Part shown: positions 1 to 64,000 of the stretch, piece after piece | How positions within the stretch are numbered: position 1 is the first letter of the stretch | How the letters are laid out: each line of letters begins with the position of its first letter | Source of the DNA: Perkinsela sp. CCAP 1560/9 | Taxonomy: Eukaryota > Protista > Euglenozoa: Kinetoplastea | Length of the DNA stretch: 64,000 bases | Assembly (NCBI GenBank): GCA_965644495.1 | Contig: CBFFSA010000001.1 | Coordinates: forward strand, 3,038,001 to 3,102,000 | Reading direction: 5' to 3' | The notes under the pieces: model-generated | Told to the model about the DNA's origin: nothing | Databases searched by the model: none | What the model saw: only the letters and a program-made list of their open reading frames with translations | Made by a program: the position numbers and the translations under genes

Positions 1-957
1 AGCCCAAGGCTTCGTCAAAAAGGACTCTTAAGTAGGGGGGTACCCCTTGGACTATTAAGTACGGGGGTACAGTACATGTATTGATTTTTCCTCTCTCGAA
101 AATTTTCTATCTCTGACTTTTTTGTTTCACCATGCAAATATTAGTGGGACAAAAATTAATATTTGTATGCGTCCTACACTTACACAATGAATGGAACCAT
201 TAAAAAATTTTGGACGACAGTAAAAATTCAGTGTAATTAGTCTTTGGGAAAATTCGTTGGATTTCTTCGTCGCAAAGGTCGGAAACAACTGAAGAAGCAT
301 CACCGCTGAGTCCGGGGGTGGTTTTAGTTGAAAGCAGGTTGTAGTTACACGGACCAACATCCCCCCCCGAGGGAAAACAACTAGAATGTGACGAGTTCAC
401 ATTCGAAATTCGTTCGATTTTGGAAAGCTAAACCAAACCGTTGACTTCCGAAATAATCGTCCAAGCATGCTAGCGTCGTACCGAGATATTGTCACCAGAA
501 ATCGCTTTCGAGAATCGCGATTATTCCCTGTACGGGTAATTTTCTTGACGTAAACAAAACTTGCAATTTTTTTACTCGCAAAAACTATCCAACCTTCATG
601 GCTGGACACACCTCTTTTTCATCTTCGAAAGGCCTTCGTGAGCACTATCTGTGGGTATGAAAATACGTCGCTACGAAAAGGAGAATACAAGGGTATAGCT
701 CTGCAACTGCCATTGTTAGAGTTCGATGACACCGTCAATCAGGCAGCCAATGAATTGCAAAGGTACCACGGTCAGCTACAAGGACAGGGAATTGGGAAGA
801 ACGAACGAAGGGCGCATATCCTTTTCGAACTTTCTCGACGAATATCCTAGATATCAGTGAACAGAATAGAGTACTCCTTCCCGAAGAGGAATCGCATATT
901 GTACTGTGAGAACTTATTCGGTCTATAAACGTTGGACTTCCTGCCACCTGGACAAGC

Positions 958-2571
958 CTACTGCCACCTGGACTTTCGAATCCATTCTTTAAATACCCCA
1001 TAGGATCTGAACTCTTTCACTGCGTCGGAATATTCGTTGGACTCATCTTTCATTTCTCCTCTTGTCGGACCCGTAACAGGGCACGTACGAAGGGTGCGGC
1101 TTATTGTCAGTGACTCACTCGACGCATACTTCCAGGCTCTGTCCTTCATTTTCTCGGAGCTCACTGTGCTATGTGAGCTAGGACAGTTTCTACGTTTTCT
1201 CGTCGCACCCATTAACATACCGTGTTTGGAGTCAATACGCTCATACAGGGGTGGCACATCTCGCGACCACAGCTCCGAATATGAACGCAAGGACAAGGGG
1301 ATCCCCTCGTGTATACAATCTACGCAATCCCGAAAGCAGGGTACCGAACCGACCACCGCTATACTTCGCAATGTCGAAGACGACGATGCATGGGTCCATA
1401 GCACATCGCTATCATTTTCTTCCCTTAACCTGCATTTACTGTTCCTCTCTCCTTTCCCTGCTCCAGAAAGTCTTCCCCAGAAAGCTCTCTCCAGTGCCGG
1501 TCGCTCCACAAGTTCGGAATGTGTCGTATGGACCACGAGGTACTCTAAATTGAGTTTTATGCCGCACAACGCTAGCAGAGCTCCCTGCAATCCCACAACT
1601 CCCCATTTGGCGATCTTATCCGAGCACGACATGCTGTGGCTGGGATGCCCACGACCGGGTTTCGTACGGACCAGTCCGGGGAGGAAATCGGAGGGATCGC
1701 CATGGGGAGCAATCATCTGGTTGTGGAGGGCATGGGCCCCCGTGGTGGGTCGTTTGCGGAGAGTACCGCCGGGTGGGCAAGTAGCTCCAGAACGCAGTTT
1801 CTCCGGATGAACGCTCTCTACAGGGATGTTATCCCATTCTTCACTCGTCTCTTTTTCCGCACTCTCACCTGAGACAATCTTTATTTTCCTTTTCTTGACG
1901 CTCCCTCCATCGATTTGGACATCATCCTCAAATTCCCTACCCGTCTCTTCTCGTATCTCCGGGACACACGCATCCCCACACGGGGGGTGGGATACGTACA
2001 ACACCCACCCGGTCGATGGAAGGCCATCCCTTTTTTCCTCTTTTCGTTTCAATGCGACATGCAGCAGTGCTCTCCGTGCTAACACCTCAGCATGACTATC
2101 CCGTAGAATATGAGAATACAAACCACCGGGGACGTTCCCCACACAACGAGATCCGGTACCCATACTGTGAACGATAGGAATTATTTTGGATGCTTCTGGA
2201 TCTGTTTGATTATTATTCGCATTCATTTTCTCTTTTCTGTGATACGTCTCTGGACTATTCAGATCCTCATGATGCTTTGTTTTCTCTTCTTGTTCATGAT
2301 TGGTTTCTGGACTGTTTGGGTTGTGATTCACTTTCTCTTTCTTATGATTGGTTTCTGGACTCTTCGTATTTTTATGATTATTGATGTTCTCTTCTTCTCT
2401 TTTATGATTGGTTTTACGTGAAACATGTACCAGCGCGGCTAGAATGGTACCCGAGGGGGTTGGGGTTCTGAACTCTGGGATTGTGTTATAATGATGTCGA
2501 ACACAGCGGACAATGGCACGGGTGTCCTCAAGAGTAAGGGAAAGGGGGAAGGTACTCGGGGTGGCTTTCAT
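958..2571 (-). CDS. ADAT1: tRNA-specific adenosine deaminase (ADAT1/Tad1-like)
   Basis: Motifs DSHAEVLARR, YVSHPPCGDA, RTKPGRG, SMSCSDKI.KW...GLQGALL; no dsRBD seen; low-complexity insert (NSPETNH repeats). Confidence 0.85.
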   Translation of the reverse strand: MKATPSTFPLSLTLEDTRAIVRCVRHHYNTIPEFRTPTPSGTILAALVHVSRKTNHKREEENINNHKNTKSPETNHKKEKVNHNPNSPETNHEQEEKTKHHEDLNSPETYHRKEKMNANNNQTDPEASKIIPIVHSMGTGSRCVGNVPGGLYSHILRDSHAEVLARRALLHVALKRKEEKRDGLPSTGWVLYVSHPPCGDACVPEIREETGREFEDDVQIDGGSVKKRKIKIVSGESAEKETSEEWDNIPVESVHPEKLRSGATCPPGGTLRKRPTTGAHALHNQMIAPHGDPSDFLPGLVRTKPGRGHPSHSMSCSDKIAKWGVVGLQGALLALCGIKLNLEYLVVHTTHSELVERPALERAFWGRLSGAGKGERNSKCRLREENDSDVLWTHASSSSTLRSIAVVGSVPCFRDCVDCIHEGIPLSLRSYSELWSRDVPPLYERIDSKHGMLMGATRKRRNCPSSHSTVSSEKMKDRAWKYASSESLTISRTLRTCPVTGPTRGEMKDESNEYSDAVKEFRSYGVFKEWIRKSRWQ

Positions 2572-2742
2572 ACATGCGTATGTTATGAAAACATGCGCGT
2601 AGGAGAATAATGAGATTCGGAAAATAGATGTGTTCGGTTTCTACGGAACAGGGAAAGTCAAAAAAAAATACTTAGGTAAGAGGCATGAATCAATTTTTTA
2701 CATAAAATACCGCATTTAAAGAACTGAGGATTCTTTTGGAAA

Positions 2743-4731
2743 TTATAGAATATCGTCTATAAGCGAGGTTGAATGATACGTCGATTCTTTCGGCTTGGTA
2801 CTCTCCAGCAACTGTGTTGGAAAAGAGGCAGAGGGCAGGCCGTCCTGAATTCCCTTATTCGGATCCTCTTTAGAAGGAAAAGGTGGCATTGCTTGTAGAA
2901 TAAGCGGCAGTGAATTGTGACGGCAAAGAACAGCGCACTCATGGGCTCTCTGTTGCACCTCCGGACTCGCATCCCCGCGGGCCGCGTAAAAAAAGGTCTC
3001 AAGACTATGTCGAAGTTCGGGATCGGGGAACATGAGGTAAAATTTAAGCAAGCAGCTGAGCACTCGGCTCCGTAAACGAGGTGTCGCGTCGGGGTACACC
3101 AAGTACAGTTTTCGAACCTGATCCTGAACAGTAAATTTCAGTGGAGTCGATGCCAGTTTTCCATACTCGCCCAGAACAAACGCACAAAGCGAAATCAATG
3201 CCTCAGGAGGTGAGCTCGATGCCTCAATTTGCGACAAGCTTTCCAGAGCCATCTCCACGGCACATTTTCGCATAGTACCCTCACGTGTGAGAACGCGGCA
3301 GAAGTGTTCCCACACCTCCTGGCTGTTGCTTCCTAACGTGTGCACGACGTGAAACACAATGTTCACGTACCAATTCGGATCAGCCCGGTGTTTATCAATA
3401 ATCGGTAGGATCGCGTGGATCGCACATTTTTGTAAATCATCGGATGCGCTAGTCTGTGCCACGTCTAACAGCTCCCCGACAATCTCAGGGGCGTTTCCTA
3501 CATTACACACCGCGGGAAGTGCCTCCATAGCTCGGCGCAGGACGAAACTGTCAGTGTCCTTTAGCCCAGCTAAAATCGCACTTTGGTACGACGAAAGGGC
3601 ATGAAACGGATCCCCAGTTCGACACGCTGCGAAACGGGTTAACAGCCCAAACCCAAGAGTGCGTAGATTCGCATCTTTGATGTGGGACGAACGGAGAAAC
3701 CGACCCAGAAGCCCCCCAACGGCTTTGATCAGATCGGGATTGCTGTCCTGGTGAATGACGACTCGAATGGCCTCGATCACTACGCTGTTCATCGCGTTAG
3801 CTCGATTTGAGGACCCACGTGAGGAACTTTTCCCTGCTCGATTCTCGATAAAAAGTTTGTTTCCGGCCTGGAGAATTCGTGCGAGTAACGCATCAATTTT
3901 TCCTTCCATATTCACATCCGAACCCGGCGGGAGTTTGGCCAACACACGCAGTGCTCGAACTTGCAGCCAGGGAGCGGGAATACCGAAGTACGTGTAGTCC
4001 GGCTCAGACTCTTGTTTCAGTATAATACGTTCTAGTACAGCATAAATCTCTCTTCGGATGGCAGCAGTAAGCTCACCGTGCTCCGCAGATGAGCTCCCTG
4101 AGGTGTAAAGCTCCTCAAATAATGCAAAGCAGGCGTTCAACACACCATAGCCTCCATTTTCGGGAAGTGGTATCAAACTCTGCGCTACGGGAAGCAGATC
4201 TACATGTCGGGGATCGCGCCGGTGAAACCCAACAAACGTTAGGATCGCTTTTTTCCGCGAACCCGATGACGTATTGATTGAGGTCGCTAGCCGTGCGATG
4301 TCATGGGAGAGAGCATCCAGGAAATCTGGACAGGGGAGATTGGCAGCAGCTGTGAGGGCTACACACTCAAAAGGCTCCTTGCCGGAGTTCAGGTCATTTC
4401 GAAGCTGATTCACCAACAGAGTGAGCATGTCGTCTTTTTCAGTTAGTAGAAGACTACAGGCGAGGTACCCGACGTACTTGGCATGAGGCTGGGTGCTACA
4501 GATCAGACGAATGGCCTCAATGTGTCCAAACTCAACATCGTACCCCATCATGGAGATGTAAAGCAGTTTACATACACATTTCTTGCGCTCATACTCGGTG
4601 AGTTGGGTTCCTTTTTGGAAGCGGGAGCGAATTTTGGCTAATTCTTGTTCCACGCGGTTTTTCTCTCCCGTCTCGTTTCCGGCCAGTCGCCGGACGTCCG
4701 CAATGAATGCTGACAAACCACGCATATCCAT
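2743..4731 (-). CDS. AP2A: AP-2 complex alpha subunit (alpha-adaptin), trunk only
   Basis: MRGLSAFIADVR N-terminus, KLLYISMMGYDVEFGH, YTYFGIPAPWLQV, EVQQRAHEC; likely start MDMRGL at 4731 (ORF open to 4884). Confidence 0.88.
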   Translation of the reverse strand: MDMRGLSAFIADVRRLAGNETGEKNRVEQELAKIRSRFQKGTQLTEYERKKCVCKLLYISMMGYDVEFGHIEAIRLICSTQPHAKYVGYLACSLLLTEKDDMLTLLVNQLRNDLNSGKEPFECVALTAAANLPCPDFLDALSHDIARLATSINTSSGSRKKAILTFVGFHRRDPRHVDLLPVAQSLIPLPENGGYGVLNACFALFEELYTSGSSSAEHGELTAAIRREIYAVLERIILKQESEPDYTYFGIPAPWLQVRALRVLAKLPPGSDVNMEGKIDALLARILQAGNKLFIENRAGKSSSRGSSNRANAMNSVVIEAIRVVIHQDSNPDLIKAVGGLLGRFLRSSHIKDANLRTLGFGLLTRFAACRTGDPFHALSSYQSAILAGLKDTDSFVLRRAMEALPAVCNVGNAPEIVGELLDVAQTSASDDLQKCAIHAILPIIDKHRADPNWYVNIVFHVVHTLGSNSQEVWEHFCRVLTREGTMRKCAVEMALESLSQIEASSSPPEALISLCAFVLGEYGKLASTPLKFTVQDQVRKLYLVYPDATPRLRSRVLSCLLKFYLMFPDPELRHSLETFFYAARGDASPEVQQRAHECAVLCRHNSLPLILQAMPPFPSKEDPNKGIQDGLPSASFPTQLLESTKPKESTYHSTSLIDDIL

Positions 4732-4947
4732 TTTATGGCACTGTGTAAGGAGTGAGTAAGTGTAAGAAAAAGACTCTAAATGCAATGTAGAATATTTTAG
4801 CAAAGAGAGGATATGTGGGTAAGAGAGCAATTTTGCTTTCGATAAGATGTACCCTGCCATACATTGGGCATTCAGAACATTCAAGGGGGGTTAAAAACTT
4901 GATTCATAAAGGGAAAGAACAAAAGAAATTTACTTTACTTCAGAAGA

Positions 4948-6093
4948 TTACTCATTATTGCATGTAGATTGATTTACTAATTGGTTGATATGATTCGACA
5001 AGGCAAGTAATTCATTGATTTCCAGATGAGAGGCACAACTTCGTAACCGTTCAAAATTGCAAACCATTCTCCTGCTGCGCACGTACTTGACGTAGTAAAA
5101 ATACGTGAAGGCACCCATGAGAAGCTGGCAGTCCATCCTATCCGTCATTCCTCCATGTCCTGGGATAAGATCACTAAAATCTTTTAGTTTGAAAGCACGT
5201 TTGAAACCACTGGCAAAAAACCCAGCGGCAGGCGCGATCAAGGACGCAAAAGCTGCTAAACTTAGTGCATGCAGCTGCACGGGGCGAAACGTGAAAACAC
5301 TTTCGCCTCCCCCACAGCCAAGGAATAACTTAGCGAAAAAATGAAGCATACGGTGCTCAATTATTATTTTTTGGGGTAGAAAAGTCAGCGGTATGTCGCT
5401 ATACACAGGGCTACTAAAATCTTTAGTTTCGCATACGAGGGATGGAAATTGACTTAAAAAGTCAGAAAAGAACCATGCCCAAGCAATTGTGAATAAACAG
5501 GCTCCCGCGAAACCTTCGAGAGTTTTATTCGGAGATAAATGCGACAGTCGAGTTCTTCCGAATAGTTTTCCGCATACATACGCAAAAATATCATTCACAA
5601 CCACACAGCTACAGGGAAGGATAAACCAAAACATCCCTTGTAGCATATTCGGTACCACGAGAGAACTCTGTACATTAATAAAGAGCAGAGTGACAGTGAC
5701 CCAAGTAAGGTGTTCAAACTGGGAGCGGATGAGTCCTTTGCGAAGACTCACTACAAACATGAGAAACCCGATCAAGTATGTGACAAAAGTAAGAAAGTGA
5801 AAATGCTCATAAAAATGTATCGCTTCCGGCCACGAGGCTACCAGTTGAGGTCGCAGATTCATTAACGTGAGAGAAACCGACGTGATGAGCAAAAGATAGT
5901 CCGGAAGAATGCGAAACAGCAGGACTTGGCTTGCGCGTTTCTGACTGTTACTGACGGCGGTAATTTCGTGAAACATGCGCAACTGGATGAGTAGAACGAA
6001 AACTATGGTGGGAAGAGTCCCAAGATACAGGATAACGCCGAAACCTGCCACCATGAATATGGTGAGCAACAGCCTCTTCCAGAATTCGTGCAT
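4948..6093 (-). CDS. CDS: Phosphatidate cytidylyltransferase (CDP-DAG synthase)
   Basis: ND.FAY..GK.FGRT.L..LSPNKT.EGF and SGFKRAFKLKDFSDLIPGHGGMTDRMDCQ signatures; multiple TM segments. Confidence 0.95.
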   Translation of the reverse strand: MHEFWKRLLLTIFMVAGFGVILYLGTLPTIVFVLLIQLRMFHEITAVSNSQKRASQVLLFRILPDYLLLITSVSLTLMNLRPQLVASWPEAIHFYEHFHFLTFVTYLIGFLMFVVSLRKGLIRSQFEHLTWVTVTLLFINVQSSLVVPNMLQGMFWFILPCSCVVVNDIFAYVCGKLFGRTRLSHLSPNKTLEGFAGACLFTIAWAWFFSDFLSQFPSLVCETKDFSSPVYSDIPLTFLPQKIIIEHRMLHFFAKLFLGCGGGESVFTFRPVQLHALSLAAFASLIAPAAGFFASGFKRAFKLKDFSDLIPGHGGMTDRMDCQLLMGAFTYFYYVKYVRSRRMVCNFERLRSCASHLEINELLALSNHINQLVNQSTCNNE

Positions 6094-6615
6094 GGAAACA
6101 AACTGTTGGGCGAAACGTAATCAACGGCTCCTGTGACAAACAACGCGATAGATATAGAAGAGTATAGAATAGGAAATTTACTAAGCCATGATCCTCATTC
6201 GACTAATAACGCTAATACAAAACACAGAAATGTAGAAGAGTGTCGAATACTTCGTTAAATTGACGTCCAATATCCCTTGATTTTGAATATTTGCGGGACA
6301 TTTACTAAGTACGGGGAACGGCACCAAGCGTTCTCACAACGAAACAGTTTCTTATTTCTGTGTCTTATCTATGATGTCTCACGCTCCAGCGCTTTGCTAG
6401 TACGTATGGCAAACAACTCTGGTCCCCAGTTTGACTCATTGCAGATGCTTTAAAGGAATGCTTTTGAGGGTTACCTTTTGCTAGTAACCTTTTGAGTAAG
6501 AAATCATGGAATCAACTACTCCGTTGTTTGTCCGCCTTGTTGATCATGGTGAGAAGCTGCTTTTATTCGGTTTGGTCTCGTACTTCATCGTTTTACAGCA
6601 GGTAGTGTTGAAAAC

Positions 6616-8883
6616 TCAGAGTGGTTCAGGTGACGATTCGCGTTCCATGTCCTCGATTTCCGCAGTGCCGACATCGGATACTAAAAGCGGATGCGAAGTC
6701 TCTTCTTCTCCACCGTTGCCCGAAGGTGGGGTTCCATCCGATTCCGGTTTGTGCATAAACTCTACAAGATCATTCTTCGTAACTATACCGAGTAGAGCGC
6801 CGTTCTTGGTTATCAACACATGATGTACTCCAAGTGAGACAAAAAGTTGCAACAAACGCGAAACTGAATTCTGATAGTGCAACACAAGAGGGGAGTAGTC
6901 CATAAACTGTGCCAAATTCAACACCCCCGCCTCACTCGAATGCGTCAATCCCTCCTCACCTTCCTTAAAATTCACCACATGCGAAGAAACATCTCCCTCT
7001 GCACCCTTTCCAGCATTCTGCAATTCCCTCCACAAGTCTCTTCGCGTGATATACCCCAAAAGCTGCCCCGTTGCCAAAACCACCGGATACCCCCGATAGT
7101 CACACCTCTGCACCACCCCCCGCAGCTCCCCCACCGTCACCCCCCCCGCCCGCACCACACACATCTCCCGGCTCAACAACCCCATCTGCCCCACGGTGGT
7201 GGGGCCCTCCACACTCGCGCCGGGGGGGAGAAACGGGTACCGCATCGCCGCGAACTGCTCCTCGTAGATCGACCCCACCCCGAGCCAGGCCCCGAACGCC
7301 TTGGCGGCCATAATCGCCACCGCGCACGGCACCAGGTACTCAAGCCCCCCGGTCATCTCGAACGCCACCACCACCAGGCTCACTGTCATCCGGGACACCC
7401 CCGCGAGCACGGCCAGGGACCCCACGAGCGCGTAGATCCCGGGGTGCACACACGCGACGCCGTGCTGGCAGGCTGCCGGGAGCACGGACTGCGGGAGGAG
7501 CGCGACCTGGGCTTTTCGTAGCGCGATCCCCAGCGCTCTCCCCATCGCGCCCCCGATGAAGAGGGAGGGGACGAAGACCCCCGCGGGGAGGGGGGCGCCG
7601 TAGGTGAGGGCGGTGAGCAGGGTGGCGACGAGAGCGGTGAAGAGGAGTTGGAACAGCACGGCGCCCTCGTGGGGGTCGCAGAGGCCGTGGAGGTGGTGCC
7701 GGGAGCAGCCGTGGTAGGTCGCGGAGAGGAACTCGAGGGGGTTGCCCGTCATAAAGGGGTTGGAGAAGTTAAAGAGGGCGGTGAGGAGGGTGAGGAGGGC
7801 GACCTCGGTGGTGGGGTAGCGCCGGAGGGGGGTGGAGTGGCGGAAGGAGGTCCAGCGGAGGTTGAGGTAGGTGAGGGCGCTGCCGAGGGCACCCCCGAGG
7901 AGACCGAGGAGGAGGAAACCGGAGAGTTCGAACCAGTACCAGGCGTGGCGGTAGTCGACTTGGAACATGGTAAGCTTGCCGGTGTGGGTGGGGTCGATGC
8001 GTTGGAGGAGGATGGCGGCGGTGACACAGCAGATCAGGGCTTGGTGGAGAAGGCGGTGGGTGAAGAAATAGGAAATCTCCTCGATGCTGAAAATCACCCC
8101 ACCGATGGGAGCTCCGAAGGCTACACTGATGCCAGCACCCGCGGAGGCCGCAATGAGGTCACGGTATTTCGTCTCACTGTCGCGTACGGCGGGGAACAGT
8201 CGTGAGGTGACGTGACCCAAACAGCTGGCAATGTGAACAAAGGGACCTTCCTTGCCAATGCGCAGGCCGCTGCCTACGGAGAGGCAGAGCCCCAGAACCT
8301 TAACGATCAGTGTACGCAACGATAACAGGTGTTTAATGTTGGTCCCGGAGACGATCATTTTGAGTTCTAAAATACCCCCGCCTGCGGCAAAAGGGGCGTA
8401 CCATTGGACTAAAACAGAGCTCGACACGGCCATGACGACAGAGAGTAAGACGTAGATAAAACCTCGGAGTGCAAAATCTGAGGCGTGGTTGTGGTCCAAC
8501 AGCGAGCCTTTTCCCCATGTTGCCCATTCCGTACATTTCGCGACGTGCTGACCGACATATCCCATACAGCACTCATTTCTGGGGAGCCAAAAGAAATCTT
8601 GGCAAACACCGGTTTTCAGATCACCCAGCCAGCGACTCGTCACGTCCACGAAGGAAGCAACAACTCCGCACAAAACACCTGTTAGGATCAAGGTGAGCAA
8701 AAGTTGTGCGTGGTGTCCTGAAAGACCCCAAGGCAATCTTTTACTGGAACTACGGTCAGATGCAACGTGTCTTGTGCCCTCTAGTTCCCGGTGATGAACC
8801 CAATCCAAGTGGGTCCAGTTCTGCGGCATCCGTCCAGGGGTCCGCAGTATCCATGTTTTCAACGCATCGAGACTAAATACCAT
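6616..8883 (-). CDS. CLC family chloride channel/antiporter (CLC-3/4/5/Gef1-like) with CBS domains
   Basis: GGGILE, GKEGPFVH, FGAPIGGVIFSIEE, PAGVFVPSL, GIYALVG, C-terminal CBS pair. Confidence 0.93.
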   Translation of the reverse strand: MVFSLDALKTWILRTPGRMPQNWTHLDWVHHRELEGTRHVASDRSSSKRLPWGLSGHHAQLLLTLILTGVLCGVVASFVDVTSRWLGDLKTGVCQDFFWLPRNECCMGYVGQHVAKCTEWATWGKGSLLDHNHASDFALRGFIYVLLSVVMAVSSSVLVQWYAPFAAGGGILELKMIVSGTNIKHLLSLRTLIVKVLGLCLSVGSGLRIGKEGPFVHIASCLGHVTSRLFPAVRDSETKYRDLIAASAGAGISVAFGAPIGGVIFSIEEISYFFTHRLLHQALICCVTAAILLQRIDPTHTGKLTMFQVDYRHAWYWFELSGFLLLGLLGGALGSALTYLNLRWTSFRHSTPLRRYPTTEVALLTLLTALFNFSNPFMTGNPLEFLSATYHGCSRHHLHGLCDPHEGAVLFQLLFTALVATLLTALTYGAPLPAGVFVPSLFIGGAMGRALGIALRKAQVALLPQSVLPAACQHGVACVHPGIYALVGSLAVLAGVSRMTVSLVVVAFEMTGGLEYLVPCAVAIMAAKAFGAWLGVGSIYEEQFAAMRYPFLPPGASVEGPTTVGQMGLLSREMCVVRAGGVTVGELRGVVQRCDYRGYPVVLATGQLLGYITRRDLWRELQNAGKGAEGDVSSHVVNFKEGEEGLTHSSEAGVLNLAQFMDYSPLVLHYQNSVSRLLQLFVSLGVHHVLITKNGALLGIVTKNDLVEFMHKPESDGTPPSGNGGEEETSHPLLVSDVGTAEIEDMERESSPEPL

Positions 8884-9458
8884 GGAGTGTCAAGGACGCA
8901 ATAAGTAGCAAGGATGTAATAGATGGATACAACCGACAAAAGAAGCGACGCGATTCAGAAACGGTAGGTGTGCTCCGATTAAAATTTTAGAACATCTCAC
9001 TCAATGCGCAATATCCTGGAGAATGAGCAAGTGCATCGTTGAAGCGCATAGGACGTCCCCGGCGTACAGAAAATGCAGAGAAGATCGTGTCATACGTTTT
9101 AAGTTTAATATTTGAAAAAATGATTGGAGCTTTGGTCTGCAGACTCTATTAGACTCTGACAATAGTTAAAAAGCGAAAAACTAATATGCTACAAAGAAAT
9201 GTACTTCTCGACAGGTCATCCTCATTTTCCCTCTCTTTGTCTTTATTGTACTATCCCGTTCTCTGAGGAAAATTGCTTTTTGAAAATTGTTGGAAAATGA
9301 AGGATGATAGAAAGAGTGGTTAAATATTTTCTGTCTTTTACGAAAAAAATGAATTTTTAGTTTTCAGTATGTTCTGAAATTTTGATAGCCCCGTGACTTT
9401 GTTCATCAAGAAATTTCAGAAAGCAATCAGAAAAATGTGCAAAGTCAGGGGGTACATA

Positions 9459-9670
9459 CAGTATGCAAAAAAACTGTTCACATGTTTGACACTTTTTTGT
9501 TGGTGGTGTTTCCCTGTGGCCAGGTGTCGTGTGCATTGAAGTAGTATATCAGAGTAGTGTACGCGTGGGTACTAGGTATATGTTGCCATAGAGCTTCCGA
9601 CTCAATCGGCTTTGTAACAAAAGTGTGATCGTATGCAAGTAAAGAAAAACATGTGAACAGTTTTTTTGCA
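9459..9670. mobile_element. MITE related to the Tc1 family at 41538-44226
   Basis: ~24-bp inverted repeats (tgcaaaaaaactgttcacatgttt); left end ta|cagtatgcaaaaaaactgttc resembles cagtcagcaaaaaaaccgttc. Confidence 0.55.
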
Positions 9671-10463
9671 ATTTCGAGTTAAGATTTTTTAGGCGAAAAA
9701 CACAATTTACTGATGCATAAAAACGGAGTATGTACCTTCAAATGAATACTAGCGGAACTCTTTCTTGTGCCTTGATTGATGTCTATATGCGCCTACGCAT
9801 GTAGTCGACCAAGGAATGGCTTAACCTTGTGATATGCTTGCTCATTTCTATTTGACATGACTTTAGAGCTCCAGAACACCTGTGAATCGAGTTGCGCGAC
9901 TTGCAATTGTTCTTTTTGGATGTTCTCTGTATGTGTTCTGGGGCTCCGAGGTGCGCCGAATGGGCTGTACATTCTAAAATCGTGTAAATCTCATTAACAG
10001 AGAAGATCTTCGTCAACTTGCGACGCGAACTCTCCTCCCCCGTTCATCTCTGGCGAATTCAGATCCCCATGTAATCCACTCATTTTGAGCGGCTAAGGGC
10101 ATGTGTGGCATTATTCTTCATTATTAGCGTATGCAAAATCAACGAACAGTTCAGTATTCGTGGTCCTTTGAAGCAGTACAATCTTACTAGTACCGTTGAG
10201 TGATATGCAGCACTATCAGGCCACCACACTCAATGGTACCTTGGGCAGTACACTCATCAAGACCTTTCGTTAGGAAAGGTTCGAATTCGTTAAGAATTCA
10301 CGGCAAAGCCCCAAGTCAACCTTAAAAAATGTAAGTAGAAACTTGTAAAAAGTATGAACTTGTAAAAGTGTGAACTTTTAAAAACGTAAGCATGAACTGA
10401 AAAAGGACTTTGATATATGAAAAAATACGATACTGATTTGATTTCAACCTTTTTAATGAGATA

Positions 10464-11625
10464 TTACATCCCAGACGCGGGGTGGACATTATGCTGAGAA
10501 AATTCTGGTGAACTTAAACATAAGCACGTCAAATCTATGTGTGTAATTGTACATGCCTGATAACTCCTCGTTACCTTCCAAGTTCAGTATACGTACGGAC
10601 GACGGAAGCGTAGAAAATCCAAACGTGCCTGAAAATCTGTTCCATTCCAGTTGTTTTTTCATGCACTTATAGTGCAGAGATTTGCCTCACTACATGTCCT
10701 TACCCGCATACGACGGGTGGATCACGTGAGGATTTGCCCTCGCTGGAGGAGAATGGGTGCAGAGAGCTGACGTCCCAGGTGCAGAGAGCTCGGTTGTCAT
10801 GTGCAGGTGCAGAGAGCCGGTTGCGTAATCCCCATATTACAGTTTCTGGGGCAATCCGGGTGCAGAGAGCTGCGACAGAGCCGAGGTGCGGAGAGCTGGG
10901 TGATCGCCAGGTGCGGAGAGCCGGAAGTCGTAGCGAAGAACACGTCTAGTGGTCCTCAAGGGAGGCCCCCGTGACGCATTGCCTCCTCGGAAAGGTAGGC
11001 ACGAGAAAGAGAAGCCGAGAGAGGGAAGCACACTCACTCCAGGAGAGTGAGTCGGGGAGGGGTGAAGGGTGAAAGGCGCGTCCCCTGCTTCAACAAAAAG
11101 AGAGACAGTCCCGACCTTAGTGTCGGCCGGCAACGGGCATATAATGTAAGACTATGCCCGTTGCCGGGGAAAGAAAGGATGAACAAGCAAAGGATGATGC
11201 AGATTTTCCAGCGACCGTGGAAGCAACGCAGTCTCCAACTCACCGCGCAGCTCGTTCTTGGAAAGGTCCAACTTTATTAGTCCCTGAGGAAGACTCTCCA
11301 ATTGAAGTTCCCAGGTCAGATAGTTACACTGAGTACGATGCCCTCCGCAGTCAAAAATAATCAAAGAAGCAGGGATATTTTCCCAATGCATCGGGCCGTG
11401 CAGCTCAAGAGCGTTCCATTGAATCGCAGTCACTTCGCCGGATGGGTCTAAATGTACACCAGGCCATTCGCTGGCTGGGATTTCGTCCCTCCATTGAATC
11501 GGAGTTTTTAGCAGATCTTTTACCATACGAAATAAGTAAAACTCTGGAGGTAGCGTTGCGCGTGAGACTTTCCCACAGAGTGAAGTTCGTGGTTCGTCCT
11601 CAGCGCAAGAGTACAGCAGAATCAT
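10464..11625 (-). pseudogene. Leucine-rich repeat protein gene interrupted by a SINE-like insertion
   Basis: WPGV..D..GEV cap, LPQGLIKLDLSKNELRG; reading frame resumes after the insert as QLEWNRFSGTFGFSTLPSSVRILNLEGN, stop at 10464. Confidence 0.8.
10654..11197 (-). mobile_element. Short structured non-autonomous element (SINE/SIRE-like), copy 1
   Basis: Homologous to 31717-32251; interrupts the LRR ORF; A6 tail; flanked by CA on both sides; internal gtgcagagagc repeats. Confidence 0.8.
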
Positions 11626-12294
11626 AAAAAAATCTATGCGTTAATGAACGTGGTGATGGGAATAAAAATGTAACCGTTTATACGACGAGGTGGAACTCAA
11701 GCTGAGTCTAAAACAAATGTCAAAATACAAAATTCGGAAAAGGCTTACCAGCAATCGTATTACTTTCATCGAAGTAGGCTTTCTACAATAAAAATACTGC
11801 ACAACATAGGATCTAATTCCTAAACACAGTGGAGCGCTTCGCAACTATTTCCCATTTTATGACTATACGTTTTCCCCTTTTATGACTATATGTTTTAAAA
11901 ATTACGTAACTGAGCTGGAAAGAAGCAAACAAATGAAAAGGGTTCACGATGTTAGCGCGTCGATCAAAATACTTCAGATTTGCTAGAAGAAAAATGGGGG
12001 AAACGACTTTTTCAAATTCTTCGCTTGTGTAAATATGAAATGAGAAACTGCATCAACGTAAAATGTGGCAACAAAATGTAATTTATGTTACAATAAGGGA
12101 TCAACATTTTCTTCATCCAAGGGGCAAATAGCCGATATTTAATCAAAACAATGCAAAACGCCAACATGACGAGCCAAACGGGGCAACTTCTGATCTCGTA
12201 TAACATTACCTACTACCTTGTAGTTTAACTAACATACCCAACTTACCTGAACTCATCTTTATAAAGAATAAAACTTCTATTTTTGTATCACGCC

Positions 12295-13524
12295 TCACAG
12301 TTGACTTTTATGAACCTTCGGCACGTCATCCGGGAACTCCTCCTCAAGCGGCAGCGTCATCGCATAGGTCACCAAATCCTGCGCACTCATCTTCCCCTCC
12401 AGCAACTGCGCCACCGCGGACAAAATCGGAACCCGAATCCCCAACCTCTCCGCCAACCTCTTTGTCGCCTTCGCCGTCGGCAACCCCTCCACCACCCCCC
12501 CTGCCCCCTCCAACGCCTTCTCCACCCCCACCCCGGTCGCCAGCAGCTGCCCGAACTTCGCATTCCGACTCAACCCCCCATAGCAGGTCAGCATCAAATC
12601 CCCCATCCCCGCGAGCCCCCCCATGGTCTGCGAGCGCCCCCCGAGCCCCACCACGAGCCTGCGGAGGTCCGCCCAGCCGCGGGTGAGCAGCCCGTTGGTG
12701 GTGTTCGGCCCCAGCCCCAGGGCCACCGCCATGCCGCACAGAATGCTCAGCACGTTCTTCAGTGCGGAGCACGCCTCCACGCCGCGCACGTCCGTGCTGG
12801 TGTAGACCCGGAACACGTCGGAGGAGAGGGCGCGCTGGATGAACCGGGCGGTCGGGGGGCTCGCCGAGGCGACGGTCACCCACGTCGGCCGGGCCTCCAT
12901 GACCCCGCGCGCGAAGCTGGGCCCCGCGAGGAAGGCGGTGGGGTGGTGGGGCCCGAGCTCCGCGGAGAGGATGTCCTCGATGAAGTGGAGCGTGTCGACG
13001 GCAATGCCTTTGCTTACGGAGAGGACAGGGACGGAGGGGGGGAGGTCGGGTTTGAGCGCCCGGAGGTAGGCACGGGAGAATTGGACCGGGATGGCGTGGA
13101 TAAGGAGAGTGGAGCCGGGGATGGCCTCGGTGGGGGAGGTGGTGGCGGTGACGGTGGGGGGGAGGGGGGATTCGGGAAAACAGAGCGTGTTGCGGTGATG
13201 GGTGTTGATGTGGGTGACGTGTTTGGTTTCACTCTCCCGCATGAGAATTTTTACGTGATGGCCGCTTCGTCCTAGGGTACATGCCATGGCAGTACCAAAC
13301 GCTCCACCCCCCATCACGCACACACGCATGATTTGTGTAGGATGGCGTAAAGGTCGGGAGGCGAGGTCCTTATGAATGAGCGCCATTTCCGCGTGTGTTA
13401 CGAAACGTGGAGAGGCGCAGTGCTGTTGTGCCAGATCCCTCGCAATCACAGCACACAATTCGGGTGTGACGGAAATAGTGTCCCCGGCAAAGTGGTTCTG
13501 CACAGCAATCAAAACTTGGTCCAT
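12295..13524 (-). CDS. GPD: NAD(P)-dependent glycerol-3-phosphate dehydrogenase (GpsA type), putative glycosomal
   Basis: GGGAFGTA Rossmann motif, SKGI, AGPSFA, LKNVLSI, GLAGMGDLMLTC, SRN; C-terminal -SQL PTS1-like; ORF portion upstream of 13524 is MITE-derived. Confidence 0.92.
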   Translation of the reverse strand: MDQVLIAVQNHFAGDTISVTPELCAVIARDLAQQHCASPRFVTHAEMALIHKDLASRPLRHPTQIMRVCVMGGGAFGTAMACTLGRSGHHVKILMRESETKHVTHINTHHRNTLCFPESPLPPTVTATTSPTEAIPGSTLLIHAIPVQFSRAYLRALKPDLPPSVPVLSVSKGIAVDTLHFIEDILSAELGPHHPTAFLAGPSFARGVMEARPTWVTVASASPPTARFIQRALSSDVFRVYTSTDVRGVEACSALKNVLSILCGMAVALGLGPNTTNGLLTRGWADLRRLVVGLGGRSQTMGGLAGMGDLMLTCYGGLSRNAKFGQLLATGVGVEKALEGAGGVVEGLPTAKATKRLAERLGIRVPILSAVAQLLEGKMSAQDLVTYAMTLPLEEEFPDDVPKVHKSQL

Positions 13525-13579
13525 TTTCCTCGGAAAAAAGGCAGTAAAAAGTAGTACATACGGTAGTAAGGTATACGTA

Positions 13580-13751
13580 ATGTCCCCCCGTTTAAGCGCA
13601 CCTCGTTTTCCGTGAAAAGTGCGCTTAAACGGGGGGGGCTGAATCTGTACATTAAAAAAAATTGGCGCCGCTTCGCGGCGCCGCAGTCTACACCTCACCT
13701 CTATGTGCGCTTAAACGGGGGTCTGACTGCGTGCGCTTAAGGGGGGGACAG
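13580..13751. mobile_element. Small TA-flanked MITE
   Basis: Inverted ends tgtcccccc..ttaagcgcac / gtgcgcttaagggggggacag; internal ggcgccgcttcgcggcgcc hairpin. Confidence 0.6.
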
Positions 13752-14439
13752 TATATGTAGTAGTAAGGTATACGTAGTAAGGTATACAGTCCAGCTCTTG
13801 GCTCCCCCCCGGCTGCAGATCGCACCGTAAGAGCTTTTGACCTGATTCCTTCGGCATTCAACAGATCTCGAAAAACTAGAGCGTTTACTGCCGTCATTTT
13901 GACCATACCGACCCCTATGCGCATCATAGCTAAAAAATACAGGAAAAAGTAGGTGTTTTTTTCATAATTTAAAAAAATCCATTTGTTCTAATTTTTCAGA
14001 GCTTTTTTCTTTATAAATGGTTTCTCATTCCCCCAGCTAGCCTCGTACCCCGCGGCGGTACCAGTCTTGTACTGCCGCCTGTACAATCTGGGCATTGCCT
14101 TTCTCATTCAATGAATTTGCGGGATACTCCCGTTCAATCTACACAAGGACAGTATATCAACTCTCCCAAAAACAAAACACCCCCAATCAGTCATAAAATA
14201 GTGCGATGAATCCAATAGAGAACGTTTGGTCCATAATGGACCGAATTGTAAAGGAAAAATTGAGGGAGATACTGTGCCCCCCCACTTTTTCGAAAAAAGG
14301 ACAATTAAATGGGGGGGATCAATTTATTTGGTTAGATGAAACAAAGGTCCCAAACTTTTTTCATTATTTTAGGAATGAAAACAGGTTTAGGAAGCAAATG
14401 AAAGAAACCTTTTTTTTTGTTTGTCCGCCCCCGAGCCCA

Positions 14440-17400
14440 TTAGCGCACGCCCCTACGGTACCAGTTTTGTACCGCGGCATGCGCTATCTGGGCGTTCCCC
14501 TTTTGGATGGCTACCCCGATTGCCATGATGAAGTGGCTGAGGCAACCATTCTTCTCGCCGGTGGCCTTCCGAGCGACCAGATTTAGAAACTGGAGGGTCT
14601 CGGGTCCGGGGACACCGTACGTGGTGAAGGCCAAGGGGAAGAAATCCATCTCCCTGTCCCCCGTCATTTCCTCGTGAGTGCGCCTTTTGAGACGCTCTGC
14701 CTGCCTCACGGTGAAGGAGGGATCAGCAGCCTCCTTATCTACGTAGGACGGGGCCAGTGGGTTTACCACCGTCGCGTCCACTAGGACTAGCTTCCGCCCC
14801 AAAAGGAAACAAATGTCCGGTCCCCGACCGTTATCGAATCTAGGTTCGACGAGGTCTGGGGAGAATCCGTACTGGATTAATAGGTTGCGGAAAGTTTCCT
14901 TGACCCCCTTGTGGCGAGAGGCTTGTGTCTTTCCCCGAACCTTCTTACAATCCATGGCGTGGACGCAGAACTCCTCATTTTTGAGGGCCGCGCCACACAC
15001 ACATTGGATTTCTGGTTCGGAGGTGGGGGCCACCATGTACCGGACTCTAGCGGCGGTCTCCCATTCGGGATCCCGCATGTAGTACTCCGGCCTGTTCGGC
15101 CACGCATTCATCCACTTGGTCGAGTGGATGTTCTGGATCTGTCGCATGCAGACCAGATGCGTGGCCGACGGTGCCTTGTCCAAAGCAGCCGCCCCATAGG
15201 CGCGTCTTTGCTCCCTGGCGGGGGTGCCGGGGGACTGGCCTTGTAAGGCCTTGACTGCTTTGGCCTGCATGTCCTCCGCTTTGTCTTCGAAGGGGATGGT
15301 GCCCAGGAAGTCCGCCGTAAAAAGTTTGTTTACGAACGGCGTCGTTCCCATAGCACCCATCCCTCCGATAAGAGCTTCGGAGCATGCGGTGATGGCCGCG
15401 TCCACCTGCAGGTTCGCCTTTTTGGTCACCCCCGGTTCGTGCGTGCAAACTATGTGGTTCCACCGGGGGCTCCCGCATAGGCGGAGGAGAGGGAGGGCGC
15501 ACTGTCTGGGTAAATCCTTGAGTTTACCCAGGAAATTAGTGACCTTGGGGACCTTGGAGAGGACCCATTCCTCTTCCCGCGCTTCCGAGGCGCCAATGTA
15601 CGCCCCCAGAAGTTTCAGTCCCCCCGGACCGTGTTGCATCCGGCTCCCCGAGAAAGCCGTGTGCAGGCCTGGGTGGCGGGTAGCAACCTTGCACTTGGCC
15701 AGCTGTGCCAGGCTGTCCGGGGAAGGCGTGATGTCACCCTGCTCCGTCACCGCGCCTTGGGTATTGGGGGGCGTGACACTGGGGGCCTTGTAGGGAGGGT
15801 CCGTCCCAGCCATATGGGGGTAAGGCGGCGGAGGGGAGGTGGGGCACTCGCATTCCTGACGGGAGGAGTTACGAGGAGAAGTAGAGGCCGCGATTCCCTC
15901 CATGATAGTACCTGCCCCACCCGGGGTAGGGGTTGTAGCGCCAGGGGTAAGGACATTTTGGGTCTCCCTCCGGGCCCGCCACGTCTTAGAATGAGGACCT
16001 GGGTTTGCCTCGATACAGCCTCTGCGGAGGTTGCATTGAACAACACGGGTGGTCCAGCCCGTTTCGCTTACCAGGGTTTCCGTGGGAAGGAAACAGCAAA
16101 GGAGCCCTTCTTCGTAGTTGCGGGGCTCCCAGGCACCGGTCATGATCCGGGGGATACCCAAGACCTCGTTCAGACCGGCGGGGATGTCGTGCGCCGCACT
16201 CACCCCTGGGGCGGAGACCATGCCGTGGTGTGTCCCGTCATACACCCTGACTGTGGCTCCATCGCTAGGCCCTGGGGGAAAGGGGGGAAGGGAGAGGCTG
16301 ACCGCGACTCTTTGCGCTCTGTCCAGCCCTTCCCAGTCGGTGATGGGGGTGGCTTCGCCGGAGATGTCCTTCGGCAGCAGGCTCTCTCCGGGGACCCCTA
16401 ACGTGTTGCCCACAATGCTGATTGTGGCTTGAAACGAGCGTTCGGGCGGGCAGGGGATGACTATGTGACCCACGCGCTCGGGGCCAATGTCGAGGAGGAT
16501 TTTGAGGACCTCTTCCCCAGCCGGCTCGTATGGTTTGTCCGGGACTTCCCCACAGGGTGCTCTCGCCTGTATCGGGTACGCGCCCGACCTGTCCGCCAGT
16601 GGAACTGGGGGGAAAGGAGAGGGGGGAGGGAGGAGAGGAGGGAAGTTGGGAATGGGGGGATGAAAGGAGCGTAGGGGGGGCACGGGCCATGGAGGTCCTT
16701 TAGCCACTGTGTTGACCTGGGCCAAGCGCAGGCGGGCTTCCTCGGCGCAGAACCCCTCATAGTACGCCAGCATGGAGGCGTACCGCTCCGTTTTGATCCG
16801 GAGGGCTTCAGGGGCATGCTCCTTTAGCAGGGCAATAGATGCTTTCCTTAGCCGCTTGGGACCGTGCATCTTTACTAGGTGCGACTGTAGGGCTACATGG
16901 TGGGGTTGGGCTACCCCACATTCAATGCAGACCAAATGGCCGGCATTGATCAGAAGAAAGCGATCCTCGATGGCTTTCTGGGCCGCGTGCAGACCACTGA
17001 CAGCCTCCAGGGTCAGCTCATGGCGTGCCCGGGCCTCCATTTCCTCAAGGGAGATCCTCTCGTGCTCCGAGTGTAGGGTCGAGAGGAGACGCAGAGAGAC
17101 AGAGCATCTTCTAGTTTGTGCTAGAGGGAGCCCCGAGCTAGAAGGGGAGGGGAGGAGTTTAAAGCGCACAGCGTCCATCTCCTTGAACTGCTGCGCTAGC
17201 GTGGGGAGTTTCGGCGGACGCTCCGACGGGGCGGGGGCGTCGCTGTCCATCGCGTCCGACGTGATCGGGGGGGCGGTCGCCAGGCCAGGCGTCGAGATGC
17301 GGGAGTATGACGTGTTCCGACTGTCGGAGGTAGGGAGGGGAGCGAAGGAAACGTTGGCAGCTTTCCTCAAGATGGGGGTGGGGGCGACCGTAGTACCTGT

Positions 17401-17865
17401 ACGGTCAAAGCTCCGGGATCTGTCCCGAGAGGAAGAAGAACGTGGGATCCTGCGGGCTGTGGAGTTGGCTCGGGAGGATCGAGAGGAAGACGTGGAACGG
17501 GATGGAGGGGTCCCTGAGGCTTGCGTCGAGGCACGCACTCTAACGTCGTTCCTGTGCCGAGAGCGCAGAGTAACGCACTCCTCACACAGGCGGTTGTCCC
17601 GCCTGGTTGGCACGAAAGGGAGGCCACAGAAGTCGCAGGCACATGACTTGTGCTGCTCCTTGACACGGACGACCAAGTCCGGCCTCGCCTTCTTCAGCTC
17701 CTCGATGGAGAGCTGGCGCAGCCCCTCGGCCCCTACGGAGGGGTGGGGGCTGGAGCCTCGCCTGAGAGGGGTGGTAGCAAGTCCCCCTGAGGTCGAGGAT
17801 GATGGGGTGTTAATCCCAGTATCGGAATCCTTGTATCCCCGGTGGCCACGCCGACGTCTGGTCAT
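14440..17865 (-). CDS. CRE-like RLE non-LTR retrotransposon ORF with C2H2 finger and 2A-like motif; RT core deleted in frame
   Basis: CIEC..H...H finger; GCIEANPGP; resumes at LKLLGAYIG (RT domain 7); CxC..H..C, RH, GPD..VD.T..K RLE motifs; A-tail at ~14410-14419; no YxDD or QG.PL. Confidence 0.8.
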   Translation of the reverse strand: MTRRRRGHRGYKDSDTGINTPSSSTSGGLATTPLRRGSSPHPSVGAEGLRQLSIEELKKARPDLVVRVKEQHKSCACDFCGLPFVPTRRDNRLCEECVTLRSRHRNDVRVRASTQASGTPPSRSTSSSRSSRANSTARRIPRSSSSRDRSRSFDRTGTTVAPTPILRKAANVSFAPLPTSDSRNTSYSRISTPGLATAPPITSDAMDSDAPAPSERPPKLPTLAQQFKEMDAVRFKLLPSPSSSGLPLAQTRRCSVSLRLLSTLHSEHERISLEEMEARARHELTLEAVSGLHAAQKAIEDRFLLINAGHLVCIECGVAQPHHVALQSHLVKMHGPKRLRKASIALLKEHAPEALRIKTERYASMLAYYEGFCAEEARLRLAQVNTVAKGPPWPVPPLRSFHPPIPNFPPLLPPPSPFPPVPLADRSGAYPIQARAPCGEVPDKPYEPAGEEVLKILLDIGPERVGHIVIPCPPERSFQATISIVGNTLGVPGESLLPKDISGEATPITDWEGLDRAQRVAVSLSLPPFPPGPSDGATVRVYDGTHHGMVSAPGVSAAHDIPAGLNEVLGIPRIMTGAWEPRNYEEGLLCCFLPTETLVSETGWTTRVVQCNLRRGCIEANPGPHSKTWRARRETQNVLTPGATTPTPGGAGTIMEGIAASTSPRNSSRQECECPTSPPPPYPHMAGTDPPYKAPSVTPPNTQGAVTEQGDITPSPDSLAQLAKCKVATRHPGLHTAFSGSRMQHGPGGLKLLGAYIGASEAREEEWVLSKVPKVTNFLGKLKDLPRQCALPLLRLCGSPRWNHIVCTHEPGVTKKANLQVDAAITACSEALIGGMGAMGTTPFVNKLFTADFLGTIPFEDKAEDMQAKAVKALQGQSPGTPAREQRRAYGAAALDKAPSATHLVCMRQIQNIHSTKWMNAWPNRPEYYMRDPEWETAARVRYMVAPTSEPEIQCVCGAALKNEEFCVHAMDCKKVRGKTQASRHKGVKETFRNLLIQYGFSPDLVEPRFDNGRGPDICFLLGRKLVLVDATVVNPLAPSYVDKEAADPSFTVRQAERLKRRTHEEMTGDREMDFFPLAFTTYGVPGPETLQFLNLVARKATGEKNGCLSHFIMAIGVAIQKGNAQIAHAAVQNWYRRGVR

Positions 17866-18009
17866 GGGCTTGCGCCGGGGAGAGAGAGAGTAGAGGTAGA
17901 AAAAGAAAAGGATTCAACTTTAGGAATCTCCAAAGCGTTCGGATAAAGTTGGCTTTACAGAAACGGTATCTTTATCGTATGAGTAGTTTTTCTACCTATC
18001 CCGTACTAG

Positions 18010-18022
18010 TGTAGTAGTAGTG

Positions 18023-18054
<32 letters not shown>
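18010..18054. repeat. (TAG)n microsatellite
   Basis: gtagtagtag run. Confidence 0.9.
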
Positions 18055-19030
18055 TTCTTTTGTCAAACCGCTATAAGGTATGGGGTATGATAGAGCACCG
18101 ACTCGTGGAGTAGGAGGGCATATTGTAACCCAAGCATGAAGGCGACGTGGGCGAGACGATTCGGACGGTGGTGGCGAATGACGGTTCGCAGAGAGGAAAG
18201 GTTCGCAGGGAAGAAGGGAGTGGTGGTGGTGGTGGGGAATGGTTGTTCGCAGAGAGGGGAGAAGAAGGGAGTGATGTTGGAGGACAATGACGGTTCGCAG
18301 GGAGGGGAGAAAGGAGGGGTGGTGGGGGTGAATAACTATTATCCATACAAAGGAAGTAACCGAAAAAAAGTTAGAAACGTAGGTATAGCATATTGTAACA
18401 TGAAAAACTTGAACTAGACAGTATATAAATACAAACTGACGTCGGGCCCTGATATACTGTATGTATCAGGTTCGTAGGGAAAAAATTGAGCCCCCCCTCA
18501 AAAAAAAATCCGGAGCCGCTTCGCGGCGCCTCCTGCCCAGTCTCGCCAAAAAGGACAATTAAGTGGGGGGGGGGGGACTACGACAATTAAGTGGGAGGGG
18601 GACACAGTACTACCCCCTCGCTACCGTAGGTAAATTCGTCGTGCCCGATTTCGTGCCCGATTTGTGGCCCGATATCGTTTCAGGTGAGTTTTCGAAAAAA
18701 ATGTTTACAAAGACGTATGTATCGAATAGAGTGACATGATCACTAGTTTTTATTATGGGTGAAGCTAAAAAAATATATTTTTCCGAAAATCAACTCCTAG
18801 ACCGCTTTTTGAGAGTTTGGGGCCTGATATACCTGCATACACTTTGGTTTCATTCGATATTTCTCCATCCTGTGCCGGTAATTCACTTACAAAGGCTAAA
18901 ATCTACCTGAAAGTGTGTGACACACAAGGCCGTAGAGGAAGGAGGAGGCGCAAGGCAAAAAGACAGAAGGCTCCGCCTTCTGCCTTTTTGCCGCAGCGAC
19001 GACGACTTCCTCGCGTGGGAAGCTGTAAGG

Positions 19031-20262
19031 GGTGGAAGTATAGGAATATTGCATAAGTATAGGAATATTGCATAAGTATAGGAATATTGCATAAGTATAG
19101 GAATATTGCATAAGTATAGGAATATTGCATAAGTATAGGAATATTGCATAAGTATAGGAATATTGCATAAGTATAGGAATATTGCATAAGTATAGGAATA
19201 TTGCATAAGTATAGGAATATTGCACAAGTATAGGAATATTGCACAAGTATAGGAATATTGCATAAGTATAGGAATATTGCATAGCCGTCTAATCATGTCA
19301 CAAAATACTGTGAATTGGTTTAGTATAGGTTTAGTTTTTGGGTATCACGCTTTCACGTGACTCAGTGGCCCGGCCGGCCCCTCCGTGCGTTCGGCCTCTC
19401 ATTTCCCCCAAAACAACTACCACCTTCCCCCCATTTATCAGGGGTCGCTCGCGCGACCCCCGCTAAATAGGGGGGGGAAGGTGGTAGTTGTGGGGTATGG
19501 AGGCCTCTCGCAACTCCGGGGCCTCACCGGGAGCAAAGGTGAGTTCCCATAGCACCCCGCACCAACTTTTGGTAAAAGTTGAAATCGGTGCCTAAAACTT
19601 TATGCATGTGATTGTGCTGTTCCGAAGTATAGGAATATTGCATAAGTATAGGAATATTGCAGAGCCCCTCTAATTTTTTTTTAACTTTTGAAAAATTTCT
19701 CCTGGCAAGATCCCACCTGTATTGGATCTTACAAATCCTTTTCCTTGTAGATGAGACTCCAAAGTATATACGCACATCACATTTTCTAAAAATGGAAAAG
19801 TTGCATATAGGGGGTGACCCCGCCAAAGTAGCCAAAAACAGGTGAAAATGGGCTTTTTTAAGCAAAATCCACGAAAAGTGGCCATTTTAGGGCATTTTAG
19901 AAGGGTCACCCCTTATACATGTATGTGAAGTCTTCATTTGAAGTAAAAGTAGTTCAAAGTGATAGATTAGGGTACGTTATAGCGTCCATATGTTCGGTAT
20001 TCCATTTTCCCGGGGATACAAGTCTATGAGGCACGTAACAAATAAAAAAACTCGTATATTTTCGAGAAATATACCACCCTTGACTTTGTAAAAATTTGTT
20101 TCAAATTACAAAAAATAGGTGGTTTCCCGACAGTGTAATCGCAGATCTATACAACGGTTATAATTGTCTACCGAAATCAAGAAACTCATATTAAGGGGTG
20201 GGGGGTCAAAAATAGAGTTATGCAATATTCCTATACTTATGCAATATTCCTATACTTTGACC
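19031..20262. mobile_element. Non-autonomous Merlin/MULE-like DNA transposon
   Basis: 9-bp TSD GCTGTAAGG (19022-19030 and 20263-20271); termini GGT; TIRs built from a 19-bp repeat. Confidence 0.75.
19036..19282 (+). repeat. 13 tandem copies of 19-mer AAGTATAGGAATATTGCAT
   Basis: Counted directly; 2 more copies near 19626-19661 and 2 inverted copies near 20218-20257. Confidence 0.95.
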
Positions 20263-20287
20263 GCTGTAAGGGGTCCTAAGGCTATGT

Positions 20288-20482
20288 AACCCAGGCTAAA
20301 GTGGACGAGGGAGATACTAAAAGCACCTTTGGAAGACCGCCACAAAACTGGAACGTCATCTCCCGTTAAAGATCCTTTTGTGACATCAGAATGCTCTACA
20401 AAACGGGAGATACGGTTCCAGTTTTGTGGCGGTCTTCAAAAAGGTGCCTTTAGTATCTCCCTCGTCCACTTTAGCCTGGGTT
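20288..20482. mobile_element. Foldback MITE with ~80-bp arms
   Basis: aacccaggctaaagtggacgagggagatactaaa... mirrored by ...tttagtatctccctcgtccactttagcctgggtt. Confidence 0.7.
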
Positions 20483-21536
20483 TAAACCCGAGACCGAAAA
20501 ACGGCTCCGAAAGGCAATAAAGAAAGCCTTTGCAATGCTTAAGCGTCATCCTTATCGACGCCAAGTTTTAAATTGTGTAAATTCTGTTCCTAAATGCTTG
20601 CGCATTGTGCAGCGCGTTCAAGGAGACCATTGTGGGTACTAGTGCATAGGAATTTGTACTCATTTCTTATTTTTTTACCCCCCGTGAAAAAGCAAAATTG
20701 GGGGAAATTTCCCAACTTTCACCACGCCCACCTAGGACCCAGGGGGGGGGGGGTGATAGGCAAAGCAACGGTGGGAAACGCACTAGTTTTTCGAGATCTG
20801 TTGAATGCCGAATGAATTAGGTCAAAAGCTCTTACGGTGCGCTCTGGAGCCTGGGGGGTGCGAGCCAAGAGCTGGACTGTATGTATGGTAGTAAAGCCTA
20901 TAGGATGCGCAATATTAATTTTGCAAATTTTTCTATTTTAGTGGCTTCGTTAAATGCGGTGGTTGTTTTCAACTTAGAAGTCACTCATGCTGCGCGCTTC
21001 GCGTTGAAAACGCATTGAAAACTACCTCCGCGTTTAACGGAGCCACTAAAAAAGAAAATTTGCCAAAAGAACACGAATAACGTATTTTTTTGGGTAAAAA
21101 AGCTCCCGTTTTCGGCGAAAATTGCGAAATTTTAATCCAAATTCGGACTTTTTTTGATGCCTTACCAGTAGGGGCAGGGGCCGCATCTGCCAAAAAAAAT
21201 GTCGTAGAATGGTAGCCGAGATCCCAAGCTCTTAAAATACGTTTTACACACCTTAGCAGTTAATTAATTAATTTACTATTAACAAATTAGCACAATTAAT
21301 TTGCAATTAATTAACAAATTAGAAGAATTTGTATATATTAGATTCATCCCCATCGCTGTTTGTATAATGAAAGAGTCATCCCTGAGAGAGAGAGAGAGAG
21401 AAACATATTGGAACTCGCATGGGTCCCATGGAATGTAGAGTTCGTGCCGCAGGGGCTGCGCGATTCGCGGACGATTCGGAGCGGGAGGAGTCACTGGGAA
21501 GCTACGTATTTTTGAATGGACATCTATAATACAGTA

Positions 21537-23536
21537 CTGTGACCCCCCCCTTTAATATGCACACGTTTTTGGGGTTTGTGCATATTAAGGGGGGGGGGGG
21601 TAAGAGGGGGAAGAACCAGCCCCTCCGGGAAAAAAATTGCGCCGCTTCGCGGCGCCTTTATTTCCTGTGCGTTTTTCGAACTTGATTGATTGATTGATTT
21701 TAAGGGCATGTATCCCATAGGGACGTACCCTCCCGGAGATAGCCGGGCACTAATTTTTTTATTATTCCAAAATACACTTATTATTCCAATTTTTTTAGTA
21801 TTCTGCCACCTGAAAGTTTTCTCAAATTATATTCCATGGATGCCTTTGTGCCTGGCTACATAGAGAATCTTTTGTATCTATCTTTAGAGAATGCACAAGA
21901 ACGGCGCGGCTACGGCCTAGGGATCGTAGAAGGCTCAAGCGATGACGATAGTGAAGTGAATTCTGTTTCTTCCGATGAAGAACATGGTAGCGATATAAAA
22001 AGTGTTAGCCTCGAAACCCCTGATGGGGTTCTACCACTGATGACGGCAGTGATAACGAGGAAGGTTTGGTTGATTGAAAGTACGCCGCGATGTTCCTTTC
22101 GTTGTGAAGCATAAAACTGTTTTCAAAACAGAAATGGCGAACTATGTCTCAAACGCACCACAAAGCTATGGCAACAGTACAACAATGGATGAGAAAAACC
22201 TTTGGTGAATTATACACTGTGCATTCTAAATCTCAACTAAAAAAGTGGGATGCAGAAATCAACCGGCAACTTTCCAGTAACCTAGGCGAGGAACGCCTGC
22301 TAAAGCTTAAGTTCTTGATGGTGGATGGCGCCACTGTCAACCATGTTGCCCGTGTGAATTGCGAAGGTTTCTTAAAATCCATTTACGATCGTATTGACCC
22401 GGTGGGAGAAGAGGACCTAGGAAACATACAGCGCGGAATAAATCAAAAGTACCGTGTGTCACTATTATCTTGTATAGGACACATGTTAAATAATGTCTGC
22501 AAAACGGCGTTTCAACCCTACGAATCGTCTCCAGCCTTTAATTTTAAAAGAAGCTTTCCGAAGGCTTTTTTTTCAGGGGGCAAGGCGAGTGCCACAAAGG
22601 GAAAATACAGAGGAATTGCTTTATCCCACTTGCTGGTACGATTCGATTCCAACGTAATGCGAGCTGAGGCACTTCTAAAGCAGTGCTACCTGGTTCTTGG
22701 AACAATTTCTCCGACAGCATGGAAAACCAATTTGGCGGAAAAGTTGTGCGAAAGCCTTTGTGTGCTCAAGCAAGTGATACTACAGGAAGTTAGTGAAGTG
22801 CAGGAGAAACTTTTAAACCTTGGGGAAAACGATTTCCAGGAAAAACATCGAATATTTTCAGAGTGTGGTCCAAAATTTTTGAACACCATGACCAGTGCTC
22901 GCATGTAGCATGGCGTCGTTACTCCGAAACTTGGAGGGGTTACTCGCTGGTGCTCCGACAAGTTTACGTCCATGGAATTTCTGGCAAACTATTTGCAAAC
23001 TATTCAGTTATTCATCGAAGAAGCGAAAAAAGGGCCACGAGATTCTAATTCCATTAAGCGGTGTCAAAAAATCTTGACTAAATACGGCTCACAATGCATT
23101 CAGAAGCAGTGTGAAATTTTTTTGAGCGAATGTAGTGAACTACATGCGGCACTCAAGGAATTTAGTGAAAGCGAAGATACTCCTATGGCCACACACATTT
23201 GCCAAATGTTGGAGCATCTATACGAAATTTCCGAAGGTACAGGAGCACCACAAGGATTACGATCATCCCTTTTGCACCACAAGAAAAGACTAGATAAGAA
23301 TCATAACATGCGTCTCTGGAAACAGGTAATATGGTTTCGACCAAGTTGGGTTGTCCTGTTCGGTCGGCCAATACGTCAACATGCTTTGTGATATTGGCGA
23401 ACTGAAATTTTGTCTGCGCAACCACCGTGAAAAAAAATTATTTTTTTGGGGGAGGAAAAAAAGTCCCCTTTCACCAAAATTTGTGCATATTAAGGGGGGG
23501 AGGGAAGGGGGTGCATATTAAAGGGGGGGGTCACAG
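21537..23536 (+). mobile_element. TIR DNA transposon with fragmented CxxH-type DDE transposase-like ORFs
   Basis: TIRs ctgtgaccccccc..ttaatatgcac, TA flanks; ORFs 21836-22114, 22144-22908 (FLMVDGATVN, SCIGHMLNN), 22972-23391. Confidence 0.6.
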
Positions 23537-23542
23537 TATATA

Positions 23543-24057
23543 TAAACCCCCCTCCCACTTAATATTTACACACACTTACTATTTACATGGCTTTTAATCT
23601 CTCAAATTTTGAAAAATATCACTGAAGCAAATTACAAAAACGCGATGAAAGCAGTTCCTACGACTCAAGCGGCGCACCCGAATACTCATCGGAAACTCTA
23701 TCCGATGAAGGCGTACAACCTTCATGTGAGCAGCCCAACCGGCCATTTGCAATGAGTCACAGCAGAGACATGAGAAAAGTAAGACTAGGAACGAATGACC
23801 CACGGCATCACATAAGGAAAGGCGTTCCATCATCAGTGAAAAAACGAGTTGTTGAAATGAGATTGAACAGCATGATAAAAGTGTCTCTTCTCACCTTCAA
23901 TCATGGATCGGTCAGAAAATTTTATAACACCTGCAGGAGCCCATGTAAATAATAAGTGGAATTTCCCCGTAATATTAACATGGACACTTATTATTCACAC
24001 ACTCTTATTATTTACCATTTTTTGCATGTAAATATTAAGTGGGAGGGGGGTTTACAG
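23543..24057. mobile_element. MITE
   Basis: TIR taaacccccctcccacttaatatttaca and its reverse complement. Confidence 0.7.
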
Positions 24058-25603
24058 TATATATACAGGTATACATATATAGGTATATACAGATGTATAC
24101 AGGGGGGTGCACGAAAATATGGGGGGGTCAAAATTCGTATAACTCGACCAATTTCGGAAAGCAGCACCGCATTCGAGAGCTCTCGCAGAGTTACGTGTCA
24201 TGTGATAATGCGTTTCCAGCATTTTTAGATTCTTTAAAAAATTAAAAAAAGTATGATTTTTCAAAGTTCAGAATTCTGCTGCTTTTTGAAAAAAATGCTT
24301 TTTTTCTGAATTTATCCACTTTTTTGATCCTAATACACTACTATGCCCCAGAAAAGGTCGTATTCGAATAATAGAAAGGTGCAGAAACGGAGTAGATTTT
24401 GTTATTCGCCTCGTGGGCAACTTAAAGCATCTCACAGGATACTTTTGGTTAAAAAATTTGAGGAAATTGATTCTTTTTCGGCTGTCGCCAAGACGTTTAG
24501 GTGACTTAAAACTTTTAGGAATCGATTTTGGAAGAGTAATGTTGCAGGGCCCGCGGAAACTTTTTAAAAGCGAAGAAAAGCTTTTTCAGATCGTTGAAAG
24601 CGCTTTAAAAGCGCTTTTCGAGCTTTTTTTAGCTTTCGAACTTTCGAGCACGTGTGTACACCTTTACCCTGAGGATGCACTTATGTAAATGAGCATGTAG
24701 TGTGTTCATCCGTGGAATGCCGACTGAAAATGTGCGCCAGACTTACACTTGAAACGTTGTCGTAGAAATTTGGCCTAAAGCAGTACTCCCCCACTCATTA
24801 ATAATTATAAACCTCCAAAACTTATTAAAAGGTTCGTTTATAGAAATTTAATGAGATCATAATTCTCAGCCTCACTTCTATAATTATAAACCTCAAATTC
24901 TTCATTTTTTATCTAGAAAGACACCTGTACCACATACTTTGCACTAAAAATTGTTTCCAAGTTTAAAGGAGTGTCTCGAAAATCAAGAATTTGAAGTCCG
25001 TAATAAGAAAAAATCACTTATCGAATCTCATTAATAATTATAAACTAAATTTATAATTATAAACTAAAAACGTTTATAGATTATAATTATTAATGGACAC
25101 TATGAAGATTTGGATGGCACTGGATGGCAGCGGATGGCACTGGATGGCACTGGATGACTAATTTTTGTGTATGTAATGGTTTACCCAAAACGAAAATTTG
25201 TGGGACGGTTTGCTCACATCTCAAGTGATGGTGAGGCAAGACTATATGCCAAGACTATATGTCAAGACTATATGCCAGACGATGCACGAGATACAAGTTG
25301 CAACCCAACAGCATGACCGGTCGTAGGGGATCAGTGATGCTAGAAGCCAAAACGCATGAAAGCTGCTCATCCAAGTATCATTGAAAATTAATAGTATAGT
25401 AATAAACCTAACCCCCAAATTACAAGTACGATACGACAATAAATAATGTAAATACAATTTGCAATAATAATTAATGAAATGAAAATGAAGTGGATTATTA
25501 GTTAAAGCACCCCTCTTCCCTCTGGTTCTCCCTCACACGTACTACAAATTAAAAGCATATAGTAAGTTTAATATAATTAAAAGCAAATAGTATTAAAAGC
25601 ATA

Positions 25604-26635
25604 CTGTGACCCCCCCCCTTTAATATGCTCCCCCTTCCCTCCCCCCCTTAATATGCATAAATTTTGGTGAAAGGGGACTTTTTTTCCTCCTAAAAAAAAT
25701 TGATTTTTTTTCACGGTGGTAGCGCAGACAAAATTTCTGTACTTTCCAAGCGAGTGATTAAGCATCATATTTTTGCTACTTACACGACTCCGCTCTATCA
25801 TTTTTCTTTGCACAGACTGTAAAATGTATGTCCTATCACTTTTTGTAGTTGGGAACCTTGGATGGCGTGATAATAGAAGCATGTACCGTACGATGTGAAT
25901 TAAGGAGTTCTTGTGCCGGTGACAATTACAAAGAAAAGTCCTCTGTAAGTAGGGGGGGACACATTAAATATTCTCGAAAGGGGTTGGGAAGTAGGCCTCG
26001 ATGACAAGGATGCATAGAAGTAGCCGCCATCGGTTGTGTGCCGTAGTCGATTGAATCTAAACGCGGCGTCCCTGTCTCGGAACGGTCTTCTGTCTCTAAG
26101 GAAAGAGCACTACGGGGCTTCTGAGACGATGTCCTCACTTCGACGTCTACGATTCCCTGATTCCCATCCGTAGGTGGGATTCGCTTAGGTGGAACAGGAC
26201 TGGTCGATGGGCATCTCTATTGCTTCCAACGGAGTTTTTGCTTCAAATTATTCTTGGAGAGTTGCCGGTTGATTTCTGCATCCCACTTTTTCAGTTGAGT
26301 TTTAGAATGCACTGTGTATAATTCACCAAAGGTTTCTCTCATTCATTGTTGTATTGTTGCCATAGCTTTGTGGTGCGTTTGAGACATAGTTCGCCATTTC
26401 GAAACAGCCTTATCCTTCACAACGAAAGGAACATCGCGACGTACGTTTCTCCGAGAACCTAAAACGACTCTAGAACGTTTGGCAACTTTTACTTTACGGG
26501 CCCCACTGCAATCAACCAAACCTTCCTCGTTATCACTGCTTTCATCAGTGGTAGAACTTTCCTCTGTTTCGCTTAATTCCCCATCAGGGGTTTCGAGGCT
26601 AACATTTTCTATATCACTACCATGTTCTTCATCAG
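25604..26635 (-). mobile_element. Inverted, deleted second copy of the 21537-23536 element
   Basis: Right TIR at 25604; 26235-26635 matches 21965-22280 in reverse. Confidence 0.75.
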
Positions 26636-26818
26636 AATGGTATTGGATGTTCTAATGGGTGTTCATAGGCACATTCTAAGGGGTGTTCTAGGCGCTTCCA
26701 GTGAACTTCCATGGAGTTCGGACTTGGTAATTTGAGGACAAATTACCGCCGCAAGTACCACTCCGGCTCGCGGGCTCCGCCCGAGTACGGGGACGCCGAT
26801 CTCTCCTAGGTCACTTCA

Positions 26819-26941
<123 letters not shown>

Positions 26942-26943
26942 CT

Positions 26944-26965
26944 GATACAGTTTCTGTACCTTGTT
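26944..26965 (+). other. Partial spliced-leader exon at the 5' end of a retrotransposon
   Basis: GATACAGTTTCTGTACCTTGTT, identical to the copy at 60649-60686 and containing the conserved kinetoplastid CAGTTTCTGTAC core. Confidence 0.8.
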
Positions 26966-27019
26966 TTTTTTTTTTTTGTACTACGTTGTACAGAATGTTA
27001 TGCGTCTGTAGCCCCTAAT

Positions 27020-30000
27020 ATGGCAAGCTCAGACGTTCCTGCACAAGCATCACGCGGGGAACGACATGTGAGGGTTAAAAGCACCACGTGTACAACATGG
27101 ACTACGTTCGCTAGCATTAAATCAGCCGCTGTCAGCCCACTTGTCAGACAGTTTTATCCGAATCCTGAGACCGGTCGCACCGCCCTCACTCACGCGCTTG
27201 ATAAAAGTAAACCTGCACGCGGACTCGTGGTCGAGTCAGCCGAACTATCTAGATATAGAATTCGACACCGAGGAACGAATGAAGAATGGAACTACTACTC
27301 AAGCATTGCAGATCTACATACCAAGCTGTTCTCTTCCACGTATTCGCGTGTCGACTCTCTCAGCCGCGCTCTCGCCAGCTACTTTAAGGGATCCCCTCCA
27401 AAGCATCTCCTTCCCTTTGACATTGAACCATTGCACGCAGAGCGCCAAGGAACTGCACCACCACGAATTGCCACGGAATGCAAGCACAGCTGCAAGAGCA
27501 AGGAAACGTGCTCCCACTTATGTTGTAAGCGGCACCTGGAATCATACGAAACTATCAACTCGGACGCGGAGCCCCAAACTGTGCCCAACAACACTACAAA
27601 CAACGAGTGTAAGCACCTCTGTGGCGACAAACGTACCTGTAAGCATGTATGCTGCAAACGGCACTTGACCTCTGAGCGACTAGAATTCCAAACTGCGGAT
27701 CCACCGGACCCAACCGAATCCTCGCAGCATCATGAAAATCAGCTTCCGCAAGCACCTATCGGCGGAGTCGAAGAATGCAAGCATATCTGCACGAACAAAC
27801 GATCATGCAAGCACTTGTGCTGCAAACGACACCTCACGACCACCTTCGCCGGCCCCGACGCTAGTTCTACAATGCTAACCACGGAAACCACCAACTCCCA
27901 CATTGAAATTAGTTCGACCCAAGTCCCTCCTCCCCTCAGCGAGCCGGAGCCCCCCTCAGACCCTACACCTATCACGTCTCCTCCAGTGGGAAACCCCCTC
28001 CCGACGGTAAGTACGGCCTACGGCACACTTCATTCAATCGGCAGTACTATCGGAACCTATATTGTACATGCCGCCCGCCAAGTGCTAGCTGGAAGTGCTA
28101 CCCCAGAACAGGAATCGCACCCCATCGGAGCCCATGTACACAACCCATGCAGCAACGTCAGGGAGGACAATATCGAGAAAGGACCACAACACCGCGCATC
28201 CGCCGGCCCGGTCTCGCCTCAAGCGGCCTCGCCCACAGAGTGTAAGCACATCTGCACGGACAAGCACACGTGCCGGCACCAATGCTGCAAACGACACCTG
28301 GGTATCGCTTCATCCGAACAGCAGCGTAACACTACTGAAACTCAGCCCACAGGTGACGCGCTCCCCGCACCGCTTTCCCCACCGCGCGGAAGCACTGCAG
28401 CACCCATACCTACCCTTCCTGATACGTCCCTACCTACCCTTCCCAGCCCACGACTCACAGAAGCCTCGGAACCAAGCGACGTGCAAGATGCAACCGCTCC
28501 CTGCAAGCACGACTGTCTAAATAGATTCTCATGCAGGCACCACTGCTGTAAACGAAACCTCCCCCATCCAACGTCCCGTGCTAGCCTCTTAGCAGCCGCA
28601 GCAGGGATTGCTGGTTGCCGCATGAATCTGAAGTTAAACTACAATGTGTGGGAAGTAGCCGATACACATGCCGAAGAGCTATTCCTTCGCTTTCGTATAC
28701 AAGACGTTCAAAGCAAATCTGAGGCCGAAGAAAATGTGACTCTACTCACAGCTTGCATCGTCGTAAGTTGCGCCCTTGCCGCCACGCGAGAACACGGGGA
28801 TCACGGAATTACACTTCGACAACGAGGTCCCCCGCAGTGCCTCCGTCGACGCCCTATTGCTGCCGAAAAGGCGCGTAGGTTGCTTGAAACCGAGGCGTAC
28901 CTCCTCCGCAAAAAAGCGAGGCACGCAACTTCGTCTGACCGTACCAGGCTTCTAAGGGAAGCGAAGAGCGCCCAATCAGCAGCAATCAACTTCTCGAAGG
29001 AAGCGGAAAGGGTACAAACCCGACGAGCGCAACAAGAAGCCAACCATCGTTTCGCGAGAAATGCCTGGGCGGCTGCCACCGAAGTGCTGGAGAGACCGAC
29101 GGGGGAAAGCACAGTGCACAAGTACCCGACATGCGCGGATACTGATGTCCTCGAGCATTACAAGCGCGAACTCAAAGCGTCACAATCGAAGGCAATGTTA
29201 CCAGACCGTTCGCACCTCCCTGGGAATTCTATGGCGGAACAACATTACTGGTCTGATATCACACCAGGCGATGTGACACGGGCTGCCATGAAAAAGAAAT
29301 CTTGTTCAGCCCCCGGGGAGGACGCCATTCAGAATACTGCACTAAAGAAACTCAAATCTCTTCACCCCCACATCGCACACTGCTTCAATAACCTCCTTCG
29401 ATGGAGAGTGTGTCCCACACAGTGGAAATCGGCCATCGTAAAATTACTCCACAAGGGTGGGGATGATAGCAATCCCAAAAACTGGCGCCCAATCGCCCTT
29501 ACGTCATGCCTAGGCAAGCTGTTCCATTCCATTATCGCCTCAAGCATCACCGAGCACGTAACGAAGGAATATATTCTGGACACCAGTGTCCAAAAGGGGT
29601 TCCTACCGAAGCTAGCAGGATGCATAGAACATACAGCTGCCATTAGCCAATGCGTTCGCCACGCTAAACAGAACAGAAAGCCCCTATGCATGGTTCAGTA
29701 CGACCTAACGAATGCCTTTGGATCGGTGCCACACGAGATTATCCTTGCTGCGCTCAAGTGGGCGAGGATAGACTCAGTCATTGTTGAATACGTCGAGCAA
29801 ATGTACCAAGGATCATCTCTTCGCTTGAAACTCGCAGGTGGTCTCTCTGAACCCATCCCGGCCCAAAGAGGAGTCCTACAGGGTGACACTCTCTCGCCAA
29901 TCCTGTTCAATATGGTCATGGAAGTTGTCTACCGCTACATCCGCAAAGCCCGTCCGACACTAGGATTCTCCACTGGACGTGACCTACACTTCTGCAAAGC

Positions 30001-31525
30001 GTTTGCAGACGACCTCACCTTTCTCACAGACAATGCACATCATGCACAGGAAGTGACCGAACTCCTTGAGACTGTCCTAGCGTGCTTGCATATGAAACCC
30101 AACACCCAAAAGTGCCGTGTATACAGCTTAGGGTTCAACGGGAAACGAAGCTTCACAACTCTTCGCCCCACAATCAAACTATGTGGAGAAGCGATTCCCC
30201 ATGTGGCAGATAAAGGCACAACGTTCCTAGGGATGACTATTGCCACCGGAAAGGATACCCCACGCATGGTGTTCTCCTTACTAAGAGACAGGATCCGAAG
30301 CATGATGAAGAGAATTGATGACAGCGACCATATAGGACACGCGCAGATATGGATGTATCAGAATGCAGTACTGGGCCGACTACGATACCTTCTGACGATA
30401 CACGATTGCCTTACATATAACCTTATTCGGAGACTCCAAAAGATATGTAGCAAATATTTACGAAAGTGGATAAACCTAGCGTCGTACGCACACCCCGACC
30501 AGCTATACATCCGGAACGGCGGCTGGGGTCTTACGTCCCTAGTAGGCTTATGGAAGGAGTGTACTGTCTCTTGCCTCACTATTTTAGCAGCTTCTACGGG
30601 CTCATCAGTACACCGTACACTTGAAGATCGTATGCAATGGGAAGCCAGCCTTCAACACTCCCAACGGAACCGCGCAGCAAACCTCGTCGTAAACCGATTA
30701 AACGACAGAAATGATGCGCTATCCTGGGTGAGACGGCACACGGACGAAGAGATGATAGCAGCATATCAACGTCGAGCACCTATTGCAGGTAGATGGTTCA
30801 ACAGCACTGACAACGAGGAATTAGCTGCGGACTATGCGAAAGCCTTACATAACTTAAACGGAAAGGAGATTTCACGCTTCACATCCATGGTGCTCACAGG
30901 ATACGCCCCTCCATCGCAGACTAATACGAGATCCTGGGGGAAATCAGATGGGTATGTAACTTGCCCTATTTGTTCCGAGCGCAAACAGACACTGCGCCAC
31001 ATACTCACCTCATGCACGACTTCGTTAGAACAAGGACGCTATAAATACCGGCATGACGCAGTTCTCAAAGTACTCTTTGACACTCTGAAAACCAGTGACA
31101 ACATCCAGTCGATGTACTTCGACCTCCCTGGTGTACAAAGCAGTGGCTGCCCCCCTTCCTGGCTCACGAACTACACTGTACTCCGACCTGACGGTTGGTT
31201 GGCTCTTAAGGATGGATCTGAATTCATCCTAGAACTCACATGCCCTTGGGAAGAAAATTTTGATCTCGCACAGGAGCGAAAGAGAGCGAAGTACGAAGAA
31301 CTCTTGAGATACCGTCAAACGACAAATCCCCGAACTACTCTACTAACATTTGAAGTCGGAGCGCGCGGCAAACTGAACAACAGTGTAATGGACCTCTCTT
31401 GGATTTTCGGACAAAAACAAACAAGACAAGTCCGAGAAATGCGGCAAAGAATGACTGAGACAGCTCTTCGAACGTCTTTTATGCTATACGTGATGCGCCA
31501 CTCTCCCACCTGGAGTCCCCAGTAG
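27020..31525 (+). CDS. Intact HERO-like RLE non-LTR retrotransposon ORF (~1500 aa)
   Basis: SAPGED, NWRPIALTS, QKGF, DLTNAFGSVPH, GVLQGDTLSP, FADD; CPIC..H...C, RHD, RPDG..LELTCPWE; five CxHxC-x5-CxHxCC repeats; CV-repeat N-terminus of the ORF call is an artefact. Confidence 0.92.
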   Translation: MASSDVPAQASRGERHVRVKSTTCTTWTTFASIKSAAVSPLVRQFYPNPETGRTALTHALDKSKPARGLVVESAELSRYRIRHRGTNEEWNYYSSIADLHTKLFSSTYSRVDSLSRALASYFKGSPPKHLLPFDIEPLHAERQGTAPPRIATECKHSCKSKETCSHLCCKRHLESYETINSDAEPQTVPNNTTNNECKHLCGDKRTCKHVCCKRHLTSERLEFQTADPPDPTESSQHHENQLPQAPIGGVEECKHICTNKRSCKHLCCKRHLTTTFAGPDASSTMLTTETTNSHIEISSTQVPPPLSEPEPPSDPTPITSPPVGNPLPTVSTAYGTLHSIGSTIGTYIVHAARQVLAGSATPEQESHPIGAHVHNPCSNVREDNIEKGPQHRASAGPVSPQAASPTECKHICTDKHTCRHQCCKRHLGIASSEQQRNTTETQPTGDALPAPLSPPRGSTAAPIPTLPDTSLPTLPSPRLTEASEPSDVQDATAPCKHDCLNRFSCRHHCCKRNLPHPTSRASLLAAAAGIAGCRMNLKLNYNVWEVADTHAEELFLRFRIQDVQSKSEAEENVTLLTACIVVSCALAATREHGDHGITLRQRGPPQCLRRRPIAAEKARRLLETEAYLLRKKARHATSSDRTRLLREAKSAQSAAINFSKEAERVQTRRAQQEANHRFARNAWAAATEVLERPTGESTVHKYPTCADTDVLEHYKRELKASQSKAMLPDRSHLPGNSMAEQHYWSDITPGDVTRAAMKKKSCSAPGEDAIQNTALKKLKSLHPHIAHCFNNLLRWRVCPTQWKSAIVKLLHKGGDDSNPKNWRPIALTSCLGKLFHSIIASSITEHVTKEYILDTSVQKGFLPKLAGCIEHTAAISQCVRHAKQNRKPLCMVQYDLTNAFGSVPHEIILAALKWARIDSVIVEYVEQMYQGSSLRLKLAGGLSEPIPAQRGVLQGDTLSPILFNMVMEVVYRYIRKARPTLGFSTGRDLHFCKAFADDLTFLTDNAHHAQEVTELLETVLACLHMKPNTQKCRVYSLGFNGKRSFTTLRPTIKLCGEAIPHVADKGTTFLGMTIATGKDTPRMVFSLLRDRIRSMMKRIDDSDHIGHAQIWMYQNAVLGRLRYLLTIHDCLTYNLIRRLQKICSKYLRKWINLASYAHPDQLYIRNGGWGLTSLVGLWKECTVSCLTILAASTGSSVHRTLEDRMQWEASLQHSQRNRAANLVVNRLNDRNDALSWVRRHTDEEMIAAYQRRAPIAGRWFNSTDNEELAADYAKALHNLNGKEISRFTSMVLTGYAPPSQTNTRSWGKSDGYVTCPICSERKQTLRHILTSCTTSLEQGRYKYRHDAVLKVLFDTLKTSDNIQSMYFDLPGVQSSGCPPSWLTNYTVLRPDGWLALKDGSEFILELTCPWEENFDLAQERKRAKYEELLRYRQTTNPRTTLLTFEVGARGKLNNSVMDLSWIFGQKQTRQVREMRQRMTETALRTSFMLYVMRHSPTWSPQ

Positions 31526-31623
31526 ATGCTATAGCAGGTAAAACGCGCCCAGCATTTTGACTTGATGATTGTCAGGATCAAGGTTGGGTGAAATCTCTAG
31601 TGATATATCACTATGATTAAATG

Positions 31624-31624
<1 letters not shown>

Positions 31625-31685
<61 letters not shown>
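31625..31685 (+). repeat. (GT)n microsatellite at the 3' end of the HERO-like copy
   Basis: Perfect run. Confidence 0.98.
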
Positions 31686-31688
<3 letters not shown>

Positions 31689-31716
31689 GATACAGTTTCT
31701 GTACCTTGTTGGTACA
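31685..31716 (+). other. SL exon nt ~12-38 followed by GTACA (possible SL intron start)
   Basis: TAAAGATACAGTTTCTGTACCTTGTTG|GTACA; TGTACC/GGTACA hairpin spans the putative donor. Confidence 0.75.
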
Positions 31717-32251
31717 TTTTCCCTTTAGTTCATCTTTTCTTTCCCCGGCAACGGGCATAGTCTTACTGTTATATGCCCGTTGCCGGCCGGCACTAAGGCC
31801 GAAACTGTCCCTCTTTCTCGGCGAAGTAGGGGACGCGCTTCCACCCCATCACCCCTCCCCGGCTCACTCCTTGAGTGGGTTTTCTTCCCTCCCCGGCTTT
31901 CTTCCCTTCGCGCCCTTTCCTTCCCGGGGAGCCATGCGCCATGGTGGCCTCCCTTGAGGACCACTGGGCGTGGCTCTGCCTCGTCTTATCGCGAGGCAGC
32001 GGTCGGTTGCAGTGCGCCCCTCCGGCTGCGTAAAGAGGTGGTGAGTTGCCTGGACCACCTCTACCGACTGGGACCGAGTCGGTTGCAGTGCGCCCCTCCG
32101 GCTGCGTAAAGAGAGGGCGAGTTGCCTGGACCCCCTCTACCGACAGAGTCCGAGCTAAACCCCCTTGGTGCGACATCCGTCAATACGGATTGTGCCGATG
32201 ATATCGGCTGTCGCATCAAGGGCTGTATCTCTGCGCCAACGAGCGCATGAA
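31717..32251 (+). mobile_element. Short structured non-autonomous element, copy 2
   Basis: Homologous to 10654-11197; CA flanks; internal ~76-bp duplication (tcggttgcagtgcgcccctccggctgcgtaaagag). Confidence 0.8.
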
Positions 32252-32258
32252 CATCAAA

Positions 32259-36164
<3,906 letters not shown>

Positions 36165-36176
36165 TATATATATATA

Positions 36177-37590
36177 CAGGGGTGTAAATTTGGATGTGGG
36201 GGGGTCTAAAATTCGTAAAACTTGGCCAATTGTGGAAAATAATAGCGCATTCGAGAACTCTCGAACAGGGCTCATGAACGCAACATGGCCGCGATAGGCA
36301 CAAGGGGGTATTGCCCCCTCGACAAAGGGCCCCCAAATGCGATTTGCAACTTTCTAAAGCACGGGAAAAAATAGAAAAAAAAATTAATAATTGCAGTTTC
36401 CGCCGTTCTTTTTAATCACAATACGGCATCGCTTACGAAAGCTCTTCATAGCGTTTTTAGAGGCTATAGAATGTGTCGTTTGAAGATCTTGAAACGCTGC
36501 TTCGATCGCAATGATCAAATCTGTACGATTTCTAGGGGCCAAACCATTTTTGAAATTGTCCATTATGGACCATAAATGTTCAACGGGCATGAGATCAGGT
36601 GATTTTGCTGGCCAAGGAAGAACAGTAATTCCTGTTTCTTGAAAACTTGTCCTGGCCAGATTGTGCACCGTACAGTTATCCATTGCAATAACGCTAGAAA
36701 GGTGCCGCTTAAGGTGAGAAATTAACCCTCCAAGCTTCTTCATGGCTTCATCAAATAGCCCCCGTCACTGTACCTCGGTTTCCTTGAGAACGAACAGAAG
36801 GAAAAACGTGAAGGTGAAACCCATGCTTAAGACTCGCTGCTATCCAAACCATAACACCATTCCCCCCATGCCATGCATCCAATTCACCTTGCTGCTCCTT
36901 GGGAGCGTCAGTTTTGCGGCAGAGGTACGTGATGTGCCCCCCACTCTTCCCACAGGTAATTTTTTTCATCCATCCAAATGATATTGGACAGTTCCGCGTC
37001 ACTCCACGTTAGCATTTCTTCACAGAAACGTACTCGCTTCTCTTTATGCACTGCGGTAAGTGCAGGGGATTTCCGGACTGTGCGCAAGACGATGCCATGT
37101 GATTTCATGTGGGTCGTCAAAGTTTGACGAGAGCAAGTGAACTCAAGATTTTTCATTAACCGGTGGAGCTCACTCCAGCTCCTGATGCCATAGGGTTGAT
37201 CTCGAACACCCTCGTCTATCGCTTTCAAAGCAGCCTCACGTAGTTCAGGTGTCACAGCGATGTTCGTTGGGGCGTGTTTCTGGTTCTTGGAGTCTACTTC
37301 TCCAGTATCACGATAGCGCTCCACCCAGCGCTTCACAGTAGCATCATGAACTTGGAAATTGCGCGCGGTTAGGGAAAAAGACTGCGTTGCTTCGTAATCG
37401 GCAACAAGAACCATGCGCCAGCTTGCTTTTATGTGCCCAGGCGAGGAATAAGCCCTTTCGGAGTGCTTATGTTCCGGAGGTCGTCCACAATCCCGTCGTT
37501 TTGGCATGAATAAGGGCAAAAAACAGAAAAATTGTGAAAATTGCAGGATTTCGTCTTCCAAAAAACTAAGTTTTTTTATGTGCATTCGAA
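36177..37590 (-). mobile_element. Tc1-like element with frameshifted DD32E transposase (36384-37507); one end missing
   Basis: TIR caggggtg..ggggtctaaaattcgt; WMDEK, MDNCTVH, WPAKSPDLMPVE. Confidence 0.85.
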
Positions 37591-37608
37591 AATCTAATTA
37601 ACACAAAG

Positions 37609-37833
37609 TCAGCCCCCCTCTTGGGAGCCGATATGGTGATTTGGTCATTTTTGGAAAAAAAAGTTGAAAAACCAATTATTTTTTTTGATTAATTTTTAAA
37701 ATTTTAAAATGAGCTAAAAACAGCGGGAACGTACAGATCTCAAAATTTTGAACGAAAATGTGGTATGATAACCCACCCACGCCCCCCTGTGCTAAAAATA
37801 AGGGGGGGTCACTTATTCGTGAGCGGGGGTTTA
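37609..37833 (-). mobile_element. Left-end fragment of the DD35E Tc1 family
   Basis: Inverted copy of 37836-38060. Confidence 0.75.
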
Positions 37834-37835
37834 TA

Positions 37836-39178
37836 TAAACCCCGCGTCACCAATAAGTGACCCCCCCTTATTTTTAGCACAGGAGGTCGTGGGGGGTTAT
37901 CATAGCACGTTGTCGTTCAAAATTTTGAGATCTGTACGTTCCCGCTGTTTTTAGCTCATTTTAAAACTTTAAAATTCAGTCAAAAAAATTTTTTTTTTTC
38001 AACTTTTTTTTCAAAAATGCCAAAATCACCATATCGACTCCCAAGAGGGGGGCTGACTTCTAGTGGAAAGGTTCTTTTAAAGATGAGGCACGGACAAGGA
38101 GTACCAATAAAAGAGCTAGCCCGTGATTTCAACGTTTCTAGAAGGATAGTTAAAAAATATTTGAACGAAAAAAAAATTACCCCAGTATACACTTTGAGTC
38201 CTGAGCGAAAAAAAATAATGAAAACTCGTAAAACGAAAATTGAGAAGATAATAACCCCTCTTGACCCCGCTGGAGTACCGAGACTCAATTCATCAAGGCG
38301 CATAGCAGCCCAATTGAAGAAAAAGAATATATAAGTTTCAAAAAGAACTGTACAGAGAGACTTATCATCCCTGGATTGCAGTTATGCCGCTCGACCGCTA
38401 TGCCAAGGACTTACCAAACGACAAAAACTAAAAAGAGTTCAATTTGCGTTGAATTACAATATGGATACTTCCCGTGTCATCTTTACAGACGAAAAAATAT
38501 TTGATACGAATGATGGCAGAAGAAAAATGTGGGTAAGGCGCGGTCAAAAAGCAGCCCCGCGTCAAAAAGTACGTTGGGCACCAAGATGCCAAGTTTGGGG
38601 TGCTGTAGGAGTGGGGTGAAGGTACTTGGTAATTCTACAAAATGACACATCTATTACAAGTGAGACGTACATAGAAACATTAAAAGAGGTAGATTTCCCC
38701 CCTAATCGTATTTTTCAGCAAGATGGGGCAACGGCACACACTGCTCGTGCCTCAAAGGAGTACATTGAAAGCGCAATGAGTGAACTTCTGAAAAATTGGC
38801 CCCCCAACTCACCAGATCTTTCCCCAATAGAAAACGTCTGGTCTATGGTCCAAGGGGCGGTGGACGAACAGACCCCATCGGATAAGCCTTCACTCATCCG
38901 ATGTGTACGCAAAGCGTGGTCTCGCTTGTCTCAAAATGTGATCGACAAAACGGTCTTAAGCTTTGACTCACGCCTTAAGGAGTGTATAAGATTGAAAGTC
39001 GAAAAAGTGAAAAAATGGTAATTCCTCAATAAAATATACGTATTCGCTTCTTTTTGTTTCATTTCTTCACGCGCAAAGTCCTTGTGTTGAGATCTGCAAA
39101 ATGCAACAAAAATAAGCTCAAACGGACACTTACGGACGAAAAAAAAGTGGGGGGTCACTTTTCATGACGCGAGGTTTA
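37836..39178 (+). mobile_element. Tc1-like DD35E element, transposase 38017-39021 with in-frame stops
   Basis: TIRs taaaccccgcgtca / tgacgcgaggttta; FTDEK, FQQDGATAH, WPPNSPDLSPIE. Confidence 0.88.
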
Positions 39179-39182
39179 TATA

Positions 39183-40740
39183 CAGGGGTGAAAATCCCAT
39201 GGTGGGGGGGTCTAAAATTCGTAAAATTTGTCCAATTTTGGAAAATAATAGCGCGTTCGAGAGCTCTCGCAGAGTTGTATGTTTTAAGATAGGCAGTTTG
39301 CGGGGGTTAGGGGGGTACCCCCCTTTGATGGAAGGGTCAAAAACACGATTTGCAAATTTGAAAAACTGTAAAAAATGGTCAAAAATTACCCTTAATACCC
39401 ACAGGAAGACCCGTTTCGCTCAATAACGATGCGACAACGCTTGCGGAAACTGCTCATCGTGTTAATACATTCTTGCTTGCGTTCTGATTGTAATCTTTCG
39501 AACGCTGTCTCAATGGCCGATACTAATTCAGCCCGATTCTTGGGTCGAAGATCATTTTTGATGCTGTCCATGGTCCCCCAAAGGTTTTCAATGGTGTTTA
39601 AATCGGGGGATTTTGCAGGCCAAGAGAGTACATTAATACCTTCGTTACGAAAGGTTGTTCGCGCAGAATTATGAACAGGACAATTATCCATTGCAACGAC
39701 TCCAGATGGGTGGCGCCTCAAATAATTTAAAAGTCCTTTGCGCTTCTTCATGGCGTCATTGAAAGCATCCCCTGTTACAGTTACTTTTCGGCCGGAAGGG
39801 TCGTGGGAGGGAAAAATGTGTAGACGAAATCCATGATTTAAACTGACCCCCATCCACACCATGACGCCGTTCCCTCCATACCAAGGTTCTAGCTCTCCCT
39901 GCTGTTCCTTGGCGGGGTCAGTCTTCCGGCAAAGGTAAGTAATTTTGTTTCGTCCCCTACCGCAAGTGAACTTCTTCTCATCGCAGAAAACAATTTGTCT
40001 CAGTTGGGTATCTGACCAAGTGAGCATCTCAGAACAAAAATGCACTCGTTTCCTCTTGTGTTCATCGGTCAGTGCGGGCTTTCTTTTTAAAGTTCGCATG
40101 ATCATACCATGGCTCTTCATGGCGTTAACCAAAGTTGGTCTTGAACACTGAAATCCAAGAAAAAGCACAACTCTATGGAGTGCACACCAGTTCTCAATCC
40201 CGTACGGGAGGTCACGGTATCCCTCATCAATGAGGCGGATAGCTGCTTCGTGCAGCGCAGGGGTACTGACAGGAGATGGGCGTGAAATAGGAGAGCTTTC
40301 CACGTCTCCAGTGTTCTCATAGCGTATCACAAGACGTTTTACTGTATTTTCGTGGACGCCGAAGTTTTGGGCTGTCCGAGAATAGGACCCTGTCTCAAGA
40401 TAATCTGAGACAAGAAGCATACGGTGACTTGGTATCACCCGTGCGGGGGAGGAATAGGACCTGTCGCTGAGTACACCACGTGAGGTTCGGGAACGAATCC
40501 GTTTCTGGGGCATATAGTGCTAATATTGACTGAAAAACAGCTAAAAACTGAAAAAACGTAAATTTGGGCAAGAAAAAAAATCACGATTTTTTTGGTCTCA
40601 TCGTTTCATGTTGAGTCACAGGCCGCAAATAGTGCTAAAATATACAACTCTGCGAGAGCTCTCGAATGCGCTATTACTTTCCAAAATTGGATAATTTTTA
40701 CGAATTTTAGCCCCCCCCCACCACGAGGTTTTCACCCCTG
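39183..40740 (-). mobile_element. Full-length Tc1-like element, ~100-bp TIRs, TA flanks
   Basis: caggggtgaaaa...ttttcacccctg. Confidence 0.92.
39392..40513 (-). CDS. Intact Tc1/mariner transposase, DD32E spacing
   Basis: HTH N-terminus; FCDEK, MDNCPVH, WPAKSPDLNTIE. Confidence 0.92.
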   Translation of the reverse strand: MPQKRIRSRTSRGVLSDRSYSSPARVIPSHRMLLVSDYLETGSYSRTAQNFGVHENTVKRLVIRYENTGDVESSPISRPSPVSTPALHEAAIRLIDEGYRDLPYGIENWCALHRVVLFLGFQCSRPTLVNAMKSHGMIMRTLKRKPALTDEHKRKRVHFCSEMLTWSDTQLRQIVFCDEKKFTCGRGRNKITYLCRKTDPAKEQQGELEPWYGGNGVMVWMGVSLNHGFRLHIFPSHDPSGRKVTVTGDAFNDAMKKRKGLLNYLRRHPSGVVAMDNCPVHNSARTTFRNEGINVLSWPAKSPDLNTIENLWGTMDSIKNDLRPKNRAELVSAIETAFERLQSERKQECINTMSSFRKRCRIVIERNGSSCGY

Positions 40741-41822
40741 TATATATATATATATGTGTGTGTGTGTGTGAGGGGGGAATATTAATAGGAAGTAAAGCAT
40801 ATTCTCAACACGATTGGGGTCACCCGCATTGGGAAGTGCTCCGCCCATGGGAAAAATCAGAAGACGTATAATAAATTAACAAGGAGTGAACTGAAGTCTA
40901 AGGCGGCATAAATAAGTGCAGCATAAATATTTTGCTTTTTGAACACGAAAAAGAAGCATCGGAAATATTTATAAACTACTTTTCCAGATGCACTTGATAA
41001 CATTGAAGAATTGGGAGCACAACGATTATCAATTTAATATACCGTCAAAGTATTTACCAGCAAAATAAAATCATTGGAATAAACTTTTTGTTGTAAAAAT
41101 TGGCTGAATGATAATTTACAAAATTTACTTTTCAGCGAATCGCATCGTGTTATTGATATTGATTAGGGATTTGGTTTTTATTATTTTCAATTAGCGGACA
41201 CCCGCCTTCCTCCACTCTTTTACCGCGGAGGATAGTATCGCGGCGTTGCCTTTTTGAACAGCCACATTAATGGCTTGTAGTGCATGACGCAGGAAACCTT
41301 TCCTGTCATACGTATACCTTGCGATCTCCTTTAGGAGGAGTACGGTGCGCTTCCCTGCCACACCAAAAACGGTAAATGCAAGGGGGTAGAAATGCATACC
41401 CCTTTTCGTGGCCATGTCACTGTGCGCTTTTACTTTCAAGCTTTCCACCCTTTCTAGAGTGTTGCCAGGCGCTACCCATTCGGCCTTAACATAAGAAGGG
41501 ACGAGGGGGTTAACGACGGTCACGTCCACCAGACATACAGTCAGCAAAAAAACCGTTCGAATGTTTCGGTTTTTTTTTCTTTTGTATAGAGCTATTGATT
41601 AAATATCACCGTTGCGCTGGTAATGTGTGCTAGTAGTGTAGGCATGAGTGTCACCTAATAGTACCCGTAGATAGTTCACCTCAGTTCGTTCTACCAAAGA
41701 AATAAGAATGAATATAAAAAAGTTTAGCATTCGAAAGGTTTTTTTGCTACCTATTATAGAGAAAATCTTGTCCCAAAAAATAGATGAAACGTAATCGCCC
41801 AAGAGAGATTATGCCCCTAAAA

Positions 41823-42833
41823 TTAGTATTTAGTATTCCCCCCACGAGCCTTCAGCACTGCCTTCATACGGGCAGGCATACTGTCCACCTGGGCACGACA
41901 TACTGAGGGTGGTATGTTCGCCCATTCCATTTTTACCCTCTCCCACAACTCTCGGACCCCGCTTGGTGGATCATCGTGCGCTGCAAGGCGCCGCTTGAGT
42001 TCCCCCCAAACGTTTTCGATTGGATTTAAGTCAGGGGACTGCGTGGGCCACCGCATGACTTCAAACCCGGTACCCCGGAGGTGCCGTTGCGCACAATGGC
42101 TTGTGTGCTTGGGGTCATTATCTTGTTGGAAGATGACCATTGGGGGGTCTAGACCCATAGTTTCGATGGAGGGGGCAAGATTCTCTTCAAGAATCTCGAC
42201 GTACTGTGTGGCGTTCAGGTTCCCTTGAACTAGACGCACATGCCCCACACCGCTTCGGGACATGCACGCCCAAATCATGATGTGCCCCCCTCCGTACTTT
42301 ACCGTGGGAATTACCCCTTTTTCACCCAGTTCCTCCCCCGGGGTCCCCCATGTCCAAAGACTTCCCCCCGTTTCAAAGCGCGAGATCTTCGTCTCGTCCG
42401 ACCATACAACTGGAGCCCAGTCGTGCACTGTCCAGTGCTCATGGGCCGTGGCAAAGTCCATCCGAAGCTTGCGATGGCGCTTGGACAGGTAGGGCTTGCG
42501 GACACGCTTTCTACCTTTGTGTCCGAAGCGGTGCATCGAAACTCGGATAGACTGAGGAACAACATCAGCAACGCCCTCGCGGCGCAGCTGAGATGATACC
42601 TCTCGCGCAGAATTTCCGGAGAACACAAGTCGTCGCACACGGCGTGTGCACGGCTCGGAAAGCTTTCGAGGGCGTCCACCCTGCATCCTGAGAGTATCAG
42701 GCCTTTCCTTTTTTAAGATCATAGAAATTGTTGAGATACTTAAATTTACAGTATCAGAGATGGACCTCATAGACACACCGCTGTCGTAGAGCTCTGCAAT
42801 TTGTTTCTTTACGTAACGTGGTGTGGGCCTCAT
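41823..42833 (-). CDS. Tc1 transposase DD34E, left arm
   Basis: GRPRKL, WSDETK, FQQDNDPKH, WPTQSPDLNPIE. Confidence 0.93.
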   Translation of the reverse strand: MRPTPRYVKKQIAELYDSGVSMRSISDTVNLSISTISMILKKERPDTLRMQGGRPRKLSEPCTRRVRRLVFSGNSAREVSSQLRREGVADVVPQSIRVSMHRFGHKGRKRVRKPYLSKRHRKLRMDFATAHEHWTVHDWAPVVWSDETKISRFETGGSLWTWGTPGEELGEKGVIPTVKYGGGHIMIWACMSRSGVGHVRLVQGNLNATQYVEILEENLAPSIETMGLDPPMVIFQQDNDPKHTSHCAQRHLRGTGFEVMRWPTQSPDLNPIENVWGELKRRLAAHDDPPSGVRELWERVKMEWANIPPSVCRAQVDSMPARMKAVLKARGGNTKY

Positions 42834-42930
42834 ATAGAGTGCAAAATGTAACAGTGTAAGATAAACAATGTAATAGTATAAGATAAACTCTATAACCGAA
42901 AATTCTTCTTACCTAAAATTCTTATTTTCT

Positions 42931-43941
42931 ATGACGCCCACACCACGTTACGTAAAGAAACAAATTGCAGAGCTCTACGACAGCGGTGTGTCTATGAGGT
43001 CCATCTCTGATACTGTAAATTTAAGTATCTCAACAATTTCTATGATCTTAAAAAAGGAAAGGCCTGATACTCTCAGGATGCAGGGTGGACGCCCTCGAAA
43101 GCTTTCCGAGCCGTGCACACGCCGTGTGCGACGACTTGTGTTCTCCGGAAATTCTGCGCGAGAGGTATCATCTCAGCTGCGCCGCGAGGGCGTTGCTGAT
43201 GTTGTTCCTCAGTCTATCCGAGTTTCGATGCACCGCTTCGGACACAAAGGTAGAAAGCGTGTCCGCAAGCCCTACCTGTCCAAGCGCCATCGCAAGCTTC
43301 GGATGGACTTTGCCACGGCCCATGAGCACTGGACAGTGCACGACTGGGCTCCAGTTGTATGGTCGGACGAGACGAAGATCTCGCGCTTTGAAACGGGGGG
43401 AAGTCCTTGGACATGGGGGACCCCGGGGGAGGAACTGGGTGAAAAAGGGGTAATTCCCACGGTAAAGTACGGAGGGGGGCACATCATGATTTGGGCGTGC
43501 ATGTCCCGAAGCGGTGTGGGGCATGTGCGTCTAGTTCAAGGGAACCTGAACGCCACACAGTACGTCGAGATTCTTGAAGAGAATCTTGCCCCCTCCATCG
43601 AAACTATGGGTCTAGACCCCCCAATGGTCATCTTCCAACAAGATAATGACCCCAAGCACACAAGCCATTGTGCGCAACGGCACCTCCGGGGTACCGGGTT
43701 TGAAGTCATGCGGTGGCCCCCGCAGTCCCCTGACTTAAATCCAATCGAAAACGTTTGGGGGGAACTCAAGCGGCGCCTTGCAGCGCACGATGATCCACCA
43801 AGCGGGGTCCGAGAGTTGTGGGAGAGGGTAAAAATGGAATGGGCGAACATACCACCCTCAGTATGTCGTGCCCAGGTGGACAGTATGCCTGCCCGTATGA
43901 AGGCAGTGCTGAAGGCTCGTGGGGGGAATACTAAATACTAA
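42931..43941 (+). CDS. Tc1 transposase DD34E, right arm
   Basis: Same protein with 3 aa differences; WPPQSPDLNPIE. Confidence 0.93.
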   Translation: MTPTPRYVKKQIAELYDSGVSMRSISDTVNLSISTISMILKKERPDTLRMQGGRPRKLSEPCTRRVRRLVFSGNSAREVSSQLRREGVADVVPQSIRVSMHRFGHKGRKRVRKPYLSKRHRKLRMDFATAHEHWTVHDWAPVVWSDETKISRFETGGSPWTWGTPGEELGEKGVIPTVKYGGGHIMIWACMSRSGVGHVRLVQGNLNATQYVEILEENLAPSIETMGLDPPMVIFQQDNDPKHTSHCAQRHLRGTGFEVMRWPPQSPDLNPIENVWGELKRRLAAHDDPPSGVRELWERVKMEWANIPPSVCRAQVDSMPARMKAVLKARGGNTKY

Positions 43942-46900
43942 TTTTAGGGGCATAATCTCTCTTGGGCGATTACGTTTCATCTATTTTTTGGGACAAGATT
44001 TTCTCTATAATAGGTAGCAAAAAAACCTTTCGAATGCTAAACTTTTTTATATTCATTCTTATTTCTTTGGTAGAACGAACTGAGGTGAACTATCTACGGG
44101 TACTATTAGGTGACACTCATGCCTACACTACTAGCACACATTACCAGCGCAACGGTGATATTTAATCAATAGCTCTATACAAAAGAAAAAAAAACCGAAA
44201 CATTCGAACGGTTTTTTTGCTGACTGTATCTTCCCTCCCAGCATAAAGCAGACGTCGGGGCCCTGACCAGCAGAGAATCGGGGTTCATGATTGTCAGGAG
44301 TGAATCCGTACTGTCGTAGCAAGTGCACGAAGGCATTCTTAACAAGTTTGTGGCGAGTGGCCGCAGTGTCGCCTTTGTTAAACAAAATCTTTGTTTGAGA
44401 GGATGTCTCCGCACTCACATTGTGCGAAAGGGTCCGAAGTAGGTGCTATCAAGTATCGCATGCGCATGGCTGTTTGCCATTCTGCGTCGCGCATGAAGTA
44501 CTCACCCCGATTCCTACGCGCCTCTGTCCATTTGCGCTTTCTCTTGTCCATCAACTGAAGTGAATGGACGTCATGTAGTTCGCTGGTTTCTTTACGCACT
44601 GCTGACTTCGACTCTTCATATCTTGTCAAGGCAGAACGTCGTCTTTCCATACACCCTAATACCTCAGCTTTTGTGCGAGAATACAGAGTTGCCGCTTGCT
44701 GCGCAAAAGGTTTCGCCCCCAAAAGGTCGCCCGTCATGAGAGTACTGTGAAACGGGTTCTTTTCCAGGTCTTCGAAGCCTCCTAGCAGCTCTGAGGCACA
44801 CTCCTGTATGGCCTTGTCCGCTAACACGTTGGCTTTTGCCGTTACCTCCGGCTCATGACACCGCATTAGGTAGTCCCACCGGGGGACTCCACATCTCTTC
44901 AGCAAAATGTAAGCACTTTGTAACGAGAGATGTTGCAGCCGATCCAGGAATGTCTGCAATTTAGGCATTTGGTTGACTACCCATCTGGTTTCATCCGCGC
45001 CTTCCTTGGAGACGAATGCACCTAAGAGCTTTTGTCCTTGCTCCGCATGCTCTATGTTCATACCTCTGAAAGGAGCGTACTGGTCATTGAAATGCGTCGA
45101 AAGCTTACATTTGGCCGGATGTACCTCGAGTCCTATTCCCGAAGCGTGATCACAGAGAGCGCCAAACGCCTGTGCGACACGTTCTGCCGGGCCGATGATT
45201 GAAAGGTCGTCTAGGTAAGCCCAAAGCGTCAGATCACTGAACTCATCCTTCAATTTTCCAAGAATTTGGTGCAAGCCGAGAGAAAACAGTAACGGTCCTA
45301 ATGGGTCGCCTTGTCGGACTCCCCTCAGAACCTTAGTCGGCGAACACGACGAGTTAAATATCGTAGTTGGAGCCCCATATACATATGAGGTCACCCCGTA
45401 TAGCTCGTGAAATTCATCATTTCCCCTTAGATACTGAAACACCGCGCTTCTTTCAATTGAATTGAAGGCGTTACGGATGTCTACTGTCAAGAGCACAAAG
45501 TCCGCTTTTTGACGAAACGCGTTTCTTGCCCTTAATATTATTTTAGGTCCTCCGTTTCTTGTTCCAACACCAAATTGTGTATCTTGGAAAAGTCTGCCCG
45601 TTGCTTCTGCTACCCTGTCCATGGCGATTTGGCTAGCCAATTTAAGAAAGATTTCCCCCATTGCTATAGGTCGGCAGGCTGGGGATCCTTCTACGGAAGG
45701 GCCCTCCTTGCGCAGCAAGATCAGAGTGGAGCTGGTTAAGACGTCCCTTAGCTGAGCGTCTCGGGAGTTTCGCAGCACTGCTGTAGCTATCCAAGTAACG
45801 CAGGCCACGATATCCTGGTCCTCTAGGAGCGGTATAAGAAGTTCGCGTGTCCAGCCTGATGGGCCCGGCGCGGATCCTTTGGCGAGCTTTCTAGCCCTGT
45901 CAGTTAAGGTTTGCTTTTCGATGTCCATAGATTTTGCCGGGAAATGTTAATAAACCCGAAAGGCCTTTGGGTGAAGTCGATCTATGGCCTTAGCGATCTC
46001 TTCAGTAGATAGTGGTTGTCGTTCCTTCGCCTCTAGCGCTTTTGCCGCTTTCCCGATCGCACCAAGTTTAAGCAGTGCCTCTGCTCGGCCTACCGGGTTA
46101 AACTTTGCCACACTTTTGGTTGCAAGCGAAGGGGTAAATTTTGGTTCTTGCTCGGCCATCCGCTTTCGTAGTTCATACGCCAGTTGCCGATGAGTCAGTT
46201 GACTTTCGGGCAGGAATAAGAACTGCTTCACTGCGCATAATAGGTTCCACGACATCTTTGCTTTTGTGTCTGTGTGTTGTACTTCAAAGTCTCTGCATAT
46301 TCCACCGCATAATTCCTTCCAGCACGGTAATTGCAGGTGATATAATTTACGCAGACTAGGTCGCGTAATCAGTTTTGTGTATGTTTCCCGCAGGCTTTGT
46401 ATTTCGTGGAGTTGACGAGGCGGAAGATTTGTCGTATTACACAGTTTCTGTGAGATATGCGATCCCGATTGAACCTCTTTGGTTGAACAATCTTCGAATA
46501 TTCCTCCAGCCATCTTCTCCAGTATGGTCCCACGTGGGACTGCTTCTGAGGCCCCAGATATGCAAGGGCTTCCAGGGTGAATTTCTTCCAGATTCAACAC
46601 ATCTTTAACTCTTGTTTTGCTTCCCTTGGGCCGGCCGCGTGGGCGCTCCGGGCCTGGGTTTTCCTCTATCGTCGAGCCTGCTTGGATCTGAAGTGACCCG
46701 AGATCCAACGAACCTGAAGGTGTGAACTTTCTTCCGGGGGGTCGGCCCCTCTTCTTACCCGGTCCGGGGTTGCTTTCAATGCAGCCCCGGATCAGCTGGG
46801 TGCGTACTTGCGCTTTGGACCAACCAGAGTTGGCGATGACGTTTTTAGTTGACCGGAAACACCACACTGCCCGTGGGCCGGGGTTGCTCTCAATACCCCC

Positions 46901-47701
46901 TCTTATTAACCATGTATGAACTTGGTCTTTGGACCAGCCAGTTTCTGATGACAGAACTTCCGGTGGCCTAAAGCACCACCATGAAACCCCGCTCGCATCC
47001 TTAATCTGTTCCCAGGATTTTGACAAAGAAAGTTCAATGCCTAGAAAGTGGCAGATAGCAACAGGGTACTCAACCGGCGCTACACCCTCAGGTATACGGA
47101 TTGGGTGATCTTCAATTTGACAATAAATTGGGATTTCGTTGCCTGACTTTTCTCCTGGTGGGGCCTTGATAGTAGCCCCGTACACGCATTCCGTCGTCGG
47201 GGGACCGATAATCCCAGAGAGAGGTAACTCTTCATATGAGGTGGGATCCACGATTTGACTACTTATATACTCCCCCCTTCATTAATGTAAGCTTTGCGTT
47301 AGTAATTTAAATTGTGTATACAGGGGGGGCCACGAAAACTGACAAAGTCTGCATTTTAGCGTCCTGAGGCCGTTTGAGCTGATTTTTGTTGCAAACGAGA
47401 GATCTCGTTCTGAATATCGTGTCTACGCTATTTGGAGCCCGTTTCTGCTAATCAAAAAAAAGAATTTACAAAAAATTGAAATTTTGGGCAAAATATTTTG
47501 CAAAAAGTATCGAAAAACGTAAAAAAGGCTATTTTTTCTTCTTTTTACCTTACTATGGGCAAACGGAATAGACTAAACCGTCGCCAGCTATCACCAGAAC
47601 ATGTTCATATCCTGTGCGCATTGTCTGCGCACACGAAAGACAGGACAGGGAAAGGAGCAAGTAATCCCCAGTCGTAAGTTTCGGTTTGTTTTATATACAT
47701 A

Positions 47702-48496
47702 CAGGGGTGCAAATCAGATGCTGGGGGGGGGTCTAAAATTAGCAATGTTCGCGCAATTTTGGAAAAATTATAGCGCATTCGAGAGCTCTCGCAGAGATCT
47801 ATGTTTTGGCGCTATTATCACATTAAAAGAAAACAAATTTGAAAAAGATATTTTTTTAAAGGGTTTTTAACCCCCTAAAAGTTGCAGATTTTTCAATTTT
47901 TGCAGTTTTTTCCAATTTTTGCAATTTTTGCAGTGTTTTTTTGTTTCTCAGCTCACTATTATGCCGCAAAAGCGATCCCGCTCTAAATAAAACAGTAAAA
48001 GCTTATCTGATAGATCACGTGAACCCCCGGGGCACACAAAATATTCACACAGGATGCTTCTCGTAAAAACATTACGAGAATACAAGCTCCTACAGTGCCA
48101 CTTGCCAAAGACAAGGCGTCCACGACAGCATGTTAAGTTGTGGGTTAAGCGATTTGAGGAAACCGGGGATGTTCTATTGAAAAGGCGGTTGATTACATTA
48201 AAACAGATGGTCATGACATGCTCATAAACACTTTGAACAGCATGCCGCGGCGTTTCGACATAGTAATAGAAAAAAAAGGGGAAACTTGTAATTATTGAAC
48301 GTACAAAAATTTTCATTCATTTTTTGCATTTTGACGTTTTTGGGCTTCTCCTCAGTTGACCACCCCCTTACACCCCGGGAAACCGCCTATCCAAATACAT
48401 AGATCTCTGCGAGAGCTCTCGAATACGCTATTATTTTCCAAAATTGCGCAAACATTGCTAATTTTAGACCCCTCCAGCATCTGATTTGCACCCCTG
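47702..48496. mobile_element. Non-autonomous Tc1-family element
   Basis: ~100-bp TIRs caggggtgcaaatcagatgctgg, TA flanks, gagagctctcgcagag subterminal motif. Confidence 0.85.
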
Positions 48497-49518
48497 TATG
48501 CGTTGTGTATGATCCGGATCAAAATGGTTTCGTTATTTACATACGGTTACGCGGTACAAAAGTATATATCATTGGACCTGTGTATAGAGCTAAATAGAAT
48601 TCGATATGGTTTTTGTTCTATGATATTACATTCTTGAATTTCAATATTACAATTCAAAATTATTTCTATAAATGCCTTACCGAAGCTTTAGAAAAAAAAT
48701 TATAGATTTGTGAAAATTTATATTTTTGCTCGGAGGTCAACTTTTGCGACAGTTCTTTTCGGAACTATACCTATCTTGGATCAAGACGAGGACGAAGCTC
48801 ATGAAACTTCGCTCCGCAAAGTGCTGATCAACCTTTTGCACTCTGAAATTATAACCAGTGCACATTTTTTTCGTCCACAGCAGCGGTTTTATTTGTATAT
48901 TTGTCGTATCTAAGTTTTTCTGTGGTTTTGATTAGTGTCGTGCAAATCCTCTTTAGGTACTAGTATACCATTTTCTTTCTTTAGGTACCATTTTCTTATT
49001 TGCTGTACTTCAAGCTTGAAAGTAAATTGATTGCACGAAGTAATTTGGCGGGGGTGTAAGCACACTTGCGCAGTGCGTGAGGAGCAAAGAATTCCGACGG
49101 AAGCAGAAATTTTCGAAACCAATTCGACACTCTTTAAATGTCAATGCGTTCGTAATTTGAACGTGTAAAGGGGCACACACGCTACTCCGTAGTTATGAGG
49201 AGCTACAAAGGTTCTGTACGACCGAAAGGAGCGAGTACTGGGGAAATTTTAGTCGCATTAGAAAAGAACCATCGAGTCATGCGCCAGTGGGAAAAGGCTT
49301 TAGTCAATGAAATATGAAAAAAGCTGATTGCAGTTGTATGTGAACACCCGTTTTTTTTGGAATAGCGGTCGATGCAGGTGTTGACAGCGTATTGAATGAG
49401 CATGTTCTAGTGGGGATTGTTTACGTGCCTGACCAGCAGTACCTTCTCCCGCCTCTGTATCACCCAAAGCGCAAAGCTTTCAATGGAAAGGAAACAGCCG
49501 AATGCCTGTTAGATACGT

Positions 49519-49812
49519 TAGACGGTTGTCTTCGAAGCAGTGTAATCCGGAACATTCATCCCAGAATTTTTATCAAACTTTTGCACAAGGAAGACGGTTG
49601 TCTTCAGCGCACAACCCTTAACATTTTTTCCTGAACTTTGAACATGTCGTGAAGAAGACGGTTGTCTTTGATACAGCGTAATCCATAACATGCATCGCGG
49701 TATTTATTCGAACCTTTACATAAAGAAGACGGTTGTCTTCGACGCAAGGTAACCCGTAACATTTTCTATCTGAACTTTTGAATATGAAGACAGTTGTCTT
49801 CGCAACAGCGTA
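49519..49812 (+). repeat. Dispersed short direct repeats gac(g/a)gttgtctt
   Basis: Five spaced copies with related flanks. Confidence 0.7.
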
Positions 49813-50265
49813 ATCCATTGTATCTTCAACGCTCTCCATTGTATGCGTATAATTTTCCAAGTTTTATTGATGTCTAACGAACATAAATGCTACACTTTTT
49901 CCCTACACCAAAGCTGTATAAATTATACCATTGTACACTTTAAATATTCTGTTGATAACGGTATCACGTAACATGTAGGACATTAATGTGGGGACGTTAC
50001 GTAGGAGGGTGTGAAGTCATTTCATCAGACGATGAAGATGGTATGCGCGTAACGACATAGTAACTCTTCCAGTACTATTAGAACTACATAGCAACTAGAA
50101 GTACCTTGTAGGTGGAAAAAAATCGTATTTTCCCAAGACTGTTTTGGACCACAAAAATTCCTCTCCGATTTCATTCTACCTTTCGACGTCGAAAAGGCCA
50201 CGAATTCGACGTCGAAACACGTTCTACGCCGTAGAATGGCAATTTTCGACGTCTAATGAGAGCTA

Positions 50266-51307
50266 CAGTAAACGTCACTATTCTGAGAGTCGCTAAAAAT
50301 GAGAATTGGGCTGTCAACGTACAACTGGCTAAAATGAGAATGCACCTTGGAAAATGAGAATGGAGCTTCGGTCATGTGTCAACGTTCAATTCAATTTTAC
50401 ACTCAAAAGTGAGAATTGAAAAACAACGCTTTCGTTCTCTCACTGATTAACTCACTGCTTCATCTTCACTAACTGGAGAGTATGCGAGAGATCGGTGGAA
50501 ATCACTGGGGATACCGTATACTCCCCCAGTAATGGACCCCCCAGTAGCAGAGATTTCGCCATTTTTGGGCCGACACACAGTAACAAGGATTTGTCTCGGG
50601 AGGGTGGTTGGAGGGGGGGTGTCTGGACAGGATGAGGGTGGTTGTGCAGTAGCGAATCGCGTGGTTTCTGGGTTGGCTGTACAGAAAATCAACGCACTCA
50701 TGAACGAAAAAGGCCTTTGCCCACCGAAAAAGCATACCCGACCCAGTAACAAGGATTTGGCCTTTGTGGTCCAAAATCGATTCTATTACTGGGGGGGTAT
50801 AGGTAGGTGGAGATAGATGGGGGTCACACGGGATCACTGCAGATCATTTTTATCGTTGTCCCTTCTCTTCTTCCATTCATGAAAGGCACACAAATATCTT
50901 AGTGAGACCAAAAAAGAAAAGAAAACACTGATTTAGGTGACTACAAGTAATGAAACTTTGTTTTTCTGAAAACAAAACGCTAATACACAAAAGGAAAACT
51001 TGTGCTGTTTGACTGCGCGGTGTTCTTCTGATGAAGAAGAACTCCTTGGTTCTGCAAACCAAGGAGATAGTGGGAGATCTCTGGGGGTCATTTTTGTGCA
51101 CCCAAAGCGGCCTGCTGCTCCGCTGCTAATATTTTTCTTGCAAAACGTTTTCTTTTTTAAAAATGAGAATTATGATTTGACCTCATAAAAAAGTGCCTGT
51201 CAACGTTCAACAGACCAATTCTGAGAATAGTGACGAAAAACGACAAAAAAGCCGTTTTTTCTGTGTCAACGTACAACTGAGCATTCTGAGAATAGTGACG
51301 TTTACTG
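50266..51307. mobile_element. TA-flanked MITE with nested MITE (50514-50803)
   Basis: TIR cagtaaacgtcactattct; internal aaaatgagaat and tgtcaacgt repeats; inner TIR ccgtatactcccccagtaat. Confidence 0.7.
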
Positions 51308-51351
51308 TACATGTATGTATAATGTTGTGTCACAGAATTCCGAGTAAAAAG

Positions 51352-51613
51352 CATAGCTGCTCTAATAGTTTTCATGATAATAATTATTAATAATAATTAT
51401 TATTATGCGATATCGAATTATTAAGAATTATTATAGCTTCTTCTCAGGGTGAAAGTGGCGCCGCGAACCGGCGCCGATTTTTTTTATAACGCACGTGATG
51501 GTGAGTATCTTTATCGTTTACTACCCATGCAACAAGTAAGTAGTAGATCTATAATAATTCTTAATAATAGCCTATTACTACAGGCTTCAATTATTAATAA
51601 TTCTGCAGCTATG
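51352..51613. mobile_element. P/hAT-like MITE
   Basis: Termini CATAGCTGC/GCAGCTATG; 8-bp TSD GTAAAAAG. Confidence 0.75.
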
Positions 51614-51659
51614 GTAAAAAGCCCTGTTACAAGCCAATAGTGCTTTCACTTGACAACAG

Positions 51660-53888
51660 CTACCTTTTTTGCCTATTTGAAGTCTCTTTTGAATTAGAAT
51701 GTGCTAGACTGCCGAACCTTAAATCTGAATCATTTTGATGGTACCGTTCGTAGAGATTTTGCAACATCATACTCAATTTCTCGTGTCGAATCAAAATGTT
51801 ATTAAATTTAATGCATAGTGGTAACATGCGCAATGCTTCGTTCTTCCTGAAATTATTTAGCATGTATAGGTACACAGTCCACGCTTCAGTATACACATCG
51901 TAATTTTCTTTTCGAAAGTGGGTCGCAGCATGAGAGCCAGACATCATCATACCTAAACTTTTACTTGCTTCATACCAAAACGAATACTTATTGGAACTTA
52001 TACTTTGTGCCCAACAGTATCGCATGAATTCAAGTTGCGTACGTGCATAGTCCCTTTTGAGGCGTTTTAACGTGGAAGGGCGAACGCACATTTCAGCATA
52101 GATTTGCATGCACTTTATCCAACTATATGCGCCGCCAAAGCGCCGACATGTGTTGATTAAGGCAGACAGTTGCATGTCCGCAGGTAGACTATTACATTCT
52201 GACATTTTTTCCAACAAGAGAAGAGATTCTCTCCAGCGTTTTCCGGCAACACATGCAGTCACAAACTCGGCGCATAAGAAGGGATCGGCAACACTCGTTT
52301 CCATCCATCTTTGTTTAACTATAATATCAAGGACTTGACTCCAGTGACTTGCCTTGTTCAAAAAATGTAGTAATTGAGCCTGAGATTGGGTAGAAACTGG
52401 GAAAGAATCTGTTTTTCCAAACTGGTGCGTTCGACAAGTTGTTTCCCACTGAGAGTTCGGGTACGCATCTGTCCTTGTTGAGATCGAATCATGCAGAGCA
52501 ATAGTTTCTTTTTCTGAAGCACGGATATTTTGAACTTGATGCAAACCACGATGCCAGGATAATTTCGAAATTTCTATATTCTTTTCCATTTTAGACGCTA
52601 CATTATTCAAACCCGGAATACAACATGTAGGTTTCAAGTCTCGACCAGAAATACAGTTTCCCGGATGCTTCGCACTAAAACATTTGAGCAGCTCGATAAA
52701 AAATAATCGACTACCCTCCACAGTTCTAGATAACCTAAAAGAATGCAGCTGTCTTTTTGAAAACACGGAAATTACTTGGAGTGCAACGCGTCTCTGACGA
52801 TATTGGACAGCTCTGCGCAACATTAAGAATAATATCTGCTGATTAGGTGCCAACAATGCCATCCTCCACGGTAACTGTGGATGAAAAATCAATGACTTGA
52901 TGCACGCTTGGTGATACACTGATATGTAACTTCCAGCATTTGAATATTCGTGTAAAAATTGGAATGCCTTCCGGCATCTTGGAATGCGGAAACGACGAAA
53001 TCTGGATGTCCGAAGAAGCAAGAAAGCTAACAATGCACGATACGACGGATCAAGCTTTTTGCAGTCGAGAACATAACTATCACCACGCAAGACTCTTGTT
53101 AAATACGGACACGTATTCCTTAAGTAACGTGCAAAGCTTTGCAAGTGTGGTACTTTGCGTTTTACTATGAGAACAATCAAACAAGACGTAAGTTCCCGGA
53201 ATATTGACATTTTCTCAGAAAATACAGTTTGCGCAAGCCTGCTAACACTTTCTCTTAGCATACGCAGCAAGACGCTCCATTTTTCGGATTGATACAGCAT
53301 TGATATAATAGCATTGCTCTGATCTACAGTTTGACCCCCATACGATACTGTCAAAGTCCACATGGCAGTAAGCCATGTGGGAGTGTGGCAAAGCGAATTG
53401 AACAATCCTATCGCCCGATAATGCAAATTATGCGATGCAATAGACGCCATCTCCAAACTTTGCTGCGATTTTAGGAAAATAAGATGTTTTTGAGTTCGCC
53501 ACTTTCTTTTCCCGAACTGTATAAAAGATTGCATCTTGTTTAAGTGGGGGAAATGTGTACCATAATTTCCTACGAAAGGACGAGAGTAGGTGTCAATGCA
53601 TATTTTTATCATTCGCGTATTGTATAAACTTACGTTCGCCTGATTATAACCCAAGCGGAATAATTTGTAGGACGCCGGTACCGCTTTGATAAAGTAACTA
53701 AGCGCAAAAAGGGCTTCTATCCAAGTTGCACCTAATTGACCGGATTGTACACGATTCATGAACATTTGCAATGTTATAAGCCAATGTGCGTGCATTAGTT
53801 TTCTCTTAAACTTTCTGGAAGTTTTTTCTTGGACTTTCACGAATTGAACATATATGGATCGCGACACATGTAAAAACGCATGACACAC
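51660..53888 (-). CDS. Hypothetical protein, possibly divergent PPR/helical-repeat
   Basis: 742-aa ORF; VTACVAGKRWRESLLLLEKM..ALINTCRR resembles PPR repeats; start uncertain. Confidence 0.5.
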   Translation of the reverse strand: MCHAFLHVSRSIYVQFVKVQEKTSRKFKRKLMHAHWLITLQMFMNRVQSGQLGATWIEALFALSYFIKAVPASYKLFRLGYNQANVSLYNTRMIKICIDTYSRPFVGNYGTHFPHLNKMQSFIQFGKRKWRTQKHLIFLKSQQSLEMASIASHNLHYRAIGLFNSLCHTPTWLTAMWTLTVSYGGQTVDQSNAIISMLYQSEKWSVLLRMLRESVSRLAQTVFSEKMSIFRELTSCLIVLIVKRKVPHLQSFARYLRNTCPYLTRVLRGDSYVLDCKKLDPSYRALLAFLLLRTSRFRRFRIPRCRKAFQFLHEYSNAGSYISVYHQACIKSLIFHPQLPWRMALLAPNQQILFLMLRRAVQYRQRRVALQVISVFSKRQLHSFRLSRTVEGSRLFFIELLKCFSAKHPGNCISGRDLKPTCCIPGLNNVASKMEKNIEISKLSWHRGLHQVQNIRASEKETIALHDSISTRTDAYPNSQWETTCRTHQFGKTDSFPVSTQSQAQLLHFLNKASHWSQVLDIIVKQRWMETSVADPFLCAEFVTACVAGKRWRESLLLLEKMSECNSLPADMQLSALINTCRRFGGAYSWIKCMQIYAEMCVRPSTLKRLKRDYARTQLEFMRYCWAQSISSNKYSFWYEASKSLGMMMSGSHAATHFRKENYDVYTEAWTVYLYMLNNFRKNEALRMLPLCIKFNNILIRHEKLSMMLQNLYERYHQNDSDLRFGSLAHSNSKETSNRQKR

Positions 53889-54377
53889 ACAATAGGGTGT
53901 AAATCAGGTTCACGGAAACTTCAATAAAGTAAAATAAAGTTTTTTTTCTGAATAAAGTTACTACCATCAAACCATTAATTAAGAGACACATTAAACAAGG
54001 GAACGCCAACTAAGGGAACACTGATTAAGGTACTATACCCCCCCCTGCTTATGAGTTCCCCGGTTTTGAGAAAAAGGAACTCATAAGCGTACCAGATCAG
54101 AATTCGAGCCATAAAAACGCGAAAATTCGGGCCCGCAGCGCGAAGCGCCGCGGGTTTTCCTTTACAATAAGAGGGCGGAAACTAGAGATTTACGATCCCG
54201 GACGATCCCACCGGTCCTGGTTGAATTTACGTAGAGAAAATACTTGGTGAAAACGCGAGTTCTAAAAATTCGGCGAAAGAAATAGCGACCATTTTTTTAG
54301 AGAAACTCATTCAATTGTTAAAAATCAAAAACGATCTTCATATGAAGGTAAGAGAAACTAAACAAACATTATCACTC

Positions 54378-54446
54378 CTTCGTAAACACGCTTGTTACCG
54401 GTCCCAAGCCCGGCACCGCCATATTTGGCGGAGTGTGAGGGTGAAG
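54378..54446 (+). ncRNA. Twister self-cleaving ribozyme (type P1, with P5)
   Basis: P1 CUUCG/UGAAG; L1 UAA; P2 ACAC/GUGU; GC pseudoknot partner; P4 CCGG/CCGG with loop UCCCAAGC; P5 CCGCCA/UGGCGG; GAGGG; predicted cut U54383/A54384. Confidence 0.9.
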
Positions 54447-54603
54447 ATTTCAATCCATCTATGGCATGGTTATAAACTTAAGAATATAATTAAACTCCTC
54501 GTTTCTCGTATCCAGTAGAACTACTACATTTAGCTCCATTTAACTAAACAATTTTACACGCCTGCAAATGCTACGCATCGATTCGCTTGGTCCCGGCCTG
54601 ACA

Positions 54604-54845
54604 ATATTCATCCTCTGTAACGAGGCCCATGGGCTCCGTACCCTTCGGGGTACCACCGCCCCAGCATTCGTGCTGGGAGGCCCATGGGCTCCGTGTCCTT
54701 CGGGGCACACCTGCCGTTGCATTTATATTCATCCTCTGTAACGAGGCCCATGGGCTCCGTACCCTTCGGGGTACCACCGCCCCAGCATTCGTGCTGGGAG
54801 GCCCATGGGCTCCGTGTCCTTCGGGACACACTTGCCGTTGCATTT
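54604..54845 (+). repeat. 2 x 121-bp tandem repeat of UUCG-capped hairpins
   Basis: Units 54604-54724 and 54725-54845 differ at 2 nt. Confidence 0.92.
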
Positions 54846-55524
54846 GCGTTATACACCCTCCTCTCCGGCATGATTTTTTACAATAAAGTGAAAACAGAAT
54901 AGAAACAGAAGGGAGAGGGTGGGAAATTGTGACGTGCTATGGCATGCCTGGCACCCAGGGCTTGGTCCCGGTAACATGGTGCTTACGAAGGAGTGATAAT
55001 GAGGGAGTTGCTATGCTCTGTCCATGGTATCATGTTCAGGGGAACAGCAACTCCCCATTATCTCGGCGTAGTAAACACGCCTTGGCTTGCCTGGCACTAC
55101 GATTGCCGAAAAAAAAAAAATTATTCCATTAGTCCTCACTTGAGGCCTGTTAGCGGGAGTCCTCCCCCCTAAGAAGATTTGAAGTTGAAAAAAAAAAAGT
55201 GGAGTGTTCGGGAAAGGGGGGGTATTGTTGGTACGTTATAGATCCTCCCATACGGAAGTATCAAGGCAACACCCCGGACGTCCCGGGTTGACGCTGGGAA
55301 TACGGCTTTTCAGGATATCTCGCCTAGTAGGAATATTGATTCAGAAATTCAGACCGACGATAGTGAACGCGTTGCTTTGCTTGATGCGTTTATCCCCGAA
55401 TTCTTTATTAGCAAAGATTCATCATAAATACTGAAGGAACAACTTGGTCTCTTTACATCAACACACCTTAGTTCGCAGTAAACGTTTTCCTTATATTTCC
55501 TAACTCTTAATTCGTGATCTATAA

Positions 55525-56529
55525 ATGCCCGCAACGCGACGAGGATCCGGTTTGTGCGACTCTCCAGCGACGCAATCGACACGCAACACAGGGGATGAAA
55601 ATGTACGAATTCCTTCAGAGTTGCCATCTGCTGAACGGTGTTCAACGAGAACAGATCTCAAAATACACCTACGCTTTGATCGAGCTGTAGGGTGTTCTCA
55701 AATCGCGAAATATATGGGCGAGATTTCTGAAGACGACTGCGCAGCAGCTGTCCTCGAGTACGTAGACAGTGCATTAAAGGCCGCGACGGATACTGAGCGA
55801 GTATCTGCCACCAGCCAAATACTAAGTGTGCGTCGATCTCAAGATGTTTCACTCCTGGAATCTTTGGTTTCGGAAGAAGGGAACCGTTCTGCTCTGGCTA
55901 CGTTGCTAATTGATCCGCCTAAAGAGGCGAAAAAATTAAAGGTGCGCGATGGGGAAAAAGAGGGGGGGCAACTTACATCATGGACTGGAACAGAACGACG
56001 TCCTAGCCTTGGGGGTCATTTAAGGGTAGCCCTTCTAGATGGCAACTTTCGGTTTTTTTCTTCCGGGCTGCTACAAACACGGTTCGGGCGTTTTTTCGAA
56101 TCAGTTTTTCAGGAGGCTGGAAAAGGGATATCACCATCCATATGTCAGGAGTCAGAAGCCATCTCCGTATCCGCCAATCACTTTTTGCTTGAACTCGCGG
56201 CCCTTTTCCTTGCCTTTAATGCAAACTCTGATCAAGCCAATACTGGCAAGTGTGTGCAGGCGTGCCGCGAAAACGTGGGTCTTCTTCCGAAAGCGGATCG
56301 AATAATACTGCCCCCGTCTGTTCTGAGCGTGAACGGCAAACAAAAGCACCACAATTTTTACAAAAGCCAAAATGGACTCCTTGAAGAATCTAGTCGATTA
56401 AAGAGGTTCACATTCAGAGGCGACCGCAATGCCAAATTTAGTCGCGGTCATGCAAGCGGGCAAGGAAATGTGCGACGATCCGATCACGCAGCCTCAGAAA
56501 ATACAGCGAAAGCTCAAAAGGAGAACTAA
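55525..56529 (+). CDS. Hypothetical protein, possible gag-like ORF of a YR element
   Basis: 334-aa ORF between the twister and the tyrosine recombinase, same strand, basic C-terminus; no motif recognised. Confidence 0.45.
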   Translation: MPATRRGSGLCDSPATQSTRNTGDENVRIPSELPSAERCSTRTDLKIHLRFDRAVGCSQIAKYMGEISEDDCAAAVLEYVDSALKAATDTERVSATSQILSVRRSQDVSLLESLVSEEGNRSALATLLIDPPKEAKKLKVRDGEKEGGQLTSWTGTERRPSLGGHLRVALLDGNFRFFSSGLLQTRFGRFFESVFQEAGKGISPSICQESEAISVSANHFLLELAALFLAFNANSDQANTGKCVQACRENVGLLPKADRIILPPSVLSVNGKQKHHNFYKSQNGLLEESSRLKRFTFRGDRNAKFSRGHASGQGNVRRSDHAASENTAKAQKEN

Positions 56530-57087
56530 GGAAAACGAAAATTCGGCGTTTCTACGATACCATGTTTATTATGATAAGTTAGGGAAAGATGGTTATCGTT
56601 TCGAGGTTTTAAAAAGTACAATTGTGGCAAAGGGAAAGATTCTTGGGGAGAAAAACCAAATGCCACAGGTAATTATTACAAAATATCACCTGAAGAGGGA
56701 TCTGCACTAAAGGGTCCGCTAGTCTGTTTTATACGGAACAGAAAATAATTGCTAATCTGGTTACAAATCATTAATAATATATGCGTGGCATTGCTGGTGC
56801 TTCATCAATATTTTATGTTATTTTTACGTATAATTTTTAGGGGTTTTTTCCATGTTTAATATGATGTGTGTCACATCCATCAGACCTACACTTTTTCCCC
56901 ACCAATTTTCTATTATCAATGCAACGCGAGGAAAGCTCTTTTACCATATTATTACTCTAGGATCATTATTACTCTAGAATCATTCAGAGCAAGCGCCCGT
57001 CTTATCTTTATTCAATTGTTTTACTCAACTGAATATTTCACAGAAAAAAAAAACTACACTTTTCAAAGACAAAAGATAAAGTTTTGT

Positions 57088-58918
57088 ATGACTGGTCTCA
57101 AGGACACTGATGACCACCGAGGTGGTGAAAGAAGCTACATCGAAAAACTGGCGCTGCAGTCTATTGCACCGGGAACTCAAAAATTGTATCAGAACCGCAT
57201 TGACACTCTCAAACAGTTTTGTACAATGCATGGGTATGAACGCATTACAAAACAAGCTTTGGACATTTTCTCCACTGTCAAGCGTCATGTGGAACTGCGA
57301 AATCAACATTACAAGGATACCGCAGCGCTCTACTTTTCTATCAAGAAATTACTAATTTCGATCTAGATGAGAGTGAATCCCCTTGGGCGGCAGATCGCGT
57401 TATATTGCGGGCGGTGGAGGGAGCAGCGGTTGAAGGTAAGATGCACCGCCAGGAAAAGCGTCCTAGAGGTTATAAACCCCCGCTCACAAAAAGTGACCCC
57501 CCTCTTTTTTTTTCGTACAAATGTCCGTTTGAGCTGATTTTTGTTGAATTTTGCAGATCTCAACACAAGGACTTTGCGCGTGAAGAAATGAGACAAAAAG
57601 AAACGAATACGCACAATTTAGAGAAGAATTAACATTTTTTCACTTTTTCGCCCTTCAATCTTGTACACTCTTTAAGTCGAGAATCAAAACTTAATACTGT
57701 TTTGTCGATCACTTTTTGAGTTAAAGAAGACCATGCTTTACGTACACATCGGATAAGTGAAGGCTTGTCCGATGGCGTTTGTTCGTCTACCGCCTCTTGG
57801 ACCATAGACCAGACGTTTTCTATAGGGGAAAGGTCGGGCGAGTTGGGGGGCCAGTTTCTTAGAACATCACTCATTCGATTCTCAATATACTCTTTGGAGG
57901 CACGGGCAGTATGTGCCGTTGCCCCATCCTGTTGAAATACACTATTAGGGGGGAAATCTACCTGTTTTGATGTTTCTATGTACGTCTTACTTGTAATAGA
58001 TGTGTCACTTGGTAGAATAACCAAATACCTCCACCCACAGGACTCAAAGTGTATTCCCCGCTAGATTTTTTTTCGTTCAGATATTTTTTGATTATCCTTC
58101 TAGAGACGTTAAAATCACGGGATAATTGTTTAATCGGAACACCTTCTCCATGTCTCATCTTCAAAAGAACCTTACCACAATCCGTAAGCGCCCCTTTTGG
58201 AAGTCGATATGGTGATTTGGTCATTTTTGGAAAAAAAAGTTGAAAAGTCAATTATTTTTTTTGACTAAATTTTAAAATTTTAAAATGAGCTAAAAACAGC
58301 GGGATCGTGCAGATCTCGAAATTTTGAACGAAACAGTGGTATGATAACCCACCCACGCCCCCATGTGCTAAAAATAAGGGGGGGTCACTTATTCGTGAGC
58401 GGGGGTTTATATCAGAAAGCATGTTGAACGAATTGTTATCCTGGGTCCTCCCTCTGAAAAATGGTCCTGAACTTGCGCGTGCACTCAAGGTCCAATATTA
58501 CGCGGCCTTGCGCTCTTGTGAAGTCGAAGGACTCCGTGGAGGCGACTTACAAGGGGAAGGTGCGTGGGCCTTCCTACATATACGTAGCGACAAGGTTCAA
58601 AGGCAATCTTCCGATAGACAACGATGTAAACCACTATCTCCTATGGGAGCACAAGTAGTTCGAAGCGCCCTTTTAAATGTGGAACATGGTAAAATTGCGT
58701 TTCCTGCCTACAAAAAACGTTGCGCTGCTAGGCTTGTAAAACAAGCATCCCAAGAGCTAGGGTGGCCCTCCAATGTATGTTTCGACGGCACTCATACTCT
58801 CAGACACGGTGGCACAGGTGTGGTCATTGAAAGCGCCGTGAATATTATATCAAATGCTCTTACAGGTATGTCAAAACAGGTTCGCCAAAGCCACTACTTG
58901 GCTCCCAGATCACAATAA
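57088..58918 (+). pseudogene. Tyrosine recombinase (DIRS/VIPER/TATE/Crypton-like), frameshifted and split by Tc1
   Basis: SIAPGTQKLYQ N-terminal motif; YYAALRSCE (R), RSDK (K), HTLRHGG (HxxR), QSHY (Y). Confidence 0.8.
57473..58409 (-). mobile_element. Internally deleted DD35E Tc1 copy
   Basis: TIRs taaacccccgctcac; homologous to 37836-39178 with a central deletion. Confidence 0.88.
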
Positions 58919-60648
58919 GCTTCTAGCTAAGAAAGTTTATCGATAAAATGTAAATAATAATGTAATTAGTAGCCTGTTTAACCCTTAAAATGATTAAAAA
59001 TCATCATACAAGTGATCATGGGCTTTTATAAGAGCAGTCCACAAGCGACTACCACTTTCTCCTTTATTAAGTGTTCAATCCGGCGTAGTTAGATCCTGGG
59101 TACAGTTTTAATGGTGTTACAGGATTTACCTACGTACCTACAAGTATTGTTTGCATCTATTACACTACACAATGCATACTGCAGGTGAAAACATGCATGA
59201 GCCCGGAGACAACATGACGTACACCATGTCCATGCCGGTGCGATCTGAGGGACAATACACTTTACTATACCATATACTATGATCTTTTGGTTTATAGTAT
59301 GGTTATGGCTGAATGCATACACTATTGTCACGCAGTTACGTGACAGCCTGCCAAAGGCCTTTGATGTGTATGAGGAATGAGTGAGTGAGGAGACGAGATG
59401 ACGAGGGGGGAGGCTCACAGATAGTAGGCAATCTGGGGTTTCTTCTTCTTGCCGTCACTAGCGTTTGGGTGATTTGAAGACTGGCGAGTGGGTGGTCCCC
59501 GCCGGGGAACTACCCATTCGCAAGAGAGAGAAAGTTTGAATATTGTTTTGTGGACGTCCATATATCTTTTGTTATCATTATAGTCAGGATAGGAAAGTTG
59601 AAAGACATGTAGTTATTTAGTTTTATTTACTTGATGAATATTATTTACTTAGGACAATTCTTTATATATTTTGTACAAAGATTTTATGATGAGCAATTCC
59701 GTTCAGAGCATCTCTTGGCACCTCCGTCAAAGGAGACTCGCAGTCCCTGAATTGATCTTCCGGTTGTAGCTGAATGGTGGGCGCCGGGGTGCCATTCGTC
59801 TGAGCATCAAGGGTTCTCCACGGTTGAGGAACTTGTTGGTGTAGTATCGCTAAACTCCTCGTTTACTGGAGCTTTCTTCTCGCGTCGACGGAAAATATTT
59901 GTCAGCAGATCCTGCGAGAACAGTTTCGAGGGTATTGTTACCGTGGAGTTTTTCGCTGAGGCTGGCGGGCTGAGCGGTGGAGGTAGGGATGGTTGTTCCC
60001 CGGTGGAAACACGTTCGCCGGATTTGGTGGCTTGTAGCGGTGAAGTGGGTGCTGGGGATGATGGGGAGTGCGATCCGGTAGAGTTCTGCGAGACGTTTGA
60101 ACCTGCAGTTAGGCTCTCTTTCCTCATTCTTTCCTGGCGCAGAGCTTCGTGAAATTTCCAGCGTGCTTCCTTACGTTCTTTCCTTTGCTGAAAGAGTTCT
60201 TCGTCAGAGAGGATGCGTGCAGTCGGATTCAGCGGTCGCAACACTATGTCATCGGTTGTCCTCTCCGTTTCTTCCGTTTCTTCCGCTCTAGCATCTTTGC
60301 CTGGAGATCTGACGGGGGAGCATAGAAAGTTAGCTTGTTGTTGTTTTATTTTCCTAATCTTTTTCCTCCAAACATGGGCATGCTCACGCGTGCCAAAGCA
60401 AAGGAGACTGGCCAGGGGCGTTTCTAGTGTAAATCAGTAGTTTAGGCTGTTGGTTTAGAGTAGAAGCGTTGGGGCTTAGCGCACCTCGCCACCCGAGCTG
60501 CAAACTTCCATTGAAGCGATAAAATTACAAAGCAAAATATATAAAGTCCATATTTCATCATCATAAAGAGAAAAAGAAAAAGAAAATCTTGTTGGATAGT
60601 TCTTGGATAGTTGGGTTGCTGTTCGTCTGTTGTAGGTAAAAAAAAAAA

Positions 60649-60686
60649 AACTTTAACGATAAAGATACAGTTTCTGTACCTTGTTG
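60649..60686 (+). other. Full-length spliced-leader exon, retroposed
   Basis: AACTTTAACGATAAAGATACAGTTTCTGTACCTTGTTG, 38-39 nt, ends TTG, not followed by GT. Confidence 0.85.
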
Positions 60687-60729
60687 CTTGTTGATTTTAC
60701 GTAGTATTCTCTCGGGGCCCAGCTCTTTT

Positions 60730-61233
60730 ATGACGCAAACCAATACTCCTCAGAGCCCCGCACGCTCGAACGAAGACCACCCCTCATTCCATATGAGTGC
60801 AAAGGAAGGAACTCTCAGCGTAAGCGCTCTCGCCGACGAAGAACGTGCGCACTCTCTCGGCAGTTGGGACCAATTCCAAGGAAACAAGCATTTGATTCGC
60901 GCTGTCAGCACATACGACGAACAACTCTACACTACACCAATCCCGGCGAATATTTCTAAGGAATGGTTGGAACGCGCACGTCACATCTCCCAGGAAAAGG
61001 AAACCCCAGACACGGGCCACGTAGAGGCCGAAGACGAGGAGATGCAGCACTGTGGGGTGAGAAGGCAGAAAATTACTCACGAGGCTACACCCACATCAAA
61101 GATCCCCGATGAAGCTCGGACTCTCAAATCCGCAGGCGTCAGCAGGCGTTCGGGAAGAACACAAGGCAGTAAAAACACTGGGAGCCTATATAGGAATTCA
61201 TGCCATGTGTCATCGCGATTTATAGAGACATAA
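60730..61233 (+). CDS. LsmAD-domain (Ataxin-2/Pbp1-like) retrogene
   Basis: WDQFQGNKHLIRAVSTYDEQLYTT resembles the LsmAD consensus; ATG 43 nt after the SL exon. Confidence 0.7.
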   Translation: MTQTNTPQSPARSNEDHPSFHMSAKEGTLSVSALADEERAHSLGSWDQFQGNKHLIRAVSTYDEQLYTTPIPANISKEWLERARHISQEKETPDTGHVEAEDEEMQHCGVRRQKITHEATPTSKIPDEARTLKSAGVSRRSGRTQGSKNTGSLYRNSCHVSSRFIET

Positions 61234-61382
61234 TTCGCGCAAATGGGCAAAGCGTTGTCGCAAGTTTCGAAACACAAACGAAGATGTTTAAGAAACATAG
61301 TTTAGACCCCTTTCGGGGCAATACCCATAATCACAATGATAGTCTCCTAAATTTCATCTCGTATACTTATAAAGAAATCAAC

Positions 61383-64000
61383 TTAATAGGCACTTGCGTA
61401 CATCCCAGTCTTGCCTTGCGAACTTCCCAGAAACTGGCGTAACTGGGCGTAGACTTCGTTTCCATTTAAGTCTTGGAGTAATAACTTGAAGTCCATCTCC
61501 ACTGTCTTCCTATCCAACATGGCTGCATCCGCAAGTGCATGTATCAGAAATCTTGTGTTCTGGTGGAGAGAACCGCAAGAAAAGATCGGAAGGCATTGAA
61601 ACGCGAACTCTGGAATCATACCGGTTGTAACGTAGGTATCTTTCTTCCGTTTAATTACGTCTTGCATTAGTTTCACGCAAGTTTTAGATTGGTTCGATGG
61701 CGCAAGCTCGTGTATTATAGACACGTCGTAGAAGATTTCTCCGGTGCTCCAGAAAATGGCCAGATCCGGCCCCGATCGGTATAGCTGTCGACCGGTGCAA
61801 CATTTTTCATGAGTCATTTTATTCTCGGGTTCGACCTTTCGGCTACACACACCACACCGCCACGCACTGAAGGCTCGCGGCTCTTTTTCACACGGTATCC
61901 CCGCCTTATTGGCTAAGTCGAACAGGTATTTCACCAAACTATTATGTTTTGTTGTGGCATTAAAACCGTAGCACTGCACGCATCCAGGTATGTGGTGTAG
62001 AGCAGATTGACTGTTCAGTATTGTTTTGCACCCGGGGCATAACAGCTTCTCAGGTAGACGAGGATGGGCTATTCCTAATCGCGTCATAATGGCCATCTCG
62101 AAGTGTCGCGATGGGACGAATCTAGCGGCAGACGTTAACCAGTCGTAACTTCCCTTGCGAGTAGTGGCGCTCAGTATTTTGGAAATATTTGGATTCTGTC
62201 TCAGTCTCTCCAGTACTTCCTCATGCTCTAAGGCTGCGATCGTTTTGTCATCTGTCGGGGGCTTTCGGTTTTGACCTTCGTTGGCAAGCGCTATATGATT
62301 TTCCACTGATCCACTCTGAGCAGAAAAGGATTTTTGTCGCTCATATGAGGAATACAATGAAGCTTCATACGCTGCTGCGCGAATTTTACTGCAGGACGTC
62401 AAACCTAAACCTCCCTTTTTCGCCGGTAACCGAGCCATCTTGATCTGATTCGCCGTTAGGGATCCAAGCCATGTGCTCAAAACGTCTTCAACTTTCTCAT
62501 CAAAACAGTCAGCGATCTGCTCAGTGATGTCAGGCGGATGTACACGCACTGCGTACTGCATCTTCACGTTTATGCTGTGGGATAATAAACTGAGCGACAC
62601 ATTGTTAAGCCCCATGATCTTCAGCCGACTGAAAGCTAAGTTATGTTGTTCAAGTTGGCCCGTCAGCCTCTCCGCCACCGTTGTATTCTTGCTAATGAAT
62701 GCTCCCAACACCTTTGTGGCTTCATTTTCGTTGATGACTCCCGCATTCTCGAGACATGGCGGAATCGCAATTTGGTTCCTCCCGCCGAACCATACACATT
62801 TCTTGGCAGCAAGCTCTATAGATTGTTCCTTGACGATTTCTTGGAGTCTGCCGAATGCTTTTTCGATGTCGGAGGCATTCATAGATGATATTGTGACGTC
62901 ATCGATGTATGCGTGTAATTCCACGTTCGGAAATTCCTTGGCCAGCGTCTCTCAAATGGGTTGCATATAGATACAAAAATAAAGAGAAGCTAACGGCGAT
63001 CCCTGCCTGAGTCCCGACGAACTTGGCACGACTCCAAACAATTTGTTTTCCGATCCGTAGAATAGAAGTTCAGAGGTGCCAGCGTATTCGACCTGGAAGA
63101 ATCTTTGAAATGGTCGCAACGCGCTAAAGGCGAAAACGTGCTTTGCTATTTCTTTCCTGCATGGAGAATTAAACGCATTTTTAAAATCAATTGCGAGCAT
63201 CGAATGACCTTTATTGTAACGCTCACGAAGTTTGTGGACTATTCGTTCGCATCCAGCCCGAGCAAATACTCCCTGTTGCATTGGAGCGAAGAGTGGTGCC
63301 AGAGTGTGTTCATACCGTTGCATGAGTACTATTCCAGCCAGTTTGTTGAGAACCTCGCCCATTGCTACGGGACGCACTCCTCCGCCCCCCTTCGGTATGG
63401 CGACCAGCCGAGCCCGGTTTAGACGCTGAGTTACATCCTTCGAGAGAAAGCCGTTTAGAAGATCGCGTATCATGTGACACAAGCTTCCGCAGGACACCTC
63501 GTCATCGGTCATGAGGCGCACAATACCGTCGGTCATTCCCGTAGGCCCGGGGCTAACTCCTTTCGCCAGCCTTTTGGCAGCGCTACGTAGCTCTTCAGGT
63601 GTGACCCCAGCCAAGGTGGGCGCGTCTTCGGGTGCCTCAAAGTCACATGGTTTTTGAGGATGCAACTCTGTTAACTTGTCCAAAACCTCCTCGTCGGACA
63701 AATTGATTGATTTAAACTTTTGACTCAATGTTTTTGCCGCTTTACACGCGCACCCTTCCAAGACTAGTCTCTTTGCTTTGTTAATGGCACGTAAATCCTG
63801 GGCAGCATCGCTGTCAACCGTCGCCTTCGGAGTGAAAGGTTTACGTCTTGTGCTGCGTTTATCCACATCTCGTATTGTCACCAATGATAGTTTCATCGCT
63901 GACAATAGCCGATGCCAAATCTGGTTTCGTTGCGCAAAATCGACATTTGCGTAGTTCCGTATAATATCGCGCAGTGTGGCGACGACGCACGGAATAAATT
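61383..64000 (-). mobile_element. CRE-like RLE retrotransposon, one frameshift, runs off the window
   Basis: SPGPTG, RPVAMGE, DFKNAFNS, GLRQGSPL, YIDD, GGLGL, CPGC..H...C, GPD...YDVS. Confidence 0.9.

Follow-up and report, generated by a model that had tools for sequence, protein, structure and literature searches.

Within the analyzed window (64,000 nucleotides of contig CBFFSA010000001.1 of Perkinsela sp. CCAP 1560/9), we observe a type-P1 twister ribozyme fold on the forward strand at 54378-54446, followed on the same strand by tandem hairpin repeats, an internal complementary region (ICR), an open reading frame of 334 amino acids, and a tyrosine recombinase (YR). In the twister fold, P1 (54378-82/54442-46), P2, P4, an extra P5 hairpin, and the pseudoknots T1 (GC/GC) and T2 (CCC/GGG) all pair, the conserved L1/L4 residues of twister-P1 are present, and the predicted cut lies between U54383 and A54384. 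The element begins at 54367 with the CAT crossover triplet, and this left boundary is sharp in at least 15 copies with unrelated flanks. The 17 nt from 54367 to 54383 lie upstream of the predicted cut and would be lost from the RNA. Two 121-nt tandem repeats of UUCG-capped hairpins follow at 54604-54845 (+), with a folding z of -4.8, forming a spacer between ribozyme and ICR whose unit and copy number vary between subfamilies.

The ICR (54958-55118, +) is the antisense of the junction that a circular form of the element would have. Its left half (54958-55001) is antisense to 54367-54411, being 17/17 identical upstream of the predicted cut and mismatched downstream, and its right half (54999-55118) is antisense to the 3' terminus of the element, with 95.8% identity over 119 nt to the 3' end of the sister copy at locus L035 (loci and contigs compared here are numbered with the prefix L) and 95 to 100% within intact copies. 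The two halves overlap by the 3-nt junction ATG (54999-55001). ORF1 (55525-56529, +) has 17 matches in the genome and can be called gag-like only by its position and by homology to a Bodo saltans ORF1 that ends in a CCHC knuckle (hhalign, 78%, E 1.7e-5). Its structural model is all helical without a confident fold match, the best being filovirus VP30 CTD at a Z of 7.8, which is within background, and an atlas search returned no hit. The N-terminal part of the recombinase (57088-57472, +) is frameshifted near 57250-57270, as seen by tblastn with intact copies, and is separated from the catalytic part (58410-58918, +; 64% identical to intact copies and carrying R, K, HxxR, and Y, these residues within 58421-58918) by a Tc1/mariner-type insertion on the reverse strand at 57473-58409. 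This insertion has inverted ends of ~40 nt, is flanked by TA, contains a DDE_3 fragment at 57629-58024, and is not part of the element. Homology to intact copies ends at 58918, with RT/RNase H and the right terminus missing.

The observation made in the earlier note, which had described the complete twister fold, the 334-amino-acid ORF, and the recombinase residues from sequence alone, is confirmed, and its statement that no RT is adjacent is true for this copy. However, the recombinase is broken, the "dense hairpins" of that note are the two tandem repeats plus the ICR, which it missed, and the left boundary, which it held to be undefinable, can be defined. Rfam gives nothing at the gathering score and recovers only the core of this copy (17.9 bits), while sister copies match twister-P1 (RF03160) over the full model with E values of 1.4e-4 to 0.04. 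All copies nevertheless score below the Rfam gathering threshold of 67.2 bits (best copy, 37.4 bits), the P5 hairpin being an insertion relative to the model. Across 12 copies, 85.8% of cells pair and 14 of 24 pairs change on both sides, including T2 (CCC/GGG to CCA/UGG). Slid controls are lower, and 0 of 500 shuffles reach the covariation score, although the copies are related and this is support rather than a probability. P1 is weak in the copies L018/L031, and some copies carry core mutations.

The genome holds 85 matches to a twister model built from these copies, and the co-occurrence of twister and recombinase in other copies, which had been proposed beforehand as a check, was examined across the genome. 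Of the 16 YR loci, 12 have a same-strand twister within 12 kb upstream, as do 11 of 16 ORF1 loci and 22 of 38 RT loci, against a chance expectation of ~0.024 and an opposite-strand control of 0/16. Several near-full RT copies have no model match upstream, and about 50 of the 85 twisters could not be tied to a YR element with the sequence at hand, 20 regions having been retrieved. Intact copies (L017 and L019) read ORF1-YR-RT/RNase H, with Pfam hits for Phage_integrase, RT, and RNase H. A second family, whose RT is about 20% identical and which carries a CCHC gag, has the same twister and layout, and the ICR is present in seven full copies of the two RT families. At least five copies of 2.4 to 2.9 kb share one internal deletion yet keep both ends, the twister, and the ICR, and were therefore probably mobilized in trans. 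A search of sequencing runs found the element in three DNA runs and in no RNA run, the one RNA run examined, chosen by guess, giving 0 contigs.

In intact copies, the 5' UTR contains, after the tandem hairpins, the reverse complement of the first ~45 nt followed by that of the last 115 to 157 nt of the element, overlapping by three bases. Insertions carry CA(T/G/A/C) in family 1 or CTT in family 2 at both borders, without a longer target duplication. The right end holds a short inverted copy of the left end (6 to 27 nt, degenerate) and a hairpin of ~50 nt, so that the junction folds into a long stem. No ribozyme was found at the 3' end by Rfam or by descriptors. Over 15 copies, the ICR matches 205 of 210 positions in the 14 nt before the predicted cut and 162 of 210 after it, with the first fixed mismatch at +3 in family 1 and at +8 to +11 in family 2. 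This is expected if the upstream part is copied from the ICR in each cycle while the downstream part comes from the RNA and need only anneal, and is indirect evidence that the RNA begins at the cut.

Nine left borders of subfamilies 1b and 1c sit behind the 5' half of the spliced leader (SL), and 11 right-end-like sites precede CAGTTT. In L017 the SL is split, with its 5' half on the left and its 3' half on the right, which shows insertion into an SL copy and rules out an SL-headed (trans-spliced) origin of the subfamily 1b flanks for this locus. The subfamily of the window copy has varied flanks. An SL core is dispersed in the genome, occurring 533 times against 5 for the control, as described for Perkinsela (PMC5601477), and the best named hits of a host gene are PhM-4 (54%) and Perkinsela (48%), followed by trypanosomatids. 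These data support the kinetoplastid host proposed in the earlier note, most likely an early-branching kinetoplastid (prokinetoplastid).

Only two contigs from outside this genome show the full layout. L053, a JGI lake metagenome contig, encodes gag(CCHC)-YR-RT and has a twister at 145-226 (E 0.006 among 278 kb) with a weak P1 and compensatory changes in both pseudoknots (T1 AC/GU and T2 GCC/GGC), and its ICR is perfect for 28 nt and mismatched from +1. L041, an ENA metagenome contig in the order YR-gag-RT, has at the same place an HDV-like fold starting at 160, in which all stems pair but which Rfam scores weakly at 26.9 bits (E 0.62; gathering score, 44), and its ICR is perfect over the ~80 nt upstream and mismatched from +2. 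L044 and the B. saltans contig L039, the latter not among the published copies, show 5'-UTR matches inverted to the 3' end, with left ends that are not resolved. Other relatives have direct repeats (L040, L042, L045, L050, L068, L071, L076, and L084) and show no ribozyme match, though most of these contigs are too short to decide. Viral contigs contained no relatives. In a midpoint-rooted RT tree of relatives without reference VIPER/TATE sequences or outgroups, the inverted type falls in two groups, from which we draw no conclusion on the order of events.

Taken together, we are fairly confident that the locus is a dead, 3'-truncated copy of a YR (DIRS-order) retrotransposon of 6.9 kb when intact, reading twister, tandem hairpins, ICR, gag, YR, RT/RNase H, and terminal hairpin. 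The sequences themselves establish the layout, both termini, the ICR as antisense of the 3'-end/5'-end junction with a 3-nt overlap, the related triplets at both insertion borders, and ICR mismatches that begin 1 to 3 nt after the predicted cut (8 to 11 nt in family 2). What follows, including cleavage and priming themselves, is inferred. It is very likely that host read-through transcription enters the element and that the twister cuts 17 nt inside the left end, which would give every genomic RNA the same 5' end without a promoter, the hairpin spacer letting it fold before the antisense ICR is made. It is equally likely that reverse transcription stops at that end and that the cDNA 3' end anneals to its own ICR copy, is extended over the missing 17 nt, and meets the copy of the right end, closing a circle, as in the DIRS-1 model, in which the ICR was shown to be essential (PMC7192593). 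The YR would then recombine the junction triplet with a genomic CA(T/G) site. For priming, no route is more likely than not: the RNA 3' end may anneal to the ICR next to the 17-nt gap and prime there, which would give a unit-length cDNA after one fold-back and is slightly preferred, self-priming by the 3' hairpin is a close second, and another route is less likely. Proteins probably come from separately trans-spliced ORFs, as inferred from spacers of ~0.5 kb.

The interpretation in the earlier note, a YR element, RT-less or mobilized in trans, whose RNA end is set by twister cleavage, is partly supported. The twister is part of a YR element, and its inferred role in setting the RNA end is supported; the linkage, which that note rested on adjacency only, is now seen across copies, across RT families only about 20% identical, and in another organism. 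An RT-less or Crypton-like element is rejected, since intact copies encode RT/RNase H after the YR and this copy is simply truncated. The ICR explains how a cut inside the element would be tolerated. The CRE-type RT at 61383-63905 was rejected as a partner because it is on the opposite strand and belongs to another class.

Among alternative readings, the antisense segment could be a regulatory anti-ribozyme switch that turns cleavage off rather than a replication template, since in a fold of the cut 5' UTR the ICR pairs with and opens the 5' half of the twister. We consider this unlikely, as the segment continues without a break into a 120- to 157-nt complement of the 3' end, overlaps by exactly the insertion triplet, is perfect where the RNA would be lost and imperfect over the catalytic core, and is made 0.05 to 1.4 kb after the ribozyme, although the two roles are not exclusive. 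Slightly less likely still, the ribozyme could mainly serve translation or stability of an uncapped RNA, as proposed for R2 and Perere-3, or RNA circularization, with the end set otherwise. Twister cleavage sufficed for reporter translation in Perere-3 (PMC8501958); however, ORF1 starts over 1.1 kb downstream behind very stable hairpins, there is one ribozyme per element and no terminal direct repeats, unlike in retrozymes, and ICR mismatches begin at the predicted cut. That twister and recombinase are chance neighbors, or that the fold is inactive and kept for DNA-level reasons, is very improbable despite the degenerate window copy and the many twisters not tied to an element, given the colinearity in 12 of 16 loci, the pseudoknot covariation in three lineages, and the HDV-like fold at the same position in L041.

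Self-cleaving ribozymes are known in non-LTR elements, Penelope-like elements, SINEs, and retrozymes (PMC6765202), whereas our searches of the open literature, which did not extend to subscription journals or Repbase, found none in YR retrotransposons and no twister in kinetoplastids. How DIRS-type reverse transcription is primed is still unknown (PMC7192593), and here one RNA end would be chemically fixed with the ICR beside it, making priming and end repair accessible with purified RNA and RT. The proposed function would also give twister ribozymes a second defined biological role, and the element adds a third terminal layout to the YR retroelements. More tentatively, and less likely than not, these elements could represent a previously undescribed, promoterless subgroup of YR retrotransposons in protists, in which an exchangeable self-cleaving ribozyme (twister or HDV-like) fixes the RNA 5' end and a 5'-located ICR both primes reverse transcription from the RNA's own 3' end and rebuilds the circle junction, a primer-free replication cycle with one lineage targeted to SL sequence.

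We place the element as a variant within the DIRS order, with YR, RT/RNase H, and a gag-like ORF in one element. On the inferred mechanism it works like DIRS1-like retrotransposons (PMC3266345, PMC7192593), with which it shares two ICR halves overlapping on a 3-nt circular junction, a triplet at both ends without target duplication, and a short, partly inverted end plus a right extension with a hairpin. It differs from them in that the ICR lies in the 5' UTR and not at the 3' end, long conserved ITRs and a methyltransferase are lacking (ORF3 ends after RNase H), the YR is the second ORF and precedes RT, the ORFs do not overlap, and the RNA 5' end appears to be set by a ribozyme instead of an ITR promoter. 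With VIPER and TATE (PMC6681497) it shares a kinetoplastid host and the gag-YR-RT/RNase H order, and its closest named RT relative is a B. saltans protein, CUF79501.1. VIPER and TATE, however, have split direct repeats where self-comparison shows an inverted ICR here, the RT ORF is ~570 amino acids versus ~850 to 950, no trypanosomatid VIPER/TATE protein is among the profile hits, and that paper mentions no ribozyme. The ribozyme-headed non-LTR elements L1Tc and R2 (HDV-like; PMC6765202) and Perere-3 (twister; PMC8501958) likewise carry a 5' self-cleaving ribozyme that frees element RNA from a cotranscript, but they integrate by target-primed reverse transcription and cut at or near the element border, whereas here the predicted cut is inside the element and the lost part would be templated by the ICR. 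Finally, one subfamily inserts into SL sequence as do the CRE/SLACS/CZAR elements, though insertion would be by a recombinase at a triplet and not by endonuclease and target-primed reverse transcription, and the subfamily of the window copy has varied targets.

Just upstream of the 3' terminus, we observe a conserved structured motif in loci L016 (positions 1790-1905, minus strand), L018, L019, L031, and L035. It consists of a hairpin followed by GGGGAGATCAC and GCCCCTTAAGTGGGA blocks, possibly forming a pseudoknot. No match to this motif was found in Rfam, and it may represent a packaging or 3'-end signal. At the opposite end of the element, a second short copy of the ICR core, antisense to the twister L4/P4 region, was identified at window positions 54587-54598, just before the tandem repeats. 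The four best structural matches of the helical N-domain of ORF1 (window 55561-55929, residues 37-135) are all filovirus VP30 C-terminal domains (Z 7.1-7.8, rmsd over 3 A), yet these scores lie within the background for helical domains.

Elsewhere in the genome (G000), groups of twister matches with identical scores, some spaced 6.5 kb apart, were observed on contig C9 (211793-296672), at C2:40911, C2:949547, C4:1119136, and C8:161850, and on contigs C18 and C51. These are not tied to a YR element and may belong to another element family. In addition, left-end and right-end patterns were found only 70 bp apart inside an SL copy on contig C2 (770821-770905), which is a possible minimal remnant. 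A spliced-leader-like 35-mer is present in the window at 60653-60690, 26947, and 31692, in some copies followed by a GT donor. Genome-wide, we counted 364 exact 22-mer copies, several of them heading CRE-like or other non-LTR RT elements.

Among the relatives outside this genome, L045, L047 to L049, and L050 carry direct repeats, and their right ends finish in AATCC, with L045 also displaying a 97-nt direct repeat upstream of tandem hairpins in the 5' UTR. In contrast, the Bodo saltans contig CYKH01000408.1 (L039) harbors a gag-YR-RT element with a 5'-UTR segment inverted to its 3' end (960-1387 and 7731-7861). Its RT is annotated as "transmembrane protein," and the element is not among the published VIPER/TATE copies. 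Finally, Tc1/mariner-type transposases, several with open frames, were identified at window positions 36908-43941 and 57473-58409. These may be unreported in kinetoplastids, since Merlin was reported in 2021 as the first DNA transposon of this group (PMC8101967).
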